From positions 834 through 64,833 of the forward strand of contig JACZXW010000003.1 of the NCBI GenBank assembly GCA_022571415.1: 64,000 bases of DNA, in the 5' to 3' direction. This document shows positions 1 to 64,000 of the stretch, piece after piece. The notes below the pieces were generated by a model that saw only the letters and a list, made by a program, of their open reading frames with translations, had not been told where the DNA came from and searched no databases. This DNA comes from Pseudomonadota bacterium. Lineage in GTDB: Bacteria; Pseudomonadota; Gammaproteobacteria; Pseudomonadales; Azotimanducaceae. How positions within the stretch are numbered: position 1 is the stretch's first letter; every line of letters starts with the position of its first letter. Made by a program: the position numbers and the translations under genes.

Positions 1-13
1 GGTAGTCCGTGAT

Positions 14-616
14 ATGGAACAGGAAGCCTGTTTTATATTGATGCTATGGGCGATATCGCTCATGGGCTACAAAGCGCTGCAATCACAGCGGGAAAGGAAA
101 ATCCTGCAGCTGGATCTTATTCCCCTGACCCAGGGTACCAGTATCCTGCCGGAGGACAGTCGGGAGTATTCGAGGCCTATCCAGGCTCTACCGGAGTCGC
201 AGCAGGGATTTCTGTTACCGAGATCCTTGTTAACAGCACTACATCGTTTCCGTTCTACCAGGAATATCCAGGACGTGTCCAACTCAATCCGGGCAATATG
301 CAACTCTGAATCGGAAAGACTGGATTCGGAACTGTCAATGATCCGCTATATCGCCTGGGCAATCCCTTCAATCGGGTTCCTTGGCACCGTCCGCGGAATA
401 GGGCAGGCGTTGGGACAGGCTCACAAAGCTGTTATGGGAGATATAGCTGGCGTAACACAAAGTCTCGGCATTGCTTTTAATTCTACATTTGTTGCTCTGC
501 TGATCAGCATTCTCGTGATGTTCCTTCTGCACCAGCTTCAGCTGACACAAGAAAGACTGGTTCTTGATGCCGAGGATTATTGTGACAACCGACTTATCCA
601 ACACCTACAAACATAG
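14..616 (+). CDS. MotA/TolQ/ExbB-family proton-channel protein (possibly 5'-truncated by the window edge)
   Basis: 200-aa ORF with three predicted TM helices. The C-terminal half carries the family signature (IPSIGFLGTVRGIGQAL ... GIAFNSTFVALLISILV). The frame stays open back to nt 2, so the true start may lie upstream of the window. Confidence 0.8.
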   Translation: MEQEACFILMLWAISLMGYKALQSQRERKILQLDLIPLTQGTSILPEDSREYSRPIQALPESQQGFLLPRSLLTALHRFRSTRNIQDVSNSIRAICNSESERLDSELSMIRYIAWAIPSIGFLGTVRGIGQALGQAHKAVMGDIAGVTQSLGIAFNSTFVALLISILVMFLLHQLQLTQERLVLDAEDYCDNRLIQHLQT

Positions 617-627
617 CGAGACGTCAC

Positions 628-1938
628 TTGGCTCTTGGAATTATTGAGATTAACGACGCCGGCATACAGGTCGCCATAGAAAATGAAATCGTGACTACCA
701 GCCCGGGATTTGCCGTGTTGGATGGTGATCACCTGATGGTGGGTGAAGAAGCATTACAGAATGCCAGGCTACTACCACGCTGGACCAACAACCGATTCTG
801 GAATCAGCTCAACACAGATCCCATTGCTAACAGCACAGACAATGTTCGCCATCATGCTGATCTTGCATTCGCACATCTGGATTCCCTGTGGCAACCCATA
901 AGAGAGCAGGTTGACAGCGTCATTTTGCTGGTGCCGGCCTATTTTGAGCATTCTCAACTGGGACTCTTGTTAGGCATCGCCGGAGAAATTGAGATACCCG
1001 TTGTTGGCGTTGCTGACGTTTCGCTTATGGCAGCCTGCGATCTGCCGGTTAGATCGACTTGCCTGCATCTGGACGTGCACCTGCACAGAACAACACTCAC
1101 TAATCTGTCGAGCGGTAATACCCTGAACAGGACAAGGACCGCTACTATTACGGAAACTGGAATCTTCAAATTGTGGGATCGTTGGGCCAACATCATCGCC
1201 CACCAGTTCATCCAGAGTTCCCGATTTGACCCGATGCACCAGGCCCGCAGCGAACAGGCACTATTCAACCAGCTGCCTGCCTGGATAGAACAGCTCGGAA
1301 CTTCGCGGGGAAATCAGTTCGAACTGGATCTTGGGGACATCAATCACTCGGTATCAGTCTCCCGCGATCAACTCTTGACTGCTTGCGCCCAAATTTATCC
1401 GCTACTTGTGCAGTTCATACGCGCCCAGGCGACAACTGACGAGGTTTCGACCCTACTCCTGTCCCATCGATTTGCAGGATTCCCCGGATTGAAAGATTCT
1501 CTGGGGCTCATCAGTAATGTCGAGCTGGTAGAACTTGAAGCAGCGCAATCGATTATCAGCGCCTATGCACATGCTGACAGGATTATTTCGGGTGACGGTG
1601 CCATCAACCATATTACCCAGCTACCCATCAGCAACCGGACAAACAGTACCAATCTGTCCCAGGACAAGGCGCGGGTTACACATATGCTGATGGGTCATCA
1701 TGCCGTCGCCATCGGCAAATCTTTTCAGTTGTCCCGCAATTTTAACGAGGGCATACGAAAGGATCCCGAAAATCCCATCTGTACGCTCTATCCACGTGGT
1801 GATGACCTGTACGTGGATGTTCACACTGCTGCAGCCCTGAAGGTCAATGGAGAACCCGCAAGTGGGCAAATCCCTTTGAAACCCGGTGACATTCTTAACG
1901 TCGGCGAGTATGTCATCACCCTCATTTCGGCCTCCTAG
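628..1938 (+). CDS. Hsp70/actin-fold (ASKHA) NBD-like protein with C-terminal FHA-like domain
   Basis: 436-aa ORF with a TTG start 11 nt after the upstream stop. It has a DnaK-like segment VILLVPAYFEHSQLGLLLGIAGEIEIPVVGVADVSLMAA (compare DnaK VPAYFND..AG.IAGL..RIINEPTAAA). The last ~90 aa show an FHA-type pattern (AIGK ... KVNGEP ... LKPGDILNVGEYVITL). No signal peptide or TM helix. Confidence 0.55.
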   Translation: MALGIIEINDAGIQVAIENEIVTTSPGFAVLDGDHLMVGEEALQNARLLPRWTNNRFWNQLNTDPIANSTDNVRHHADLAFAHLDSLWQPIREQVDSVILLVPAYFEHSQLGLLLGIAGEIEIPVVGVADVSLMAACDLPVRSTCLHLDVHLHRTTLTNLSSGNTLNRTRTATITETGIFKLWDRWANIIAHQFIQSSRFDPMHQARSEQALFNQLPAWIEQLGTSRGNQFELDLGDINHSVSVSRDQLLTACAQIYPLLVQFIRAQATTDEVSTLLLSHRFAGFPGLKDSLGLISNVELVELEAAQSIISAYAHADRIISGDGAINHITQLPISNRTNSTNLSQDKARVTHMLMGHHAVAIGKSFQLSRNFNEGIRKDPENPICTLYPRGDDLYVDVHTAAALKVNGEPASGQIPLKPGDILNVGEYVITLISAS

Positions 1939-1948
1939 TTAACCTGCC

Positions 1949-3043
1949 ATGGTAAAGCGCCGCGAATTCAACGTCTTTACCCTTTCCTTTCTGGACGTCA
2001 TGTTTTGCGGATTCGGCTCTGTCATCCTGATCTTCATCATCATCAACCATTCAACAGAAACTACCTCCCAGGAAATAAACGCGAAGCTCCTCGCGGAAGT
2101 AAAAAAAATAGAACTACAGGTGGAGAACGAAACACTCAACCTAGTGGAGCTCCGAAATACGCTTGAAGAAGCCGAAGATGAAATCATTACCACAGAGGCT
2201 TTGGTGCTTGAAATTATCCTGGCGATTAAGGAACTGCAGGCGAAGATTCAGGAGCTGGCGGACTCAGGGGCGAGCCAAAAGGATAATATCGAAGCATTGA
2301 AATCCGAGCTTAAATTACTCGAGGAAGAAGCAGCAAGTCTGGAGGGGAGTGTCGCCGGTGCAGAATCCAGCGGGTCAAGCCTGCGCAGCATCGTTGGGCA
2401 AGGAGACCGGCAGTACCTCACTGGCCTTAAAATCGGCGGCCAGCACATACTGATTCTTCTCGATGCCTCCGCCAGCATGCTGGATAAGACGATTGTAAAC
2501 GTCATTATAAGACGCAACTTACCAGACGAAATTAAACTTCAATCAGAGAAATGGCAGCGTGCAATCCGAACCGTTGAATGGATCACCGCCAACATGCCAA
2601 GCGACGCCAACTTCCAGTTGTTTACTTTCAACACAGAGACAAAACCAGTGATTAAAGACACAGAAAATGAATGGCTGCGGGTGATCGAGAAAGCGGACAC
2701 TGATGAGGCACTGGCTAACCTGAAAAAAATAATCCCGTCCGGCGGCACCTCGTTGCATCATCCTTTTGCCGTCGCGAGAAACATGGAACCTCAACCGGAC
2801 AATATCTTCCTGATCATCGATAGCTTGCCAACCCAGGGATTTGAAAAACCAAAGAGAAGCGCCATCGAAAGCCGGGACCGTGTGGCTTTATTCAGTAGCG
2901 CCCTGGAGGAATTACCGGACGCGAGCCCGATCAACATCATCCTGTTTCCCATGGAGGGAGATCCGATTGCTGCACCATCTTACTGGCGCCTCGCACAAAT
3001 AACTGGCGGGTCATTCCTGGCACCACCGGATGATTGGCCCTGA
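1949..3043 (+). CDS. membrane-anchored coiled-coil vWA-domain protein with ExbD/TolR-like N-terminal TM segment
   Basis: 364 aa. A basic N-terminus is followed by the TM segment LSFLDVMFCGFGSVILIFIII and a ~130-aa E/L/K-rich heptad-like segment. The vWA domain has MIDAS DASAS (ILILLDASASM) plus SGGTS and LIIDSLP motifs. Confidence 0.75.
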   Translation: MVKRREFNVFTLSFLDVMFCGFGSVILIFIIINHSTETTSQEINAKLLAEVKKIELQVENETLNLVELRNTLEEAEDEIITTEALVLEIILAIKELQAKIQELADSGASQKDNIEALKSELKLLEEEAASLEGSVAGAESSGSSLRSIVGQGDRQYLTGLKIGGQHILILLDASASMLDKTIVNVIIRRNLPDEIKLQSEKWQRAIRTVEWITANMPSDANFQLFTFNTETKPVIKDTENEWLRVIEKADTDEALANLKKIIPSGGTSLHHPFAVARNMEPQPDNIFLIIDSLPTQGFEKPKRSAIESRDRVALFSSALEELPDASPINIILFPMEGDPIAAPSYWRLAQITGGSFLAPPDDWP

Positions 3044-4047
3044 TGCGTACTCGTCGACGGAATATAGAAGGAGCCAGCCTCTCATTTCTTGATGTTATAA
3101 GCTGTGGTTTTGGCGCCTTAATATTGATGTTAGTACTAACCAAGGTATTTGAACCAATCATTCTCGAAGACACCATTGAGAACCTGCAAGGTTACCTGGC
3201 CGCATTACAGCTGGATCTACTCGAAATTCGTGGAGACACCAAAGCATTGAACCGGGAAATGGTGAGGAAGGAAGACAAGCAGGAGGAGGAGCGCAAGGAA
3301 CTCTCCCGCCTGAAGGCAGACCTTTCCGCGCTGAAATCAAAGTTCGATGCCACCATTGACAAGAGCAAAGTTGACAATATTATCGAGGGCAGGCTGGCAA
3401 CGGCCAAGCAATCACTTACCGCCGAAATGGAAGCGCTGCTAGTCGACTACAAGAAAAGTCTGGACGACAACAAGATCGGCGGCATTCCAGTCGATAGTGA
3501 ATATATCATTTTTATCATCGACACCTCAGGCAGCATGTACAACTATGCGTGGCCTTTGGTGCTGCAAAAAGTATCTGAAACCCTGGACGTCTACCCTAAA
3601 TTGAAAGGCATCCAGGTCATGAATGATATGGGTAACTATATGTTCTCCCAGTACACCAACGACTGGATTCCGGACACGGCCGCCCGGCGGCGAGCGATTA
3701 TTGAAAGATTGCGAACCTGGAACGTATTCAGTAACTCCAGCCCCGTGGAGGGGATTACAAAAGCAATATCTACATTCTATAAACCTGGAAGAAAAATAAG
3801 CCTGTACGTATTCGGTGATGAATTCAGTGGTCGCTCAATCCAGCAGGTTGTCGATAAGATCGATAGAATCAACCGCGAAGATAAAGACGGTAACAGGATG
3901 GTCAGGATTCACGCCATCGGTTTCCCCGTACAATTCGCCAACCCTCCCCGGTACCAGGATACAGGCATTAAGTTCGCTATCCTGATGCGGACCCTGTGCG
4001 AGAGGAATGGCGGCACGTTTATTGGCCTGAATGATTTTCGATACTAG
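3043..4047 (+). CDS. second membrane-anchored coiled-coil vWA-domain protein (paralog of 1949..3043)
   Basis: The ATG at 3043 overlaps the upstream TGA (TGATG); the ORF track starts at the TTG at 3034. TM segment LSFLDVISCGFGALILMLVL, then a coiled-coil-like stretch. The vWA MIDAS is DTSGS (IIFIIDTSGSM), with LYVFGDEFSG later. Confidence 0.75.
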   Translation: MRTRRRNIEGASLSFLDVISCGFGALILMLVLTKVFEPIILEDTIENLQGYLAALQLDLLEIRGDTKALNREMVRKEDKQEEERKELSRLKADLSALKSKFDATIDKSKVDNIIEGRLATAKQSLTAEMEALLVDYKKSLDDNKIGGIPVDSEYIIFIIDTSGSMYNYAWPLVLQKVSETLDVYPKLKGIQVMNDMGNYMFSQYTNDWIPDTAARRRAIIERLRTWNVFSNSSPVEGITKAISTFYKPGRKISLYVFGDEFSGRSIQQVVDKIDRINREDKDGNRMVRIHAIGFPVQFANPPRYQDTGIKFAILMRTLCERNGGTFIGLNDFRY

Positions 4048-4158
4048 TGAGCTCTGTCACCGCTAATGTCCGGCTACAGAACTTGTACTTAATCAGAAGA
4101 TGGTTCATATTCATCTCGAAAAACTTACAGATAATTAAATCGTTGGATCTATTTTACA

Positions 4159-4779
4159 ATGACTATCAGTGACTACGAAATACAACCATTATTTGCTGAA
4201 CCCTACTTTAGGGCGGACATCGGTCATGCCATCACTGACGCGCAAATAAAGTATATTAAAAATCTAACCATGGTAAAAAACAGGGATAATCTGATCTCTG
4301 AAAATCTCTATATATTCAGAGAGCCGGAACTGCAGAGTATTACGGAAGCAGTGCAAGAAGCATTAGATCTTTTTACACGTGAAGTAATGGGTATTAAACA
4401 AAAACTCTACGTTACACAATCATGGTCTTTGACTAACAACCCCACGGTTAGTATGCATGGTCACTCTCATTCTAATTCCATTATATCCGGTTCTTTATAT
4501 TATTGTGATATGCCTTCTCCAGTGGCAAATATGATTTTTGACAGACATAAAACATACCAACAGCTAGAAATAAGACCGGAAGGAGATAAACAGAATATAT
4601 ATAACACGCCACTAAATATCCTTACTCCTAAAAAAAATGCGCTGTTTCTGTTTTCGTCCGGTATTCAACACTTTGTTGAAGCAAATTCCTCCAATCAACC
4701 AAGACACTCAATAGCATTTAATACTTTCATTAAAGGTAAATTGGGTAGTTATAGAGATGTGTCAGAGCTATCGTTGTGA
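4159..4779 (+). CDS. TIGR02466-like putative 2OG-Fe(II) oxygenase family protein (AT-rich gene)
   Basis: 206 aa. The motif SMHGHSHSNSIISGSLYY resembles the HxH...SG.YY pattern I associate with the TIGR02466/2OG-FeII_Oxy_5 family. Two 60-nt lines that I counted gave 35-38% GC. Confidence 0.5.
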   Translation: MTISDYEIQPLFAEPYFRADIGHAITDAQIKYIKNLTMVKNRDNLISENLYIFREPELQSITEAVQEALDLFTREVMGIKQKLYVTQSWSLTNNPTVSMHGHSHSNSIISGSLYYCDMPSPVANMIFDRHKTYQQLEIRPEGDKQNIYNTPLNILTPKKNALFLFSSGIQHFVEANSSNQPRHSIAFNTFIKGKLGSYRDVSELSL

Positions 4780-4860
4780 TTGCGTGAAATACAGACTTCT
4801 GCAACCCTTCACGAAAAGTTTCGAAATTCTCATGTAAATTGCAGCAATTAATCGTTCTTA

Positions 4861-4882
4861 CGCAATCTTATTGCGATTTTTT
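4861..4882 (+). terminator. putative rho-independent terminator
   Basis: CGCAAT-CTT-ATTGCG hairpin (6-bp stem) followed by ATTTTTT, downstream of the 4159..4779 gene. Confidence 0.45.
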
Positions 4883-4992
4883 CGAATGAAGTGACAGCCA
4901 TTGCCTCACAATCACAGCAGATCATCACCCACGCAATTTCGCGAGTACAGCCGTACACCCGGACCAGGCCCGCCGGGCTATAATTGCAAACC

Positions 4993-6795
4993 ATGATCAA
5001 CGCCATCGACATTCTGCAAAATACGTTCGGCTACGATCAATTCCGGCCACCACAAGAAGACATTATCGCAACCTTGATTGATGGCGGTGATGCGCTCGTT
5101 TTGATGCCCACTGGCGGCGGAAAATCTCTCTGTTACCAGATTCCCGCGATTGTCCGGAAAGGTTGCGGTATCGTTATATCGCCTTTGATTGCTTTGATGC
5201 AGGATCAGGTCGACTCCCTGCAAGAGCTTGGCATACGCGCCAGTTTTCTGAATTCTACGCTAGATCGACAGGACGAGATCCAGATAGAAAAATCCTTGCT
5301 TGAAGGACAACTGGACCTCTTGTATATCGCCCCGGAACGATTGATACAACCACGCACACTGTCCCTACTCAAACAATCCAGCATCAGCCTGTTTGCCATT
5401 GACGAGGCACATTGTGTCTCTCAATGGGGGCACGATTTTCGCACGGATTACCTCGAACTAAACCTATTGCATGAGGAATTCCCCGGTGTGCCACGCATCG
5501 CGCTTACGGCAACAGCTGACAAGAGAACCCGGGAAGAAATTATTTCCCGACTTGAATTGCGACAGGCCAGCCAGTATTTCGCCGGGTTCGATCGCCCCAA
5601 TATCCGCTACACCATCGCGATCAAGCACAATCCTCGAAACCAGCTTCTGCGTTTTCTAAAGAATGAGCACTTGAACGACGCCGGCATCATCTATTGCCTG
5701 TCACGCAAGAAAACCGAGGAAACTGCCACCTGGTTAAGCAAACAAGGCTTCGAAGCACTGCCCTATCACGCCGGTCTGTCTCCCAAGATACGGACCGAGC
5801 ACCAGTCCCGTTTTCTGCGTGATGATGGCGTAATCATCGTCGCAACGATTGCCTTCGGCATGGGCATCGATAAGCCGGATGTACGCTTTGTCGCGCATAT
5901 GGATCTGCCCAAGACGATCGAATCCTATTACCAGGAAACGGGGCGAGCCGGCCGGGATGGATTGCCTGCAGATGCCTGGATGGTTTACGGGTTACAGGAT
6001 GTGATTAAACTCCGCCAGATGCTCGATAGCGCGGGTGGCAGCGAGGAACATAAACGTCTTGAGGCGCACCGCCTCAATGCCATGCTGGCTCTCTGTGAAA
6101 TCACCTCGTGTCGACGGCATGCACTGCTCATGCATTTCGATGAGCAATCAGCAGAACATTGCGGTAACTGCGATACGTGTCTGACACCAGTCGATACCTG
6201 GGACGGAACCGAAGCCGCCCAAAAAGCGCTTAGCGTGGTGTTTCGAACGGGACAACGTTTTGGTGTCAATCACCTGATTGATGTGCTGCGTGGAATCGAG
6301 ACTGACAAGATTTTTCAATTCGATCATCACCAGTTGCAGGTGTACGGAATAGGCACGGAGATCGACAAGAACCAGTGGCACTCTGTCTTTCGACAACTGA
6401 TGGCACGAGGTTATATCAGCGTCGAGCTTGATCGCTTTGGCGGAATCAGGCTGGAAGAGAAATGCCGCGCGCTGCTGCGGGGTGAAGAAACGATCGAGTT
6501 GCGTCGGGACATCAAACAAAAGGTCGTTAAAAAACTGACCGTGACACCATTGCCTGAAGATATCGACGTCGGTATCTGGGAAGCCTTGAGAGAATGTCGA
6601 CGCCAACTGGCTGAGGCCCAAGGCGTCCCGCCTTTCGTTATTTTCCATGACACGACCTTGCGCGAGATGGCCGGCTCAATGCCGAAAACCCTCGACGAGT
6701 TTGGGCTTTTATCCGGCGTTGGTGAAAGAAAACGCGAGAAGTACGGTCCGGTGTTCCTCGAAGTGATCGCCAGCACGAATTCCGGTCAACTGTAA
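4993..6795 (+). CDS. recQ: ATP-dependent DNA helicase RecQ
   Basis: FGYDQFRPPQ, PTGGGKSLCYQIPA (Walker A), DEAHCVSQWGHDFR (DEAH box), a Zn-binding Cys cluster (CGNCDTC) and a C-terminal HRDC-like region. The ATG is at 4993; an alternative TTG lies at 4984. Confidence 0.95.
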   Translation: MINAIDILQNTFGYDQFRPPQEDIIATLIDGGDALVLMPTGGGKSLCYQIPAIVRKGCGIVISPLIALMQDQVDSLQELGIRASFLNSTLDRQDEIQIEKSLLEGQLDLLYIAPERLIQPRTLSLLKQSSISLFAIDEAHCVSQWGHDFRTDYLELNLLHEEFPGVPRIALTATADKRTREEIISRLELRQASQYFAGFDRPNIRYTIAIKHNPRNQLLRFLKNEHLNDAGIIYCLSRKKTEETATWLSKQGFEALPYHAGLSPKIRTEHQSRFLRDDGVIIVATIAFGMGIDKPDVRFVAHMDLPKTIESYYQETGRAGRDGLPADAWMVYGLQDVIKLRQMLDSAGGSEEHKRLEAHRLNAMLALCEITSCRRHALLMHFDEQSAEHCGNCDTCLTPVDTWDGTEAAQKALSVVFRTGQRFGVNHLIDVLRGIETDKIFQFDHHQLQVYGIGTEIDKNQWHSVFRQLMARGYISVELDRFGGIRLEEKCRALLRGEETIELRRDIKQKVVKKLTVTPLPEDIDVGIWEALRECRRQLAEAQGVPPFVIFHDTTLREMAGSMPKTLDEFGLLSGVGERKREKYGPVFLEVIASTNSGQL

Positions 6796-6817
6796 TCGGC
6801 GGCTGAAAGTCATTTGC

Positions 6818-9073
6818 CTAGATCGTATATCCCTCTTCACTTAACGGCATCCGCCGCACCCTGTGCCCCGTTGCTGCGAATATCGCATTGCCAACAGCCG
6901 GCGCTAGGGGCGGCAAGGCCGGTTCGCCAATTCCCGTTGGGGCGTGGTCACTCTGGATAAAATGAATATCTACTTTAGGCGAACTCGGCATACGCAGTAT
7001 TTTGTAGTCGTGAAAATTCGATTGCTGAATTCTTCCATTCTCCATCGTGATTTTCTGCGCAGCCATGGTACTCAGCCCATCAATGACAGCGCCTTCCACC
7101 TGTGAAGTTGCACCGCTCATGTTGATGATTGGACCAATATCCACCGCCACGGTAACATTGTGCACGGTAAGTTTCTTGTTGGCATCGACACTCACCTCTG
7201 CCACTTCGGCAATATGGGCTGCATGACTGAAATGAAAAGCCAGACCGAGGCCATGACCCTGGGGCATTTTTCGACCCCAACCCGCCTTTTCTGCAACGAG
7301 CTTGATCACGTCAACTGCACGTCCTGTATTGAGTGACCGGATGTTTCCTTGCTCGAACCACCGGGGTTCACCCATAATCTCCAGCAGGAATTCCAGGTGA
7401 TCTCGCCCGGCAGCATGAGCAAGTTCGTGGATAAAGCTCTGGATGACAAAGGCGGTGGTGTTGGCACCCGGTGCGCGCCAGGGCCCGCAAGGTGTACCGA
7501 TCTCGAACATTGTTTTCGTCGCCCGAACATTGTTCACATTCAACATTGGAAATTCTGTCTTGCGAAATCGGGATCCGGAAACGGGTTTTCCGTTGTTGGT
7601 CATCCCTATAAAATGATCTTCGAAAGCAACAAGCTTGCCACTCGCGGACAGTGCGCCCTTCACAGACTGAAACCCGCCCACTCTGAAGAAGTCATGGCGA
7701 ATGTCATCTTCACGGGTCCAGGTGTGTTTAACAGGCGCACCGACCCGGCGCGACATCTCAATCGCCTCACACACATATTCAGTACTGACACGGCGTCCGA
7801 AACTGCCTCCAAGTCGCATCTGGTGGATCGTGACCTGTTCCTGTTCGAGGCCAAACATGGGTTTGGTGACACGATATGCACCCGCCGGGAACTGGGTAGG
7901 CATCCATAGTTCAAGGGTGTCCTTTTCGCCGTTCGTACCCGCCTTGTAATGGGCGCTGCAGTTCATGGGTTCCAGGCAAAAATGCGAGACAAAAGGATAT
8001 TCATAAAAAGCGGTGAGGGTCTGATTCTCAGTATTGGAAAACTCAGCGTCAACATCGCCTCTTTCATCGATCAGTTCATCGCCGCGTTTGTTTTCAAGCG
8101 CTTTTGCCCTGGCAACCAATCCAGTCCAGCTGTCTTTCGATGCGCCCGACTCATCCCACTCGACTTTCAGTTTTTTCTTGGCATTAAAAACTGCCCAGGT
8201 CGAACTGCCTACTATAGCAACCCCGTCTAACAATTCCCTCACGTTGCCATTACCCTCGACCAGAAACGCATCTTTGACACCAGGCAGTTTTTTTATTTCA
8301 TCAATATTTGCGCTGACGACTTCGCCGCCAATCGCCGGGCACTTGTGGTAAGCACCGTAAAGCATATCCGGTACACGTGTATCGATACCAAACAGAGCGA
8401 GGCCTGTAACAATCTCCAGGTTATCTACACCAGAAATAGAGGTACCGATAATGGTGTAGTCTTCGCGATCCTTAAACACCAGCGTGCTCGGATCAGGCAC
8501 CGGTTGCTTCACAGCAAGCGCCGCCAACTGACCAAAGGTCAAGGAGCGACCAGATGCATGCGAAACGGCGCTTTCATGCGCCTTGAGCTCATCCTTTGGC
8601 AGTTCCATCGCCGTCGATGCGGCACCGATGAACATCTCACGAGCAGAAGCCCCCATCTGTCGCATCAGGTCAAAACTTCGTGGAATGGTCGTTGAACCAC
8701 CGGCACCTTGTCGTCCAAAACGTTCATCAACTGGTGACTGCAAGACCCGTACATCTTCCCATTTCGCTCCCATCTCCTCTGCAATAATCATCGGCAGGGC
8801 CGTTTTGATCCCCTGACCCATTTCCGGATTTGATGAGTAGATCGTAATTTCACCTTCCGATGACACCTTGATAAAAGTATTCAATTCGACCGAGCCAACC
8901 AGACTTCCCAGATCTTCTGCAGCGACGTGTCTCATGGGCAGGAGTGATGCCAGTACGAACCCTCCTCCGGCAACGCCACTCAATTTCAGAAAGGCGCGGC
9001 GATTAAGATTCGGCCGGAAAGCAGCACGATATACTGCTTTGGTAACGGCAGACACAAGATCATTGTCATTCAT
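6818..9073 (-). CDS. molybdopterin-binding subunit of an aldehyde oxidase/xanthine dehydrogenase-family oxidoreductase (IorB-like), Tat-exported
   Basis: 751 aa. Twin-arginine signal [21 protein letters not shown]. The length and sequence are typical of isoquinoline 1-oxidoreductase beta-type subunits. It overlaps the upstream 2Fe-2S subunit gene by 4 nt. Confidence 0.85.
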
Positions 9074-9579
9074 GCTACATCCTCCCCAAGGTTAACGGCC
9101 GAGGATGGTGTCGCCGCGTTGTCGTAGGTGGCAGCGCTGTGGATCGCCTTGCGAATACGATTGTAAGTACCACACCGACAATAGTTACCCACCATGGCCG
9201 CATCTATATCCGCGTCGGTAGGTCTGGGTTTTACCTCAAGCAAGGCGGCGGCAGACATGATCTGGCCTGCCTGACAGTAACCGCACTGTGGTACATCCAG
9301 ATCGATCCACGCCTGCTGTAGCGGGTGCAGATCAGTACCCTCAGCTAGACCCTCAATGGTGCGAACAGACTGTCCCGAAATATCGGAGACGCGAACTAAA
9401 CAGGATCGAGTGGGCGTGCCGTTAATGTGAACGGTGCAGGCACCGCACTGGGCGATACCACAGCCGTACTTGGTTCCCACAAGACCCAGTACATCGCGCA
9501 GAGCCCATAACAGCGGCATTTCCGGATCGACATCAAGCTCCTCATCCTTGCCGTTCACTTTTAGTTGATATCTGGCCAT
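9070..9579 (-). CDS. (2Fe-2S)-binding small subunit (IorA-like)
   Basis: [33 protein letters not shown] and CRCGTY motifs. The start is taken at [10 protein letters not shown], which has GAGGGG upstream; the ORF track extends to 9594. Confidence 0.9.
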
Positions 9580-9685
9580 AAGACTTCCCCTCATTTCATG
9601 TCATCAGTGTACTGTCGTAAGGCGAGGAATGGTACATAGGGCTATGATGAAAAAAGACGGTCGTTATCGCTCCATCCGGAATCAA

Positions 9686-10483
9686 TCAGGACCGGATACC
9701 TCTCGCTTTCCTGCCTCGGTAGCTCGAATCAATCAACCGTTTGGGATGAACACCATCGACAAAACCCATGAACCCGGGCGCCCTCACACTGTAGCCCAGA
9801 AGCGCCTGAACCCGGTCCGAGTACTGCGCGGCTTTATTCGGCGGTACCGCTAACACCATGGTTTCCAGCTGTCGCAGCCACGGCTGGCAATACTGTGGTG
9901 TAATGGCCAGACGCGGCTTATCGGAGTGGTTGGCGCCACCTCGGTGGTACAAAGAGCTGCTGAAAATGAACACCGATCCCTTCGGCATCACCGCTTTCAC
10001 TACCCTGGCGTCATCTTCAGCCGGACGTTCGTCGGTCCAGGAGTGGCTATTTGGAATGAATTCCGTAGCACCATTGGTATCGGTAAAGTCATCAAGGTTC
10101 CAGACCGTGCTGATACCATGATGCCTGGTGGGGTCTGCTCCATCACCGCCCACATTATCTCGATGAAAGTTTTGTCTGGTTTCACCGGGGTGAGTGTTTA
10201 TAGCCAGATTTGCAGACAATAAATAATCCGCCTCAAGCAGTTCATCAATGATTGCCAGCGCGCAAGGATGTTCAACTACCTTTGCCAACACAGGATCTTT
10301 TGCCAGAAGCGCATAGACTCGTTCCGTATCGTAACCCTCAAAGTTATTCCGGCCCTTTCGTTTTCCTTGTAACCAGGGTGAAAGCGCAATCTTCAGTCCT
10401 TCAACTTCGGCTTCGCTCAACACAGATTCAATAATCGTGTAGCCGTTTCCCCTGATTTGGCGAACGTGATCTGAAATATCCAT
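9686..10483 (-). CDS. phytanoyl-CoA dioxygenase (PhyH) family protein
   Basis: 265 aa. The N-terminus (IRGNGYTIIESVLSEAEVEGL) and the H.D...H-type core (FHRDNVGG ... LYHRGGANHS) resemble the PhyH family. Confidence 0.75.
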   Translation of the reverse strand: MDISDHVRQIRGNGYTIIESVLSEAEVEGLKIALSPWLQGKRKGRNNFEGYDTERVYALLAKDPVLAKVVEHPCALAIIDELLEADYLLSANLAINTHPGETRQNFHRDNVGGDGADPTRHHGISTVWNLDDFTDTNGATEFIPNSHSWTDERPAEDDARVVKAVMPKGSVFIFSSSLYHRGGANHSDKPRLAITPQYCQPWLRQLETMVLAVPPNKAAQYSDRVQALLGYSVRAPGFMGFVDGVHPKRLIDSSYRGRKARGIRS

Positions 10484-10710
10484 CTGCGCACCTTCGATCT
10501 GTTTTGAATCCTAAAGCCGTGCTGACCCCATGAAGCCTGGCCGGACCTCCCCATCACCGCCTCAATCTCAACCTACATGCCGGGCACTACAAGACCAGTG
10601 CTGGTACTGCCGTGTGCACCGCTAAAACAGGTGTTTTTCTGTACCCAAGTATCGTGTATACACTTCCGTAAAACCTTAAAAAAGACTTGCAGCTTTCTCT
10701 GTCCGGGTGA

Positions 10711-12114
10711 TTAGTGGTTGAATCGCGCTATATAGGTAACTGTCTGTTCTGCGCCTTTGGGCAGTTTTAAAGTATAAGCCACTGTGGCGCTGTCTAACTT
10801 TTGACCTTTGTGGCTCTCCTGGATGATGATCCAGTCACCGTTAAGCTTTTCTTTCACTACCAACTCGATCGCCTTGTCCTTGTGATTCTTCACTGTAATT
10901 GAGTAGCCTACTTCTACACCACGGTTCCCGAGCCGCCGGTATTCTGTCTGTTTTCTAATCGCAGTCACATCAAAAGCCCGCCCAACTTTAATCACGATGT
11001 CAGAGTTAACGGGAGTGTGTTGCACCCGGTCTTCACCCGCAAGTTGTAAAATACCCTCACTATCTGCTTTATAAACTCGTACTTTGCCTGCAGGTAGCGG
11101 TACATTGAGGTTATTTTTGCGTGTATTTCTGAAAGCCAGGATGACATCGGCTTTAAGATTCTGCATGCCCTGGGCCTGGTAGAGCACCACTTCGTTTTGC
11201 AGAACATAAGATTTTTCAATATCAATACCCTTGGCAGCCATCAGCCTCACTTGTTTTACCGAATTGGCTTCTAGCGTGGTGCGTCTTGGAAAATCATAAA
11301 CATGATACTCAAAGAATGACTGTCTACCGGGGACAACGGCTGCGAATTCCTGCGCTTCCAGAGTCGCTCTGTGTGCCATGACAGGTCGGCTCCTGATCCT
11401 TTGCACGTCTCCTGCAACCAGTTTTAGCTTGGCGTTCCTGTAGGCGGCGCCACTCTGGTTGACCAGCGTTACCCAACCATCCAGGTCTGCTTTAGACTCA
11501 TCGTTATTTAAGGTCAATATGTAATCTGTCTGCCACGATACATTTTCAGTGAGATAGGAAATTTGCAGGCCTTGCCGGTCCTGGACAGAATTTTCCATGG
11601 TCCATAGCAGTGTGGGGGTCGTGATGAGGTCATCCGGCAGATAGGCCAGCGAAATGATGCCTTCTGGTTCAATCTCGATTTCATCGCCAAATCTGACAAT
11701 TTCGGGATTAATCGACAGCAGGACGCCTTCACGAAGCATCTTCTCGTAACGGGTCCCTTCCAGCACGCTTCTGGAATATTTAAGTTTCCGACCGAGGAAT
11801 CTCTCCAGCAGCGTTTGTTTGTTTAACAAATCGTAACGATAACTTTGCTCGAAAACCTGCAGTCCTCTTTCATCTGCGGCAGATATCACTAGCACAGATG
11901 AAGGGTCAATACTCCGGGCGACATCCCTGAATTCGAGTTCAAATTCACCAATCGGCAGCAGGACATCCCGTTTTTCACGGATGATCGCAAAGTTGCCATT
12001 GTAAATCGTGACACTGACGTCAACCTGTTGTTCATCGCCCACGACTATTCGCTGACCCGCGGCAAGTGAAACCGAGAAATAGCAACAAATGATTATCTTT
12101 AACGTCCTGATCAT
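10711..12114 (-). CDS. secreted DUF4139-like protein
   Basis: 467 aa with an N-terminal signal-like hydrophobic segment. The N-terminal pattern VSVTIYNGNFAIIREKR and the overall length recall DUF4139/DUF4140 proteins. This call is from memory only. Confidence 0.55.
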   Translation of the reverse strand: MIRTLKIIICCYFSVSLAAGQRIVVGDEQQVDVSVTIYNGNFAIIREKRDVLLPIGEFELEFRDVARSIDPSSVLVISAADERGLQVFEQSYRYDLLNKQTLLERFLGRKLKYSRSVLEGTRYEKMLREGVLLSINPEIVRFGDEIEIEPEGIISLAYLPDDLITTPTLLWTMENSVQDRQGLQISYLTENVSWQTDYILTLNNDESKADLDGWVTLVNQSGAAYRNAKLKLVAGDVQRIRSRPVMAHRATLEAQEFAAVVPGRQSFFEYHVYDFPRRTTLEANSVKQVRLMAAKGIDIEKSYVLQNEVVLYQAQGMQNLKADVILAFRNTRKNNLNVPLPAGKVRVYKADSEGILQLAGEDRVQHTPVNSDIVIKVGRAFDVTAIRKQTEYRRLGNRGVEVGYSITVKNHKDKAIELVVKEKLNGDWIIIQESHKGQKLDSATVAYTLKLPKGAEQTVTYIARFNH

Positions 12115-12268
12115 CCAGGATTCATCCTACGCTGAAGCACCCAGTCGCCAAGGGTATCACACTCCCTGCCTTGCGCCCTCAAGGTAGGGTTAAGCATTGT
12201 TCCAACCTCAAAAGTGTGATTTATTAACTTTGTAATCCCAGCTGCCTTGGTGCCAAATACAGACAATT

Positions 12269-12736
12269 ATGACCTTGTATTCACTCACTTTGAACGGACA
12301 ACAGCGTACAGTAGACGCTGACGGCGAGACCAGTCTGTTGCAACTGCTGCGCAACGAATTCTGTCTCAACAGTTTAAAGTATGGCTGCGGTACGGAGCAG
12401 TGCGGTGCTTGTCGCGTACTTGTTGACGGCGAAGTCACCTGTGCCTGCACTCGAACCCTGGCGGAATCCAGCGGCACTGACGTCGTTACCGTCGAAGGAC
12501 TGTCAGAAGATCGCCAGCTGCATCCGTTACAAAGGAGCTTCCTGGATCTGAACGCCGGACAGTGCGGATACTGCCTGAGCGGGATACTGATCACTGCCTA
12601 CAAATTATTGCAGACGAACAGCAATCCGGACAGGTCAGAAATTGCCGCTGCCCTCAAGGACAACCTCTGCCGTTGTGGTGCCCACAATCGAATTATTGCT
12701 GCAATTGAAGCTAGCGCGAGCATGACCGATGAGTAG
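12269..12736 (+). CDS. (2Fe-2S)-binding small subunit of a second IorAB-like oxidoreductase
   Basis: GCGTEQCGACRVLVDGEVTCAC, QCGYCLSGILIT and CRCGAHNRI motifs. Confidence 0.9.
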   Translation: MTLYSLTLNGQQRTVDADGETSLLQLLRNEFCLNSLKYGCGTEQCGACRVLVDGEVTCACTRTLAESSGTDVVTVEGLSEDRQLHPLQRSFLDLNAGQCGYCLSGILITAYKLLQTNSNPDRSEIAAALKDNLCRCGAHNRIIAAIEASASMTDE

Positions 12737-14879
12737 TGAATTACCCGAAGCTTTGCAGCGCAACCCTCTGCTCTCCACCTGGCTGCGGTTCGACAATGAA
12801 AAAGTGCAGGTGCAAACGGGAAAAGTGGAATTAGGCCAGGGAATATCGACCGCCCTCGCCATGATCGCTGCTGAAGAACTCGATGTCTCCCTTGATCAGA
12901 TTGATATTCAGACAGGCAGGACCGATTCCGGTCCCAATGAATTCATGACGGCGGGTAGTATGTCCATCGAAGGAAGTGGCAGCGCGGTTCGCCAGGCTTG
13001 CGCAGATGCGCGAGCGCATTTTTTGAATCAGGCTGCCGGCTTGTTCGATGTCAGCCCCGAGGTGCTATCCATCTGCGACGGCGTCATTTCAAACCCGAAT
13101 GGCAACGAGCAGATTTCCTATTGGCAACTGCTTGATGGCAGCCAGCTGGATTTTGAAGCTAACGGGGAAGCTAAGCTGAAAGCAACTGGGCAGTACAAGC
13201 TGGTTGGTTATTCCACCACCCGCATCGACCTGTTAGCAAAGCTCACCGGCGAAACCGCGTTTATCCAGGATCTCAGATTCGAAAACGCAATGCATGCGAG
13301 GATTGTTCGTCCTCCGGGCATGGCATTTAGTCTCTCTTCCCTGGACGCCAGTCGCGTTGAATCAATGCCCGGTGTCTGCAAGGTGGTTATAGATGGTAAT
13401 TTTATCGGCGTCATCGCCGAAAACGAATTCACAGCGGTAGAGGCGAGAAAGAAACTGCATCAACTGGCCCGGTGGAAAACCAACCAGGCAGACAGGTTGC
13501 CGCCAGATGTCCCACGATTCCTGAAGGAAAATGTCGATGAAAGTTTGCTGGTCGTCGATGGCACCCCAACCGATTCCAGTATCCCACCGCTACTCGACGC
13601 AGCCGGTGGAATCCACTGCAGGGCAACTTACTTCAAGCCCTATCATCTCCATGGTTCAATCGGTCCCTCCGCCGCTATCGCTGAGTTTCGAGATAACCAC
13701 TTGATCATCCACTCCCACAGCCAGGGTCCTCATGTTATTCGAGCAGCCATTGCCCAGGCGCTGGGCATGGACCTCGATCAGGTCACCGTTATTCACGCTG
13801 AGAATGCCGGTTGCTACGGGCACAATGGTGCCGATGATGCAGCCATGGACGCCGCCATGCTGGCTCGCCATTACCCCGGGCACCCTATTTTTCTGCAATG
13901 GCAACGACAGGACGAACACCGGTGGGAACCGTTTAGCCCGGCAATGTTGATAGAACTGGACGCTTGTGTCATAGACGGTTCAATCAGGTTCTGGAATGCC
14001 GACATCTACAGTCAGACCCACATGGGCAGGCCGATTCCTTTCGGCAGTGTGACCAATCTCGTTGCCGCGTGGCAGAAGGCAGATCCGATGCCACGCGCCG
14101 AAGCGCGACCTGGCATTGTATTTCATGGTGGCATTCACAGAAATGCCGATCCCTGCTATCAAATTCCTGAAAAAAGGATCGTCAAGAATCTTGTTAAGGA
14201 CCAGAAGGTAAGAACGTCTTCGACACGCTCTCTCGGCGCCTTTGCTAATGTATTTGCCATCGAATCATTTATGAACGAACTGGCATATGCATCCGGCCAG
14301 GATGCTGTGCAATTCCGGCTCAACCACCTGCGGGATGATCGAGCCAGGGCGGTCATAATAAGCATGGCTGCGCGCCTGAGAGGATATCGGCTAAAGGAAC
14401 GTGACGGATGGCTATATGGCCGTGGAATCGCCTTCGCCCGATATAAGAACAGTAAATGCTATGCCGCTGTGGGTGTCATCCTGTGCATCAACCAGGAAAC
14501 TTTTGAAATCAGCCTGGTGCACGCGGTCATTTCAGCCGATGCCGGGCAGGTTATCGATAAAGACGGACTAACGAATCAATTGGAGGGCGGATTTATCCAG
14601 GCGGCAAGCTGGACCCTGAAGGAAGCTGTGCTATTCGGCGAATATGCATCTATCAGTGACGACTGGGAGAGCTACCCGATTCTCACCTTCCCGGAAATTC
14701 CCACGGTAGAAACGCTCATCCTTGATCAACCCCAGGAACCGAGCCTTGGTGCAGGAGAAGCGACCCAGGGGCCGACTCCGGCAGCAATCAGCAACGCCAT
14801 TTTCGACGCAACCGGCATTCGCATCCGCGAGATACCTTTTCTTCCTGAGAAACTAAGAAGCCTGGCGCTTAAAGATTAG
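12729..14879 (+). CDS. molybdopterin-binding large subunit (aldehyde oxidase/xanthine dehydrogenase family), no Tat signal seen
   Basis: 716 aa. The start overlaps the small-subunit gene by 8 nt. VELGQGISTALAMIAAEEL and GAGEATQGPTPAAISNAIFDATGIRIR are typical of this family. Confidence 0.85.
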   Translation: MSSELPEALQRNPLLSTWLRFDNEKVQVQTGKVELGQGISTALAMIAAEELDVSLDQIDIQTGRTDSGPNEFMTAGSMSIEGSGSAVRQACADARAHFLNQAAGLFDVSPEVLSICDGVISNPNGNEQISYWQLLDGSQLDFEANGEAKLKATGQYKLVGYSTTRIDLLAKLTGETAFIQDLRFENAMHARIVRPPGMAFSLSSLDASRVESMPGVCKVVIDGNFIGVIAENEFTAVEARKKLHQLARWKTNQADRLPPDVPRFLKENVDESLLVVDGTPTDSSIPPLLDAAGGIHCRATYFKPYHLHGSIGPSAAIAEFRDNHLIIHSHSQGPHVIRAAIAQALGMDLDQVTVIHAENAGCYGHNGADDAAMDAAMLARHYPGHPIFLQWQRQDEHRWEPFSPAMLIELDACVIDGSIRFWNADIYSQTHMGRPIPFGSVTNLVAAWQKADPMPRAEARPGIVFHGGIHRNADPCYQIPEKRIVKNLVKDQKVRTSSTRSLGAFANVFAIESFMNELAYASGQDAVQFRLNHLRDDRARAVIISMAARLRGYRLKERDGWLYGRGIAFARYKNSKCYAAVGVILCINQETFEISLVHAVISADAGQVIDKDGLTNQLEGGFIQAASWTLKEAVLFGEYASISDDWESYPILTFPEIPTVETLILDQPQEPSLGAGEATQGPTPAAISNAIFDATGIRIREIPFLPEKLRSLALKD

Positions 14880-14883
14880 AAGA

Positions 14884-14939
14884 GGGACAGTATACTTGAC
14901 TCACTCTCTATGAAGATCAGGAATTAAGTATACTGTCCC
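14884..14939. promoter_or_regulatory. perfect 14-bp inverted repeat (GGGACAGTATACTT / AAGTATACTGTCCC) with a 28-nt spacer
   Basis: Read directly from the sequence: arms at 14884..14897 and 14926..14939. Each arm contains the 8-bp palindrome AGTATACT. The 3' arm ends 2 nt before the GGAG Shine-Dalgarno of the 14951 gene. Confidence 0.6.
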
Positions 14940-14950
14940 CGGAGAAACTT

Positions 14951-15799
14951 ATGGCATCAGCAAAATTCAACCGCACGTCGCAGGATGTCGGCAATATCCT
15001 GGCCATGGAACATGTCAATGTCACTGTTCCGGATCAATTGCTGGCAACCTTTTTCTATGTCAACGGACTTGGCTTTACGCGAGATCCCTACATGGATTTC
15101 GGGCCCTTCAATGTCTGGATCAATGTGGGTAACCAGCAATTTCACCTGCCAACGGGTGAACCGCAAGTGCTACGCGGGACAGTTGGCGTGGTCGTCCCCA
15201 GCTTGTCTGAATTAGAAAAGAGGTTAACCCGGGTTGCACGGCGCCTGGAAGACACTCGATTCAAATTCAGGGTGAACAGGGGAACTATTGATGTCACCTG
15301 CCCCTGGGGAAACAGGATCCGCTGTCATCCACCTGGAAAATTCGGTCACATGACCCTGGGTATCCCCTATGTGGAATTCAAAGTGCCACCGCGTACCGCC
15401 ACCGGTATCGCCCGTTTCTACCAACAGGTATTTAGCGTTTCTGCTGTTGCTCGCAAGGGGATCTGTGAGGTCGCTGTTGGTCAGGGTCAGATAATCAGGT
15501 TCAAAGAGTCAGCAAGGCCAGAGGCCCACTACGACGGCCACCACATTGCCATCTATGTGATGAACTTCTCGGGGCCACATAGCTATCTCAAGAAAAAGGG
15601 ACTAATCACAGAGGAGTCAGATGAAAACCAGTACCGGTTCCAGATCATCATTGACCCCAATTCAGGTAAACCGCTTTTCGAAATTGAGCACGAGGTCAGA
15701 AGTCTGCATCACCCCATGTATGGCAGAAATCTGGTAAACCGAAACGCGACCCAATCGTTTTTTGGATACCAGCATGGACGGGACGCATTTAGACCTTAG
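14951..15799 (+). CDS. hypothetical protein (possible VOC/glyoxalase-fold)
   Basis: 282-aa ORF with GGAG upstream. The N-terminal segment MEHVNVTVPDQLLATFFYVNGLGF resembles a VOC beta-alpha-beta-beta-beta start. The family assignment is weak. Confidence 0.3.
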   Translation: MASAKFNRTSQDVGNILAMEHVNVTVPDQLLATFFYVNGLGFTRDPYMDFGPFNVWINVGNQQFHLPTGEPQVLRGTVGVVVPSLSELEKRLTRVARRLEDTRFKFRVNRGTIDVTCPWGNRIRCHPPGKFGHMTLGIPYVEFKVPPRTATGIARFYQQVFSVSAVARKGICEVAVGQGQIIRFKESARPEAHYDGHHIAIYVMNFSGPHSYLKKKGLITEESDENQYRFQIIIDPNSGKPLFEIEHEVRSLHHPMYGRNLVNRNATQSFFGYQHGRDAFRP

Positions 15800-15887
15800 C
15801 TTTTAGGTAATAGTCATACCTCTGCGCCTTGTCCAGGTCTTACCTAAGCAGGTAGAATAGCGCCTTCGTTTTACTGAAGTCTTCTCC

Positions 15888-16499
15888 ATGTCCACACGTA
15901 CCATGCGCCGCGCCTATGGCCTGCGGATTCTCAACGCCAATCACAAAGATATTCGTCGATTAAAACGCGATGGTCACCAGGCTGAGCTCCATGGAAACAA
16001 GTTTTGGAATTCAAGTTTCCTGATAATGGACTACCTCAAGAGAAACCCGTTGAAGAAGAAAACCCGGGTCCTGGAGATTGGTTGTGGCTGGGGGTTGCTC
16101 GGTCTGTATTGCGCAAAGACATTTGGCTGTAAAGTTAGCGGTATTGATGCTGACAAAAACGTACTGCCTTTCCTGCAGCTTCATGCGGATATTAACGGCG
16201 TATCAATGCATGCTGAAAAAAAATCCTTCCACCAACTGACGGTAGACTACCTTAGCCACTTTGATCTTATCCTCGGCGCGGATATTTGTTACTGGGATGA
16301 GATGATCGACGTCCTGATGAACCTCATCGCTCGATCAAAGCGTGCCGGCGTCAAGAAAGTAATCATCGCAGACCCATGCCGGCCTCCATTCAATGACCTG
16401 GCAGTGCGCTGCCAGGATAAATACGAGCAGGTTGAGGTGAAAGAAAAGTTTCTTTCTCGCCCGGTCAATTCATCAGGAGAAATCCTGATTGTCGGCTAA
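15888..16499 (+). CDS. class I SAM-dependent methyltransferase
   Basis: SAM motif I: VLEIGCGWGLLGLYCA. 203 aa. Confidence 0.7.
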   Translation: MSTRTMRRAYGLRILNANHKDIRRLKRDGHQAELHGNKFWNSSFLIMDYLKRNPLKKKTRVLEIGCGWGLLGLYCAKTFGCKVSGIDADKNVLPFLQLHADINGVSMHAEKKSFHQLTVDYLSHFDLILGADICYWDEMIDVLMNLIARSKRAGVKKVIIADPCRPPFNDLAVRCQDKYEQVEVKEKFLSRPVNSSGEILIVG

Positions 16500-17230
16500 C
16501 GCTTTTTGTGCGTTATCGGCACGAAGCGTACGGGAAGTACATCGCGTTCAGTAAAAGTCATATCGATATTTTTTGTGATCACTTTTAGTTGCTGGGCCTC
16601 ATCCTGTGCACCCACCGGCATGACCAATCGAGCCCCTGGCGCCAGTTGATCCAGCAAAGTATCAGGGATATTCAAACCCGCCGCGGTAACAATAATGCCG
16701 TCAAAGGGTGCCTCCTGAGGCCAACCCAACATTCCATCGCCGTAACGAACATGGACATTGTCATAACCAAGAAAGGCTAATCGCGTCTGCGCCTCTCGTG
16801 CGAGATTCGCCACAATTTCTATTGTATAAACTTCACGAACAATTTCAGCAAGCACCGCTGCCTGGTATCCCGAGCCAGTCCCTACTTCCAGGACCTTCGC
16901 GTTAGCATCCACGGCCAAAATTTCAGTCATCAACGCGACGATGAAGGGTTGGGATATCGTTTGCCCATCACCGATAGGCAACGGGTAGTTGCCGTAAGAC
17001 TGTTTTCTCAAGTGTTCAGGCACGAACTCATGGCGTTCAACCTTGCCGATGGCCGCAAGAACCCGCTCGGAAAATTGAGCCTGACCGATATAACGCCTGG
17101 CGTGATACATATCCTGTTTGATTTCTTCAATCATCTGTTCACGCATTTGTCGCCACTCACTTTCCTCGGCAATGATGGATGCCGGTAACAGTTGAAAAAT
17201 CAACAAAATCACTGGCAGGATGTGTTTCAT
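16496..17230 (-). CDS. pcm: protein-L-isoaspartate O-methyltransferase (with signal-like N-terminus)
   Basis: [13 protein letters not shown] and [18 protein letters not shown] match Pcm signatures. The N-terminus is hydrophobic. Confidence 0.85.
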
Positions 17231-17307
17231 TAAATTGCCTATCCGTATCTAGTCGCCTGATTTTTCATGTTATCATTTTCTCTGCAATTAACGATAAAAA
17301 CAGCCTA

Positions 17308-17637
17308 ATGATCATCACCACAACGAACAATATCGAAGGACGAAAGATCAGCAAGTACCTCGGTATCGTCACGGGTGAGGCAATTCTCGGTGCAAATATA
17401 TTCCGTGATATGTTTGCAGCAGTGAGGGACATTGTCGGCGGACGTAGCGCCTCCTACGAAAGGGAATTGGGAAAAGCCAGGGAAATTGCTCTCGATGAAC
17501 TGGAAGATTGGGCAGAAGAACTCGGCGCCAATGCCGTGATCGGCGTGGATCTGGACTACGAAAGTTTTGGTAAGACCAACGGTATGATGATGGTCAGCGC
17601 TACCGGTACTGCAGTAATCCTCGAGGATAATGCGTGA
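17308..17637 (+). CDS. YbjQ/UPF0145-family protein
   Basis: [47 protein letters not shown]... is typical of the YbjQ family. The ATG at 17308 is chosen; the longer ORF-track start at 17179 overlaps pcm. Confidence 0.8.
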
Positions 17638-17645
17638 ACTTGTCG

Positions 17646-18869
17646 TCAAACAAACCACTCATCCGGCATTGAGTCGTGAATAATTTTAGAGAGGCCGAAA
17701 GCCTGAATACCGGCTTTTTTGCAAACTGATTCTGCAAAGTTTGAAGGCCGGGCGCTACGCACCAAAACTTTTGCGTTCGGATATTTCTTTTTCAGCCAAA
17801 GTGCAGTTCGCAGGTTTTCATCATCCACACCAGTCGCAATCAGCACCAGCGGCTCCGTCTCACGCTTATCGAGTAGATGTTCCAGCTGTCGCCACACTTC
17901 AGGATGCCCGATTTCGCCTTGCAACACGTGCAGGTTAATGTCTTTGGGAATTTCCTTATGCTCTTTCGCCACCAGGATACGGCGGTGCGCGTCAACATCG
18001 ATAATGCCAATATCAGATATTTCGTCACCGGCCAGTTCCAGCAATTCTTCCAGTATCGTCTGTCCAAAGCGACCGAAACCTGCCAAAACGACTGTGTCCA
18101 GATAACCGGTGGCTTTAAAATGCGCCATCATGTCATTTTTGACCAGATACTGGGCCGCAAGGTGGTTACTGTTGAACGTAATGCAATCTTCAACCACCCG
18201 GGATGACCTCAACATACGCATAAACCGTAAACGATTGCAGTGTACGACCATGTGCCGACCAAGATCCGGTTGCAGATCCAGTATCTTGCTCGCTGCCTCA
18301 AAATTATCGAAATCTATCTCGCTGGCTAATATGACTCGCCGAACTCGAGAAAGTCGTAACGTCGACAGGAAGAATTCGTTGGTAAAGTCCCCGATTAAGA
18401 CTTTTGCCCCGTAGCGTTCACTGAATTCCATGGCCCGGGATCTGCTGATTTCCCTTTCGACAATCACCACTGGTATTTCCGGGTTCAGTTTCTTCAGTTT
18501 TTCCAGGAGAATCTGCGCCACATCACCAGCGCCTATCAACACCACGTGACGATTCATTTTTCGCAGCCATCTGTCCTGATTACTGACTACCTGATGGACC
18601 CAGTCGACGATTGTTGAACCCGTGAGAAGCGGCGCGCCAAAATAACTAATCCACAGCAATGCCTGACCCCACCAGGGACCCGACACAGGTACACCAAGAT
18701 CCAACCCCCCCAGTATAAACAGGCCCAAGGCGTAATACATCTTGGCAACAAAACTGACATCAATTAGATCCCGCTCACTGACTTCGACGCCAGACTGAAA
18801 TCCGGCTAAACCACAGCAGAATACGAACAGCGCCAGCGCCCAGCGCCAATGCAGCACCGGAGCAATCAT
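17646..18869 (-). CDS. membrane protein with two TrkA-N/RCK-type NAD-binding domains
   Basis: N-terminal TM helices followed by two Rossmann motifs (VVLIGAGDVAQ and VVLAGFGRFGQ). The start is placed at MIAPVLHW (18869) to avoid overlap with the upstream gene. Confidence 0.65.
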   Translation of the reverse strand: MIAPVLHWRWALALFVFCCGLAGFQSGVEVSERDLIDVSFVAKMYYALGLFILGGLDLGVPVSGPWWGQALLWISYFGAPLLTGSTIVDWVHQVVSNQDRWLRKMNRHVVLIGAGDVAQILLEKLKKLNPEIPVVIVEREISRSRAMEFSERYGAKVLIGDFTNEFFLSTLRLSRVRRVILASEIDFDNFEAASKILDLQPDLGRHMVVHCNRLRFMRMLRSSRVVEDCITFNSNHLAAQYLVKNDMMAHFKATGYLDTVVLAGFGRFGQTILEELLELAGDEISDIGIIDVDAHRRILVAKEHKEIPKDINLHVLQGEIGHPEVWRQLEHLLDKRETEPLVLIATGVDDENLRTALWLKKKYPNAKVLVRSARPSNFAESVCKKAGIQAFGLSKIIHDSMPDEWFV

Positions 18870-18901
18870 GTCCTTGATATCACTACTGTTCACTTGGGTT
18901 G

Positions 18902-19330
18902 CTAACGCTTGGCGCTCAAAGGAGTGGAGGCAAGAAAACCGTCCAACATCAACAGCATTAACAGAACCAGAGCACCGCACCCAGGCAGGACAAACGCCTG
19001 AATCGATTGCACTGGAATACGAAACAGATCTTGAGCCCCCAGGTAATGCGTAGAAAATATCATCAGCCCGACGCCTGCAATAAACGACAACAATCCTATC
19101 AAGGCAGACTGAAATATTGCACCCGACCTCGCTCGCTCAATTTTTACCTCCAGTATTCGTTGCATAACCTGGTCAGGAAAATTGCTATGTAGTCTTGCTT
19201 CATAGGTTCCAAGATGCCGATAGAGCGTACTGTATCCATTGCCATTCACAGGCAGGGGACTACCCTGGGACAACAGATGGTCCAGTTTATCTTGCTCACT
19301 GTTTTCAACACTGATGCCATCGTCAGTCAC
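18902..19330 (-). CDS. putative membrane anti-sigma factor
   Basis: 142 aa with two TM helices. Its GTG start overlaps the TGA of the ECF sigma gene (GTGA). No zf-HC2 motif, so the call rests on position only. Confidence 0.35.
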   Translation of the reverse strand: MTDDGISVENSEQDKLDHLLSQGSPLPVNGNGYSTLYRHLGTYEARLHSNFPDQVMQRILEVKIERARSGAIFQSALIGLLSFIAGVGLMIFSTHYLGAQDLFRIPVQSIQAFVLPGCGALVLLMLLMLDGFLASTPLSAKR

Positions 19331-19971
19331 ATTACACCTTCCCTGAATCCAGGATGCGGATTCAATTCTTTCAATCTCGATTTCAATTTGTATCTAACCC
19401 GGTGCAGAATACTCTTAACCGTGCCAACGGGTTTACTCATGATCTCACTAATTTCCTGCACGCTCGTTTCCTGCAGATGGAACAGGGTAATGATAGACCG
19501 TTCATCCAGACTCAATTTGCTTATCTCAGCGTTGATGATAACCCGAACCCGGCCTTCATCGGACATCGACTCCAGAGAAACCTGGTCCGCCTCCGGTTCA
19601 TCTCCCAAAACATCCATAGACAGCCGCTTTCTTCGAAGGAACGTTAACGCTGTTCTCCAGGCAACACTGTACAGCCAGGTTGAAAATTTGGACTCGAAGC
19701 GAAACTTGTGGAGGTTAAAAAATACCTTGACGAATACGTCCTGGCATATTTCCTCACGGTCCTGGGACTGCGGAATCAGCCGCCAGATGAACTTCGCGAC
19801 TGCATTCTGATACCGCAGCAGCAGAAGCTCAAAGGCACGATGATCCCCCCGGAGCACCCGCCGTACCAGGTCCTCGTCCGATTCCTCAGAGGTCACAAAC
19901 CCTCCCCCGTCATGAGCGTCTGAATGGTCATACATTCCAGTATGACGGCTGTAGCAGGCATCGGGTTGCAA
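19327..19971 (-). CDS. ECF-type RNA polymerase sigma-70 family factor
   Basis: Region 2 (FSTWLYSVAWRTALTFLRR) and region 4 HTH (ISEIMSKPVGTVKSILHRVR) are present. The start is uncertain, with several upstream Met codons. Confidence 0.85.
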   Translation of the reverse strand: MQPDACYSRHTGMYDHSDAHDGGGFVTSEESDEDLVRRVLRGDHRAFELLLLRYQNAVAKFIWRLIPQSQDREEICQDVFVKVFFNLHKFRFESKFSTWLYSVAWRTALTFLRRKRLSMDVLGDEPEADQVSLESMSDEGRVRVIINAEISKLSLDERSIITLFHLQETSVQEISEIMSKPVGTVKSILHRVRYKLKSRLKELNPHPGFREGVM

Positions 19972-20049
19972 AAAAGTAAAGAAAAATGCAACCAGAACTC
20001 GAGTCCACGCCTCTAAGGTGTATTAGCCACTAAACTTGAGGTAAAAAAC

Positions 20050-20397
20050 ATGGCCGGAGAACTCATCCCCATCCTGATAGTCCTGGGTTTCTTTTTGATG
20101 ATCGCATTCGTTACCCGAACCTTGTCAGACAATCGCGTACGCCGGGAGCTGTTACAGACAAATGCTGATGCTGCAACCATTGAAAACCTGTTCCTGCGCT
20201 CGCGCTCTGAAAATCCTGACAACAGCCTGAAATGGGGTATTGTCAGCGTATCTATCGGAATTTCCCTGGTACTGATCGAACTCCTAAAACTCTCCGCCGA
20301 TGAACCGATGGCCTATGGTCTCGTATTTATCTTCGGTGGCGGTGGTTTGCTCGTGTTCTACGCGATCAAGATGTTGCGTGGGACGGAAGGAATCTGA
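20050..20397 (+). CDS. small integral membrane protein (hypothetical)
   Basis: 115 aa with about three TM helices, divergent from the ECF sigma gene. Confidence 0.4.
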   Translation: MAGELIPILIVLGFFLMIAFVTRTLSDNRVRRELLQTNADAATIENLFLRSRSENPDNSLKWGIVSVSIGISLVLIELLKLSADEPMAYGLVFIFGGGGLLVFYAIKMLRGTEGI

Positions 20398-20415
20398 ACC
20401 GCCGAAGCCTTCATG

Positions 20416-21033
20416 TCAGGCATACCGCTCAAATTGACAATAGAGATAGCGCTGTTGCACGCCCGAGGGGGTGATGTGAGTCTCTCTATGGTGGCGAACC
20501 AGTTTGAACTCTGATTCAAAAAAAACACTGAGTGTTAATGCGCTGTAGCGTTGTACTGGCAAGCCGCTGCATTCTGAAGGACCGTCCAGATCAAATGTAC
20601 CAATAATAAAGTGACTACCTAACTTAAGTGCGTGCAGTAGCTTGTCGCGGTACGCCCGCTGATGTTCTGGCTCAATCAGGAAGTGGAATACTGCTCGATC
20701 GTGCCACAACCTGAAATGGTCGGCTGGCAGTTCAACCGCCGTAACATCTCCCTGTAACCAGGAAACCGAATTGCCTCGATTCCCCAATCTTGATTTTGCA
20801 ACAGACATTGCTTGCTCAGACAAATCGAGAACGTATATCTCCTTGTGCCCTGCATCGAGAAGGTCATCGACCAGGGTGGATGCACCACCCCCAACGTCTA
20901 TGACAGGATCATTGGGGATCAGACCCAGTTCACTGATCAACGCGATTGATGTGCTCAAATGCGGAGTATACCAACCCACCTGATCTGCTGGTTTAGAAGA
21001 GTAAACCTCTTGCCAGTGTTTTGTATCACTCAT
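20416..21033 (-). CDS. class I SAM-dependent methyltransferase
   Basis: VIDVGGGASTLVDDLLDAGHKEIYVLDLS (motif I plus the acidic loop). Confidence 0.75.
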   Translation of the reverse strand: MSDTKHWQEVYSSKPADQVGWYTPHLSTSIALISELGLIPNDPVIDVGGGASTLVDDLLDAGHKEIYVLDLSEQAMSVAKSRLGNRGNSVSWLQGDVTAVELPADHFRLWHDRAVFHFLIEPEHQRAYRDKLLHALKLGSHFIIGTFDLDGPSECSGLPVQRYSALTLSVFFESEFKLVRHHRETHITPSGVQQRYLYCQFERYA

Positions 21034-21114
21034 TGTCTAATGCCTGGTTAAGCCGTCGCTGTATTGACGCGAAGCAACGACCAAGGCTGTAGGAGGGGCA
21101 GACGAATATGACAT

Positions 21115-22563
21115 TTATGTCTTATTCGACTGTGGTGTAGCGGCGAGAGATAGTAATCGCTTTTCTATTCTTCGAACCATCGGTAGCGGCGCGGTCATCA
21201 AGACCCTGTTGCCACTGATATTTACTCTCAATTTTAATATTGTGTAGTTCAGAGTCGTTAAAATTGTGGCATTAAACACCAATCCATTTTCTTCTTGTAC
21301 AGGAGGTTTAAATCCCATTTCTCTAACGAGATAATCCATAACAGCATCAACATCTCTAATGTCTTTGAATATAATTTGCAAGGTGCCGAGTGCATAACAA
21401 TAGGTAGACCACAACCAGACAAGCACAAAAAAAACAGATAGACCAGTTAGTACGAAAGGCTTTGTCATCAGATTACTTGTTAATACTTTTAGAAGGTCGG
21501 GAGAACTCAGCCATCGTTGAATTTGGTTTTCAAAGAGCAAGCTCAAGACTTCCCTGTTTATTTTCGCTGATTCATCTGTTTCAGCATGCTCTCTTCTCAA
21601 CGTTTTTAGCTTCTCGGTCCAAAGAGCGTCCTCCTGCGCACCTAGAATGAACACATCGGAGGCAATGAGGGAATTAAAACTTTTTCGTAATTCAGACGTC
21701 ACATACGTCATCGTTTCTTTGTCTAATTGCCTGTTAGCATGTTTCGTAATGAGCTCCCTCGCAGGTCGATCCAGACCTCCCCATAGTGATACAAGCGCTG
21801 GAGTATTCTTTTCATCAAGCATTAGAACAATCTGGTGTATGTCGATCAAATCATCGTTATAGACAGAATAGATTTTATCTTCAGCACGGAGATAAAAACC
21901 AACTGAGGCCCCCACCACCAAGGACATCACCAGGCCTAAGAACATTATTACTGATGACTCACCCAGGCCCCTTCTTGGTGGCGCTAGTCGTGTCATGCCT
22001 TCGATCTCAAAAGAGGATGCTGAACCAGCACCAGGAATCGAAGCCTGCGCCATTTTTTTAGCTGGTTCACTCGATACGGCAAGCTCCGCCGGTTGGTGGG
22101 TTGCTTCATCGGTCTGTCGTTGAGCCAGATAAGAAGAAATACGTGATTGCAGTTTCTGCTGGTATTCCTGTTTAGGTATTTCGTACCTGAAAACGGCTTG
22201 CCGGTCCGACAATGTTAAATCGAGACTTCCTGGTAAATCGGTCGCTTCCAAATGAATCGCAAGGATCGGAATATGTTTCCTGTCCGCCAGGTTGACTTCT
22301 TTACGGCAGTTTTCGGATCGGGCAGATTCAGGAGTCACAAAATAGAGAAACAGACAGGTGTTTGTGATGGCGTTTGCGATCTCCTCACGCCACTCGGACC
22401 CCGCCTCAATTCCTTCGTCGTACCAAATGTTAAAGCCAAGATCGTTCATCCAGATCAATTCCTGAAACACGACAGCAGCGTCATTGTGCGAGTAGCTCAC
22501 AAAGATGTAAGGCTCATTGCCTTTGTATGCAGGGAAGGGTCGATCCACCCGTATCCAGTCCAT
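21115..22563 (-). CDS. TIR-domain protein with two transmembrane helices
   Basis: N-terminal TIR_2-like domain: YIFVSYSHNDAAVVFQELIWMNDLGFNIWYDEGIEAGSEWREEI...FLYFVTPESARSENCRKEVNLA. TM1 is VIMFLGLVMSLVVGASVGFYL and TM2 is FVLTGLSVFFVLVWLWSTYCYAL. The gene is AT-rich relative to its neighbours. Confidence 0.85.
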   Translation of the reverse strand: MDWIRVDRPFPAYKGNEPYIFVSYSHNDAAVVFQELIWMNDLGFNIWYDEGIEAGSEWREEIANAITNTCLFLYFVTPESARSENCRKEVNLADRKHIPILAIHLEATDLPGSLDLTLSDRQAVFRYEIPKQEYQQKLQSRISSYLAQRQTDEATHQPAELAVSSEPAKKMAQASIPGAGSASSFEIEGMTRLAPPRRGLGESSVIMFLGLVMSLVVGASVGFYLRAEDKIYSVYNDDLIDIHQIVLMLDEKNTPALVSLWGGLDRPARELITKHANRQLDKETMTYVTSELRKSFNSLIASDVFILGAQEDALWTEKLKTLRREHAETDESAKINREVLSLLFENQIQRWLSSPDLLKVLTSNLMTKPFVLTGLSVFFVLVWLWSTYCYALGTLQIIFKDIRDVDAVMDYLVREMGFKPPVQEENGLVFNATILTTLNYTILKLRVNISGNRVLMTAPLPMVRRIEKRLLSLAATPQSNKT

Positions 22564-22766
22564 TCTTTAGCTTTAATGAATACTAGGTTGGCGCATCTGG
22601 AATGACAATTCCACCTGTTTCAGGAGTCGCGAGCTGACAGGTCTCGGCGGTGCGCCGAAGCGGAGTGCGTGGACAGCACTCCTGACGCCATTTGACCTCA
22701 CTCACGGAAGAGCCTGAAAATTCGTTCACCAATTTCGGAAAATCTCACCTCTAACTTCGATGAAAG

Positions 22767-23699
22767 CTACGGTCTCAACTCAAATGCACCATTGGCTTCT
22801 TCCCAGGCGCGTTGCAACACAAATTCACGAGTCAGCCCAATAGGTATTATCATTTTCAAGGGCTCGTAGTCTTCATCTTCAGTCAGCCTATCCGTCTTAA
22901 GCGTCTCTTCCAGGGATGTCCCTTTATCGGCAGCTTGCTTACCGATACTGGCAAGCTGGCGCATGAAAGCCTGGAACTGTTCCAGCTTGGGCCGATTGGT
23001 GACAACACCGTGACCCGGAATGATGGTATGGAAGGGTAATTCAAGCACTTTGTCGATGGTATCTCCCCACTGAGCCACCGAACCACCGCCTTCCAAATCG
23101 ATGTTCGGATAGTGGAGATAGAAAAACAGATCACCCATGTGCACTGTTTTCTCTTCGACAAACAGCACCACCAGGTCCCCATCGGTATGCCCTCTTCCCG
23201 GATGGATCAGGCGCAATGTCTTGTTGCCCATGGTAATTTCTTTGTCATCGACAAAGGTTTCGTTAGGCATTAATGCAACCGCCTCTCCCGAGAAATAATC
23301 CGCATCCGTTTGTTGCAGGTGATGCAAGGTTTTTTCCGTGGCGACAACCCGCGTACCCGGGTCAAAGGCAGGATTACCGTGAATGTGATCAATATGATAG
23401 TGGGTGTTGATTATCAGGGTGATCGGCTTGCCCGTCAGCAGCATCGCTTCTTCCTTGATACGCTTACCCTGGTATTGCGAAGTCATGCTATCGACGATGA
23501 CTGTACCCTCATCCGTGTCGAGGACGGCAACGTTGCCACCAAGCCCATAGATAACGTACAGGTCATTGGTGATCTGACGGACCTCCAATGAACGTACTTG
23601 AAGAAACACATAAGCACCAAGTGCAACAACCACCACGACGATCGAAACGACCAACCATTGCCAGATTCGCATACCAGGATCCTGAATACTTGTAGCCAC
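22767..23699 (-). CDS. MBL-fold metallo-hydrolase with N-terminal TM anchor
   Basis: HxHxDH motif (NTHYHIDHIHGN) and an N-terminal hydrophobic helix. Confidence 0.85.
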   Translation of the reverse strand: MATSIQDPGMRIWQWLVVSIVVVVVALGAYVFLQVRSLEVRQITNDLYVIYGLGGNVAVLDTDEGTVIVDSMTSQYQGKRIKEEAMLLTGKPITLIINTHYHIDHIHGNPAFDPGTRVVATEKTLHHLQQTDADYFSGEAVALMPNETFVDDKEITMGNKTLRLIHPGRGHTDGDLVVLFVEEKTVHMGDLFFYLHYPNIDLEGGGSVAQWGDTIDKVLELPFHTIIPGHGVVTNRPKLEQFQAFMRQLASIGKQAADKGTSLEETLKTDRLTEDEDYEPLKMIIPIGLTREFVLQRAWEEANGAFELRP

Positions 23700-23788
23700 A
23701 AACTATACCCGCCTGGCTTAGACCTCGCTACTTGCCAAGCAAATAGCAACCCATTACAGTGCCCCGTCCACAGAGATGGCATATTGTC

Positions 23789-24691
23789 ATGATGTTCGAG
23801 AAGCAAACCTTGCACGGCGCCTACTTCGCACTCGCCGCATACCTTTTCTGGGGGTTTGTCCCGATATATTTCAAGTTAGTGGATCACGTCTCGCCATGGG
23901 AGATTTTGTGTCACCGGGTGCTCTGGTCTGTGATTTTGCTCATTGGTATTCTCTTCTACACCGGACAGCTGCCTGCCCTGAAAGTCAATGCGAGCGTTGT
24001 AAAGAAACTGTTCCTGACTTCCGCCCTTCTGTCGGTCAACTGGCTGGTTTTTATCTATGCCATCGTCAACGAGAATATTGTCGAAACCAGTCTGGGTTAT
24101 TTCATCAACCCCCTGGTGAGCGTCTTGCTCGGCATGATATTTCTATCGGAGCGACTAAGGCCGATGCAATGGGTCGCAATATCAATCGCTGGTTCCGGTA
24201 TCGCCTTCCAACTGATTTTCTATGGCGCGATACCCTGGATCGCGCTCACCCTGGGATTCAGTTTTGGATTCTATGGACTCGTTCGAAAAAATCTGAACCT
24301 ACCCTCGGTCTCCGGGCTCGCGCTGGAAACACTGCTAATCCTTCCCTTTGCCATACTCGGCCTGCTTTGGTTCAGCACCTCGGGAAATATGGATTTTGGT
24401 GCAGTAGATCGACAAACAGATGTCCTGCTGATCATGTCAGGATTCATCACCTCTTTCCCGCTGCTCTGTTTTGCAGCAGCAGTGACAAGACTTTCATTGA
24501 CTGCAATCGGTATCTTTCAGTATATCGCGCCGAGTCTTTCGCTGGTGGTTGCTGTCGTCATGTATAACGAACCGTTCGGCCTTGACCGGATCATCACCTT
24601 CACCTGCATCTGGATTGCGCTGGTCATCTTCTCCATGGAGACGTTGTATTACCACCGCAAGCTTGCCATGCGCGGGACAGCCAACGCCTAA
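23789..24691 (+). CDS. rarD: EamA/RarD-family transporter
   Basis: GAYFALAAYLFWGFVPIYFKLV is a RarD-type N-terminus, and about 10 TM helices follow. The ATG at 23789 is chosen. Confidence 0.8.
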   Translation: MMFEKQTLHGAYFALAAYLFWGFVPIYFKLVDHVSPWEILCHRVLWSVILLIGILFYTGQLPALKVNASVVKKLFLTSALLSVNWLVFIYAIVNENIVETSLGYFINPLVSVLLGMIFLSERLRPMQWVAISIAGSGIAFQLIFYGAIPWIALTLGFSFGFYGLVRKNLNLPSVSGLALETLLILPFAILGLLWFSTSGNMDFGAVDRQTDVLLIMSGFITSFPLLCFAAAVTRLSLTAIGIFQYIAPSLSLVVAVVMYNEPFGLDRIITFTCIWIALVIFSMETLYYHRKLAMRGTANA

Positions 24692-26496
24692 TCAATCAGC
24701 CTCTCAAATACAACACGCCCATTCACCATCGTTAAATCTACCTGCATATCCAGCAGCTCTTCTGGGGGGCGCTCGAATATATTGCGATCCAAAATCACCA
24801 AGTCTGCCAGCTTACCCTGCTTGATGGAGCCTTTCACATTCTCATCAAAAGCGGCTCTCGCGCCATTAATGGTATAAGCCTTCACCGCATCCTCGAGTGA
24901 AATTTTCTCTTCCGGAAACCAGCCACCATCGGGATTACCCTTAATCGTCGTACGGTTGACTGCCGCATGAAGTAAATATTTTGGATGATTGTAATACTCG
25001 GCCGCATTGGTACCCGGCCAGTCAGACGCAAAAACCAGCGTCGCACCATGATTTAGAAGCGACCTGAAAGCATATGCCCCCCTGCTCCGTTCATGACCGA
25101 TGCGCTCCTCCATCCATCTCATGTCATCAGACAGGTGATATGGATTCACCTCGGCAATCACTCCGAGGCTAGAAAACCGGTCAAAGTCCTGGGGCCTGAC
25201 CACTTGACAGTGAATCACGCGAAACCCTTCCAAGGAACCACCGAGATCTCTCTGAAGTCGCTCAAAAGTGTCCAGCATCAGCGATACCCCCCGTGTACCG
25301 ATTGCATGGACGTTTACCTTGAAGCCACCCCGATGGGCCTCTTTCAAGTAGCCGTATATCTTCTCCATGTTAGGCACCAGGTGCTCCGGATCGTCGCTGG
25401 TATGGTCGCGATATGAACCCAAGTGACCGGGGCGGTCGTCATAGGCTTCAAAGAAGAGCGCCGAATGGTTTCCCATAATGCCATCGATGTAACCCTTGTA
25501 GGCTCCCCACCTCAAAAAGGAATCGCGTTCACCGGAAACGGGATGGGTATTCATCTCGATCCCTTTCTCATTAAATTCCGCCGCCCTGGCGAGATCAGCT
25601 CGCATCCAAATGCGTGCGGTAAGCTCGCCGCTATTCTGCAGATCAATGTAAACCTGCTCATAGTCAGTCGGTGTTATGTCGTGGATTTCAACAATGCCAT
25701 GTTCACGCATTTGCTTCAGCGCTGCACGCGCCTCATTGAGAATACGGTGACGGGATTTTTTCCTAATTACAGCTTGAATCTTCGCAATGGCAGGAGAGCC
25801 TTTGCGAATTAATCCCGTGACAACACCATGTGCATCGATATCCATTCCTGGCAGCGGATCCTGGAGCAGACCAGCTTGCTTCAAGGCCAGGGAATTGGCG
25901 AGATACAATTCCGGTGATCGTTCAAAACTGTTAACAAACACGGGGTTCGCGGCGCTGATATCATCAATTCCGGTCCGGGTAGGCTGCCACCTTATTCGCA
26001 ACTCATCACTATCGCCTCCACTCGAACCATCCTGCCAGGTCTCATACGCCCCCCAGGAACCTCCGGTAATCCACTCGCCTTTACCAAGGATCTTGATGAC
26101 TCGCTGTAATTCCCGACGAAACCCGGCGTCGCTCGCAACCTTGAGCAGATTTGCATCATTGATCTGTTGCCCCGCACGATTGAAATGAGTGTGACCATCA
26201 ATAAATCCTGGCATGAGTAATCGGTCACCCAGTTCGACTACCAGGGTCTCGTCACCAATAAAGTCGGCAACATCAGGACTCGCCTGCGCATAATCAACGA
26301 AAATTATCTTGTCGTCTTTTACGACTACCGCCGAAGCCCAGGGCATCACGTCATCGGCAGTGTACACACTACCTTTAAAAACATAGTCGCCTGGCTCGAT
26401 GCTGGAAGACGGCAGACCAGCTTTATCACAGGCAACAGGCAGCAGGATAAGACTCGCTGCCAGGAATGTTCTTATCTGGACGGGAAGGTTGATCAT
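24688..26496 (-). CDS. amidohydrolase-family (Amidohydro_3/YtcJ-like) lipoprotein
   Basis: LLMPGFIDGHTHF metal-binding motif. The start at MINLPVQIRTFLAASLILLPVAC gives a lipobox-like LPVAC with AGGA upstream; the ORF track extends to 26553. Confidence 0.8.
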   Translation of the reverse strand: MINLPVQIRTFLAASLILLPVACDKAGLPSSSIEPGDYVFKGSVYTADDVMPWASAVVVKDDKIIFVDYAQASPDVADFIGDETLVVELGDRLLMPGFIDGHTHFNRAGQQINDANLLKVASDAGFRRELQRVIKILGKGEWITGGSWGAYETWQDGSSGGDSDELRIRWQPTRTGIDDISAANPVFVNSFERSPELYLANSLALKQAGLLQDPLPGMDIDAHGVVTGLIRKGSPAIAKIQAVIRKKSRHRILNEARAALKQMREHGIVEIHDITPTDYEQVYIDLQNSGELTARIWMRADLARAAEFNEKGIEMNTHPVSGERDSFLRWGAYKGYIDGIMGNHSALFFEAYDDRPGHLGSYRDHTSDDPEHLVPNMEKIYGYLKEAHRGGFKVNVHAIGTRGVSLMLDTFERLQRDLGGSLEGFRVIHCQVVRPQDFDRFSSLGVIAEVNPYHLSDDMRWMEERIGHERSRGAYAFRSLLNHGATLVFASDWPGTNAAEYYNHPKYLLHAAVNRTTIKGNPDGGWFPEEKISLEDAVKAYTINGARAAFDENVKGSIKQGKLADLVILDRNIFERPPEELLDMQVDLTMVNGRVVFERLID

Positions 26497-26565
26497 CGCT
26501 GTTCCTATACCCCATGACGACAACCCAGTATAGCAAGAGCGAAAATTCCCCAACGATCTACTATC

Positions 26566-27420
26566 ATGATGAATTACCCATTAGGCAGCAACATGAAAGA
26601 GACCCAGTTTGACCGGGACATCGCTCTCACCCATATTTCAGGTGATCATTACCAGGTAGACATCAGCGACACCTGGAATGTCACCATCGGCCCGAATGGC
26701 GGCTATGTGGCTGCAATCATTCTCAACGGAATGAAAGCCAGCCTGGGAGATGTGCAAACCAGGTCCGTGGCCTTTCACTACCTTTCCGCTTCTATACCCG
26801 GACCCGCCGATCTTTTTGTTAACGTTGAAAAGAAGGGGCGATCTCTATCCACCTGTACCGCCAGGCTCCTTCAGGGTGATCGCACGGTTGCCATGTCCAT
26901 TGCGACCTTTGCATCTGCACGTGAATTTTACAGCTTCCGTGATTTTGACATGCCAGAGGTACCCGATCCGGACGATATCGCTCCAACATTACGCATGAAT
27001 TCAAATCTTGTGGGACATGTGCCGTTTCGAGATCACTTTGATCAGAGACTAGCGATCGGTCCAATACCGCCTGCCACCTCGGAGGAGGGTCGGGTTGGCG
27101 GTTGGACCCGGTTCAAGGAGAACCGTGTGTATGACGACCTCGCCATTGTCGCAATTTCCGATTCCTGGTTTCCGGGCTTAAACGTAAAAGATACACCTGT
27201 GCCCATGCACGCGCCGACCGTGGATCACTCTGTTCATTTTTTAACTTCCGTACCACTTGAATCCATCAAGATTAATGATTTCTTGCTGGTCGAATTCACC
27301 ACCCATGTCGCGCAGGAAGGTTATCTCATCGAAAATGGCAACATCTGGTCCGCGAATGGTGTCCTGATTGCTCAATCCAGGCAGCTCGCCATCATGCTGC
27401 CGCGGGACGATTCGTCCTGA
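26566..27420 (+). CDS. acyl-CoA thioesterase II-like (double hot-dog) thioesterase family protein
   Basis: 284 aa. WNVTIGPNGGYVAAIILNGM resembles the thioesterase-like superfamily (4HBT_3). The start may be at a downstream Met. Confidence 0.6.
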   Translation: MMNYPLGSNMKETQFDRDIALTHISGDHYQVDISDTWNVTIGPNGGYVAAIILNGMKASLGDVQTRSVAFHYLSASIPGPADLFVNVEKKGRSLSTCTARLLQGDRTVAMSIATFASAREFYSFRDFDMPEVPDPDDIAPTLRMNSNLVGHVPFRDHFDQRLAIGPIPPATSEEGRVGGWTRFKENRVYDDLAIVAISDSWFPGLNVKDTPVPMHAPTVDHSVHFLTSVPLESIKINDFLLVEFTTHVAQEGYLIENGNIWSANGVLIAQSRQLAIMLPRDDSS

Positions 27421-27472
27421 GAGTGTTTTCGCATGCTATCGCCCTGTATTAAAGGCACGCCACAACCCGATG

Positions 27473-28975
27473 CTAGCAGTTGCCAACTTTCATGATTTCC
27501 TCCCGCTGGAGCGTGAAGACCTGATTGTCCACCGTTATTTCAAACTCGACATGATCGCCATTTTCCTCCAGGCGGACCTTCTCTCCTCCTGGTTTCGTGA
27601 GAACCCAACCCCTGGATGAAGCAATATTCACTAGTTTTACCAGGGTAACGGTGCCACTCGCCTCGGAATTTTGAGGATGGGCTGCGATATGTAAAGTATC
27701 TCCGTCCCATCTTGCCTCGCTAAGTGCAACGGTCGGAAAATCGACGCCTTCAACCGTTGGCTCGTCGAACTTGACAAGATTTGGTTCATTGAAAATTCGC
27801 GACCACGCTCCCTCGGTACAAACCCAACCTGCCATCAACCGGGCATTCCATTGACCCCGAGGATGGTGTTCATTTAGTTTGAGTCCAAAGGTGAATTCGC
27901 CAGTACTTTGCTCCCAGGTGGGTTCGATATGTTCTTCGGCAGCGTCCCATAGCCTTTGTTTTATCGACGGGTCCGCAAACTCCCCGGCAAGTTGCAGCAG
28001 GGTAGTAGCCGTTCCCGGATCATCAAGCCCTGTAATTGGGCCATCGCCGAATGTGCCGCTGGCGAGCGCTGCTGCGTTCCATCCTGCTGCGGCTATCTGA
28101 TTTTTTTGGGGAGCAAAATACCAGGCGGGTGCGATGATCCCCATCGAACTATGCAACACATGTTCATCCACAATCGGGTCATAGTAAAAGTCAAGGGCAA
28201 CGGGTTCACCATCGTTCCAGGAGACATAATTCCTGGAGGCGTATTCCCACCATTTCTCAAATGCACGATGATGATCGGTATCAAACAGCTGATCGTAAAG
28301 TCTCAGACCGAGACCGGCACCACTTAGTCAGTAGGGCCAGATTTTTGTATTCTCGCAGTGACAACCTGTCTGACTGTTGTGCCACTGCTCCGCCAGATGT
28401 TCGACAACTTTAGAGTGTGACCATGTAAAGGTGTTGGCACCGTCACGAATCATGTCAAACGATTCATCCCATTTTGAATCTCCCGACACATAGCGGTGCA
28501 ACCCCATGAGGAGCGAGAAAAACCCCTTGTAAAACAGCATGCCATCGGCTGCGATCGGGTCAGGTTGAATGCCATACGGATCAATTCCGTTTGCCGTCCA
28601 ACCAGGAACATTATAGTCACCCCAGAGTGAAGCCGGCACCAATGGGCGGTATCGATCCGGGTAGTGACTTCTGTCGGGATCATCACCAATTTGCGTCATC
28701 CAGTCTGAAGCCGACCACCAACTGGTATGCCTGCGGACCAATTCGTCGAGTATTTCGCTGTAGATCTCTCGCCAGGCGGGTGTACGGTCGCTCATCAAGG
28801 CCATGGCATAACTGGAGTCAATCAAATCAAATCTGTGCCATGACGTCATCGGCTCACCGGTAGTTTCATCCCAATGTGCATGGGGTCTGCCACCACGATC
28901 CCAATCGTCTTGCGTCCGTGTTTTCCTGTGTAGGTAGCGAAGCCATCCTAACGAACGGTCATCAAGTGCAACCAT
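27473..28975 (-). CDS. linalool dehydratase/isomerase (Ldi)-family protein: one 500-codon frame with a single in-frame TGA (candidate selenocysteine, otherwise a nonsense pseudogene)
   Basis: ORFs 28328..28975 and 27473..28171 are in the same frame. The 52 codons between them are open, and the only stop is the TGA at 28330..28328. DGMLFYKGFFSLLMGL and CENTKIWPY[TGA]LSGAGLGLRLYDQLFDTDH resemble the Ldi segments ENIMYKGHLNLMYGL and [29 protein letters not shown], as I recall them. Confidence 0.6.
28298..28330 (-). other. in-frame UGA plus downstream SECIS-like hairpin
   Basis: Minus-strand RNA: UGACUAAGUGGUGCCGGUCUCGGUCUGAGACUU. The stem is GUCUC/GAGAC (plus a G.U pair) and the loop is GGUCU. 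The loop G and U fall at +23/+24 from the U of UGA. Confidence 0.4.
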
Positions 28976-29092
28976 GTTTTAACGCCTCCAGCTTTGAAGC
29001 TAAATGTATCAGAACATGTAAACGACCCGCCATTGGCAAACCCAGATCTTCACCAGTCATGTGAATCTCTTTGTTCAAAAAAGCAGTCCAGC

Positions 29093-29857
29093 CTAGTGGT
29101 TCCACCAGGGCCTGTCAGAAAAGGGTCGCAGGTCGATTTCATGAGTCCATGCCGATCTATGTTGCCGGGCTATGTGGAAATAGGTGTCAGCGATTTCAGC
29201 GGGGAGTATCAAACCATCATGCTCCATGCCGCGAGTTTCTCGTAATTGCTGGAAACGATCCGGACCAAGCATTTTCCCGAGTGTATCAGGCGCATCCACG
29301 GCACCATCGATAATGATATGCGCGACGTGGATTCCTTTCGGAGCAAATTCAGCATTGAGCGACTGGCACAACAACCGTCGTCCGCCCATTGCGGCTGCGT
29401 GTGAATGTTGACCTGCATTGCCGCGCATAGCTGCAGTTGCAGAAGTAACTAAAATGGTACCTTTACCGCGTTCTTCCATGGATGGACAGACTGCCGATGC
29501 AAGCCGGAATAGCCCAAAAGTGCCCAGCCGCCAGCCCATTTCGAAGGCTTTATAGCTTGTGTCCTTTAGCGACCTGTCTCCAATTTGTGCACCCAGGTTG
29601 TAAACGGCGACTTCAATTGGTCCGATATTGGATTCAATAGTTGCAACCAGCTCTTCAATGCTGTTCTCTTCCACCGTATTGAGCAGGAATCCCGATGCTG
29701 AACCGCCTCCTTGCTCAATCTCTGCAACCATTTGATCGAGTCCATGCTGGTCGCTGCGTCTACAAAGGCAGGCATGGTAACCCTCTATTGCAAAGCGTTT
29801 AGCAACACTGCCACCAATCCCGGCACCTGCACCTATGACGAGACACACTGGTTTCAT
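29093..29857 (-). CDS. SDR-family short-chain dehydrogenase/reductase
   Basis: Glycine-rich NAD(P) motif: CLVIGAGAGIGGSVAKRFA. 254 aa. Confidence 0.85.
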   Translation of the reverse strand: MKPVCLVIGAGAGIGGSVAKRFAIEGYHACLCRRSDQHGLDQMVAEIEQGGGSASGFLLNTVEENSIEELVATIESNIGPIEVAVYNLGAQIGDRSLKDTSYKAFEMGWRLGTFGLFRLASAVCPSMEERGKGTILVTSATAAMRGNAGQHSHAAAMGGRRLLCQSLNAEFAPKGIHVAHIIIDGAVDAPDTLGKMLGPDRFQQLRETRGMEHDGLILPAEIADTYFHIARQHRSAWTHEIDLRPFSDRPWWNH

Positions 29858-29999
29858 CCCAGAACTCCTCTAGCTGGCCAAGGCCTGATAAAAAGACAAA
29901 TCACCTGGAATCACCATTGATGAACGCGACCATCAGACTCCCCAGGGCGACCTGATAGTTTAATCCAGGCGACAGGCGAGGGATGAAAGGTCTGGAAAA

Positions 30000-31406
30000 T
30001 CAACTAGACTTTTCCAGTGCACGTTTTTGCAATTCGGCCCGGATTCTCGCGTGTTCATCCTCATTCAGCGTAAATTTCGAAAACATGATGGTCCCTATCG
30101 CATAACAAACCAGCGGTAACAATCCATACAGCGTCACCATGGCGACCTGCACCGTCATCGTCTGCTCCTGGTTTGGCACAAATCCTGAAAACTGCAGAAC
30201 ATACCCGGTGACAAAGATCATGACGCCGGAAGCGCTCTTGAACACAAAGTTGAAAGCAGCAAAATAAGACCCCTCTTTCCTCTCCCCGGTTTTGTATTCG
30301 TCATAATCAATGATATCGCTCTGTATTGATGGCGCAATCGTCCCACCGCAACCCGCTGCCAGCCCAGCAAAAAAAGCGAAGAAGAAAAACGCACCAACTT
30401 TCATTTCTTCCGGCTCCAGGAACGGCAGACTAAACATCCCGCCAAATGAAAGTCCCGTCAGCATCATCGAAAACATCCACAACCGGATTTTGCCAAATTT
30501 TCTTGACAGGGGCAGCCACATGGGCACGGACAGGGTCGATGGGATCATGTAGGTCAGGATGATGGCCGGCGCCAAAGCAGGTCGTCCCACCACATACTGG
30601 GCGATGTACAGGGTCAATATGCCAATGACCGCACTGCCGATGTGCTCGATGAAGGAAACCACCAGCACCAGACGCGCATGAGGGTTCTGCCATACATCTC
30701 TGAACGCACCGTAGGGGCTCTGTTTTATTCGGCCCTGGAAGTCCGGCCTTTCACGTAATTTCACCACTGCATAGACGATAAGCCCGGTGCTTATCAATGC
30801 TGCCAATAGGCTTAGTTGAAACGCGGTCAGCCGGACTGCCTCTTCACCCCGTTGCTCCGCGTTGATAAGCAGTTGCATGCTGATAAGAGCGATAATTGAA
30901 CCAATGGTGTATGACGCATGCCTTAAGCCATAAAGCCGGCTGCGTTCATGGTAGTTCGGTGTTAACTCCGCCCCCAGGGACATATGCGGGACCATAAAAA
31001 GCGTCATTGCCGAATAAAAACCTATGACGCCTATTGCCATCCAGACGATCAGCCATGATCCTGACAATTGTTCAGGAGGTGAAAAAACCATGATAAAAGT
31101 CAAGCTAATCGGGACAATACTGGCCAGCAGCCAGATTCGCCGCCTTCCCATGGCGTGCCTGGTCTTGTCGCTGAGATAGCCCACAAGCGGATCGGATATC
31201 GCATCCCAAACCCGGGATATTCCGAATATGGTTCCCATAACGGCGGGGGCAATCAGCAGTACATCGGTGGAGAATTTCATGATGTACAGATTAATCAGCA
31301 GGTACATGTAGCCTATGCCTACTGTAGGCGTGCCATAAGCACTAATGACGCCCCAGCCTAACTTATCGCTCTTGTACTCGGGTACGTGTGTTGCAGTATC
31401 TGTCAT
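30000..31406 (-). CDS. MFS transporter, glycoside-pentoside-hexuronide (GPH/MFS_2)-like
   Basis: About 12 TM helices, and DPLVGYLSDKTRHAMGRRRIWL is a GPH-type loop motif. The start is placed at MTDTATH (31406), because the longer ORF-track start overlaps the divergent gene. Confidence 0.8.
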   Translation of the reverse strand: MTDTATHVPEYKSDKLGWGVISAYGTPTVGIGYMYLLINLYIMKFSTDVLLIAPAVMGTIFGISRVWDAISDPLVGYLSDKTRHAMGRRRIWLLASIVPISLTFIMVFSPPEQLSGSWLIVWMAIGVIGFYSAMTLFMVPHMSLGAELTPNYHERSRLYGLRHASYTIGSIIALISMQLLINAEQRGEEAVRLTAFQLSLLAALISTGLIVYAVVKLRERPDFQGRIKQSPYGAFRDVWQNPHARLVLVVSFIEHIGSAVIGILTLYIAQYVVGRPALAPAIILTYMIPSTLSVPMWLPLSRKFGKIRLWMFSMMLTGLSFGGMFSLPFLEPEEMKVGAFFFFAFFAGLAAGCGGTIAPSIQSDIIDYDEYKTGERKEGSYFAAFNFVFKSASGVMIFVTGYVLQFSGFVPNQEQTMTVQVAMVTLYGLLPLVCYAIGTIMFSKFTLNEDEHARIRAELQKRALEKSS

Positions 31407-31521
31407 GTACTTCTCTTTAGACCAATCTAATATAACACCGCAGTGGCCAATTTTATTAAAACCATAATTTCCGCTATTCTTAGCGCCGCTTTCCGTTGGC
31501 TCAAACTCTGGAGTAAAACAA

Positions 31522-33162
31522 ATGACAATGCAGAATACCCCACTTCTCATGTCTCGACTCCTTGGTCGAGGCGCTAAGCTGGACCCCAATGAAGAAATTG
31601 TTACCTTGTTGGAAAACGGTACCCATCGGCAAACATTAAAAACAACCTGGGATCGCGCGAATCAGCTGGCCGGCGCCTTGAATGACTATGGGATTGAAAT
31701 TGGAGATCGCGTGGCCAGCTTCATGTGGAACAACTATCGACATCTTGAGTTATACCAGGCGATACCGTCCATGGGCGCAGTTCTTCATACACTGAATATC
31801 CGTCTCGGCCCTACCGATCTTGTATACATCATCAACCACGCCCAGGACAGAATCATTTTTGCAGACGAGGATCTGCTCCCATTGCTGGAACCGCTCATCG
31901 AAAAAATTCCTTGTGTCGAATTGATCGTTATTTGCCGTCATGGTGAAGGCGGTGAGTCTTCGTTCCCAAACCTCGCGGACTATGAAGAATTTATCAGCAA
32001 TGCGGACAGCCACTACGACTGGCCAGACATCGAAGAAACTTCACCCATGGGTCTGTGCTACACGAGTGGCACCACCGGAAAACCCAAGGGTGTCATGTAT
32101 ACAAACCGGTCAACCTACCTGCATACCATCACCCAGGCCATGACGGATTCCATGGGCATGTCGGCACTGGATGCGATTTGCGGCATCGTGCCGATGTTCC
32201 ATGCCATGGGATGGGGAATACCCTTTACGGCGTCCATGCTCGGATGCAAACAGGTGATGCCGCATCGCTTCATGACGCCACAAAAACTGATCGAGCTAAT
32301 GGTCGATGAAGAAGTCACCATATCTGCCGGTGTGCCTACCATTTGGCAGGGGATAAGAAGCATCCTCGAAGACAACCCGGACAAGTATGACATGTCCAAC
32401 CTTTCGCGCTTGACCTGCGGTGGATCCGCACCCCCCGTATCCATGATGCGCTGGTATTGGGACACCTACGGTATTGAGATGATACAAGGCTGGGGGATGA
32501 CCGAGACCAATCCACTGGGGACTTTGTCTCGCAAGGTAGCAAAGCGTTCACACACCAGATTGACCGAAGACCAGCAATTTGAAAACGTCGCCAAGGCGGG
32601 ATTACTGATGCCCGGTCTCGAAATGGAAATTTTCGATGACAACTGGCAGGCGCAACCCCACGATGGTGAGTCCGTCGGGGAACTGCTGATTCGTGGACCA
32701 TGGATCTGTTCTGAATACTACAATGATCCGCAACCGGATAAGTTCCGCGACGGCTGGTTGCTCACCGGTGATGTCGCAAAGATCGATCCAGAGGAATACC
32801 TGATCATCACTGATCGATCGAAGGACCTGATCAAGTCGGGTGGCGAGTGGATCTCATCCGTCGATCTGGAAAATCATATCGTCGCACTTGAGGGCGTCAC
32901 CCAGGCTGCGGTCGTTGCCCAGCCCCATCCCAAGTGGGATGAGAGACCTGTGGCGCTGGTGATCCTGGTGGAAGGGTCTAATGTCACGAAAGAACTGATC
33001 CTGGAACACTGCGCGGAAATATTCGCCAAGTGGCAGCTGCCGGACGATGTTATTTTCGTGCAACAGATTCCGCTGACATCCACCGGGAAAATTGACAAGA
33101 AAACGATTCGCTCACAATTTGATGAGGAGAATTACAAGCTACCGGATTTGCGTACCGCATAA
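31522..33162 (+). CDS. AMP-dependent acyl-CoA synthetase/ligase (long-chain fatty acid-CoA ligase-like)
   Basis: AMP-binding motif LCYTSGTTGKPKGV, plus GWGMTET and a C-terminal GKIDKK. Confidence 0.9.
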   Translation: MTMQNTPLLMSRLLGRGAKLDPNEEIVTLLENGTHRQTLKTTWDRANQLAGALNDYGIEIGDRVASFMWNNYRHLELYQAIPSMGAVLHTLNIRLGPTDLVYIINHAQDRIIFADEDLLPLLEPLIEKIPCVELIVICRHGEGGESSFPNLADYEEFISNADSHYDWPDIEETSPMGLCYTSGTTGKPKGVMYTNRSTYLHTITQAMTDSMGMSALDAICGIVPMFHAMGWGIPFTASMLGCKQVMPHRFMTPQKLIELMVDEEVTISAGVPTIWQGIRSILEDNPDKYDMSNLSRLTCGGSAPPVSMMRWYWDTYGIEMIQGWGMTETNPLGTLSRKVAKRSHTRLTEDQQFENVAKAGLLMPGLEMEIFDDNWQAQPHDGESVGELLIRGPWICSEYYNDPQPDKFRDGWLLTGDVAKIDPEEYLIITDRSKDLIKSGGEWISSVDLENHIVALEGVTQAAVVAQPHPKWDERPVALVILVEGSNVTKELILEHCAEIFAKWQLPDDVIFVQQIPLTSTGKIDKKTIRSQFDEENYKLPDLRTA

Positions 33163-33181
33163 TTAAAAAAAGGAACTCCGA

Positions 33182-34570
33182 ATGACGGATGAGCTGTGGA
33201 AAAAATCAGCAACAGAGCTCGCGAAGCTCATCAGAAACAAGCAGGTTTCCAGCAGAGAAGTCGTTGAAAGCCACTTGGCACGCATAGACGCGGTAAATGA
33301 CAAGGTTAATTCCATCACGGTTGTACTGGCGGAATCTGCACTGGAAGCCGCTGACGCTGCAGACAGGCAGGACGCATCCGGTCCGCTGCACGGCGTGCCG
33401 TTTACCATAAAGGAAAACATTGATTGTGTCGGTTCTGCAACAACCCAGGGTGTACCCCTCCTGGCAGAGGCGCTGCCCCCCATTGACGCAACCGTCGTCG
33501 AGCGAATGAAAGCTGCCGGTGCTATTCCACTGGCCAGAACAAACCTTCCAGAAATGGCGCTACGCATTAGCACTGATAATCCTCTCAGAGGCAGAACCCT
33601 GAACCCGTGGAATGCGGAACGGACCGCGGGCGGATCGAGTGGCGGTGAAGGCGCGACCCTCGCCACCGGAATGAGCCCAATTGGCCTTGGCAACGACATT
33701 GGCGGTTCGCTGCGAAACCCCGCATTCTGCTGCGGTATTACATCACTGAAGCCGAGTGCCGGTAGAGTTCCACATGCGACTTCCATTCCTCCACAAGACA
33801 GTGGAATCGCCGTACAGGTCATGAACACCGAAGGTCCCATGGCACGCCATGTGAAAGACGTAAAATTAATGTATGAAATACTGTCTGGCCGGGACCCGCG
33901 AGACCCGGCTTCTGTCGATGCACCAATGGCTGGACCCGAACCTGCCAGTAAAAAGGTCGCCCTGGTTACCGAAATTCCCGGTATCGAACTCGTTTCATCC
34001 GCAGTCGAGGCCGTCAGAAGCGCCGCCGGTGCATTAAAGGATGCCGGTTGGGAAATTGTTGAAATACTCCCGCCCGAGCTGGAACAGGTCCACGAAACAT
34101 GGGCTTACGTCCTTGGTATGGATTTTGATCCACTTCTGCCGGAATTATCGACACTGATGTCAGCACCACCCGTCGAGATGCTGAAAAGACTTTTCATTCG
34201 CTATGATCCAAGTTCCGTCCGCCTCCCTGACATCCATTCAGAGCGAAACCGGCTCTGCCGGATCTGGTCAGAATTCTTCGATGAATACCCGATAATGGTA
34301 GGACCAACCTGGACAGATATTCAGTTCATCCATGACGCTGATATCGACCCGGACAGCGGCATGGAACTGACCATCAATCAGTTGCGCTTCATTACACCAG
34401 CCAATGTACTGGGTCTGCCCGCTGCTGCCGTTCCCACAGGCGTCACCAACGGCTTGCCGACAGGCGTACAGGTCTATGCGGACAGATGGCGGGAAGATCT
34501 ATGTCTCACGGGTGCAGAAATTATCGAAGCTGCCCTGGGTCAGATTTGCCCAATTGATCCTGTTTTCTAG
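33182..34570 (+). CDS. amidase (amidase-signature family)
   Basis: GGSSGGEGA signature with the Ser-cisSer-Lys context (PFTIKENI). 462 aa. Confidence 0.9.
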   Translation: MTDELWKKSATELAKLIRNKQVSSREVVESHLARIDAVNDKVNSITVVLAESALEAADAADRQDASGPLHGVPFTIKENIDCVGSATTQGVPLLAEALPPIDATVVERMKAAGAIPLARTNLPEMALRISTDNPLRGRTLNPWNAERTAGGSSGGEGATLATGMSPIGLGNDIGGSLRNPAFCCGITSLKPSAGRVPHATSIPPQDSGIAVQVMNTEGPMARHVKDVKLMYEILSGRDPRDPASVDAPMAGPEPASKKVALVTEIPGIELVSSAVEAVRSAAGALKDAGWEIVEILPPELEQVHETWAYVLGMDFDPLLPELSTLMSAPPVEMLKRLFIRYDPSSVRLPDIHSERNRLCRIWSEFFDEYPIMVGPTWTDIQFIHDADIDPDSGMELTINQLRFITPANVLGLPAAAVPTGVTNGLPTGVQVYADRWREDLCLTGAEIIEAALGQICPIDPVF

Positions 34571-34603
34571 ATCACCCTGATTCGACTTTAACTTGTAGAC
34601 TCT

Positions 34604-35239
34604 ATGCAGCCTATTCTCAGTTTCAGCTATACCGATGCACTGCGCCAGGCAATTGTTGCGAATGTGCAGGAATTCCAGGACAGGCGCCAGTCGAGTGATC
34701 ATCTCAAGCTGGCCGCGGTTGCCGTGACTATTTTTGAACACAACGGCGACGCTGCTGTCATTGTGACCAAACGCTCGCCCAGGCTGAAGGAGCATACGGG
34801 GCAGTGGGCAATGCCCGGCGGTAGGGTCGACGCCGATGAAACCGTGATTGAAGCCGCGCTGCGAGAACTGCGTGAAGAAGTAAACCTTGATCTGAGCGAG
34901 GACCAGGTTCTGGGGACGCTGGATGACTACGTTACCCGATCCGGCTATGTCATCACACCGGTCGTGGTCTGGGCGGGTATCGATGATCAGCACCTGCGTC
35001 CCAATCCCGATGAGGTTGCGTCAATTCACCCGTTCACTTTTCAGGAACTCAAAAGAGAGGATTCTCCTAATCTTACCTCCATTCCGGAGAGTGACAGGCT
35101 CGTACTCTCCATGAACTATTTTGAAGATGTGATATACGCGCCGACCGCGGCGATGCTCTACCAGTTTCGGGAGGTGGCGATAGAGGGCCGCGAAACCCGT
35201 GTGCTGGATTACGACCAGCCTGTTTTTGCATGGCGCTAA
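34604..35239 (+). CDS. NUDIX hydrolase (CoA pyrophosphatase-like)
   Basis: Nudix box: GGRVDADETVIEAALRELREEVNL. Confidence 0.85.
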   Translation: MQPILSFSYTDALRQAIVANVQEFQDRRQSSDHLKLAAVAVTIFEHNGDAAVIVTKRSPRLKEHTGQWAMPGGRVDADETVIEAALRELREEVNLDLSEDQVLGTLDDYVTRSGYVITPVVVWAGIDDQHLRPNPDEVASIHPFTFQELKREDSPNLTSIPESDRLVLSMNYFEDVIYAPTAAMLYQFREVAIEGRETRVLDYDQPVFAWR

Positions 35240-37536
35240 TTTTCTACTTCAACCGGCTTGTCGCTGTCCAACAGTATCAGTAAAGGAGGTAACAGCAAGA
35301 AATCAAAAACCAGGGCAATGCTAATCACGATAGCAACCATCGATCCCATATCGCCGTTCATTTTGAAGTCAGAAGTACTCAACATTAAGAACCCGGCCAC
35401 CAGCACCAACGTGGTAATCCAGAGGGCAACGCCAACGCTCCTGAAGGCATAACGCACGGCGTCTTCTGCCGACAGACCCTGTTCTCTTCTTGCACGCAGG
35501 TATTTACTCAGAAAGTGAACCGTGTCATCAACCACGATGCCCATGGTAATCCCCAGTACCATCGACATTGACTGTCCCACCTCGCCGCTCAGGATAAACC
35601 AGACGCCAAATCCCGTAACACCCGGCAGCATATTCGGTATTAACGAAATGATTCCGATTTTCAGCGAACGCAGAGAAATAATGAGTACCAGGGCGATAAG
35701 TACAAGGGCGATAAGCGCACCCTTGATACTGCCTTGCATCGCTCGAATACCAATATGTGTAAACATCAGGGCCAGACCCGATCCTTCCTGTTCCATGGCA
35801 GGTGCGTTTTCTCGCAGCCAGGCTTTACCGCTTTCCTGCAGGGCAATAAAATCTGGCGTACCCAGGCTGGGTAGAGAGACGGTCATCCGGCTGGCTGACT
35901 TATCAAAGTTAAGCAGATTCGTGAGATCCAGACCGAAGGGCAAAGATAGTTCATACAGCAACAGGTACTGGGCCGACAATTCCTGTGATTCAGGAATAGC
36001 ATAGAAAGCGGGATCGTCCTGGTGAAGATTTTGGCTCAGGCGCTTAACGATATCAGTGTAAGTGTTGACATGCTGGACATGATCCTGACCTCTGAACCAT
36101 TCGGCAAAATCCTCCACACTCTGCAAATAGTCAGGATCAGAAACACCCTGGGCCTTTCCTGTGTCCAACGAATATTCAATCCTGTAAAGCCCCCCCAAAT
36201 TCTGATCGGTAAAGTCCGTATCCATGCGTATCGCTGTATTCTCATCAAAGTACTTGCTGAATCGATCACTCATGATATTCATCGGCGCCAGAAACATGAG
36301 TACCAGGGCAGCCACTGCACTGGTGGACATCAAAACAACCCTGTTGGCAATGACGAACTCAGCAAAGTCGGCCATGGAGGCAACGGCAAAAGATTCCCCG
36401 GGCTTTATCCGGTTCGGTAAAATGTAAACAATGGCTGGTAGAAAGGTAAGAGAGTAGACAAAAGCAAAAGCAACACCGATCGCCACCATGTTACCTATGT
36501 CCTGAATGGGAGGCACATCAGCAAGAAAATTGAGACTGAGAAAACCAATCGCAGTACTCAGGCTGGTGAGGAATACTGGCTGGACATTGATATCTATGGC
36601 GTCCAGCATAGCCGTTTCCTTGTTATCGCCTGTCCGCATTGACTGGGAAAATGACACCATCAGGTGAATGCCGTGGGCGACGACCACGGTCAGAAGGATG
36701 GTCGGTGTATTCGACGACATGGGCGAGATGGATATACCCAACCAGCCCGCAACACCCATGGCGGAGATTATGCTCAGGATTGTCGTTAGGAGGATGCCGA
36801 CAACACCGGCCAACGAGCGCAGTAACAATGCCATCACCACAGTCACTAACAGGTACATCAGCGGTGTCTGGGTTTTCAGATCTCTTAACGCGGTATTAGA
36901 AAACGCCTCACTGATCATGACCGAGCCAGTGGCATAGACCTTGATACCCGGAAAGGCTTCCATGATTTCGGCCTTCTTGCCCTTCGCCCAGTTTGCAGAC
37001 CTGACCCAGCCGTTTTCACCGCTGCCATCAATGTGGAAATCAACGTTAATACCGGCAACCCTTCCATCCTGGGAGATCAGACGATTCACTATCAGGGGTT
37101 CACTGATGGCAATGCTTCGGATTCGTTCCAGTTCTTCCTGGGACAGATCCTCGGGATTTTCAACGAGATTCTGCACCAGCAGGTCATCTCCAACGGCTTG
37201 GGTATGCTGGTAATTGGTTATTGAATCCACTCGTTTTACAAATGGTGTTTTCCAGGCTTCATCGGTTAAATCTTCAATGATCTTAAGCACTCTCGGAGTG
37301 AAAACCTGGCCATCATCAGGTGCGATAGCAAAAAATACATTCTCAACCCGGGAAAAGGTCTGTTCCAGATTCTCGAAGGCGACCAGCTGCGGATTGTCGG
37401 GACCAAAATTGTCCCGTGGCTCGGTAGAGATAGTAATCAACCCTAGCCCTGATCCGGCAAGAGCGGTTACTACCAGCGTGGTAAACAGGATGAGCCAGCG
37501 ATATCTCAGTACTATCTGTGCAAAAGATCTTGTCAC
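35236..37536 (-). CDS. RND-superfamily/MMPL-type exporter
   Basis: 766 aa with two 6-TM bundles separated by large loops. The N-terminus RYRWLILFTTLVVTALAG is typical of COG1033-type exporters. Confidence 0.8.
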   Translation of the reverse strand: MTRSFAQIVLRYRWLILFTTLVVTALAGSGLGLITISTEPRDNFGPDNPQLVAFENLEQTFSRVENVFFAIAPDDGQVFTPRVLKIIEDLTDEAWKTPFVKRVDSITNYQHTQAVGDDLLVQNLVENPEDLSQEELERIRSIAISEPLIVNRLISQDGRVAGINVDFHIDGSGENGWVRSANWAKGKKAEIMEAFPGIKVYATGSVMISEAFSNTALRDLKTQTPLMYLLVTVVMALLLRSLAGVVGILLTTILSIISAMGVAGWLGISISPMSSNTPTILLTVVVAHGIHLMVSFSQSMRTGDNKETAMLDAIDINVQPVFLTSLSTAIGFLSLNFLADVPPIQDIGNMVAIGVAFAFVYSLTFLPAIVYILPNRIKPGESFAVASMADFAEFVIANRVVLMSTSAVAALVLMFLAPMNIMSDRFSKYFDENTAIRMDTDFTDQNLGGLYRIEYSLDTGKAQGVSDPDYLQSVEDFAEWFRGQDHVQHVNTYTDIVKRLSQNLHQDDPAFYAIPESQELSAQYLLLYELSLPFGLDLTNLLNFDKSASRMTVSLPSLGTPDFIALQESGKAWLRENAPAMEQEGSGLALMFTHIGIRAMQGSIKGALIALVLIALVLIISLRSLKIGIISLIPNMLPGVTGFGVWFILSGEVGQSMSMVLGITMGIVVDDTVHFLSKYLRARREQGLSAEDAVRYAFRSVGVALWITTLVLVAGFLMLSTSDFKMNGDMGSMVAIVISIALVFDFLLLPPLLILLDSDKPVEVEN

Positions 37537-37662
37537 AATTATTCTCTATCCAATTAACGACCCAACATTACCCAATTCTCTGCTGTCTGCACAAGCGCAC
37601 TTTCCCTTCGCACCACCAGCGCAATTCTGTTTTAATGCTGCACTTTCAATTCGTCCATTCCT

Positions 37663-37983
37663 ATGTCCGGTCAATATCACGTAGTAGCCGCCACTTCAGA
37701 GCTCGAAGAAGACGGTCAGATGCATGTGGAACTCAATGGGGAAGAGATCCTGCTGTGCAAACATCAGGGGCAATTCTACGCCATTGCATACCACTGCAGT
37801 CACGAGGCATTTACCCTCGAAGGCGGTCTGTTGCAAGACGGCTGTATCACCTGCCCTTATCACGGTGCTGAGTTTTCACTGCACGACGGGTCGGTACAGG
37901 CTCCACCTGCTTTCGAGCCAATAAAAACCTACGCCATCAGAATTGTGGATGACACCATCTCCATTAACACAGAGCCCGCATAA
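37663..37983 (+). CDS. Rieske (2Fe-2S) ferredoxin-type protein
   Basis: CSHEAF ... CPYHGAEF (CxH...CxxH). Confidence 0.85.
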   Translation: MSGQYHVVAATSELEEDGQMHVELNGEEILLCKHQGQFYAIAYHCSHEAFTLEGGLLQDGCITCPYHGAEFSLHDGSVQAPPAFEPIKTYAIRIVDDTISINTEPA

Positions 37984-38210
37984 CTCTCACCTGCTCTCGT
38001 CGCGGGCACAAGCGGCTTTGTGGAATCCTCTTCCTTAAGTCGCCAAGTTCTTCACTGATGCTTTACCTCACACAGCGAATGTGAAATCCATCACGTTTTC
38101 GGCAAAAAAAGCCAGACACCTCCTCAAACCGTGAATGGGGTCACAGTCCAGGATCGGCTTAGCAGGTTAAATTCGCTGCGACGATTGCAGAGAAAAACAG
38201 AGAGACTAGG

Positions 38211-38456
38211 ATGAGCAGCCACAGGTTAGAGGTCTACATGGATTCATATCGCAGTGAACCGATTGTCAATGAAACCAACGAATCACTGGACATTCAAATA
38301 GGAGATGAAATTAATAAACAAGACTGGATGCGGTTACTTTCAGGAACGCAAAGCAAAATTGACCTGACAGTCAAAGTACAGGATGTGCATCACTTGTTTT
38401 GGGATTCTGAAGAATGTACGCATTCGATAAGTATCAAGGTTGTTCCGGTAGAATAA
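38211..38456 (+). CDS. hypothetical small protein
   Basis: 81-aa ORF with a purine-rich stretch upstream. It ends 39 nt before a strong terminator. I recognise no family. Confidence 0.3.
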   Translation: MSSHRLEVYMDSYRSEPIVNETNESLDIQIGDEINKQDWMRLLSGTQSKIDLTVKVQDVHHLFWDSEECTHSISIKVVPVE

Positions 38457-38494
38457 ATCACGGTTTTCCCCCAACTAGGTTTATCCTGCCAGTG

Positions 38495-38528
38495 GCAAAA
38501 AAGGGCGGTTAATTCCGCCCTTTTCTTT
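38495..38528. terminator. bidirectional rho-independent terminator
   Basis: AAAAAA-GGGCGG-TTAATT-CCGCCC-TTTTCTTT, lying between two convergent small ORFs. Confidence 0.75.
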
Positions 38529-38530
38529 GT

Positions 38531-38731
38531 TCAAGTGCTGTCCCGATACGCTTCCGCCAGTACATCCTCCTGCTTTTTTTCAAGTGTCTCGACCACTGCA
38601 AGGTGTGAATCGACAAACTCGTCCATGGAACCATAGTGGCATATCTCCTGGCCGCGCCACATAACGACAATAGCGGTCGGATTTTTACTGTGGAAGATGC
38701 CCGTCCTGCTTTTCAATTTTCGCCTGGTCAT
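38531..38731 (-). CDS. hypothetical small protein
   Basis: 66-aa ORF convergent with 38211..38456. I recognise no family. Confidence 0.25.
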   Translation of the reverse strand: MTRRKLKSRTGIFHSKNPTAIVVMWRGQEICHYGSMDEFVDSHLAVVETLEKKQEDVLAEAYRDST

Positions 38732-38901
38732 GTGCTCAGGAACCTCCGCTCAAGTATTTAATGTCTCTGCGTGGGCTGAAGGGCCTCTCCAGAGATATCG
38801 AATACCTGATCAGAGGCGCCCCGGTTGATTTTTTCGCGTACCAGCTTACCATGAGCGTTTTGGAGAACAATAACAATAATAACGCCGTTCGGAAGTAACT
38901 T

Positions 38902-41184
38902 ATGACCCCACGCATTTGGAGTATTGTCAGCTGCTTGCTGATTTGTCTGATCAGCCCGCTCCAGGCCGAGCAAAATTTCACAATTTCCGACCAGACCACC
39001 AACATTCGGCTGCGGCAGGAGGCACTGCAGTGGACCCCGGAATCAATCACCATCATCAAGAAATCAGACCTGGAAAGTAGTTACTTTAGAGATCTGGAGG
39101 ACATTCAGGGATTCGCTCCCGGCGTGATCATCGATAACCTTTTCAGTACGCCCCAGGGGGCAGGGATCAGCATGCGTGGCGTCGGCTCATCCCAAAACAG
39201 CAAGGGTTTTGAACCGGCGGTCGCATTGAGTATCGACGGTGTGTACGTTGGCACTCACGCCAGCCAGATGCAGGTACTGTTCGATATTGAACAGATCGAG
39301 ATTGTCCGAGGACCGCAGATGACGTACCGCGGAATACCCAATACTGGCGGTTCTATCAATATCGTACGGAGCAAACCGACCGGCCAGTACGATGTGGATG
39401 TCAGGGCAAGTTTTGGGGATTATGACCACCGCGAACTTGATGCTGTCATCAATTTCCCGATTGCCGATGCAATAGCGGGAAAAGTTGCATTCAGCTGGAA
39501 GGACGAAGGCGGTGATTATTTGCGTAATATCACCAATGGCCGTGGTGAAAACTCCGAGGACCGGCTGGCAATTTCAGGATCACTACTCTGGCAATTGAGT
39601 GACCAGGTTACCGCCCAATACACCTATGACAATGAAGATGATGCAGGTGACACTCCTGGATTACTAAACATCAGCACACAAACTGATCTTGTTTGTATCA
39701 ACGCCGTCAGCAATGAAACCTGTGGTTCCAGCATTGGTCTTGCCGTCCCGCAAACAATATCGTTTGAACGCACGGCGCAGAACTTCAGTAACAAACGGCG
39801 CTACAAAGGAGATCATCACACACTTAGAATCGATTTCGAGTGGGCCGGCCGCACCCTGACAAGCATCACCGGCTTCAGGAATACCGAAGAGAAGATGGAC
39901 ACAGACCTGGATGCAACACAGGTAGACTTTTATTCCATATCCTCTGAACAGGACTACGAACAATTTTCCCAGGAGTTTCGGCTAACGGAACAATACTCAG
40001 AAAATCTGCATTATGCGTTGGGTTTTTACTACCTCTCCAGTCAATATGATTTGTTCCAGGAAGAGTTTTTTATCCTGAATGCACTGGGTAATGCCGGACT
40101 TGGAGCCAGTCACGACGCTGCTGACGTCCAGTGGCTCACCTCCAGCACTGAATCCACCTACTTTTCGATCTTCGCACATGTGGACTATGTGCTTGATGAC
40201 CAATGGACGGTAGATTTTGGTTCGCGAGTTTCCATCGTTGAAAAGGATTTTAATCACCGCCCATCTGGAGTGAGGATTAATAAATCGTATTTGCCCTCAC
40301 CGGTCAACATCAGCAAAAATAAAGACTGGACCGAATGGACCTTTTCAGCCGGGATCAGCTACCAGGTCGATGAAGAAGCGATGATTTACTTTCGCTTCTC
40401 GGAAGGTTTCAGGCCAGGTGGCTTTAACGAAAATGCCGTTTCAGTCGAATCCGCGACCAGCTACGGCAGCGAGACCACTGATAACTGGGAATTGGGCATG
40501 AAGAGCGAATGGTTCAACGACAAATTGCGCCTCAACATGGCCTACTACAAGATTGACCTGGATAACAAGCAGGAGCAATTTATTGCGTTGGTTGCACCGG
40601 GACGGCTGGAATCGGTTATCGATAATGTCGCCACCATAGAAACCAATGGATTCGAACTTGAGTTCGAGGCGATACCTATTGAGAATCTTTACCTGCGTGG
40701 CACCTACAATCATATGGGAGCCGACTACAAGACCTACCTCGTGCCTGATCTCGCCAATCCAGGAACAGAGCTTAACCTGAAAGGCCTGCGGCCGAATCGC
40801 GCGCCTAAGGATACGTACTTTTTCTCAGCGCTCTATTCCTTCGACTTCGCGTCGGGAATTATCAACATCTATGCAGGATATCGATTTTCCGACGATTACC
40901 AGACGAATCCCAAAATCCTGGTGGCGAAAGTCAATAACCACACCACCTGGGACTTTTCAATCGACTATATGTGGCGGGACTGGACATTCAGGTTGTTCAG
41001 CCAAAACGTGAAGAACAAACGTTACCTGCAGAATGTCGTTAATCTTACCGATGCTGACGTTGTGCCATTGGTCCAGGGCGCAACCAATGCTACCGGGCTG
41101 GTGACGTTTACCGAATACAACCGTCCTCGCTACACCGGTTTCGAATTGATTTACAGGCCTGACCTGTCGGGGCTATTTAACTAG
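38902..41184 (+). CDS. TonB-dependent outer-membrane receptor
   Basis: Signal peptide (SIVSCLLICLISPLQAEQ), plug-domain motifs (IEIVRGPQ) and a long beta-barrel region with alternating Y/F-rich strands. Confidence 0.9.
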   Translation: MTPRIWSIVSCLLICLISPLQAEQNFTISDQTTNIRLRQEALQWTPESITIIKKSDLESSYFRDLEDIQGFAPGVIIDNLFSTPQGAGISMRGVGSSQNSKGFEPAVALSIDGVYVGTHASQMQVLFDIEQIEIVRGPQMTYRGIPNTGGSINIVRSKPTGQYDVDVRASFGDYDHRELDAVINFPIADAIAGKVAFSWKDEGGDYLRNITNGRGENSEDRLAISGSLLWQLSDQVTAQYTYDNEDDAGDTPGLLNISTQTDLVCINAVSNETCGSSIGLAVPQTISFERTAQNFSNKRRYKGDHHTLRIDFEWAGRTLTSITGFRNTEEKMDTDLDATQVDFYSISSEQDYEQFSQEFRLTEQYSENLHYALGFYYLSSQYDLFQEEFFILNALGNAGLGASHDAADVQWLTSSTESTYFSIFAHVDYVLDDQWTVDFGSRVSIVEKDFNHRPSGVRINKSYLPSPVNISKNKDWTEWTFSAGISYQVDEEAMIYFRFSEGFRPGGFNENAVSVESATSYGSETTDNWELGMKSEWFNDKLRLNMAYYKIDLDNKQEQFIALVAPGRLESVIDNVATIETNGFELEFEAIPIENLYLRGTYNHMGADYKTYLVPDLANPGTELNLKGLRPNRAPKDTYFFSALYSFDFASGIINIYAGYRFSDDYQTNPKILVAKVNNHTTWDFSIDYMWRDWTFRLFSQNVKNKRYLQNVVNLTDADVVPLVQGATNATGLVTFTEYNRPRYTGFELIYRPDLSGLFN

Positions 41185-41364
41185 GCGTAACCCGCGCAGG
41201 CGTCGCGGCCTGCTGATTTAGTGATCGTTGGGGACGAAGCGGGTAAGATACAACCGGTGAATGAAATAGGTGTGACGGTACATGTTCGTATATTATGACT
41301 GGGGTCCCGTGACCCTTGACCGAACAACTGAACTTTTAGCTTCTAAAAATCCAGGAATTTGACC

Positions 41365-41736
41365 ATGCAATGTCCAAAGTGTTTGTTTGACATGGAAGTT
41401 ATCGACTACAAGGGAATCGAGATTGACCGTTGCACGGAATGTTTCGGCATGTGGTTCGACCACCTTGAAAGGGAAGACCTGAAATCCCTTGAGGGAGCGG
41501 ATGAAATAGACATTGGTGATGAGTTCGTCGGCGCCAGATATAACGAAATCCTGGACGTTCCCTGCCCCAAGTGCAAAGTGAAGATGAATCATGTTCTGCA
41601 CACCGAGCCTTTTGAAATAAAGTTCGAATCTTGTCCGCAATGTCACGGCGCCTATTTTGACGCTGGAGAATTCAAGGACTATATGGAAGATGAAATTTTC
41701 GAACAATTCCAGGACATCGTACGTCATATACAGTAG
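41365..41736 (+). CDS. tandem zinc-ribbon (zf-TFIIB-type) protein
   Basis: Two CPKC...C..C ribbons: CPKCLFDMEV...CTECFGMWFD and CPKCKVKMNH...CPQCHGAYFD. Confidence 0.7.
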   Translation: MQCPKCLFDMEVIDYKGIEIDRCTECFGMWFDHLEREDLKSLEGADEIDIGDEFVGARYNEILDVPCPKCKVKMNHVLHTEPFEIKFESCPQCHGAYFDAGEFKDYMEDEIFEQFQDIVRHIQ

Positions 41737-41795
41737 GTGGCTTGATCTGAGGTGGCTTGATCTGAGGTGGCTTGATCTGAGGTGGCTTGACCGAA
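41736..41795. repeat. 15-bp tandem repeat x4 (GGTGGCTTGATCTGA; the last copy diverges)
   Basis: Read directly from the sequence. The first G is the last base of the zinc-ribbon gene's TAG stop codon. Confidence 0.9.
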
Positions 41796-42015
41796 GGTCA
41801 AACACCGAACCCGGCAGCAATTTGGCGCAGCCATGTTGTGAGAGGGCGAAGTTCAAACACCGAACCCGGCAGCAATTTGGCGCAGCCATGTTGCGAGAGG
41901 GCGAAGGTCAAACACCGAACCCGGCAGCAATTTGGTGCAGCCATGTTGCGAGAGGGCGAAGTTCAAACACCGAATCCGGCAGGAGAATTGCGAAGCAAAT
42001 CTCCGAGAGGGAGAG
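41796..42015. repeat. 55-bp tandem repeat, three near-identical copies plus one diverged copy
   Basis: Unit: G(G/T)TCAAACACCGAACCCGGCAGCAATTTGG(C/T)GCAGCCATGTTG(C/T)GAGAGGGCGAA. Copies start at 41796, 41851, 41906 and 41961. The 55-nt period is not a multiple of 3. Confidence 0.9.
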
Positions 42016-42043
42016 TCCAATCCTCCCCCGCTCCAGGGAAAAT

Positions 42044-42955
42044 TCAAAACTCCGGCAATATCTCTTCGATAAAATGTCGTGTCTGCATCATCATCTCCCG
42101 GTGATTACCGGCAAGGGGTAGCATGACAAACTTATGGCATCCCGCATCTATGTACTCATTGATTCTCTTTATGATTTCACCAGCATCGCCTACGACCATA
42201 TAACGAGAGGGATCTTTATTTAACCTGGCTCGTAAACCTTCACTGGCTTTTCTGGCACTTTCTTCATCCGGGTTACCAAACCGGAAAGAAAAAGAAGCCC
42301 CGTAGTGATCGTCATCAATATGTCGCCCGGTATCCTTCAAGGCTACTTTGATACCCTTGACCATGATCTTTGACTGTTCCGGTGAATCAATACCACCCAG
42401 CCAGCCGGTGCCAAACTTTGCCGTGCGTTTCATGGCGGCCTCGCTGGAACCACCAATCCACAAGGGAATTTTCCGATTTTCAGGTTTCGGGGAAATAGTG
42501 GCATGCTGATAGTGAAAAAATTCGCCGTCAAAACTTACATCGTCTTCATACCACAGGCGACGGATCAACTGCAGCGCTTCGTCAGCTTTCTTGCCTCTTC
42601 GTTTCGTCGGAATTCCAGTCGCCTTATAGTCCTGACTCAGGGCGCTACCAATACCGAAAGCAGGCAGTAAACGACCATTACTCAACAAGTCAACTGTAGC
42701 GCATTGCTTCGCCGTTAAGAGCGGATCCCTGAGCGCGATAGAAGCCACATTCATACCAAACCGGATTTTTTCCGTTGCCCCAGCGAGCGCCGCCATGGTT
42801 GACATACACTCCAGCATCGGCTCCGTCGATACCAGCCGATCTGTCTGCCAGATGGAATCCACAGAGCCTAGTTCACAGAATTCGACCCATTCAAAGTATT
42901 CTTTGCCCGTACTGAAGGGAAACCGCGAAGTACCCAGACCCAAACCTATCGTCAT
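42044..42955 (-). CDS. LLM-class (luciferase-like) flavin/F420-dependent oxidoreductase
   Basis: 303 aa. The N-terminus MTIGLGLGTSRFPF...SIWQTDRL and the overall pattern are typical of LLM TIM-barrel proteins. Confidence 0.8.
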   Translation of the reverse strand: MTIGLGLGTSRFPFSTGKEYFEWVEFCELGSVDSIWQTDRLVSTEPMLECMSTMAALAGATEKIRFGMNVASIALRDPLLTAKQCATVDLLSNGRLLPAFGIGSALSQDYKATGIPTKRRGKKADEALQLIRRLWYEDDVSFDGEFFHYQHATISPKPENRKIPLWIGGSSEAAMKRTAKFGTGWLGGIDSPEQSKIMVKGIKVALKDTGRHIDDDHYGASFSFRFGNPDEESARKASEGLRARLNKDPSRYMVVGDAGEIIKRINEYIDAGCHKFVMLPLAGNHREMMMQTRHFIEEILPEF

Positions 42956-42970
42956 TATTCCACCTTTTGC

Positions 42971-44164
42971 TTAAATCATCGGCGAACCAGACTGCCCATC
43001 GGAATCGAGCAGTAGCGCACCAATATCCTCCAGCCCCTTGCGTTGACCCACCATGTGTTGACACATTGTTTCAGTATCCCGAATCGATCGATCCATCGGT
43101 CCTTTTCGACTATAAATTGCACTACCACCGATAACGTCGTACAACAGTCTTACTATGCTGCGAGCAGACTGGAACGCATTCAGTCTTGACAACCACAGGT
43201 CAGCTCTTTGCTGCTTATTCAACTCAATATCTTTTTCCAGCAGATGCCACTGGGTCTCCAGCGCAGAGAACACATAAGACCTGGCGCTCCCCAGAAGCAT
43301 TTCAGCATCCGCTATTGCAGTTTTAATCCTCGGTTGGTTCTTGTATCTCTGTTGGCTCAGAGGATCCACCTTACCGGCCAGGATCTCCTTCGCATCATCT
43401 ATTCTCTGCTTGGCAACACCTAAAGGAATGCCGGACATTTTTCGCAGTAGGGTATCTGCCTTTTTCCACAACAGACCTTCCCGTTTTGGCTCAAAAAAGC
43501 TGAACGAGTGTTCCCTAGGAACCACGAGATAATCGGATAAAGTTGTATAGTCATTGCTACCGGTCCCCCTGAGGCCCGTGGTATACCAGGTATCCTTGAT
43601 TTCCCAATGCGACGCTGGCGCAATAACCAGCCGCCATTCCGGCGTACCCCGTTCATTCAACACGGGTTCCCCATCCCGATAGACCGTGCAGCCCGCAGCA
43701 ATCAAATCTGCATGAGATGAGCCGCTACAAAACATCCAGTTTCCTGAAACGCGGTAGCCGCCATCGATTTCTTCGGCGCGCCCAACGGGGTATACCCAAC
43801 CGGCCTGCACCATATCAAGATGCGGATACAAGTCCCTCGCAACATGATCGTCAAGGTATCCGGAATAAATTCCGGAATCACATCCGATCATTACGCACCA
43901 ACCAACCGATGCGTCGCCACGGGACAGCTCCTCAATCACCAGCACTTGTTCCATGGAGCTGAGCTCCGGCCCTTCCCAGGTACGCGGCATATTCATGCGA
44001 AACATCCCGGCAGCCACCAGTTGCCCAACAACTTCGGGGGTTAATTTTCGCGCCTGCTCAATATCGTCAGACTTTGAGGCAAGCCAGCCGCGCAAGGTTT
44101 TTGCGTTTGCGTAGATCTCGTCAAATCCAATCGGGGTTTGTAGTACTACTGGTGGGGCGCTCAT
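42971..44164 (-). CDS. acyl-CoA dehydrogenase-fold flavoprotein (possibly oxygenase-type)
   Basis: 397 aa. GYRVSGNWMFCSGSSHAD and TTGLRGTGSNDY resemble ACAD middle-domain motifs. It is adjacent to an LLM gene. Confidence 0.7.
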   Translation of the reverse strand: MSAPPVVLQTPIGFDEIYANAKTLRGWLASKSDDIEQARKLTPEVVGQLVAAGMFRMNMPRTWEGPELSSMEQVLVIEELSRGDASVGWCVMIGCDSGIYSGYLDDHVARDLYPHLDMVQAGWVYPVGRAEEIDGGYRVSGNWMFCSGSSHADLIAAGCTVYRDGEPVLNERGTPEWRLVIAPASHWEIKDTWYTTGLRGTGSNDYTTLSDYLVVPREHSFSFFEPKREGLLWKKADTLLRKMSGIPLGVAKQRIDDAKEILAGKVDPLSQQRYKNQPRIKTAIADAEMLLGSARSYVFSALETQWHLLEKDIELNKQQRADLWLSRLNAFQSARSIVRLLYDVIGGSAIYSRKGPMDRSIRDTETMCQHMVGQRKGLEDIGALLLDSDGQSGSPMI

Positions 44165-44285
44165 TGAGGGAAAATACTCCTGTTAATAACTGATGATAAG
44201 TCAAACCTATTGAACTGCGCCATTGTAGCAACATAAAAATATTTCACTTAATATGGCTTTCCTTTTTAGGCAAGAACAAGAAAAC

Positions 44286-45266
44286 ATGCGCGCTATTGTC
44301 TGTGAAGAATATGACTCCCCGGATAAGCTGAAAATCCAGGATGTCGATGACCCAAATCCAGGACCCACTGATGTGTTGCTTACTATTCAGGCAACTGGCC
44401 TGGGTTATGTCGACGCTCTCACGGTGGCGGGTCACTACCAGATAAGGCCGCCGTTGCCCTTCATCCCGGGAAACGAAATCGCGGGTGTCGTGGAACAGAT
44501 CGGAGAAGGTGTCAAGCATCTGAGGGTTGGCCAGCGAGTTCTTGCAACACCGTCCAGAGGCGGTCTTGCAGAAAAAATTGCTCTCCCGGAAACAGCCTGT
44601 GTTCCTCTGCCTGATGTCCTGTCGCCGGAGTCGGCAGCCTCATTCCTGGTTAACTACTGCACCGCATACCACGGCCTGACCTATTGCGGGAACCTGAAGA
44701 GGAAAGAAACCATCCTGATCCTTGGCGCCAGCGGTGGTGTAGGAACCGCCGCAATTGATGTTGCCAAGGCTATGGGTGCAAGAGTTATCGCCGCGGCTTC
44801 AAGCAAGAAAAAACGCCAGGCCTGTATTGAGGTCGGTGCGGATCATGTCGTGAACTATTCCCTTAAAAACTGGCGCGACCAACTAAAAAAAATACTGGAT
44901 GGCGAACCCCTCAACATCGTCTACGATCCTGTTGGCGGCAACTATTCGGAACCTGCCCTGCGCTCCCTGGGTCCGGATGGCAGATTCCTGGTGGTGGGAT
45001 TTGCAACGGGTGAAATAGCCCGGATGCCACTGAACCTGATGCTCCTGAAAAGATGTTCCGTCATTGGTGTCAACTGGGGTGGATTCATTGCAGCGAATCC
45101 CGGCGAGGCCCGACCCGTACTCACGAGTTTGCTGGAATGGATTACTTCGGGAAGGCTCAATCCTCAACCTGGAGAGACCTTTCCCCTCGCACAAGCAGGT
45201 AGCGCCATGATGAGAATGCTGGACAGGAAAGCGATTGGAAAAATTGTCATTACGGTGCAAGAATAG
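44286..45266 (+). CDS. NADPH:quinone oxidoreductase / zinc-type alcohol dehydrogenase-like (MDR) protein
   Basis: MRAIVCEEYDSP start, and ILGASGGVGTAAIDVAKAMGARV as the Rossmann motif. Confidence 0.85.
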   Translation: MRAIVCEEYDSPDKLKIQDVDDPNPGPTDVLLTIQATGLGYVDALTVAGHYQIRPPLPFIPGNEIAGVVEQIGEGVKHLRVGQRVLATPSRGGLAEKIALPETACVPLPDVLSPESAASFLVNYCTAYHGLTYCGNLKRKETILILGASGGVGTAAIDVAKAMGARVIAAASSKKKRQACIEVGADHVVNYSLKNWRDQLKKILDGEPLNIVYDPVGGNYSEPALRSLGPDGRFLVVGFATGEIARMPLNLMLLKRCSVIGVNWGGFIAANPGEARPVLTSLLEWITSGRLNPQPGETFPLAQAGSAMMRMLDRKAIGKIVITVQE

Positions 45267-45341
45267 CCTTGAGCGGCTTTGATAAACAGCCCTGAGCGGT
45301 TCTCTACAAACAGCCCTGAAAAATTTTAACCTAGGTGGCCC

Positions 45342-46496
45342 ATGTCAGATATATTTCCTTTTAAAATTGAAACGCCAGACTCCGTCATTGAAGATTTGAA
45401 AACGCGCCTTAACCTGACTCGCTGGCCCGACGAGGAAACACCCGATGACTGGAGTCAGGGGATCCCTCTCAATTACATGAAAGAGATCCAGCAGTACTGG
45501 CTAAATGATTACGACTGGAAATCTCGCGAACGACTGCTAAATCAATGGGACAGCTTCAAAACTGAAATCGATGGACTGGGAATACATTTCATCCACGTTA
45601 AATCCCCGGTTGAGAGCGCGAGGCCGCTGGTCATGACACATGGATGGCCTGGTTCTATCGTGGAATTTCAAAAAGTGATTGGCCCACTGACTGATCCACA
45701 AGCCCACGGCGGTGCCGCCAGTGATGCTTTTCACCTGGTGTGTCCAACACTGCCCGGCTTTGGTTATTCCGATAAACCTGTAGAACCGGGTTGGAACATC
45801 GAGAAAATAGCGACAGCATGGAACACTTTGATGGTGAAACTGGGTTACGACGCTTACTACGCCCAGGGTGGTGACTGGGGCTCTGTCGTCACCGCTGCGA
45901 TCGCGGTACAGAACCTCGGAAATTGCCAGGGAATCCACATGAACATGCCCATCGCACCCCCGGATCCCGATACTATGGATGACCTGACTGAACAGGAGCA
46001 GGATGCGCTGGCCGCAGGGAAGTTTTACCAGGACCATGATTCGGGTTATTCCAAACAGCAGAGTACCCGACCCCAGACCCTCGGTTACGGTCTGGCCGAC
46101 TCCCCCATCGGCCAGGCGGCCTGGATCATTGAAAAATTCTACCAGTGGATGGACTGTGATGGTCATCCGGAAAACATTGTCTCCCGGGATGAACTTCTCG
46201 ATAACGTCATGATGTACTGGCTCCCGGGCGCAGGCGCCTCTTCTGCACGAATCTACTGGGAAAGTTTCGGCAGCAGTTCACTGGGCGGCGAACCCATAAC
46301 CCTGCCCGTTGGCTGCAGCATATTCCCGAAAGAAATATTCAAGACCTCGGAACGCTGGGCAAGGAAACGTTTCACTAACCTTGTTCACTTCGACGTGTTG
46401 GATAAAGGTGGGCATTTTGCAGCATTCGAACAGCCAGAGACTTTTGTAGAACAGCTTCGAACCTGCTTTCGCAAGATGGATGACGCCGCGGATTAA
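45342..46496 (+). CDS. epoxide hydrolase (alpha/beta hydrolase with EHN N-terminal domain)
   Basis: The N-terminus FKIETPDSVIEDLKTRLNLTRWPDE and the HGWPGS oxyanion motif. Confidence 0.85.
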   Translation: MSDIFPFKIETPDSVIEDLKTRLNLTRWPDEETPDDWSQGIPLNYMKEIQQYWLNDYDWKSRERLLNQWDSFKTEIDGLGIHFIHVKSPVESARPLVMTHGWPGSIVEFQKVIGPLTDPQAHGGAASDAFHLVCPTLPGFGYSDKPVEPGWNIEKIATAWNTLMVKLGYDAYYAQGGDWGSVVTAAIAVQNLGNCQGIHMNMPIAPPDPDTMDDLTEQEQDALAAGKFYQDHDSGYSKQQSTRPQTLGYGLADSPIGQAAWIIEKFYQWMDCDGHPENIVSRDELLDNVMMYWLPGAGASSARIYWESFGSSSLGGEPITLPVGCSIFPKEIFKTSERWARKRFTNLVHFDVLDKGGHFAAFEQPETFVEQLRTCFRKMDDAAD

Positions 46497-47212
46497 AAAG
46501 GCACGCCAACCGCCTTGCACAAGAACTCCATGTAGGGCGTTGCTTTTTTCAGCTCCCTGACAAGCTTCTTCGCAAACCCGGCATCAGAAATATCATCAAG
46601 TGAGATCTGCATCACAGCTATGTGGTCCTTTCTCTTCAGGTCTTCCATGTGCGGGGCACCCGGATCAAATCCTCTCGGGGGTCGCTTTAATGACGTACCC
46701 TGTAGCTCAAAGGTCGTTTTAAATCTTCTGTTGGATACGATCGCCTTCCATTCATCAGGCTTTTCCACAATACGTTCCCTGATGGCTCGAAGGGTTTCAG
46801 ATTCAGGTCGCCACATGCCAACACCAACAAACACATTGTCGGGTTCGATATGCATGTAGTATCCAGGCGCGTGCACATCCTTGCCTGCTTCATGTCGAAA
46901 CTGGATACCAATGTTTGTTTTGTAAGGCGTCTTATCCTTGCCAAAACGCGTATCCCTATATACACGCATCAGCGAACCGCCCTGCTTCTTGGGGACGGCT
47001 TCAAAGTGTGAGCTTAGCGAATCAAGTTCGTTACCCATTGAGGAAATGAACTGAAACGCCGGATCCACCACGCAACGCTCATAGCGTAATTTGTTTTCCG
47101 CAAACCAATCGCGATTGTTGTTTTCAGCCAACTGCTTCAAAAAATTGATGGTATCCGAACCAAACCCACTAAACTGCCTGCTACTCATAACTATCGCTCC
47201 GTTACGCCTCAT
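46493..47212 (-). CDS. DUF2461 (TIGR02453) family protein
   Basis: FLKQLAENNNRDWFAENKLRYE is a typical family N-terminus. Confidence 0.75.
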   Translation of the reverse strand: MRRNGAIVMSSRQFSGFGSDTINFLKQLAENNNRDWFAENKLRYERCVVDPAFQFISSMGNELDSLSSHFEAVPKKQGGSLMRVYRDTRFGKDKTPYKTNIGIQFRHEAGKDVHAPGYYMHIEPDNVFVGVGMWRPESETLRAIRERIVEKPDEWKAIVSNRRFKTTFELQGTSLKRPPRGFDPGAPHMEDLKRKDHIAVMQISLDDISDAGFAKKLVRELKKATPYMEFLCKAVGVPF

Positions 47213-47317
47213 CCGAAAACAGGCCAGTGAAGTACCTATTCACAAGCTGTAGAATAATGATGTTATTGCAGAATAAACACCATCAGTATCTCTACAGTCC
47301 TCTATGGAGACAATGCG

Positions 47318-47992
47318 ATGTTTGACGAGCTTGCCGCAGCTAAAGTCGCCCAGTACAAGGGTCTTTTCGAAATCCCGCTTATTATTGCCGACGTACCTGA
47401 TATTGCTGAACTAACGGGTCAACTGAGGGTGATCATAGAGGAACGCCGTAACAATCATGAAAACAATACCCGATCTAGCCTCGGAGGATGGCAATCCGAC
47501 ACTAATATGCTGCAATGGGGCGGCGAACCTGCCCAGCAGCTAGGTGTACTCATGGTACAAATGTGTAATCAGTTTACCCATGACATCGGCCAAACCAACC
47601 CTGACAGACCTCGATTCGAATGGTCTGCCGAGATGTGGGCAAACATCTGTCCTCCAGGGATAGGTCACGAATCTCACACACACCCTGGTGCAATGTGGTC
47701 TGCCGTTTTCTATGTAGATGACGGATTGGCCGAAAACGAGAGCGAATCCAACTCAGGTTGTCTGGTCGTCCAGGATCCCAGAAACCCGACGCCTCTGATG
47801 TACAAACCAGATCTAAGGTACAAAGACGCAGACGGGACTGTTTATCGTTCCGACCATCGTTTTTCACCAAAGGTAGGACAAATTATCGCTTTCCCTTCCT
47901 GGGTCGCTCATTGGGTCACGCCACATTCCGGACAACGTGAAAGGATATCAATCGCCTTGAACACACTTGCCCTGCCTGCTCGAAACTCATGA
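47318..47992 (+). CDS. TIGR02466-like putative 2OG-Fe(II) oxygenase family protein
   Basis: GHESHTHPGAMWSAVFYV has the same HxH...S.V.Y pattern as the 4159 gene, but this gene has typical local base composition. Confidence 0.55.
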   Translation: MFDELAAAKVAQYKGLFEIPLIIADVPDIAELTGQLRVIIEERRNNHENNTRSSLGGWQSDTNMLQWGGEPAQQLGVLMVQMCNQFTHDIGQTNPDRPRFEWSAEMWANICPPGIGHESHTHPGAMWSAVFYVDDGLAENESESNSGCLVVQDPRNPTPLMYKPDLRYKDADGTVYRSDHRFSPKVGQIIAFPSWVAHWVTPHSGQRERISIALNTLALPARNS

Positions 47993-48010
47993 ATCTGGAA
48001 TATTCACGCC

Positions 48011-48286
48011 TTAAGGTAATCGGTCAACCCGGGGAAGGTCTGTACGGAGTTCGCGCCAGTTGCGCACACTCTCACAGAATATCTGTGTTGTCGGCTTGAT
48101 ATCCAGATCTGTATCCAGACTTCCTGCGGCGACTCTAAATCCGGGACTGTCGTCCCTCATCCATTGCAGGCTGCTTGCGCAAACCTTACAAAGCTTCGGC
48201 TGAGCTTGTCCGAGGAAAGGCAAGAGCCATATAGCATTTCCATGATAAGTTCCTTTCAACTGTGACATCGGCAACCGGGTTTCCAA
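48011..48286 (-). pseudogene. GFA (glutathione-dependent formaldehyde-activating/CENP-V) family C-terminal fragment
   Basis: LCKVCASSLQW...VAAGSLDTDLDIKPTTQIFCESVRNW matches the C-terminal GFA pattern (FC..CGS.L ... G.LD...P..HIF). The N-terminal ~45 aa with the first Zn site are absent, and a TGA lies 7 codons upstream in frame. Confidence 0.4.
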
Positions 48287-48591
48287 TCCCCGATTTGTCT
48301 CCAGTCATTCCTGATAGCGTGTTCCGCTCACAAACCATGGAGGATAATTTCTAAGGCCGTGCTTTCCCGCTGTTCCATGGTCAAAATATACCCTTTACAA
48401 TGACCCAATATACGATACACTGCGAGCGCTGGTAAAGATTACAGCGGCTATTTATGTCCGTGCAATGTCGATACTTCATCGTGTTTGTTCGTAACTAATT
48501 CCTGCATCTTTCAGCATTATATGATTTGGCACTACCTAATTTAGTGCAGTGTCGATGATTACTTTTATAGTTTCTCAGGAGAGATGATTAT

Positions 48592-48798
48592 ATGGCTACC
48601 GAAACTGGACGAGTGAAATGGTTTGATGACAAAAAAGGATTTGGTTTTATTGAGCGTAAAGAAGGGAAAGATGTTTTTGTCCACTTTAGGGCAATTAATA
48701 CCCCGGGCTTCAAAACACTTAGCGATGGTCAGGAAGTGGAATTTGAAGTTGAGCAAGGAGACAAGGGTTTACAGGCTGTAAACGTAACGATTGTCTAA
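48592..48798 (+). CDS. cold-shock protein (CspA family)
   Basis: [27 protein letters not shown] contains the RNP1 and RNP2 motifs. 68 aa, preceded by a ~300-nt untranslated upstream region. Confidence 0.95.
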
Positions 48799-48841
48799 CT
48801 GCGTTACGACACCCTGGTCGCTTTTCACAGGGAACATTCAA

Positions 48842-48875
48842 CACCCCGTGCTTTTGGCATGGGGTGACTTTCATT
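48842..48875 (+). terminator. putative rho-independent terminator of the csp gene
   Basis: CACCCCGTGC-TTTTG-GCATGGGGTG (10-bp stem with one G.U pair) followed by ACTTTCATT. Confidence 0.55.
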
Positions 48876-48982
48876 GCTCTTGCTGAAATTCCATAACCCG
48901 AGCGCCTTCAGACCTGAAGGAATCCCCATAAGTTTTTTAAACCTGTCTAAGCGGTTTCAGTAATTCCCGTCATATTGCATCA

Positions 48983-49288
48983 CTACGCTCTTTCTATGCA
49001 GTGGATGGGTTCATAATGTTCGACTTGCGGAAACGGGTCATAGAAATGATGTAACAGCTGTTTCCATTCAAGATACTCGGATGAACGCCTGAAGCCTTCC
49101 GTGTGATCTTCCAGTGTGTCCCAGTTTACAAGTAACAGGTACCGACTGCTGTTTTCCAGACATCTCTTTAGCTCGTGACCCACATATCCTTTCATGGATG
49201 AAATGATCTTCTCAGCCTGAAGGAATGCCTGTTCGAACTCGGCCTCCTTGCTGGGTACTACATCGAGAATAGCGACTTCAAGAATCAT
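48983..49288 (-). CDS. antibiotic biosynthesis monooxygenase (ABM) domain protein
   Basis: 101 aa. MILEVAILDVVPSKEAEFEQAF...LLLVNWDTLEDH shows the ferredoxin-like ABM pattern. Confidence 0.7.
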   Translation of the reverse strand: MILEVAILDVVPSKEAEFEQAFLQAEKIISSMKGYVGHELKRCLENSSRYLLLVNWDTLEDHTEGFRRSSEYLEWKQLLHHFYDPFPQVEHYEPIHCIERA

Positions 49289-49362
49289 GCTTCAACTCCT
49301 TCTTTCTTTTATTTTCTGCTGACTGTGTAAACCCCGTGGTTTTCACTCCACCGGCCAGCTCG

Positions 49363-50031
49363 TTATTTACGATTTGTGGCCACGTTGATGAAATCATGCA
49401 GCTTCACTAGATCAAGTTTTCCCTCCCGTCGTACGCCAGAGCAGAGGTCAACACCAAAAGGTCTAACAATTCTTACCGCTTCCGCGACATTCGCCGTATT
49501 CAAGCCTCCCGCCAGTATCAATGGCAGGTCCACCGCATCATTGATACGTCTGCTCAGTTGCCAGTCATGTATGCGCCCGGTACCACCAAGCTCTTTGATG
49601 TCGAGATTCTGATTACCGGAATCCAAAAGCAGGGCATCGACGAGATGGGAAACTGACAGGGCTTCTTCAATGGATTCGACACCGTTAACGTGTATAACCT
49701 GTACGAGCTTGATCCCTGTCAGTTGCGCGCGCAGCTTGTGAAGCTCTGCATGATCGAGACGATCTACCAACTGGATCGTCGATGTTCGGCAGGTTCGGTG
49801 CTGATCGGCAATAGCGTCCGCATCTTGAAGCGATGTCAGTAGGAAAGTCGCGACGGGTGGTGGAATGCTCGCAGCAATTTCAGATATCAGTTGATCATCA
49901 ATCACACCCGGGCCGCTCGGCATGGAGGAAACGAGGCCTATTGCGGAAGCACCCGCGGATACCGCCATGGCAGCTTCACCCAAAGTCGCTATACAACATA
50001 TTTTTACGAACGGTATCCGAGGAAGCGGCAC
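49363..50031 (-). CDS. trpF: phosphoribosylanthranilate isomerase
   Basis: VKICCI..., GGTGRIHDW, LAGGLNTANVAEAV and GVDLCSGVR are PRAI motifs. The start is uncertain: a GTG at 50031 is proposed, while the ORF track extends to 50079. Confidence 0.75.
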   Translation of the reverse strand: MPLPRIPFVKICCIATLGEAAMAVSAGASAIGLVSSMPSGPGVIDDQLISEIAASIPPPVATFLLTSLQDADAIADQHRTCRTSTIQLVDRLDHAELHKLRAQLTGIKLVQVIHVNGVESIEEALSVSHLVDALLLDSGNQNLDIKELGGTGRIHDWQLSRRINDAVDLPLILAGGLNTANVAEAVRIVRPFGVDLCSGVRREGKLDLVKLHDFINVATNRK

Positions 50032-50114
50032 AATGATAAAGCTATAAATACAGCAGGAAAGCTGGCATCGTAGCAGCACTGACTCTGAGCAAGCAACAAA
50101 ATTAAGGAATCTTT

Positions 50115-50978
50115 ATGAAACTTGGTGTTGTATTCCCACAAACTGAAATCGGAGACGATCCGGATCGTGTCGCTGTATTCGCCACCACTGCGGAATCGTT
50201 AGGTTATGACCATATCATCGCCTATGATCATGTGTTGGGAGCAAGCACTAAAAATCGTCCGGACTGGCAAGGACCTTATACAGACAAAAGCATGTTTCAT
50301 GAAGTCTTCGTCTTGTATGGATATCTGGCTGGTCTGACCGAAACCCTGGAACTGGTCACCGCTGTGGTTATTCTGCCGCAAAGGCAGACCGCTCTGGTCG
50401 CGAAACAGGCTGCCAGTCTCGATGTTATCAGCAAAGGAAGGTTCAGATTAGGCATCGGCACAGGCTGGAACCCGGTTGAGTACGAGGCGCTCAACGAAGA
50501 CTTCACTAACCGGGGACGCCGCTCGGAAGAACAGATCGATGTGTTGCGGAAACTGTTTGCCGAAGATGTCATCAGTTACGACGGTCAATGGCACAAGATC
50601 ACCGAAGCCGGTTTGAATCCTTTGCCCGTCAACAAGCATATCCCCATATGGCTCGGTGGAATGGCTCCACAGGTGTTGAATCGTGTGGCGCGACTTGCCG
50701 ACGGCTGGTTTCCGTTTTTTAATCCGGAACTCGAAAACCAACTGGAAAGTATTCGCGAAATGGCGAAGGAAAACGATCGAGACCCCGCCGACATTGGCTT
50801 CGAGGTGATGGTGGGTCTCGGCAACGCTGATGAAAAACAACTGGACCAACTGAAAAAACTGCAGGATATGGGCGTCACCCACGCTGCAGTCGTAACCATG
50901 AACGTCGGTTTGTCAGCAGATGAGCATATTGACGCGATCAAACGCTTCTGGGATGCCGCCCATAGTATTACTGCCTAA
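50115..50978 (+). CDS. LLM-class F420/flavin-dependent oxidoreductase
   Basis: MKLGVVFPQTEIGDDP...GYDHIIAYDHVLG and RFRLGIGTGW are typical of the family. Confidence 0.8.
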   Translation: MKLGVVFPQTEIGDDPDRVAVFATTAESLGYDHIIAYDHVLGASTKNRPDWQGPYTDKSMFHEVFVLYGYLAGLTETLELVTAVVILPQRQTALVAKQAASLDVISKGRFRLGIGTGWNPVEYEALNEDFTNRGRRSEEQIDVLRKLFAEDVISYDGQWHKITEAGLNPLPVNKHIPIWLGGMAPQVLNRVARLADGWFPFFNPELENQLESIREMAKENDRDPADIGFEVMVGLGNADEKQLDQLKKLQDMGVTHAAVVTMNVGLSADEHIDAIKRFWDAAHSITA

Positions 50979-50995
50979 CCCCCCGGTATTTCGGA

Positions 50996-51448
50996 TTAGC
51001 GACGGTTGGCAATGACTTCCTTGATAAATTGTGTGTGGCTGCTGACGAACAAATCAGATACCACACGATTTTCAATGCGCTTTTCTTTACTTATCAGGTA
51101 GGTGGCTCGACGAACGCCAAAACCCAACGGTCCATCTACGCCAAAGGCCCTGATAACCTTCTTGTTTTTATCAAACAATAGGGGAAACGGAATATTGAAC
51201 TTCGCCTTGAATCGCCGGTGACTAGGTTCACTCTGGGGGCTGATGCCCACGACCTTGATGCCTACACCAACAATATCCTCGTGCATATCGCGAATGCTGC
51301 ACGCTTCCGCTGTGCACAGTGGTGTAAAGTCCGCGGGATAGAAATACAGAATCAAGGACTCGCCTGCCAGCAGGTCATCAAGGGTGGTCTGCTCACCGTT
51401 TTCATCCGTGAGCTCAAAATCAGGTGCTGTATCTCCGATGTCTAGCAT
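50996..51448 (-). CDS. bcp: peroxiredoxin (Bcp-type thiol peroxidase)
   Basis: FYPADFTPLCTAEAC (PxxxTxxC motif). 150 aa. Confidence 0.9.
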   Translation of the reverse strand: MLDIGDTAPDFELTDENGEQTTLDDLLAGESLILYFYPADFTPLCTAEACSIRDMHEDIVGVGIKVVGISPQSEPSHRRFKAKFNIPFPLLFDKNKKVIRAFGVDGPLGFGVRRATYLISKEKRIENRVVSDLFVSSHTQFIKEVIANRR

Positions 51449-51454
51449 TGAATA

Positions 51455-52318
51455 TTACCGAAAGGTAAACCTGCCCTGGTCAATGACGACATCACCGTCC
51501 TGGTTGGTGGTGCGAAACAGCGCGGTGTTACCATCCACCCACATCGATATGGTGAGAGCATCTCCAGGCATCACAGGTTTTGAAAAACGCGCATTCATCG
51601 ATTTAAACCTGCTGGCATCGCCAGAACAAAGGCACTGCAACAGCGCTCGACCAGTGAAACCATAGGAACAAAGCCCGTGCAGAATGGGTCGGTCAAATCC
51701 ACCCATAGCAGCGAAGGAAGGATCCGAATGTAACGGATTACGGTCGCCACTCAATCGATAGGTCAACGCCTGGTCTTTGCGGGTTTTGTAAGTTACCGCG
51801 TGATCCGGATCGCTGTCGGGGAACTCAATTTTATCTGATGGTCCGCGATCACCACCAAACCCCCCTTCACCACGGCAAAACAGTGTCATGGTTGTTCGTA
51901 GTAAAACTTCCCCGGTTTTTACGTTTTTTGACTCCGAGGCAAATGCGAGAACAGCCGCCGACCCCTTGTCGTAGATACCCGTAATCTCTCCCACACTCTC
52001 GATTTCTCCATCGGGCGGAATTTCCCCCAACAGTTCAATACCCTGTTCTCCGTGAACCATTAATGCCGGATTAAAAGAACCCGCAGCCGCCATCGGCACT
52101 CCACCACCGCCGACTATGACAGCGAAAGTTGGCAACACTTTTTGCGGCAGGTCTTTTGTGTTCTCAGTTGTATACTGTAACTCATCTGTTCCTGCACCCA
52201 CGCCAACCGCATATAGTAAAGCATCTTTTGATGACCAGCTTCGCCGTGTGGGCTCGCCTTTGGTGCCTACGGCATCCGGATTTATGGGCATGGTTATCTC
52301 CTTAACATCAGCTAGCAC
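51455..52318 (-). CDS. MaoC-like (double hot-dog) dehydratase
   Basis: 287 aa. YRLSGDRNPLHSDPSFA is the MaoC hydratase motif. Confidence 0.8.
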   Translation of the reverse strand: MLADVKEITMPINPDAVGTKGEPTRRSWSSKDALLYAVGVGAGTDELQYTTENTKDLPQKVLPTFAVIVGGGGVPMAAAGSFNPALMVHGEQGIELLGEIPPDGEIESVGEITGIYDKGSAAVLAFASESKNVKTGEVLLRTTMTLFCRGEGGFGGDRGPSDKIEFPDSDPDHAVTYKTRKDQALTYRLSGDRNPLHSDPSFAAMGGFDRPILHGLCSYGFTGRALLQCLCSGDASRFKSMNARFSKPVMPGDALTISMWVDGNTALFRTTNQDGDVVIDQGRFTFR

Positions 52319-52448
52319 TAATGGTCAGGAGTATAGCACTCAGAAAAATATGCTGGAAAATCGGCACCTGCAGTGGGTCTCAAATGCGCCTGCTGCGGTT
52401 CTCAGTAAAGATGAAAAAAATGCGGGCCATGGAGGCCCGCACAAGAGG

Positions 52449-52787
52449 CTATCGAACAGTTAGATTACCGGCTCTACTAATGGATTTTTCAGAGTCAATG
52501 TCAATACTGCTCACGACACGGCCAAATCGTTCGGTAACACAGGTACCGGTCACTATTGTTCGACTGCCGTCGTCAGCCCAGGCTGACCCCTTGACATAAA
52601 ATGTCTTACTGCTCCCTCGATCTGCCACTTCAAAATTGTGTTTAAGCACAAGGCCTGATTCACCCAGCAGATCCATGAATTCGCTTTCGCAGTTCAAAAA
52701 ACCACGATTGTCGGTTAATGTTGAAGCTGAAGCGGTAAACGCAAACCCCATGCCAAGCGCCACCAGTAGTCCTGTCCGTAGTTTCAT
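52449..52787 (-). CDS. small secreted hypothetical protein
   Basis: A start at MKLRTGLLVALGMGFAFTASAS gives a signal peptide. The ORF-track extension to 53138 lies in a repeat-containing intergenic region and is probably not translated. Confidence 0.4.
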   Translation of the reverse strand: MKLRTGLLVALGMGFAFTASASTLTDNRGFLNCESEFMDLLGESGLVLKHNFEVADRGSSKTFYVKGSAWADDGSRTIVTGTCVTERFGRVVSSIDIDSEKSISRAGNLTVR

Positions 52788-52939
52788 ATTTTCCCCGTTG
52801 TTTAAATAAGTCTTAAAAAGTAAATCTGGCTCGCTGGTGATTACACCGACAAACAGTTTCCATATCGGGCAGTGTGTCGTCCTTGCTGATCTCTTCCATC
52901 TTCGTTCCTTTACTCTGCCTTGATTCGCAGATTTGCCGC

Positions 52940-53010
52940 TTTTCCTGCCGAAACCCTGAATTTTCCCTGCTTTTCCTCTGCCATCACCGCAGGCAAGGGT
53001 ATTTTCCTGA
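52940..53010. promoter_or_regulatory. four phased direct repeats TTTTCC(C)T(C)TGC in a divergent promoter region
   Basis: Copies start at 52940, 52961, 52971 and 53002, giving spacings of 21, 10 and 31 nt. They sit upstream of the winged-helix regulator gene at 53081. Confidence 0.35.
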
Positions 53011-53080
53011 TCAAAAACGTTGAGGCCAGGGAAAGCCCTAGGTAAGATTATTTCTAAGCCACTTCTACTCTGAAAATACC

Positions 53081-53878
53081 ATGCTGTTAGTAGGTGATTG
53101 GACGGTCCATGAAAAATTTGACCGTCTGACGCGAGCAAATGAGGATCTGCATATCACGCCCCGTGCGATGGACGTGTTGCTGCATCTTGCCAAACACCAG
53201 GGCAAACTAGTCACCAAGGAAGAATTACTGGATACATTCTGGCGCGGCTCTGTTTCCAGTGACAATGCGGTGCACAAGACCATGGCGGAATTGCGAAGAG
53301 TCTTCGGCGACAGCTCAAAGGATCCGCAATACATCCAGACCTACCCGAAACGTGGTTATCGATTGATCGCCGAGGTGATGCAGAAGGAACCGCTGGAAAC
53401 CAGCTCAGCAGCAGCTGTCGCTAACACTACGCCAATCACTGTCGCTGTTTTGCCTTTCCTCAATCTTATCGACAGTGACGAAAACCTGAATTTTGGTGAT
53501 GGTTTATCTGAAGATATTACCAACTACTTTGGTCGTTCAAGGCAGCTATCCACTGTCTCGCACACATCATCATTCCGGTTTCGGGGAGAATCTTTTGATC
53601 CAATTGAAATCGGCAGGCAACTCAATGCAACTCACCTGATAGAGGGTTCTGTCAGAAGTCAGAACGGGATGATCCGGATAACGGTGCAGCTCATTAACGC
53701 TGTAAGTGGTAAACAGGATTGGGCCATGCGCTATGATCGATACCTGGAAGACAGTCTCGCTATACAGGATGAGCTGGCTGTCACGATCGTTACATCAATC
53801 CATGAGTTTTTTGGACTGGGTACAAGAAATAGCTTTGAACCGACCATGGATCAAAGTTATCTGAAAGAACTTTTTTGA
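53081..53878 (+). CDS. OmpR/CadC-type winged-helix DNA-binding protein with TolB-N-like C-terminal domain
   Basis: [32 protein letters not shown]...[14 protein letters not shown] is a trans_reg_C domain. It is followed by [17 protein letters not shown]...GDGLSEDI. Confidence 0.75.
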
Positions 53879-54861
53879 GCTTGAAAGCAGCTAATAATCT
53901 AGTGGTTTGTGCGCTATATCATTTTGTGCACCTGCCCGACTTCAAAAAGTTACAAGCACCCTTAAAAAAGCTAATGGCAGAAAACACCGTGCGCGGGACC
54001 CTGTTGCTGGCACCTGAGGGAATCAATGGCACGATCGCTGGTAGCCGTGACGGAGTCGATTCAATTCTAAAATGGCTGGATGGCGACGAACGATTTTCCG
54101 AACTTCGTCGGAAGGAATCCTTTACTGACGAGATGCCTTTCAATCGGGCTAAGGTCAAACTAAAAAGAGAAATCGTGACCATGGGCGTGGAAGATATTGA
54201 TCCAAACGATATCACCGGCACTTACGTTAAGCCTGAAGACTGGAATGAATTGATTTCAGACCCCGAGGTCACCCTGATCGACACCCGTAATGAGTACGAA
54301 GTAGGGATTGGTACATTCAAGAACGCGATCAATCCGCACACCACGTCGTTCCGCGAATTCCCTGATTACGCAAAGACACACCTCAACCCGGAAAAAAACA
54401 AGAAAGTTGCCATGTTCTGTACCGGTGGAATCCGCTGTGAAAAATCCACAGCCTATCTGAAGTCGCTGGGCTTCGACCAGGTATATCATCTGCAAGGCGG
54501 TATCCTTAGATACCTCGAAGAGATCGAAGAGGAAGCTTCTCTCTGGGAGGGGGAATGTTTCGTATTCGATGATCGAGTCACGGTGGATCAACAACTGGAG
54601 AAAGGTCAGTACGATCAATGCCATGCCTGCCGCATGCCGATTTCAGAACAGGATAAAAGAAGTAACGCCTACGTACAGGGATTAAGTTGTCCGCATTGTA
54701 TTGACAAACAGACAGATACCCAGCGGATGAGATTCAGAGAACGGGAAAAACAAGTGCAACTGGCAAAGCAAAGAGGCGAATCACATATCGGCGCTGGCGC
54801 TGTCGCTGCCCAGGAAAAAAATACACTGGCTAAGAAAGCGCTCAAAAACAGGACCAGATAA
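53875..54861 (+). CDS. trhO: rhodanese-domain tRNA uridine(34) hydroxylase (UPF0176/YceA family)
   Basis: [14 protein letters not shown] and the rhodanese active-site loop CTGGIRCEK. The TTG start overlaps the upstream TGA. Confidence 0.8.
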
Positions 54862-54874
54862 AGATAATCGCGTA

Positions 54875-55483
54875 CTAGGCAGTTGCTGTTTGATAGCCCG
54901 ATCTTGCTTTGAGCTTCTCAAAATAGACCTGCACCCGTGGGTATCGGTCATCGAGAACCTCCACTCTCGCAGCGAGCAAAAGCGAATATCCCATCATGAT
55001 GTCTGCCGCGGTAAATTCAGCCAGCAGATAGTCCTGACCTTGCAGCGCCGAATTAACCGCTTCAAGACAAACCCGTGCTCGCTTTTCGCCGTCGACCACC
55101 ATCTCCGGCAGCCTTTCCGCTTCCGCCTTCAGGTACCGGTGATGCATTATGTCTCCCAACGGTCTGGCTAGTGTCGCTTCCGCAAACCAGCACCATTGCA
55201 GATAAAGAGCACTGTCAGCAGTGCCAGGTTCCGGCTGCAGTCGCCCCTGCCCGTATTTTTCCAGGATATACTGAACCATCGCACCGGATTCAAACATGGT
55301 CATGTCACCATCAGTCATGGCAGGTACTTTTCCGGTGGGGCTCATGGCTCGCCATTCATCGCCGTTTCGATAGTCCGCCGAAAAGTCGATCGGTACGACC
55401 TCACAAGGCACTCCCAATTCCTCGCATAACCAGATCACACGAACCGAACGCGTTCCTTTGACATGAAATATTCGGATGGCCAC
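54875..55483 (-). CDS. glutathione S-transferase
   Basis: Thioredoxin-like N-terminal domain (RSVRVIWLCEELGVPCEVVPIDF ... GKVPAMTDGDMTMFESGAMVQYI) followed by a helical C-terminal domain. Confidence 0.85.
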   Translation of the reverse strand: MAIRIFHVKGTRSVRVIWLCEELGVPCEVVPIDFSADYRNGDEWRAMSPTGKVPAMTDGDMTMFESGAMVQYILEKYGQGRLQPEPGTADSALYLQWCWFAEATLARPLGDIMHHRYLKAEAERLPEMVVDGEKRARVCLEAVNSALQGQDYLLAEFTAADIMMGYSLLLAARVEVLDDRYPRVQVYFEKLKARSGYQTATA

Positions 55484-55485
55484 GA

Positions 55486-56130
55486 CTAGGTTCCCCAGTG
55501 ATCCCAGTGCATGATGTCCGACGCCGGTGGTCGTTGCGCTCGCTTGAAATCAGTGCCCTTCGTGTAGGCCACCGGTAACAACGCAATCTGCAACACATCA
55601 TCAGGAATTCCCAGCAACTCAGCGGCTTCCTTTTCATTGAACAAATGCAGCGAGGTAAGACATGAACCTAATCCCCTTGCACGAAGTGCCAACTGAAAGC
55701 TCCATATGGCCGGGAATATCGAACCCATCATGGCCGACAGGGCGACCACGGGTGTTCCCTCTGGCGGGCGCCCCTGCAGGCAGGGAATGACATGTACTGG
55801 CACATGCTGCAGGTTTTCCGCCAGGTAAACGGCAGAGTCCAATACGCGCATCGTCTGGGCATCTCCGGATTCCTCAGCGATCTTCCCCTGCTCTTCAAGA
55901 TAAGGCCCGGACATCTTTCGATAAATATCAGCCAGCTTTGCTCGCTTGTCTGCATCTTCAACCACAATCCAGCGCCACCCTTGAGAATTCGTGCCGGTAG
56001 GCGCCTGCTGCGACAAGGCGATACATTCTTCTATAATCTCGCGCGGCACCGGCTTGTCAAAATCCAGTCGTTTTCGAACCGCCCGTGTCGTGGCTAAAAG
56101 TTCATCAGTCATGGTTAAATCAAATTGCAT
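55486..56130 (-). CDS. nitroreductase family protein
   Basis: 214 aa. TTRAVRKRLDFDKPVPREIIEECIALSQQAPTGTNSQGWRW is a typical nitroreductase N-terminus. Confidence 0.85.
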   Translation of the reverse strand: MQFDLTMTDELLATTRAVRKRLDFDKPVPREIIEECIALSQQAPTGTNSQGWRWIVVEDADKRAKLADIYRKMSGPYLEEQGKIAEESGDAQTMRVLDSAVYLAENLQHVPVHVIPCLQGRPPEGTPVVALSAMMGSIFPAIWSFQLALRARGLGSCLTSLHLFNEKEAAELLGIPDDVLQIALLPVAYTKGTDFKRAQRPPASDIMHWDHWGT

Positions 56131-56141
56131 ACTACTTCCCC

Positions 56142-56855
56142 TTAAAAGTTCTGTTGAATTTTTTCTGCCAGTAATTTTGGCAACAGCCTGTACACCTCAA
56201 CATTTGTAGCCATCCCAATATGAGAGCCACGAATCTCAAAGTGCTCTACATTTTTACTCACCTCATCAATACAGGCTTTCCATGAGACAATGCCATCGAA
56301 TTTGCTGTATATAGCACGTATTGGTACATCAATGGGGGTCAACTGACGCAGCCTTAGCAACTGCGACATCTCCCTGGATGTCAACCCTGTCTCCTTTTTT
56401 ATCATCGCGCCGATACTGGAAACATTGGTGCCTCCTTTCACCGGTGAGCCCATTGTAATGACCCTGTCGACCAGGGTGGGATGTTCTCTTGCCACCTCTC
56501 TTGCCAGAATTCCACCACGGCTCCAGCCGACGAGTGAGACTTTTTGCTGGTACTTCTGCGACAATTGCCGAACCTGGTCTGCAATGGGAGGCAGAAAATC
56601 CAGCATCCTCTTGCGATTGACCCCCAATCCCCAGGGATAGGCCTTGTAGCCAATACTCCTGAGAAATAGCCTCAGGATGAAGGTGGAATCGTCGTCCGCC
56701 ATAAAACCTGGAAGTACCACCACGGGTTCACCCTTACCTCGTTTCGCCTGTAATCGGATAAGCGGCATTGCCAGCATTAACTGCCCTGCCTCAATGCCAG
56801 CGCGCCCCTCCAGCATTCGCAGCATTAACCCGGGAGGGGTTATCTCTTCTCTCAT
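56142..56855 (-). CDS. alpha/beta-fold hydrolase
   Basis: Nucleophile elbow VGWSRGG (GxSxG). The start at MREEITPPG has GGAGG 8 nt upstream; the ORF track extends to 56906. Confidence 0.7.
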   Translation of the reverse strand: MREEITPPGLMLRMLEGRAGIEAGQLMLAMPLIRLQAKRGKGEPVVVLPGFMADDDSTFILRLFLRSIGYKAYPWGLGVNRKRMLDFLPPIADQVRQLSQKYQQKVSLVGWSRGGILAREVAREHPTLVDRVITMGSPVKGGTNVSSIGAMIKKETGLTSREMSQLLRLRQLTPIDVPIRAIYSKFDGIVSWKACIDEVSKNVEHFEIRGSHIGMATNVEVYRLLPKLLAEKIQQNF

Positions 56856-56921
56856 GCAGCTAACCTCCAAGGATGATGATTGAGGATTGCATATCGGCAT
56901 TAACATTGTAAAGTTGAACCC

Positions 56922-57749
56922 ATGAGAGACGAGATTCGAACCCGATTCGCCGAACTTGCCGCACTACCCGATGCGCAAATCAAGCTGGACGAAGCTGCTT
57001 TACTGATCGCCGCAGAAACAGAGGACGACATTGAGATACCTCTTTATCTCCAGGCACTGGATCAGCTGGCACATCAGTTTGAGCACAAGTTTGGCAGCAA
57101 CGTCAATTTAGGAATTTCGGTCAACAGCCTGATTGAGTTTATTCATGTGGAGGAAGGATTCAGCGGCAATGTCAAAAATTTCTACGACCCGGGTAACAGC
57201 TATCTGAATCGTGTTATTGACACCCGCGTTGGCATTCCTATAACCCTGGCCCTGGTTCATATCGCGCTCGGATCGCGCCTCGATATATCTGTTAGAGGAA
57301 TAAACTTCCCAGGTCATTTCCTGATTCGTTACGGCTCAGATAAACATGTCATTGTCGACCCATTTTCCGGGCGGATACTAAGCAAACCCGATTGTTCTAA
57401 TCTGTTACGTCAAATCGCAGGAGAAAAGGCAGTTCTGCAGGATGAATATTTTGAAATCGCCAGCAACAAGGATGTGCTTATCCGCATCCTGGATAATCTG
57501 AAGCAGATATTCTGGCGGCAAAAATCATGGGAAAAGAGCAAGGCCTGTATTGATCGGCAACTCTTGTTATTGCCTCACCGCGCCGAATTCAATGTTCAAC
57601 TCGGTGCGGTACACGAAATGCAGGGCAACGTCGCATTGGCACAGCACGCCTACATCGGCGTACTACAGGAATCGGAGGATGAGCAATTGCGCAATGTGGC
57701 CAGTAATCGTCTGCTTGCCCTTGAAGCAAGACCACATACAATTCACTGA
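56922..57749 (+). CDS. SirB1/transglutaminase-like plus TPR-like protein (UPF0162 family)
   Basis: YDPGNSYLNRVIDTRVGIPITLALVHIALGSRL...INFPGHFLIRY is the typical core of SirB1-N-type proteins. Confidence 0.7.
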   Translation: MRDEIRTRFAELAALPDAQIKLDEAALLIAAETEDDIEIPLYLQALDQLAHQFEHKFGSNVNLGISVNSLIEFIHVEEGFSGNVKNFYDPGNSYLNRVIDTRVGIPITLALVHIALGSRLDISVRGINFPGHFLIRYGSDKHVIVDPFSGRILSKPDCSNLLRQIAGEKAVLQDEYFEIASNKDVLIRILDNLKQIFWRQKSWEKSKACIDRQLLLLPHRAEFNVQLGAVHEMQGNVALAQHAYIGVLQESEDEQLRNVASNRLLALEARPHTIH

Positions 57750-57767
57750 TTAGCCTGTCATCATTCA

Positions 57768-58790
57768 TCAGGACTGTAACAGCGCCAGTGCAGCCTGGGC
57801 CCTCTTTGCCACGCTTTCTTTGTGCCTGTCAAGATCCACTTCACGCCCCTGACCCATGGCACCAACCAGGTAGCGCTTGTAGACACCCTGACCAATGGCA
57901 CCCAGGCGCCAATGGGCAAACGCCCGGTAGTAGTTGATACCAGAGAGATCCCGCCCGGTTTTTTCTTCGTAAATCTCGCAGAATTCCTCCCGACCAGGGT
58001 AACCCCCCGCGGCTGTGGGGGACTGGTCCCCCTCCCCTTGTTCTTCCGGTTCACCGGGCGAAACCCAATTGTTCAATATGTAACCCACATCAGCTAACGG
58101 ATCACCCAGGGTGCACAACTCCCAGTCAAGTATAGCCCTGACTTTACCGCCCGTGACAATCATATTCCCCAATCGATAGTCTCCATGGACAATAGCAGCC
58201 CCGATCTGCTCCGGCATGGTTTCGTTAAGAATGCGGCAACTTTCTTCCATTTCCGGCACTTCGTGGGTTTTTGATGCCTCCCATTGCCTTGTCCAGCGCT
58301 TAAGCTGACGAGCGAGATACGCTTCCTTCCTGCCAAGGTCACCCAATCCCACAGAATCCATATTTATCGAATGTAGATTGCATAGAATATCGATGACATG
58401 CAGTCCGATTGCACGCCTGTCTGATAGCTGAACCTGCGCACCGGCGACAGAATCGTTTAGCACCAATCCATCCACATAGTCCATGACATAGAAATCTGCA
58501 CCATTGACCTGCTTGTCTTTGCACAATCCATAGGTGACAGGCACCGGAACATCCGAGTCCCTCAGGGCATGGATGATTTTGTGCTCTCGTCCCATATCAT
58601 GAGCACTTTCAAGTATCTGTCCGAGTGGCGGCCTGCGTAACACATAAGTGTTACCGGCCGCGTCCTCACACTTAAAGGTCAAATTTGAATGACCACCAAC
58701 GATCAGCGAGAAACTGACATCGCCTTCCAGCGCGGGTACATGTTTTTTTAGCCAGGAGACAACTCCGGCTTTATTGACACCTTCAGGCAT
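57768..58790 (-). CDS. phosphotransferase (APH/choline-kinase-like) family protein
   Basis: YVLRRPP, the Brenner-like motif IVHGDYRLGNMI and ILDWELCTLGDP. Confidence 0.8.
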   Translation of the reverse strand: MPEGVNKAGVVSWLKKHVPALEGDVSFSLIVGGHSNLTFKCEDAAGNTYVLRRPPLGQILESAHDMGREHKIIHALRDSDVPVPVTYGLCKDKQVNGADFYVMDYVDGLVLNDSVAGAQVQLSDRRAIGLHVIDILCNLHSINMDSVGLGDLGRKEAYLARQLKRWTRQWEASKTHEVPEMEESCRILNETMPEQIGAAIVHGDYRLGNMIVTGGKVRAILDWELCTLGDPLADVGYILNNWVSPGEPEEQGEGDQSPTAAGGYPGREEFCEIYEEKTGRDLSGINYYRAFAHWRLGAIGQGVYKRYLVGAMGQGREVDLDRHKESVAKRAQAALALLQS

Positions 58791-58813
58791 CTTCTCTCCA
58801 ACTTTTGTGTAAA

Positions 58814-59311
58814 TTAAATACGACTGTAGCGCATGATCGTCTCACGATACGCAGGATAACTTTCGATCAGGCGATCTCTTTTCCCCAGTTCAAAATCATC
58901 CCATTCGAAGGCAGGACCGCAGGTCGAACCGATCAGCGCCCACTGCCCCCCTTGCGCCAATTGAGTTCCCTGCCAATGATGACGAGGAACAACCAGTTGC
59001 GGAGCTCCGCCCTGATCCAAGCCAGACAATCGTGTTTGAGTGAGATTGCCCTCAGGATCAATTTGAATGGTCTCGAGCGCATCGCCCGCATAAAAATGGA
59101 GAATCTCAACGATCTTGAGTCGATGCAGCGCCGAAAACCCTTCTTCGGTAATAAGATAATAGATTGAAGACTGCGATCGGTTTTCGGAATCCTGGTATAC
59201 CTCCGTGAAGTAACCGCCTTCATGTGGCAGAGGTTTCAGGTTGAATCGGTCGATGATCTCCTCGGCAGTCATACTAGTGGCGTCCAGCCCGGATACCGAA
59301 TACTCAAACAA
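58814..59311 (-). CDS. cupin-fold protein (DUF985/cupin_5-like)
   Basis: LKPLPHEGGYFTEVYQ is a typical N-terminal motif. The start may be at the downstream Met (59272). Confidence 0.7.
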   Translation of the reverse strand: MFEYSVSGLDATSMTAEEIIDRFNLKPLPHEGGYFTEVYQDSENRSQSSIYYLITEEGFSALHRLKIVEILHFYAGDALETIQIDPEGNLTQTRLSGLDQGGAPQLVVPRHHWQGTQLAQGGQWALIGSTCGPAFEWDDFELGKRDRLIESYPAYRETIMRYSRI

Positions 59312-59365
59312 TCATCATCGCTCTCCACAGAGCGCGGAACACGTCTTGATCTGGACATCAACTGA

Positions 59366-60781
59366 CTAGCCGCCTGCAGCCGCTTTTAATTCGTCATAAC
59401 TATCCTGCAGACATTGCGCAAAAAATTCCGGGTCCGGCATCATTTCGCGACAGGAGCTTGCGGTAATGGTGATATTTCCGTTATAGCTGAACACCGCAAA
59501 AATAAGGCCCATACCATCAAATATCGGGCCGAGTCCAAAATGGGTAACCAGCTTGGCACCGGCAGAATAAAGCGGGAATTGTGGTCCCGGCACATTGGTG
59601 ATCACGCAATTAAACGGTGCAGACATGGTTTCTGATAATCCCAGCTGGGTATAGAGTCGTGTCGCCAATGCCGCGGTGGTGGAAGGTATGAACTGGCTGA
59701 AATCCGTCATCAGTTTTGCACCCACGGCCTTGGTCATCTCCTTCGATGAGGACGCCGCTTCATGTACAGCCTTCATTCTTTCAAGCGGATCTTCTATATC
59801 GGTGCCGATGGCGACCGTCATGGCGGCCACCTGGTTACCCAGCGCTTTCTTCTGGTCATCGGAGCGCATTGAAATTGGCGCCATCGCCACCAGCGAATCC
59901 TGTGGCAAATCCTTCTTGGCTCCCAGGTATTTGCGGAGCGTGCCACCACATATCGTCAAGATGGCGTCGTTTACAGTCGCCCCTTCCACCTGTTTTTTTA
60001 TCTCGCGAATCACTGCCAAATCAAAGTTCCGGCCTTCGATCACCCTGTGCGCGGTAATGGCACCACTGAACCGGGTCTTGGGCACTGTCACGTTCACTTC
60101 AAATTTCTTTTCCCGCAATCCTTTCTGAAAGCGGCCAATCGCAGGGACTGCCTGCGCCATCACCTCGGCGAAACGGAACGGTTGGGTAATATTGTTAAAA
60201 TGCGCACGAGTCATCAGCTCAAAAGGATTGGGTGGATCTTCTCCGCGCCAGGGTGTATCCGGCAGTGGTGGCGCTTCCGGATAGGGCTCGAGACTGTGAA
60301 TAGCCTCAATTATATCGACACCTGAAACCCCATCAATGCATGCGTGGTGAATCTTGGTAAAGATGGCATATGAGCCCTTCGGCATGCCAGGCACATCATC
60401 CAGCCCCTCGATGACAGTGAATTCCCACAGGGGTTTTGTCAGGTCCAGCGGACGTGAATGTAAACGTGCGGTCTGGATACAGAGTTGACGCCAGTCCCCG
60501 GGTTCCGGCAAGCGTATGTGACGCACATGGAATTCAAGATCAAAGTCCTTGTCTTCAATCCAGTAGGGATGGTCCAGGTTAAACGGCACATCCACTTTTT
60601 TCTGGCGGAAGGTCTTCGCCAGGTGCAACCGCTCCTCAATAAACTTGAGAATATCCTTGAATCTTTGTTTGCCACCTTCGACTGTTGACGGATCGTAGAT
60701 CATCAAACCGCCGATATGCATTGGACTGGTAGGTGTTTCCCCGTACAAAAACGATGCATCCTGCCCGGACAACTGTTCCAT
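59366..60781 (-). CDS. wax ester synthase/diacylglycerol acyltransferase (WS/DGAT) family
   Basis: Catalytic HHxxxDG motif (HHACIDGVSG). 471 aa, with a typical N-terminus MEQLSGQDASFLYGETPTSPMHIG. Confidence 0.85.
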   Translation of the reverse strand: MEQLSGQDASFLYGETPTSPMHIGGLMIYDPSTVEGGKQRFKDILKFIEERLHLAKTFRQKKVDVPFNLDHPYWIEDKDFDLEFHVRHIRLPEPGDWRQLCIQTARLHSRPLDLTKPLWEFTVIEGLDDVPGMPKGSYAIFTKIHHACIDGVSGVDIIEAIHSLEPYPEAPPLPDTPWRGEDPPNPFELMTRAHFNNITQPFRFAEVMAQAVPAIGRFQKGLREKKFEVNVTVPKTRFSGAITAHRVIEGRNFDLAVIREIKKQVEGATVNDAILTICGGTLRKYLGAKKDLPQDSLVAMAPISMRSDDQKKALGNQVAAMTVAIGTDIEDPLERMKAVHEAASSSKEMTKAVGAKLMTDFSQFIPSTTAALATRLYTQLGLSETMSAPFNCVITNVPGPQFPLYSAGAKLVTHFGLGPIFDGMGLIFAVFSYNGNITITASSCREMMPDPEFFAQCLQDSYDELKAAAGG

Positions 60782-60884
60782 GGTAATTCCCCTGGGAAAC
60801 GACTGTTAACAGGAGGGTATCAATATTGTGATATGTTGTCTCTTTTACATTACCAATGGAAACCACCCTCTTATCACGTCGGTC

Positions 60885-61898
60885 ATGAAGATTAGAACTA
60901 CGCTTTGCCATGAAATCAGTGAGGATATTTCCATCCTCAAGTTGCAGCTAATAGATATCGCGGAACCTGCGGATGATGAGGTTCAAATCAGCGTCAGAGC
61001 CTGCGCGGTCAACTTTCCAGATCTTCTCATGATCCAGGATAAATACCAGTTCAAGCCGCCTCTTCCATTTGCCCCGGGCGGTGAGCTGGCAGGTGACGTC
61101 AGTGCCGTCGGACAAAACGTCGAAGACTTTAAAGTCGGCGACAGGGTCGTTACCGGGATCCGTTATGGGGGATTTTCAGAGGCAATCAATGTCCCTGCTA
61201 GCTCGGTCAGATCCATTCCCGGCACCATTGCCTATGAAAAAGCTGCATCTTACGGCACGGCCTATCTCACGGCATATGTCGCCCTGAATATCCGCGGTAA
61301 CCTGCAGGCTGGAGAAACGCTCCTGGTACATGGCGCTACCGGTGGCGTTGGTATGGCAGCCGTGGACCTCGGCAAACAGATGGGCGCACACGTGATCGCA
61401 ACGGGCGGCACCGATGAGAAACTAAAGGTCGTCAAATCACGGGGCGCAGACCATGTCATCAACTACACCATGGCCGACGGATCACTGGGCGGCTTTCGCG
61501 AAAAAGTAAAGGCGTTAACCAACGGCAACGGCGCCGACGTAATCTATGACCCTGTAGGCGGTAGCGTCTTCGATGAATCCATGCGCTGCATCAACTGGGG
61601 AGGCCGAATTCTCAGCATCGGTTTCACCAGCGGCGTTTGGCCAAAGGCCGCCGTGAACCACATCCTCATCAAACAGATTGCAGTGATTGGAGTACGTGCA
61701 GGAGAAATCGGCAGACGCGACCCCGAACTGGGCAGACGCAACAGCGAGGCACTCTACCAACTGCTAAAAGATGGAGCGATCGACCCTTATGTATGCGCCG
61801 GCTTTCCCCTCGAACAGGCCGTCGAGGCCCTGAAGATGCTGGAAGACAGAAAAGTAATCGGCAAGGTGGTGGTCACCATGAACGGGTATACCTTCTGA
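60885..61898 (+). CDS. NADPH:quinone oxidoreductase-like MDR protein
   Basis: LVHGATGGVGMAAVDLGKQMGAHV is the Rossmann motif. The ATG at 60885 is chosen. Confidence 0.85.
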   Translation: MKIRTTLCHEISEDISILKLQLIDIAEPADDEVQISVRACAVNFPDLLMIQDKYQFKPPLPFAPGGELAGDVSAVGQNVEDFKVGDRVVTGIRYGGFSEAINVPASSVRSIPGTIAYEKAASYGTAYLTAYVALNIRGNLQAGETLLVHGATGGVGMAAVDLGKQMGAHVIATGGTDEKLKVVKSRGADHVINYTMADGSLGGFREKVKALTNGNGADVIYDPVGGSVFDESMRCINWGGRILSIGFTSGVWPKAAVNHILIKQIAVIGVRAGEIGRRDPELGRRNSEALYQLLKDGAIDPYVCAGFPLEQAVEALKMLEDRKVIGKVVVTMNGYTF

Positions 61899-61972
61899 CG
61901 AAGTCGTCCTGAGCCGCAGCCGAAGGACCTCGTTGCTAGTTCCGGATGCCTGACGAGATCCTTCGACTTATC

Positions 61973-63178
61973 TCAGGATGACGGCTGCGCAGTCACAACG
62001 CCGCTTGCCAGCAATTTTTCAATGTCGCTCTCAGCGTATCCCGCCTCGAGCAGTATCTCGCGGGAATGTTCACCAATTTCCGGCGGGTCGGTCGGCGGTC
62101 TCTGATCCTCACCATGAATTTGAATGGGATTGGCAACGGTCCACTGGAAGTCAGGATTATCGGAATTGGTTTTGATGATTATTTCGTTCTCGATTAGGTG
62201 TGCGTCCTGCACGACATCAGAGATTTTCTCTATCGCTGCATAGGTCAGATTCTCCTTGTCCAGGGCGAGACAGATATCAGACAGATTCTTCGAGCCAATG
62301 ACGTCGCTAAACATGTCCCTGACCAGATCCCGCTGTTTCATGATGGCGCGAATATCAGGAAACCGTTCATCCTCAATCCATTCGGGATGACCGAGGCAGG
62401 TAACCAACTGCGGCCACTCTCTAGCTGGATTGGTCAGCACCAGAACAATGAAGCGCTCATCACGGGTCTTGTAAACCATGGCGAAGGGACTGCGATATCC
62501 CTTCTCATCCAGAATACTCCCCAGATCGTAACCCGCGATCACGCCCTGCAAATGCATGCCATTTGCCCAACACCCGTTGGCCACCAGGGACGTTGAAACA
62601 TATTTACCCTCGCCGGTCTTCTCCCGCTGGTACAGGGCCATCATAATGGCGCCAAACAACGTCATGGCAGAAGCATGGTCACCCACGCCCCCTACTGGAA
62701 ATGTTGGCGAGCCGCCATGTGGCTTAATCAAGTCCATGATGCCTGTTCTCGCCCACCAGCCAGTAATATCGAAGCCGCGCTTGTGCTTATCAGGACCTAC
62801 CGTGCCAAAGCCCGTGAGTTGTGCATAGATGAGCCTCTTGTTGCGCGCCTTTAACGCCTCGTACTCAAGTTCATACTTCTTAACCTGGTCCTCGCGAAAG
62901 TTAATCAGCAACACATCCGCATCGTCAATCAGCCGATGCAGGACCGCGCGGCCCTCCTCCTTTGAAATATCGAGACCAATATCACGCTTGTTACGCGAAG
63001 TGAGATGCCAGTTGTAGTCGTGATGGTATCGGCCATGCAGCAGTCGGTACGCATCACCTCTTGGTGCTTCCACCTTGATTACGTCGGCGCCATAGTCGGC
63101 CATAATCGTCGCAGCCCCGGGTGCAGCAAGAAACGAGGCTGCATCTATTACTTTCAAATCTTCCAGCATATAACTCAT
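61973..63178 (-). CDS. family III CoA-transferase (CaiB/BaiF)
   Basis: LKVIDAASFLAAPGAATIMADYGADVIKVE is a typical N-terminus. The start is at MSYMLEDLKV. Confidence 0.85.
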   Translation of the reverse strand: MSYMLEDLKVIDAASFLAAPGAATIMADYGADVIKVEAPRGDAYRLLHGRYHHDYNWHLTSRNKRDIGLDISKEEGRAVLHRLIDDADVLLINFREDQVKKYELEYEALKARNKRLIYAQLTGFGTVGPDKHKRGFDITGWWARTGIMDLIKPHGGSPTFPVGGVGDHASAMTLFGAIMMALYQREKTGEGKYVSTSLVANGCWANGMHLQGVIAGYDLGSILDEKGYRSPFAMVYKTRDERFIVLVLTNPAREWPQLVTCLGHPEWIEDERFPDIRAIMKQRDLVRDMFSDVIGSKNLSDICLALDKENLTYAAIEKISDVVQDAHLIENEIIIKTNSDNPDFQWTVANPIQIHGEDQRPPTDPPEIGEHSREILLEAGYAESDIEKLLASGVVTAQPSS

Positions 63179-63262
63179 ACACCAACCCCAACAACCGTTT
63201 GCATCCACATAGAAGAATCCCTATCTTAGCCCATTCAAATAAAAATCTCGGAACCGCTATTG

Positions 63263-64000
63263 ATGCAAAAACTCTCAATGTACAAGGTGCTACAAGACGT
63301 ATGGCAGGAACTGACGGCAGAAGGGGCGCCCTTCCATGTGGAAGAAATCCAAGTGCGAGACTCGCCCATGCGAGTCTATTCAGCTGCCCCACCGAGCTTA
63401 CGGGAACTCTGGCTCGCTTCCATGGCCCACGCCAGTAATGAATACCTGGTGTACGAAGAAGATCGCTGGACCTACCAGCAGGCCCACCAGGATGTGGCAT
63501 CCATCGCGAATTGGCTGCACAACCAGGGTGTAAATCCAGGCGACAGGGTTGCCATATCCATGCGTAACTACCCGGAATGGCTGCTCGTTTATTGGGCCTG
63601 CGTATCGACCGGTATCACCGCTGTAGGCCTGAACGCCTGGTGGATTGATGATGAACTCGACTACGGGTTAAAAGATTCTGCCCCCAGGGTTCTGATTTGC
63701 GATCAGGAAAGGCTGGATCGCTTCGATAATATCAAAGACAACTTTACCGATATGATCATCGTCGGCGTACGCCTGTCCAATTCTCGGGAGTACGTCATAC
63801 CCTACGCCGACCTGATCGCAACCGGTGGAGCACTGCCCGATGTAACGATAGATCCGGACGCTGATGCCTGTATTTTCTACACTTCCGGCACCACCGGCAA
63901 AGCCAAAGGCGCACAGCTGACTCACCGGGGTTGTGTGCATAACGTAATGAATCTCGGCTTCTGGGGGACTGCCATGTCATTGACCACCGCCAAAGTGAAC
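63263..64000 (+). CDS. AMP-dependent acyl-CoA synthetase, 3'-partial (runs off the window)
   Basis: My own translation from the ATG at 63263 is open to the window end. It includes DRVAISMRNYPEWLLVYWAC and the AMP motif FYTSGTTGKAKGAQLTH. It is absent from the ORF track because it has no stop codon. Confidence 0.8.
   Translation, partial: MQKLSMYKVLQDVWQELTAEGAPFHVEEIQVRDSPMRVYSAAPPSLRELWLASMAHASNEYLVYEEDRWTYQQAHQDVASIANWLHNQGVNPGDRVAISMRNYPEWLLVYWACVSTGITAVGLNAWWIDDELDYGLKDSAPRVLICDQERLDRFDNIKDNFTDMIIVGVRLSNSREYVIPYADLIATGGALPDVTIDPDADACIFYTSGTTGKAKGAQLTHRGCVHNVMNLGFWGTAMSLTTAKVN

Follow-up and report, generated by a model that had tools for sequence, protein, structure and literature searches.

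The gliding machinery of Myxococcus (AglR-AglQ-AglS/Glt) reportedly combines a TolQ-like protein with two different TolR-like paralogs, and is said to include the vWA adhesin CglB and several lipoproteins. In the type IV pilus alignment complex PilM-PilN-PilO, the gene for a cytoplasmic protein of the actin/Hsp70 superfamily directly precedes those for two bitopic coiled-coil paralogs. In Bat-type operons, two vWA paralogs are encoded alongside TPR proteins. Synteny and AlphaFold 3 models led to the prediction of TPH-vWA/TolQ-like motors, with a prototype from Idiomarina ('Origin and Evolution of Bacterial Periplasmic Force Transducers', Mol Biol Evol 2025, Fig. 4c-d; PMC12204202); the authors of that study report that their function is unknown.

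The stretch of DNA analysed here (the window) is 64,000 nucleotides of a contig from a Pseudomonadota bacterium (JACZXW010000003.1, positions 834–64,833). At its start lie the final four genes, termed F, G, H and I, of a conserved cluster of envelope genes. They are not an operon in full but the conserved core of a module that extends further, and we consider it probable that they encode the core of a machine of the cell envelope, based on an ion-driven motor of the MotA/ExbB type.

Gene layout and synteny

The four genes are co-directional on the forward strand, with 11 nt between F and G, 10 nt between G and H, and a 1-nt overlap in which the start codon of I shares TGATG with the stop codon of H. 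The open reading frames and gaps given by an earlier, sequence-only reading of this DNA were borne out, as was its view that the cluster is cut by the window start and may continue upstream. F is represented by its 3' part (window 1–616, open reading frame 14–616), comprising the last 200 codons. The missing part was found in two metagenome scaffolds, L001 and L002, which are near-identical to the window (8 and 6 mismatches over ~4 kb). Window position 1 corresponds to position 7084 of L001, where full-length F occupies 6905–7699 and encodes 264 aa. Because the true start of F lies 179 nt before the window, the ATG at position 14 is an internal codon, Met65.

In the Gammaproteobacteria, F-G-H-I forms the end of a longer module, which also encodes four lipoproteins (X, Y, A and B), a kinase-like/TPR protein (C), an inner-membrane-anchored protein with PEGA and GldK-like FGE-fold domains (D), and a small secreted protein (E). 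The order A-B-C-D-(E)-F-G-H-I is maintained down to ~30% identity of G, while X and Y shift from a divergent upstream position to one immediately 3' of I, still linked to the cluster. The sequence-only reading had proposed a comparison of gene neighborhoods, and the four-gene order does recur, in the genomes of ~80 gammaproteobacterial species and also among Verrucomicrobiota. It is conserved in essentially all of the ~80 species-level loci with sufficient flanking sequence, which exceeds chance; median gaps from F to I are 14, 1 and −1 nt. The verrucomicrobial Ca. Pelagisphaera also has F-G-H-I, with a 496-aa protein that aligns to the G profile (hhalign 98.9%).

Protein F and the vWA paralogs H and I

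The assignment of F to the MotA/TolQ/ExbB type, made earlier from the sequence, is supported by a match to Pfam MotA_ExbB (E=7e-15). The NCBIfam TolQ model also matches (E=1e-7), under that model's cut-off. F has four hydrophobic segments. The signature motifs IPSIGFLGTVRGIG and AFNSTFVALLISI, with conserved Thr, sit in its last two TM helices, and the GFLGTV and NST Thr motifs are kept in at least 90% of 78 orthologues.

H (1949–3043, 364 aa) and I (3043–4047, 334 aa) each consist of a TM helix, a helical stalk and a vWA domain. Their profiles align at hhalign 99.3% (E=1.6e-20), by which they are judged to be paralogs, and H is always accompanied by I across loci. The predicted TM helices lie at 1988–2044 in H, after a basic N-terminus, and at 3085–3141 in I. 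Heptad periodicity, scored against shuffled sequences, is seen in the H stalk (~2060–2368, z=6.1) and in the I stalk (~3142–3492, z=3.5); the H stalk has low AF2 confidence when modelled as a monomer. The vWA domain of H (~2426–3040) passes the Pfam cut-off for VWA_3 (E=1e-6) and also matches VWA_2. This part of the AF2 model has a pLDDT of 85–95, and its top 50 Foldseek matches in PDB are all vWA domains. The vWA domain of I (~3496–4044) is assigned from a weak match to Pfam VWA (E=0.045) and from paralogy to H. Both MIDAS motifs are present and conserved – DASAS in H (2462–2476), with GGTS and a downstream Asp, and DTSGS in I (3520–3534), whose orthologues keep IDTSGSM and VfGDeF; a clear Thr is missing from the I motif. 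The domain order and the MIDAS motifs stand as the sequence-only reading had them.

Its description of the anchors as ExbD/TolR-like stands in part. H and I have in common an invariant helix, FLD(V/I)xxCGFGA (invariant in H: F14, L15, D16, C20, G21, F22 and G23), which contains Asp16 of H (1994–1996) and Asp17 of I (3091–3093). There are three to four Arg/Lys ahead of this helix, and an N-in orientation is therefore indicated. However, Pfam ExbD matches neither protein, and a profile of the 43-residue anchor retrieved no ExbD, TolR or MotB from PDB. As far as the sequences go, the term denotes resemblance; homology is not demonstrable from them.

With no detectable ExbD homology in the anchor, and with BatB (3ibs) among the Foldseek matches of H, the two proteins could instead be membrane-anchored scaffolds like BatA/BatB that work with TPR and lipoprotein partners and not in a motor, with F an unrelated or co-regulated channel. 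The pairing of two vWA paralogs with TPR proteins in Bat-type operons also counts for this reading. We consider it quite unlikely: genes for a MoxR ATPase or a DUF58 protein are absent, and the invariant membrane-embedded Asp of both paralogs would be left unexplained. F is always adjacent, with no canonical ExbD/TolR gene within 10 kb in any locus, and F, H and I still stay linked after the loss of G and other genes.

Protein G and the kinase-like protein C

The gene between F and the vWA pair, G (628–1938), encodes a 436-aa protein with no sequence matches in Pfam, NCBIfam, PADLOC or PDB, and no predicted TM helix or signal peptide. Residues 1 to ~335 (628–1632) have the fold of an Hsp70 nucleotide-binding domain: the top Foldseek matches of the AF2 model (pLDDT 89) in PDB are all Hsp70/Hsp110 nucleotide-binding domains (E~1e-15, TM 0.66–0.70). 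The ATP loops are degenerate, with the glycine-rich phosphate loops replaced (DxGGGT to D-V-H-L-H-R). Residues ~350–436 (1675–1935) form an FHA-like beta domain; Pfam FHA matches 5 of 39 homologues (best E=1.9e-8), Yop-YscD_cpl matches 3 of the 39, and the G profile gives weak FHA matches in PDB. The phosphothreonine-binding Arg and Ser-x-x-His are missing from this domain in G. The earlier description of gene 2 as a cytoplasmic Hsp70-fold protein with an FHA-like C-terminus agrees with these results. G is missing from at least one variant locus (L088), and is therefore not essential to the core.

The FHA motif has decayed together with the kinase domain of C. A GVSRxHC phosphothreonine-binding motif is kept only by the 3 loci that retain the catalytic HRD and DFG Asp residues of the kinase, and 0 of the 64 other C-bearing loci (the kinase-like domain is degenerate in 51 and missing in 13) have a genuine one. 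In the window's lineage the kinase is predicted to be catalytically dead. G may be coupled to the kinase domain of C via phosphothreonine in some lineages, a coupling that would have decayed in that of the window.

Kinase, FHA, vWA and FGE-fold domains are frequent in conflict systems (PMC7159879), the kinase domain of C matches the PD-T4-6, MkoA and mad6 models, and F has weak matches to ZorA models (E~1e-3). A Zorya-like anti-phage or envelope-surveillance system, in which the vWA arms sense envelope damage and G signals to the cytoplasm, is nevertheless very unlikely. The three kinase matches are generic to the kinase family, and the kinase itself appears dead in this lineage. No nuclease, helicase, TIR, protease or other effector was found in any locus, there was no defence-specific PADLOC match, and no plasmid- or phage-borne copies were found. 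The cluster is present throughout whole lineages, and its flanks are common to about half of 52 compared loci, which suggests a stable chromosomal position. The sequence-only reading had asked whether the locus belongs to defence islands or to envelope/motility loci, and an envelope role is the likelier. It had also listed TonB or TolA, OmpA/MotB domains and Zorya effectors as missing partners, and none is found here or in the 7 kb upstream.

A proposed proton-driven envelope motor

In the motor reading, F would form an outer pentamer in the inner membrane. Its two inner helices would come from H and I, probably paired as a heterodimer, in the role that ExbD, TolR or MotB has in known motors. 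The invariant Asp of H and I would be the proton-binding site. The stalks, of ~80–100 residues (roughly 12–15 nm if coiled coil), would carry two vWA heads out into the periplasm, where their MIDAS sites may bind an acidic partner in a metal-dependent manner. Proton flow would turn or pull the arms, from which envelope partners would receive force or a conformational signal. G, on the cytoplasmic face, may be a non-canonical Hsp70-fold/FHA-fold scaffold or regulator, and X, Y, A, B, C, D and E would be accessory parts in the Gammaproteobacteria. Our best guess at the function is a proton-driven envelope force transducer, which most likely serves the housekeeping of the envelope and not defence. 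To our knowledge, the motor part has never been studied experimentally.

A specific version of this explanation is a surface-motility or secretion apparatus like the T9SS/gliding motor, with F, H and I corresponding to GldL/GldM, and D and the lipoproteins to a periplasmic ring like that of GldK/GldN. Among NCBIfam models, D matches GldK/PorK best (E=2e-23) and GldJ as well, and long periplasmic arms and several lipoproteins would suit such a machine. So would the hosts – marine Cellvibrionales (including Microbulbifer), other Pseudomonadales and Opitutales, all groups of polysaccharide degraders. This version is unlikely: the GldK match is far under the family cut-off (83 versus 350 bits), there was no sign of a secretin, SprA-like translocon, outer-membrane barrel or cargo signal, and the verrucomicrobial loci lack D.

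Comparison with known systems

As in PilM-PilN-PilO, a gene for an actin/Hsp70-type protein directly precedes those of two bitopic paralogs. This is an analogy, with no sequence or fold match; Foldseek groups G with Hsp70, and the heads of H and I are vWA domains. Like the motor proposed here, Zorya ZorA-ZorB is a 5:2 motor of MotA/MotB type with a non-motility use and a long helical extension, but there the long tail belongs to ZorA and lies in the cytoplasm, peptidoglycan is bound by ZorB, and ZorC/D/E effectors take part, none of which was found here. GldL-GldM/PorL-PorM with the GldK/PorK ring is another known 5:2 motor, in which the long periplasmic arm of the inner dimer reaches a ring containing FGE folds, and the FGE domain of D is closest to GldK among NCBIfam models. 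However, GldL and GldM are by sequence neither MotA/ExbB nor vWA proteins, D is an inner-membrane-anchored PEGA protein and not a lipoprotein, and the T9SS translocon is absent here. Myxococcus Agl/Glt resembles the locus in having a TolQ-like protein with two inner paralogs, a vWA domain and lipoproteins, but its vWA protein is a separate outer-membrane lipoprotein rather than a motor subunit, and no Glt homologues were seen here.

With ExbB-ExbD-TonB and TolQ-TolR-TolA, the cluster shares a GxxGTV-bearing outer protein of the MotA/ExbB family, predicted inner subunits that cross the membrane once, are N-in and carry a membrane Asp, and a predicted periplasmic reach to outer-membrane partners. 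It differs in lacking the ExbD/TolR periplasmic domain and TonB or TolA, in the four rather than three hydrophobic segments of F, and in the putative force-transducing arm, which is fused to the inner subunit and tipped by a vWA domain.

The proposal of the sequence-only reading, that the vWA proteins are the inner ExbD-like subunits of a proton-motive-force-driven 5:2 motor, is supported, and the same is proposed for the TPH-vWA motors (PMC12204202), so the core is not new. That no characterised system has such a composition still holds, but a computational description of the core appeared in 2025. The text of PMC12204202 mentions neither the Hsp70-fold/FHA-like gene that separates the tolQ-like gene from the vWA pair, nor the kinase/TPR, PEGA-FGE and lipoprotein genes of the wider module ('Hsp70' and 'kinase' have 0 occurrences), nor the joint decay of the kinase and FHA motifs. 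Matched by description, this cluster and the TPH-vWA motors both have heterologous pairs of TM-tethered vWA proteins beside a tolQ-like gene, with tolR and exbD absent. In both, a conserved Asp lies in a transpore-type helix and the pentamer protein has a conserved ring of Thr, and both occur in Proteobacteria and Verrucomicrobia.

The four-gene cluster in the window

The four genes at the start of the window, designated F, G, H and I, all lie on the + strand. The ORF of F within the window spans 14..616, with the 5' part of the gene beyond the window start; G (628..1938) follows after 11 nt, H (1949..3043) after a further 10 nt, and the start of I (3043..4047) overlaps the stop of H in a TGATG. 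This is the layout described in the sequence-only reading, and the ORF coordinates bear it out. The source contig, 66,686 bp long, comes from an uncultured Pseudomonadota metagenome-assembled genome (MAG), and the F–I proteins are publicly annotated as "hypothetical" or "VWA domain-containing". Two near-identical metagenome scaffolds, L001 and L002, have 8 and 6 mismatches to the window over about 4 kb, and position 7084 of L001 corresponds to window position 1. Full-length F is found at 6905..7699 of L001 and encodes 264 aa. Its start on these scaffolds is 179 nt upstream of the window, so the ATG at position 14 is internal.

A 111-nt gap separates I from the next gene, a 2OG-Fe(II) oxygenase (4159..4779; Pfam 2OG-FeII_Oxy_5, TIGR02466 family), and a 603-aa helicase, RecQ-like by eye, is encoded at 4984..6795. 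Neither gene has conserved linkage to the cluster – they are present in one and three of the related loci, respectively. A scan for promoters and terminators over 1..5200 gave counts not above those in shuffled sequence.

F matches the Pfam model PF01618 (MotA_ExbB) at E=7e-15 (55.4 bits, cut-off 22.9), as does the full-length protein, which places it by profile match in the MotA/TolQ/ExbB proton-channel family. Two motifs, IPSIGFlGTVRGIG and AFNSTFvALlISI, are kept in at least 90% of 78 orthologues and are presumably the counterparts of the ExbB/TolQ Thr-ring helices. The NCBIfam scores for TolQ (32 bits, cut-off 221) and ExbB (22 bits, cut-off 135) are low, and F is far under the cut-off for MotA proper too. 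By these scores F belongs within the superfamily, yet is neither TolQ nor ExbB proper. Full-length F has four hydrophobic segments, at about 13–31, 68–84, 174–194 and 217–235, of which only two exceed a strict hydropathy threshold; this suggests a MotA-like topology with four transmembrane helices, as opposed to the three of ExbB/TolQ.

The paired vWA proteins H and I

The profiles of H and I align with each other at 99.3% hhalign probability (E=1.6e-20), and by this comparison the two proteins are paralogs. Each has a single transmembrane helix with three to four Arg/Lys residues ahead of it and one behind, a bias indicative of an N-in helix. Within the helix lies an invariant motif, (S)FLD(V/I)xxCGFGA, whose Asp (Asp16 in H, Asp17 in I) is likewise invariant. 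The helix is followed by a stalk of about 100 residues in which heptad periodicity is well above that in shuffled sequences (z=6.1 for H, z=3.5 for I). In the AF2 model of H the stalk consists of helices at 41–71, 82–105 and 111–136, at low confidence as a monomer.

Both proteins have a vWA fold. In H it is recognized by Pfam VWA_3 above the cut-off, and the top 50 Foldseek matches are all vWA domains; in I the assignment comes from the homology to H and a weak Pfam match of its own. The putative metal-binding MIDAS residues of H (DASAS, the Thr of GGTS and the downstream Asp) are all conserved. In I, DTSGS is conserved and GDE is present, with no clear conserved Thr.

The anchors had earlier been described as ExbD/TolR-like. 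As a claim of homology this was not supported: there was no Pfam ExbD match at E<=1, jackhmmer searches started from the ExbD and TolR of E. coli had no hits in any locus, and a profile of the 43-residue H/I anchor searched against the PDB gave no ExbD, TolR or MotB. The likeness of the anchors to those of ExbD, TolR and MotB is thus no more than a resemblance. As a functional resemblance to ExbD/TolR-type inner subunits the description is supported, since H and I each have a single, predicted N-in helix with an invariant Asp and are encoded beside the gene for the putative pentamer, with no other partner candidate nearby. H and I adjoin F in all loci.

Gene G, an Hsp70-fold protein with an FHA-like domain

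No significant match to the sequence of G was found in Pfam, NCBIfam or PADLOC, nor in the PDB with either phmmer or a profile. An hhalign comparison with DnaK gave a probability of 9%, so the relation to Hsp70 was identified by fold comparison only. An AF2 model built on 39 homologues (pLDDT 89) had as its best Foldseek matches in the PDB exclusively Hsp70/Hsp110 nucleotide-binding domains (E~1e-15, probability 1.00, TM 0.66–0.70). As modelled, the fold of G is that of an Hsp70 nucleotide-binding domain. A VPAYF block is the sole stretch of G that resembles DnaK in sequence. Intact Hsp70 phosphate loops and a substrate-binding domain were not found in G, nor was Hsp70 membership by sequence. 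The glycine-rich phosphate loop DxGGGT is replaced by D-x-H-L-H-R, making ATPase activity doubtful. Two invariant His-rich motifs, RHHADLAFAH (847..879, residues 74–84) and HLDxHLHR (1066..1092, residues 147–155), occupy the sites of Hsp70 nucleotide-binding elements; they might serve in metal binding or proton sensing.

Where Hsp70 has its substrate-binding domain, the C-terminal 90 residues of G form an FHA-like beta domain. Pfam FHA matches 5 of the 39 G homologues (best E=1.9e-8; the G of the window is itself below threshold), and Yop-YscD_cpl, the model of the phospho-independent YscD-type FHA domain, matches three. Through these homologues the C-terminus of G is assigned as homologous to FHA. 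The phosphothreonine-binding Gly-Arg and Ser-x-x-His are absent from G in the window's lineage, where the Asn-Gly alone is retained.

A larger conserved module

A pattern scan with the G profile, using one genome per species, returned 80 loci. Most are in marine Pseudomonadales MAGs (OM182, Azotimanducaceae, Porticoccaceae and Cellvibrionaceae), and one is from a cultured isolate, Biformimicrobium. F-G-H-I forms the core of an extended module that is conserved: where the flanking sequence suffices, essentially every locus, down to about 30% identity in G, has the order A-B-C-D-(E)-F-G-H-I on a single strand, with median gaps from A to I of 20, 33, -1, -4, 13, 14, 1 and -1 nt.

The genes upstream of F lie outside the window. 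A encodes an acidic, Pro/Ser-rich lipoprotein-like protein, and B a lipoprotein with a glycine-rich C-terminal region. C (2106..4388 of L001) encodes a kinase-like domain, a transmembrane helix, periplasmic TPR repeats and a C-terminal beta domain. D has a transmembrane helix, at least four PEGA repeats and a domain of the FGE-sulfatase fold that, judged by motif, lacks the catalytic Cys pair; its best NCBIfam match is GldK/PorK (E=2e-23, under the cut-off). E, just upstream of the window (6450..6767 of L001), encodes a secreted protein of about 100 aa. The body of E is variable, and its acidic C-terminal peptide, PSEeIsaDnAVpFPVDI, is strongly conserved; 46 of 69 loci have the peptide between D and F, and it recurs in a distant locus, L092, as ISFPVDI. 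It may act as a ligand for the MIDAS sites or as a strand-addition peptide.

Also linked to the cluster are two more genes for lipoproteins, X (~212 aa) and Y (~205–233 aa); in L006, a related locus, they occupy 1..1210 on the minus strand. In the window's clade they are divergent and upstream of A (X in 40 and Y in 38 of 52 loci), and in a Cellvibrionales-like clade (L074–L085) they are directly downstream of I on the same strand. That the linkage persists despite this rearrangement argues for a shared function. No homologues of X or Y were detected by hmmsearch in verrucomicrobial loci, and for A, B, E, X and Y no Pfam or NCBIfam match exceeds the family's own cut-off.

Three otherwise different loci have a Peptidase_M48 gene no more than a few genes beyond the downstream end of the cluster (L086, 13610..15061; L089, 12982..13779; L092, 10932..11750). 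Adjoining the distant cluster in L090 is a gene (11023..14964) for a 1,313-aa protein with Pkinase, Laminin_G_3, FGE-sulfatase and C-type lectin domains, which makes two kinase/FGE pairings in that neighbourhood.

Distribution and variants of the locus

The H family comprises 1,324 clusters at 50% identity with E<=1e-3, 276 of them with E<=1e-30, and full-length matches reach down to 30% identity. Cultured Cellvibrionales carriers are many and include Microbulbifer spp., Simiduia, Gilvimarinus, Marinibactrum and Sessilibacter. In Microbulbifer aggregans (CP014143) the locus is situated at about 1.72–1.74 Mb. Carriers among the Verrucomicrobiota include Opitutaceae and Ca. Pelagisphaera phototrophica. 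Two gammaproteobacterial-type clusters (L055 and L082) are on contigs binned as Candidatus Fonsibacter ubiquis and Flavobacterium sp.; these labels probably reflect binning contamination and not real occurrence in those taxa.

The composition of the locus varies by lineage. The Pelagisphaera locus (L087) has F-G-H-I and divergent lipoproteins, without A–E; its G is a 496-aa protein that matches the G profile at 98.9% hhalign probability (E=4e-17). Another locus, L088, has A, B, C, D, F, H and I, without G. The distant loci L090 and L092 encode a kinase, a PEGA/FGE protein, a small protein, F, G (with a Pfam FHA match), H, I and a small unannotated protein. The C protein of Microbulbifer (L086) has no kinase domain. 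These variants define F, H and I as the invariant core; G is usually present, and the remaining genes are lineage-variable.

Joint decay of the kinase and FHA domains

The kinase-like domain of C matches Pfam Pkinase as a fold (E=3e-15). Within the window's clade HRDxKxxN has become HGHLHPGN and DFG has become GFS, and the domain is, judged by its motifs, a pseudokinase; the HRD Asp, DFG Asp and VAIK Lys of an active Ser/Thr kinase were not found in C of the window lineage. The HRD Asp is kept in only four of the 52 aligned kinase-like C domains, and both catalytic Asp residues only in L065, L090 and L092. Exactly these three loci have GVSRxHC and S(T/Y)GxF(V/L)N in the FHA domain of G. C is encoded in 64 further loci; the genuine FHA motif was found in none of the 51 with a degenerate kinase-like domain and none of the 13 without a kinase domain (two regex matches were discounted for their wrong position), a pattern among loci related to each other and thus not an independent-sample statistic. 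The joint decay suggests an ancestral phospho-link from kinase to FHA domain that was lost in the window's lineage.

By analogy with EssB/EssC of the T7SSb, the FHA domain of G could instead have required the C pseudokinase as its partner. That idea is weakened because the kinase domain is missing in 11 of 61 loci checked, including that of Biformimicrobium, as well as in the Microbulbifer locus, with G retained. The joint-decay observation takes its place.

Proposed mechanism and role

The sequence-only reading proposed a stator driven by proton-motive force, with vWA-tipped arms. Its observation holds, and its interpretation is supported. The parts, their motifs and their linkage are shown, and the mechanism that follows is inferred. 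A pentamer of F would enclose a pair of H and I, whose Asp residues would take up protons. The stalks would carry the vWA heads some 12–15 nm into the periplasm, where they may bind acidic ligands via the MIDAS, with lipoprotein A, D and the conserved peptide at the C-terminus of E as candidates. Proton flow would move the arms, and force or a signal would pass to the TPR, PEGA-FGE and lipoprotein partners, with G scaffolding or gating the motor from the cytoplasm.

A housekeeping role in the envelope is favoured over defence. A defence system would find some encouragement in PADLOC, which gave weak ZorA matches to F only; neither the peptidoglycan-binding domain of ZorB nor ZorC/D, ZorE or ZorF/G effectors were found. 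Defence was rejected as the main explanation because the cluster has no effector genes, no specific PADLOC matches, no copies on plasmids or phages, and a stable-looking chromosomal position. The lack of effectors and of mobile copies also favours housekeeping, as does the occurrence of the cluster throughout whole lineages, with flanking genes common to about half of the 52 loci compared.

The full reading is of a new functional class of ion-driven 5:2 envelope machine – its rotating inner subunits would double as force arms tipped with metal-dependent adhesion domains, gating or scaffolding on the cytoplasmic side would fall to an Hsp70/FHA-fold protein that a Ser/Thr kinase originally controlled, and the partners would be lineage-specific. 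It is advanced tentatively, as a serious possibility that falls slightly short of probable. If this is true, MotA/ExbB-type motors would gain a new physiological role beside those of Mot, Ton, Tol, Agl and Zorya, as well as a new mode of regulation. Such motors are a small set that carries the energy of the inner membrane to the remaining envelope, and the understanding of each additional one (Tol, GldLM, Zorya) has brought new biology to light. A cytoplasmic control layer, undescribed for other motors of this type, is suggested by the Hsp70-fold/FHA-fold partner and by its decay in step with the kinase. The family counts no fewer than 1,300 clusters at 50% identity, spread over two phyla, and is known so far from sequence and prediction. 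The easily grown marine carriers Microbulbifer, Simiduia and Gilvimarinus open the Asp, Thr-ring and MIDAS predictions to direct mutation.

Comparison with known systems

The relevant partners of Ton, Tol, Mot, Zorya, Bat and the T9SS are absent at the locus, which is not a member of any of these systems. By its sequence the remaining known 5:2 motor, GldLM, falls outside MotA/ExbB. D, with its GldK-like fold, invites comparison with the T9SS, and a similar motor-and-ring arrangement is attractive but unproven.

The closest description is of the predicted "TPH-vWA" motors (Mol Biol Evol 2025; PMC12204202), in which vWA homologues tethered by a transmembrane helix tightly co-occur, in heterologous pairs, with tolQ homologues in the absence of tolR/exbD. 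That family, its function unknown, was reported from Proteobacteria and Verrucomicrobia, the same phyletic spread as found here, and AlphaFold 3 models of its Idiomarina loihiensis prototype were presented. The window locus has two different membrane-tethered vWA proteins beside a tolQ-like gene, no tolR/exbD, a helix with a conserved Asp, and no SHLS motif. It fits the TPH-vWA class by every defining feature tested, the class being assigned by description and not from the prototype sequence; the name Idiomarina did not occur among the H-family cluster members looked up. The other literature searched held no further description of the cluster. The novelty of the motor core is reduced by its prior publication as a prediction (PMC12204202). 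The text of that paper is silent on Hsp70, an FHA domain and a kinase. Beyond the published picture, the present analysis describes G as a partner, a wider module, and the joint decay of kinase and FHA domain.

Follow-up and report, generated by a model that had tools for sequence, protein, structure and literature searches.

Proton-driven 5:2 motors power flagella, TonB-dependent uptake, outer-membrane maintenance, gliding and type 9 secretion. To our knowledge, each motor type of this kind was defined by what its dimeric inner subunit is attached to. Membrane vWA proteins are known from the Bat (Bacteroides aerotolerance) operon, where BatA and BatB are encoded beside MoxR and DUF58 genes.

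The idea that a vWA protein could form the axle of such a motor has been published for the "TPH-vWA" family as a prediction from AlphaFold 3 models, with Idiomarina loihiensis as the source of the seed proteins (Mol Biol Evol 2025, PMC12204202). In that description, TM-tethered vWA proteins come in heterologous pairs whose genes are in tight linkage with a tolQ-like gene, while tolR, exbD and motB are missing from the vicinity; the helix has a conserved Asp, the pentamer subunit has a ring of Thr, and the family occurs in Proteobacteria and Verrucomicrobia. The loci analyzed here reproduce each of these features, by which the present locus probably belongs to the TPH-vWA family.

The locus lies at the start of the 64-kb stretch of DNA that we analyzed (the window). 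In our judgment the window probably carries a conserved gene cluster, cut to its 3′ part, that encodes a membrane motor of the MotA/ExbB/TolQ class, proton-driven and of the 5:2 type. In this motor a vWA1/vWA2 heterodimer would replace the dimeric inner subunit (ExbD, TolR or MotB). The features are as follows:

2..616, + strand: MotA/ExbB/TolQ-family channel subunit; 5′ end lost at the window edge, ~65 residues missing
628..1938, + strand: candidate cytoplasmic partner with an Hsp70-like NBD (actin-like ATPase) fold at residues ~1-335 and an FHA-type beta sandwich at ~350-436, no TM (AlphaFold2, Foldseek)
1949..3043, + strand: vWA1, 364 aa, with a basic cytoplasmic tail, an Asp-bearing anchor helix, a coiled-coil stalk and a vWA domain with complete MIDAS
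1982..2047, + strand: vWA1 anchor (putative transpore) helix, residues 12-33, LSFLDVMFCGFGSVILIFIIIN (ortholog conservation, hhalign)
2054..2398, + strand: vWA1 predicted coiled-coil stalk, residues ~36-150 (Pfam/NCBIfam matches to coiled-coil families)
2426..3040, + strand: vWA1 vWA domain (Pfam VWA_3/VWA_2)
3043..4047, + strand: vWA2, 334 aa, a vWA1 paralog of the same architecture (ORF, BLASTP)
3079..3147, + strand: vWA2 anchor (putative transpore) helix, residues 13-35, LSFLDVISCGFGALILMLVLTKV (kept in 80/80 loci; AlphaFold2 helix 14-35)
3166..3465, + strand: vWA2 helical stalk, residues 42-141 (two long helices in AlphaFold2; low confidence, monomer model)
3490..4044, + strand: vWA2 vWA domain (Foldseek against the PDB)

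The channel gene and its conserved neighborhood

The reading frame of the channel gene is open back to base 2, and its orthologs are ~265 aa long. An earlier note, made from the letters of the window, had called this gene ExbB-like; its product indeed belongs to the MotA_ExbB family (PF01618, E=6.8e-15, 55.4 bits vs a curated Pfam cut-off of 22.9), with weak TolQ/ExbB matches in NCBIfam. A phmmer search of the PDB with one MotA-like ortholog gave no match; TolQ was reached by profile, and a profile of 27 channel orthologs aligns with E. coli TolQ without gaps (E=0.0037). In this alignment TolQ T145 and T178 fall on invariant Thr residues of the channel orthologs, which in the window are encoded at 386-388 (the T in GFLGTVRGI) and 485-487 (the T in AFNSTF). 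[quoted passage not shown]

Among the 80 species loci, every one with enough flanking sequence has the order MotA/TolQ-like, Hsp70-like/FHA, vWA1, vWA2 on a single strand, the Hsp70/FHA gene lying between the channel gene and vWA1 in each of these. One subfamily lacks the Hsp70/FHA gene, so this partner is not universal. vWA1 and vWA2 are adjacent in 80/80 loci, and Gammaproteobacteria, Acidobacteriota and Verrucomicrobiota all have the same order of channel and vWA genes. Relatives are present in at least 584 species genomes and in 3452 protein clusters at 50% identity, with abundant marine Gammaproteobacteria among their hosts; vWA1 has at least 2426 relatives and vWA2 more than 8000. From the channel gene to vWA2, the genes in the window are separated by 11 nt, 10 nt and then a 1-nt overlap, in which the ATG of vWA2 overlaps the TGA of vWA1 as TGATG, suggesting translational coupling. 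A scan for promoters and terminators returned sites no more numerous than in a shuffled control.

A jackhmmer search of all ORFs, with E. coli ExbD and TolR as queries, covered the whole 64-kb window and, within 6 kb, the 80 loci; it found no ExbD/TolR-like ORF. Likewise, no tolR, exbD or motB gene lies near the vWA pair in the loci examined. Scans of the four window proteins against Pfam, NCBIfam and PADLOC gave no ExbD/TolR, MotB or convincing defence match. The Ton and Tol systems further differ in having a third protein, TonB or TolA, of which we see no counterpart here.

Two vWA proteins with an Asp-bearing anchor helix

vWA1 begins MVKRREFNVFTLSFLDVMFCGFGSVILIFIII and vWA2 begins MRTRRRNIEGASLSFLDVISCGFGALILMLVL. 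Both ORFs open with a basic tail, continue with S-F-L-D-V-x-x-C-G-F-G and then enter a hydrophobic helix, and the basic stretch, (L/F)-(L/I)-D-V motif and helix that the earlier note had described are seen in both N-termini. Its placing of the Asp codons is borne out by the ORF list and the sequence: D16 of vWA1 is GAC at 1994-1996 and D17 of vWA2 is GAT at 3091-3093.

This shared pattern does not look like chance. The two proteins are paralogs, related to each other over their aligned part (BLASTP E=1e-8, 26% identity). Across both families 27 columns are invariant, and 9 of these lie inside residues 12-27, making the anchor the most conserved segment common to vWA1 and vWA2, ahead of the vWA domain. 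Within vWA1, the residues L12, F14, L15, D16, C20, G21, F22, G23, I26 and L27 are invariant in 32 orthologs. The anchor Asp is invariant in both paralogs in all copies with an intact N-terminus from the 80 species loci. All 119 representatives of 50% identity clusters with the anchor motif have it too, and it is also invariant in distant subfamilies, including a verrucomicrobial (Puniceicoccaceae) member, as the earlier note had expected of a conserved residue. The other 30 representatives are N-terminally cut fragments, unrelated architectures, or P0458. The N-terminus of P0458 deviates, possibly through an error. Pore residues of the channel and anchor residues of the vWA pair are both nearly invariant.

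The anchors have a mean hydrophobic span of 21.5 residues, and the net charge falls from +2.85 ahead of the helix to -1.17 behind it, a bias present in 98% of 117 representatives. By this charge bias the N-terminus is cytoplasmic and the coiled-coil stalk and vWA heads are periplasmic, in agreement with the topology put forward earlier. As in ExbD and TolR, the putative partner of the channel has one helix with its N-terminus inside, and the Asp lies only a few residues deep in the membrane.

Behind the anchor, vWA1 residues 38-150 match coiled-coil families (crescentin rod, SMC); as a continuous helix, at 0.15 nm per residue, this stalk would be ~17 nm long. The vWA1 domain matches Pfam VWA_3 (29.3 bits, cut-off 27) as well as VWA_2, and carries the MIDAS motif D-A-S-A-S at 2462-2476, GGTS at 2741-2752 and IIDS at 2813-2824, of which D172, S174, S176, T267 and D291 are invariant in the ortholog alignment. 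The Pfam VWA match of vWA2 is weak. Its AlphaFold2 model has a helix at residues 14-35, helices at 42-104 and 107-141, and an alpha/beta domain at 150-330 with pLDDT mostly ~80-90; Foldseek matches this domain to the ITIH1 vWA domain, integrin I-domains and the bacterial vWA protein 4fx5 in the PDB (E 8e-8 to 1e-6). The vWA2 MIDAS motif, D-T-S-G-S, lies at 3520-3534.

The earlier note had called the anchors "ExbD/TolR-type", with the Asp at the position of ExbD D25, and had named a profile match to PF02472 as a test of this. The ExbD and TolR anchors that it gave agree with E. coli chains from solved structures, 6tyi_Y and 9ddm_Y. PF02472 itself, the Pfam family of ExbD and TolR, is matched neither by full-length vWA1 and vWA2 (E<=10) nor by 34 isolated anchors, and neither protein is picked up by jackhmmer started from ExbD and TolR of E. 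coli. Searching all PDB sequences with an anchor HMM returned no ExbD, TolR or MotB chain, only a chance C-G-F-G match in NDUFB4. We also used this HMM to score a mixture of 81 real ExbD/TolR proteins and 4197 decoy ORFs; ExbD was not enriched at the top: its median score was -1.8 bits, and 292 decoys scored at least as high.

Profile-profile alignment, by comparison, places the Asp in register. With hhalign, the vWA anchors align with ExbD so that Asp16 meets Asp25 (P=0.013, with 6/300 column shuffles reaching the score) and vWA1 V9-F19 is paired with ExbD I18-L28. Asp also meets Asp against pooled ExbD/TolR/MotB/ZorB anchors (P=0.0024, shuffles 1/150) and against the MotB and ZorB anchors alone (P=0.013, shuffles 3/150), the latter taken from solved structures. 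The ExbD profile was built from 80 metagenome ExbD genes whose anchors are near-identical because the search pattern selects them, and it is therefore narrow; it was widened with MotB and ZorB anchors from PDB alignments. An ExbD scan of viral contigs yielded a single locus. The motif in common is only about five residues long, F-x-D-V/I-M, the core being F-(L/I)-D-V-M here and F-I-D-V-M in ExbD. The invariant C-G-F-G that follows the Asp is extra relative to the Ton and Tol proteins and has no counterpart in the ExbD, TolR, MotB and ZorB anchors retrieved, which also counts against the motor model. Beyond the anchor, the periplasmic alpha/beta domain of ExbD and TolR is absent, its place being taken by the helical stalk and vWA domain.

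Of the three refuting conditions named in the earlier note, two do not hold, the Asp being invariant and the vWA domains being placed in the periplasm. As to the third, a match of the anchors to ExbD/TolR is not reached at conventional significance, and the Asp register is seen in profile-profile alignment only. With no PF02472 match and a register seen only at P ~0.002-0.013, we regard the vWA anchors as probable functional analogues that work like ExbD, not as family members. Such sequence comparison alone is no proof of homology to ExbD, and the anchor motif may instead have arisen by convergence.

The proposed motor and its alternatives

The vWA pair most likely plugs into the adjacent MotA/ExbB/TolQ-like channel in place of the missing ExbD/TolR. 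The earlier note had linked the vWA proteins mechanistically to the channel rather than taking them for generic membrane vWA proteins, and this link is supported, mainly by context: the gene order, the lack of ExbD/TolR, and the pore threonines. In such a motor the N-terminal helix of each vWA protein would enter the pore of the MotA-like pentamer, as modelled with AlphaFold 3 for the TPH-vWA family (PMC12204202). By analogy with ExbBD, TolQR and MotAB, D16 and D17 would face a ring of invariant threonines (equivalent to TolQ T145 and T178), and the Asp would take up and release protons, the proton flow turning the pentamer relative to the dimer. The helical stalks, ~100-115 residues long, would carry the two MIDAS-bearing vWA heads into the periplasm, where the heads may hold a partner. 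ExbD and TolR form homodimers, whereas the inner subunit here would be a heterodimer of paralogs. The MotA-MotB and PomAB stators and ZorAB share with the proposed motor the 5:2 architecture and the Asp-bearing helix of the B subunit; they differ in that the vWA proteins lack an OmpA-like peptidoglycan-binding domain and that no flagellar or Zorya partner genes accompany them.

We considered whether the vWA proteins could instead be peripheral force transducers of the TolA/TonB type, with their helices outside the pentamer and the pore filled by an ExbD or TolR encoded elsewhere. A different vWA family with exactly this arrangement exists (PMC12204202), and the similarity of the anchors to ExbD is weak, as this explanation would have it. 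We nevertheless find it quite improbable: the search described above turned up no ExbD/TolR gene within 6 kb in the 80 loci or anywhere in the window, and the anchors have no His inside the helix and no S-H-L-S motif of TolA/TonB (alignments, by inspection) while carrying an invariant Asp at the ExbD position. Two paralogous anchors, moreover, fit the 2 of a 5:2 complex. The pair could also consist of ordinary tethered vWA proteins resembling BatA and BatB, which likewise join an N-terminal membrane anchor to a vWA domain; Asp and C-G-F-G would then serve helix-helix heterodimerisation or ion binding, and the channel gene would be functionally separate. Such a reading accords with Pfam, which detects the vWA domains only, with the public annotation of both proteins' relatives as "VWA domain-containing protein", and with the lack of a significant ExbD profile match. 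It does not explain why the anchor rather than the vWA domain is best conserved across the paralogs, why the order with the channel gene is invariant in three bacterial groups (Gammaproteobacteria, Acidobacteriota and Verrucomicrobiota), or which obligatory partner the channel would otherwise have. What sets the pair apart from BatA and BatB is an intramembrane Asp that never varies, with a MotA-like gene alongside, and MoxR, DUF58 and Bat genes are absent from the conserved neighbors. We think this reading improbable and rejected it on gene context.

A further possibility bears on what the system is for and would fit with the motor mechanism: the cluster could be a Zorya-like anti-phage defence, in which a MotAB-like membrane complex detects disturbance of the envelope and passes a signal to effectors in the cytoplasm. 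The channel protein has weak PADLOC matches to ZorA (E ~1e-3), Ser/Thr kinases flank one distant locus, and vWA, FHA, FGE-fold and TPR domains recur in conflict systems (PMC7159879). Yet the conserved set contains no ZorC, ZorD, ZorE, nuclease or other effector, the channel of ~265 aa lacks the long ZorA-type tail (PADLOC ZorA models have 487-505 positions), and the neighbors are stable across many species instead of forming a variable island. A defence role therefore appears highly improbable, and it too was rejected on gene context. The heterodimer of vWA1 and vWA2 as the inner subunit is the reading that we carry forward.

Conserved candidate partner genes and related machines

Three further genes recur beside the channel and vWA genes. 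The product of 628..1938 has no Pfam or NCBIfam match for the window copy; its AlphaFold2 model (mean pLDDT 88.9) has Hsp70/Hsp110 NBDs as top Foldseek matches in the PDB (E ~1e-16), and its orthologs carry Pfam FHA PF00498. A gene for a PEGA/FGE-fold protein is conserved on the upstream side in 63 loci, and two distant subfamilies have it as well; the protein is bitopic, located in the inner membrane, has four PEGA domains and matches PorK/GldK at E=8e-13. The third conserved neighbor encodes a TPR protein. None of these three partners (Hsp70-NBD-like/FHA, TPR, PEGA/FGE-fold) appears in the main text of PMC12204202. Their assignment comes from synteny, and we refer to them as candidate partners.

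Two known machines offer precedents for where these proteins might sit. In the PorLM motor, an FGE-fold ring of PorK is driven by the motor (PMC12421860). PorLM/GldLM with PorK/GldK-PorN resembles the proposed system in being a 5:2 motor with a long periplasmic extension on its dimeric subunit and with an FGE-fold partner; GldL and GldM, on the other hand, are not detectable sequence relatives, PorK/GldK is an outer-membrane lipoprotein whereas the PEGA x4/FGE-fold protein is bitopic in the inner membrane, and the taxa differ. The likeness to PorLM/GldLM is thus at most one of analogy. In the AglRQS-Glt machinery of Myxococcus xanthus, a TolQ-like pentamer carries two different TolR-like subunits, AglQ and AglS, GltG has an FHA domain that, by prediction, docks on the AglR pentamer from the cytoplasmic side, GltI provides a TPR scaffold, and CglB is a vWA adhesin (PMC11761067). 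There, the vWA domain is on an outer-membrane lipoprotein and is not fused to the pore helix, and the machinery has ~17 proteins vs ~6 here. Taking synteny together with the PorLM-PorK and AglRQS-GltG/GltI precedents, the membrane-anchored PEGA x4/FGE-fold protein is a candidate for the periplasmic partner of the vWA heads, and the Hsp70-NBD-like/FHA and TPR proteins are candidates for partners on the cytoplasmic side of the pentamer.

These proteins might together form a previously undescribed six-gene envelope machine (TPR, PEGA x4/FGE-fold, MotA-like pentamer, Hsp70-NBD-like/FHA, vWA1 and vWA2), although we put this forward tentatively and consider it somewhat doubtful. In the periplasm, the MIDAS sites would hold a PorK-like FGE-fold partner to which proton-driven rotation is coupled; in the cytoplasm, rotation would be coupled to the FHA/pseudo-Hsp70 module or gated by it. 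The machine would then be a counterpart, in proteobacteria and acidobacteria, of the type 9 and Agl-Glt motors.

As the central idea has been published before, the present work is mainly an independent confirmation and a placing of the locus in the family. It contributes three things beyond this: a defined group of partner genes that are conserved, the finding that sequence by itself is no proof of homology to ExbD, and two cultured hosts, Pseudohaliea rubra DSM 19751 and Exilibacterium tricleocarpae R142, in which mutants of the anchor Asp could be made. In the motor proposed here the inner subunit would be fused to adhesion-type vWA domains, and if the six-gene machine exists, its output would be one such as surface movement, secretion or envelope remodelling.

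Paired vWA genes and their aspartate anchors

The earlier note had claimed that two adjacent membrane-anchored vWA proteins, vWA1 and vWA2, each carry an ExbD/TolR-type N-terminal anchor, a hydrophobic helix bearing an intramembrane Asp. We confirmed this observation on both anchors: in the ORF list and the raw sequence, the N-termini are as quoted and the Asp codons are where they had been placed. The E. coli ExbD and TolR anchors given there are likewise correct and agree with the solved chains 6tyi_Y and 9ddm_Y.

Genes and sites of the vWA locus (window coordinates unless a locus is named)
2..616, +, MotA-like channel gene (MotA_ExbB family, PF01618, E=6.8e-15), upstream of the vWA pair, 5′ end cut by the window edge
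386-388 and 485-487, +, pore Thr codons of the channel gene, equivalents of TolQ T145 and T178
628..1938, +, 436-aa ORF between the channel gene and vWA1, no family match
1949..3043, +, vWA1, 364 aa; Asp16 is GAC at 1994-1996
3043..4047, +, vWA2, 334 aa; Asp17 is GAT at 3091-3093
4159..4779, +, 2OG-Fe(II) oxygenase (PF13759)
4984..6795, +, recQ, complete helicase (DEAD, Helicase_C, RecQ_Zn_bind, RQC, HRDC)
6818..9073, -, molybdopterin-binding oxidoreductase subunit, downstream of the cassette
L001:241-1467 and L001:1467-3530, same strand as the cassette, TPR protein and PEGA/FGE protein genes, upstream of the cassette in a related locus and beyond the window

The reading frame of the channel gene stays open up to base 2; its orthologs are about 265 aa. 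From this gene to vWA2, gaps of 11 nt and 10 nt are followed by a 1-nt overlap, in which the vWA2 ATG shares bases with the stop codon of vWA1 (TGATG); by this spacing, the four genes look like a single operon. Scanning for promoters and terminators gave no sites above the shuffled control. All those of the 80 loci that have enough flank share this order on one strand (MotA-like, 436-aa gene, vWA1, vWA2). The loci span Pseudomonadales sensu lato (Halieaceae, Azotimanducaceae, OM182, Cellvibrionales), Acidobacteriota and one myxobacterial MAG, and the order recurs in distant relatives. None of the oxygenase, recQ and molybdopterin oxidoreductase genes is conserved beside the cassette in other genomes. 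Two loci labeled 'Candidatus Fonsibacter ubiquis' (L009) and 'Flavobacterium sp.' (L016) carry the cassette with vWA1 60-65% identical to that of the window, and are probably mis-binned gammaproteobacterial contigs. The full cassette is also present in the cultured strains Pseudohaliea rubra DSM 19751 (L072) and Exilibacterium tricleocarpae R142 (L047), which are possible genetic hosts.

vWA1 and vWA2 are paralogs (BLASTP E=1e-8), and the anchor seeds their alignment. When 28 sequences of the two families were aligned jointly, 27 columns proved invariant, and 9 of these fall within residues 12-27 (L12, F14, L15, D16, C20, G21, F22, I26, L27). Across the 80 loci, (S/A)-F-L-D-x-x-x-C-G-F-G is kept in both paralogs wherever the N-terminus is present. 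Relatives occur in at least 584 species (one genome scanned per species), and searching 1.84 billion cluster representatives with a profile returned 3452 at E<=1e-3, of which 547 reach E<=1e-30. Among the best 149 representatives, 112 have the strict motif and 7 more keep the Asp with variant residues after it; the rest comprise fragments truncated at the N-terminus, proteins of unrelated architecture, and one protein (P0458) whose N-terminus is divergent and possibly erroneous. Distant vWA subfamilies also retain the Asp, as L-L-D or F-M-D, one such member coming from a verrucomicrobium (Puniceicoccaceae). The Asp is thus conserved in orthologs: in the 80 loci with an N-terminus, in 119 of the best 149 representatives and in the distant subfamilies.

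Four residues past the Asp, Cys-Gly-Phe-Gly is invariant in both paralogs throughout the family (window 2006-2017 in vWA1 and 3103-3114 in vWA2). It has no counterpart in the ExbD, TolR, MotB and ZorB anchors retrieved. Immediately past the vWA2 helix, closer vWA2 orthologs conserve K-V-F-(E/D)-P (window 3145-3159, residues 35-39, VFEPI), which is absent from vWA1 and could be a juxtamembrane plug or contact element.

Anchor likeness and the proposed channel partner

A match of the anchor to an ExbD/TolR profile, which the earlier note had made its first test, was mostly not obtained. PF02472 matched neither full-length vWA1 or vWA2 nor any of 34 isolated anchors; an anchor HMM retrieved no ExbD, TolR or MotB chain from the PDB, and it did not rank 80 metagenomic ExbD sequences, all with the Asp, above 4197 decoy ORFs. 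Only profile-profile comparison gives a signal. With hhalign, a profile of 265 vWA anchors and an ExbD alignment produced a single best local alignment of vWA1 V9-F19 on ExbD I18-L28, placing Asp16 on Asp25 (P=0.013, matched by 6/300 column shuffles; the reversed alignment scores 15.0 against 17.5 observed). When MotB and ZorB anchors from solved structures were added to ExbD, the same Asp register returned at P=0.0024 (1/150 shuffles), as it did with MotB and ZorB alone (P=0.013, 3/150 shuffles). This register is reproducible, and the likeness is limited to about F-x-D-(V/I/L)-(M/I), too small to survive a database-wide search; homology and convergence of the vWA and ExbD anchors cannot be told apart by sequence. 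Since the vWA pair lacks two defining traits of the ExbD/TolR family, its profile match and its periplasmic domain, we describe these proteins as working like ExbD rather than as members of its family.

In all characterized members of the ExbBD, TolQR and MotAB families, the channel subunit requires an inner partner. Neither the 64-kb window nor any of the 80 loci contains an ExbD/TolR-like ORF; without the vWA pair the channel protein would be missing this partner. A profile of 27 MotA-like orthologs aligns gap-free to E. coli TolQ (E=0.0037), with TolQ T145 and T178 on invariant threonines in G-F-x-G-T-V-R-G-I and A-F-N-S-T-F. PMC12204202 describes these threonines in ExbB, TolQ and MotA as encircling the inner-subunit Asp. 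At the position of the conserved acidic TolQ E173, the MotA-like protein has Val or Ile; the window copy carries Ile (codon 470-472). An invariant Asn-Ser-Thr lies three residues past this position. The strict gene order, the lack of a local ExbD/TolR and the invariant TolQ pore threonines support the claim that the vWA proteins are tied to the adjacent channel, and the presence of two distinct anchors agrees with the '2' of a 5:2 complex, a channel pentamer with a dimeric inner subunit.

Topology, stalk and vWA head

Net charge, taken over 117 representatives, is +2.85 ahead of the helix and -1.17 across the 15 residues that follow it. This bias is seen in 98% of them, and the hydrophobic span averages 21.5 residues. 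The positive-inside rule places the N-terminus in the cytoplasm and hence the stalk and vWA domain in the periplasm, in agreement with the orientation predicted earlier. vWA1 reaches the Pfam VWA_3 cut-off and has coiled-coil-type matches over residues 40-150; Pfam vWA matches to vWA2 are weak only. The AlphaFold2 model of vWA2 has a helix at 14-35, then long helices at 42-104 and at 107-141, and lastly an alpha/beta domain (150-330, pLDDT mostly about 80-90) that resembles vWA and integrin I-domains (Foldseek, E from 8e-8 to 1e-6). If continuous, a stalk of 100-115 residues would measure about 15-17 nm and could span the distance to the cell wall or outer membrane. Both proteins have a full MIDAS motif (D-x-S-x-S with the downstream Thr/Ser and Asp), making metal-dependent ligand binding by the heads likely.

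Four representatives (P0371, P0465, P0480, P0492) match the vWA part strongly in other architectures: one is 473 aa with a signal-peptide-like start, and three are 507-756 aa with multi-TM N-termini. None has the Asp anchor, so the vWA head is also found outside a motor context.

The motor reading of the earlier note is supported by the conservation, the topology and the gene context, and weakly by sequence likeness to ExbD. We consider it probable that vWA1 and vWA2 together form, as a heterodimer, the inner, Asp-bearing subunit of a proton-driven 5:2 motor.

Conserved candidate partners and the published family

The 436-aa protein (AlphaFold2 mean pLDDT 88.9) has no TM segment and should therefore be cytoplasmic. 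In the model, residues about 1-335 resemble Hsp70/Hsp110 nucleotide-binding domains (E about 1e-16) and residues about 350-436 form a beta sandwich, a region that in orthologs matches Pfam FHA (E from 4e-11 to 7e-12). Two phosphate loops appear degenerate by eye (I-N-D-A-G, D-V-H-L-H-R), which makes ATP binding doubtful. A distant locus, L162, also carries this Hsp70-like/FHA gene (E=8e-37), and L163 and L164 hold part of it. The L166/L167 subfamily (L166:6063-9009; from a 2.96-Mb contig) has no copy; there, a 57-aa single-TM ORF stands directly ahead of the MotA-like gene, and the PEGA/FGE gene is retained along with both vWA genes and their Asp. On either side of the L162 cassette lie large Ser/Thr protein kinases with fused FGE-sulfatase and lectin-like domains (L162:1-410, L162:9023-12964), a setting that hints at phospho-dependent control through the FHA domain.

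The upstream TPR and PEGA/FGE genes are conserved in 60-63 loci, the latter also in both distant subfamilies (L162, L166). The PEGA/FGE protein is bitopic and combines four PEGA domains with an FGE-sulfatase fold; its relatives include formylglycine-generating enzymes (E about 1e-16) and PorK/GldK (E=8e-13). It apparently lacks the FGE catalytic cysteines and would then be non-catalytic, as PorK is. PorK forms an FGE-fold ring associated with the PorLM 5:2 motor (PMC12421860). In the Agl-Glt model, AglR forms a TolQ-like pentamer onto whose cytoplasmic side the FHA domain of GltG docks, and GltI, a TPR protein, binds FHA domains (PMC11761067). By synteny and analogy with these precedents, the Hsp70-like/FHA, TPR and PEGA/FGE proteins are plausible partners of the putative vWA motor.

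'Origin and Evolution of Bacterial Periplasmic Force Transducers' (Mol Biol Evol 2025, PMC12204202) describes a family of TM-tethered vWA proteins in Proteobacteria and Verrucomicrobia, 'predominantly in heterologous pairs', without a tolR/exbD neighbor or the S-H-L-S motif, and with AlphaFold 3 models in which a threonine ring surrounds the helix aspartate. The window locus shows every testable feature given there. The main text does not mention the three partners for this family, and a full-text literature search found no experimental work on it. As the idea is already published, the locus adds a member to a family so far only predicted, and its remaining interest lies in the mechanism, itself so far predicted, the conserved partner set and the invariant C-G-F-G motif.
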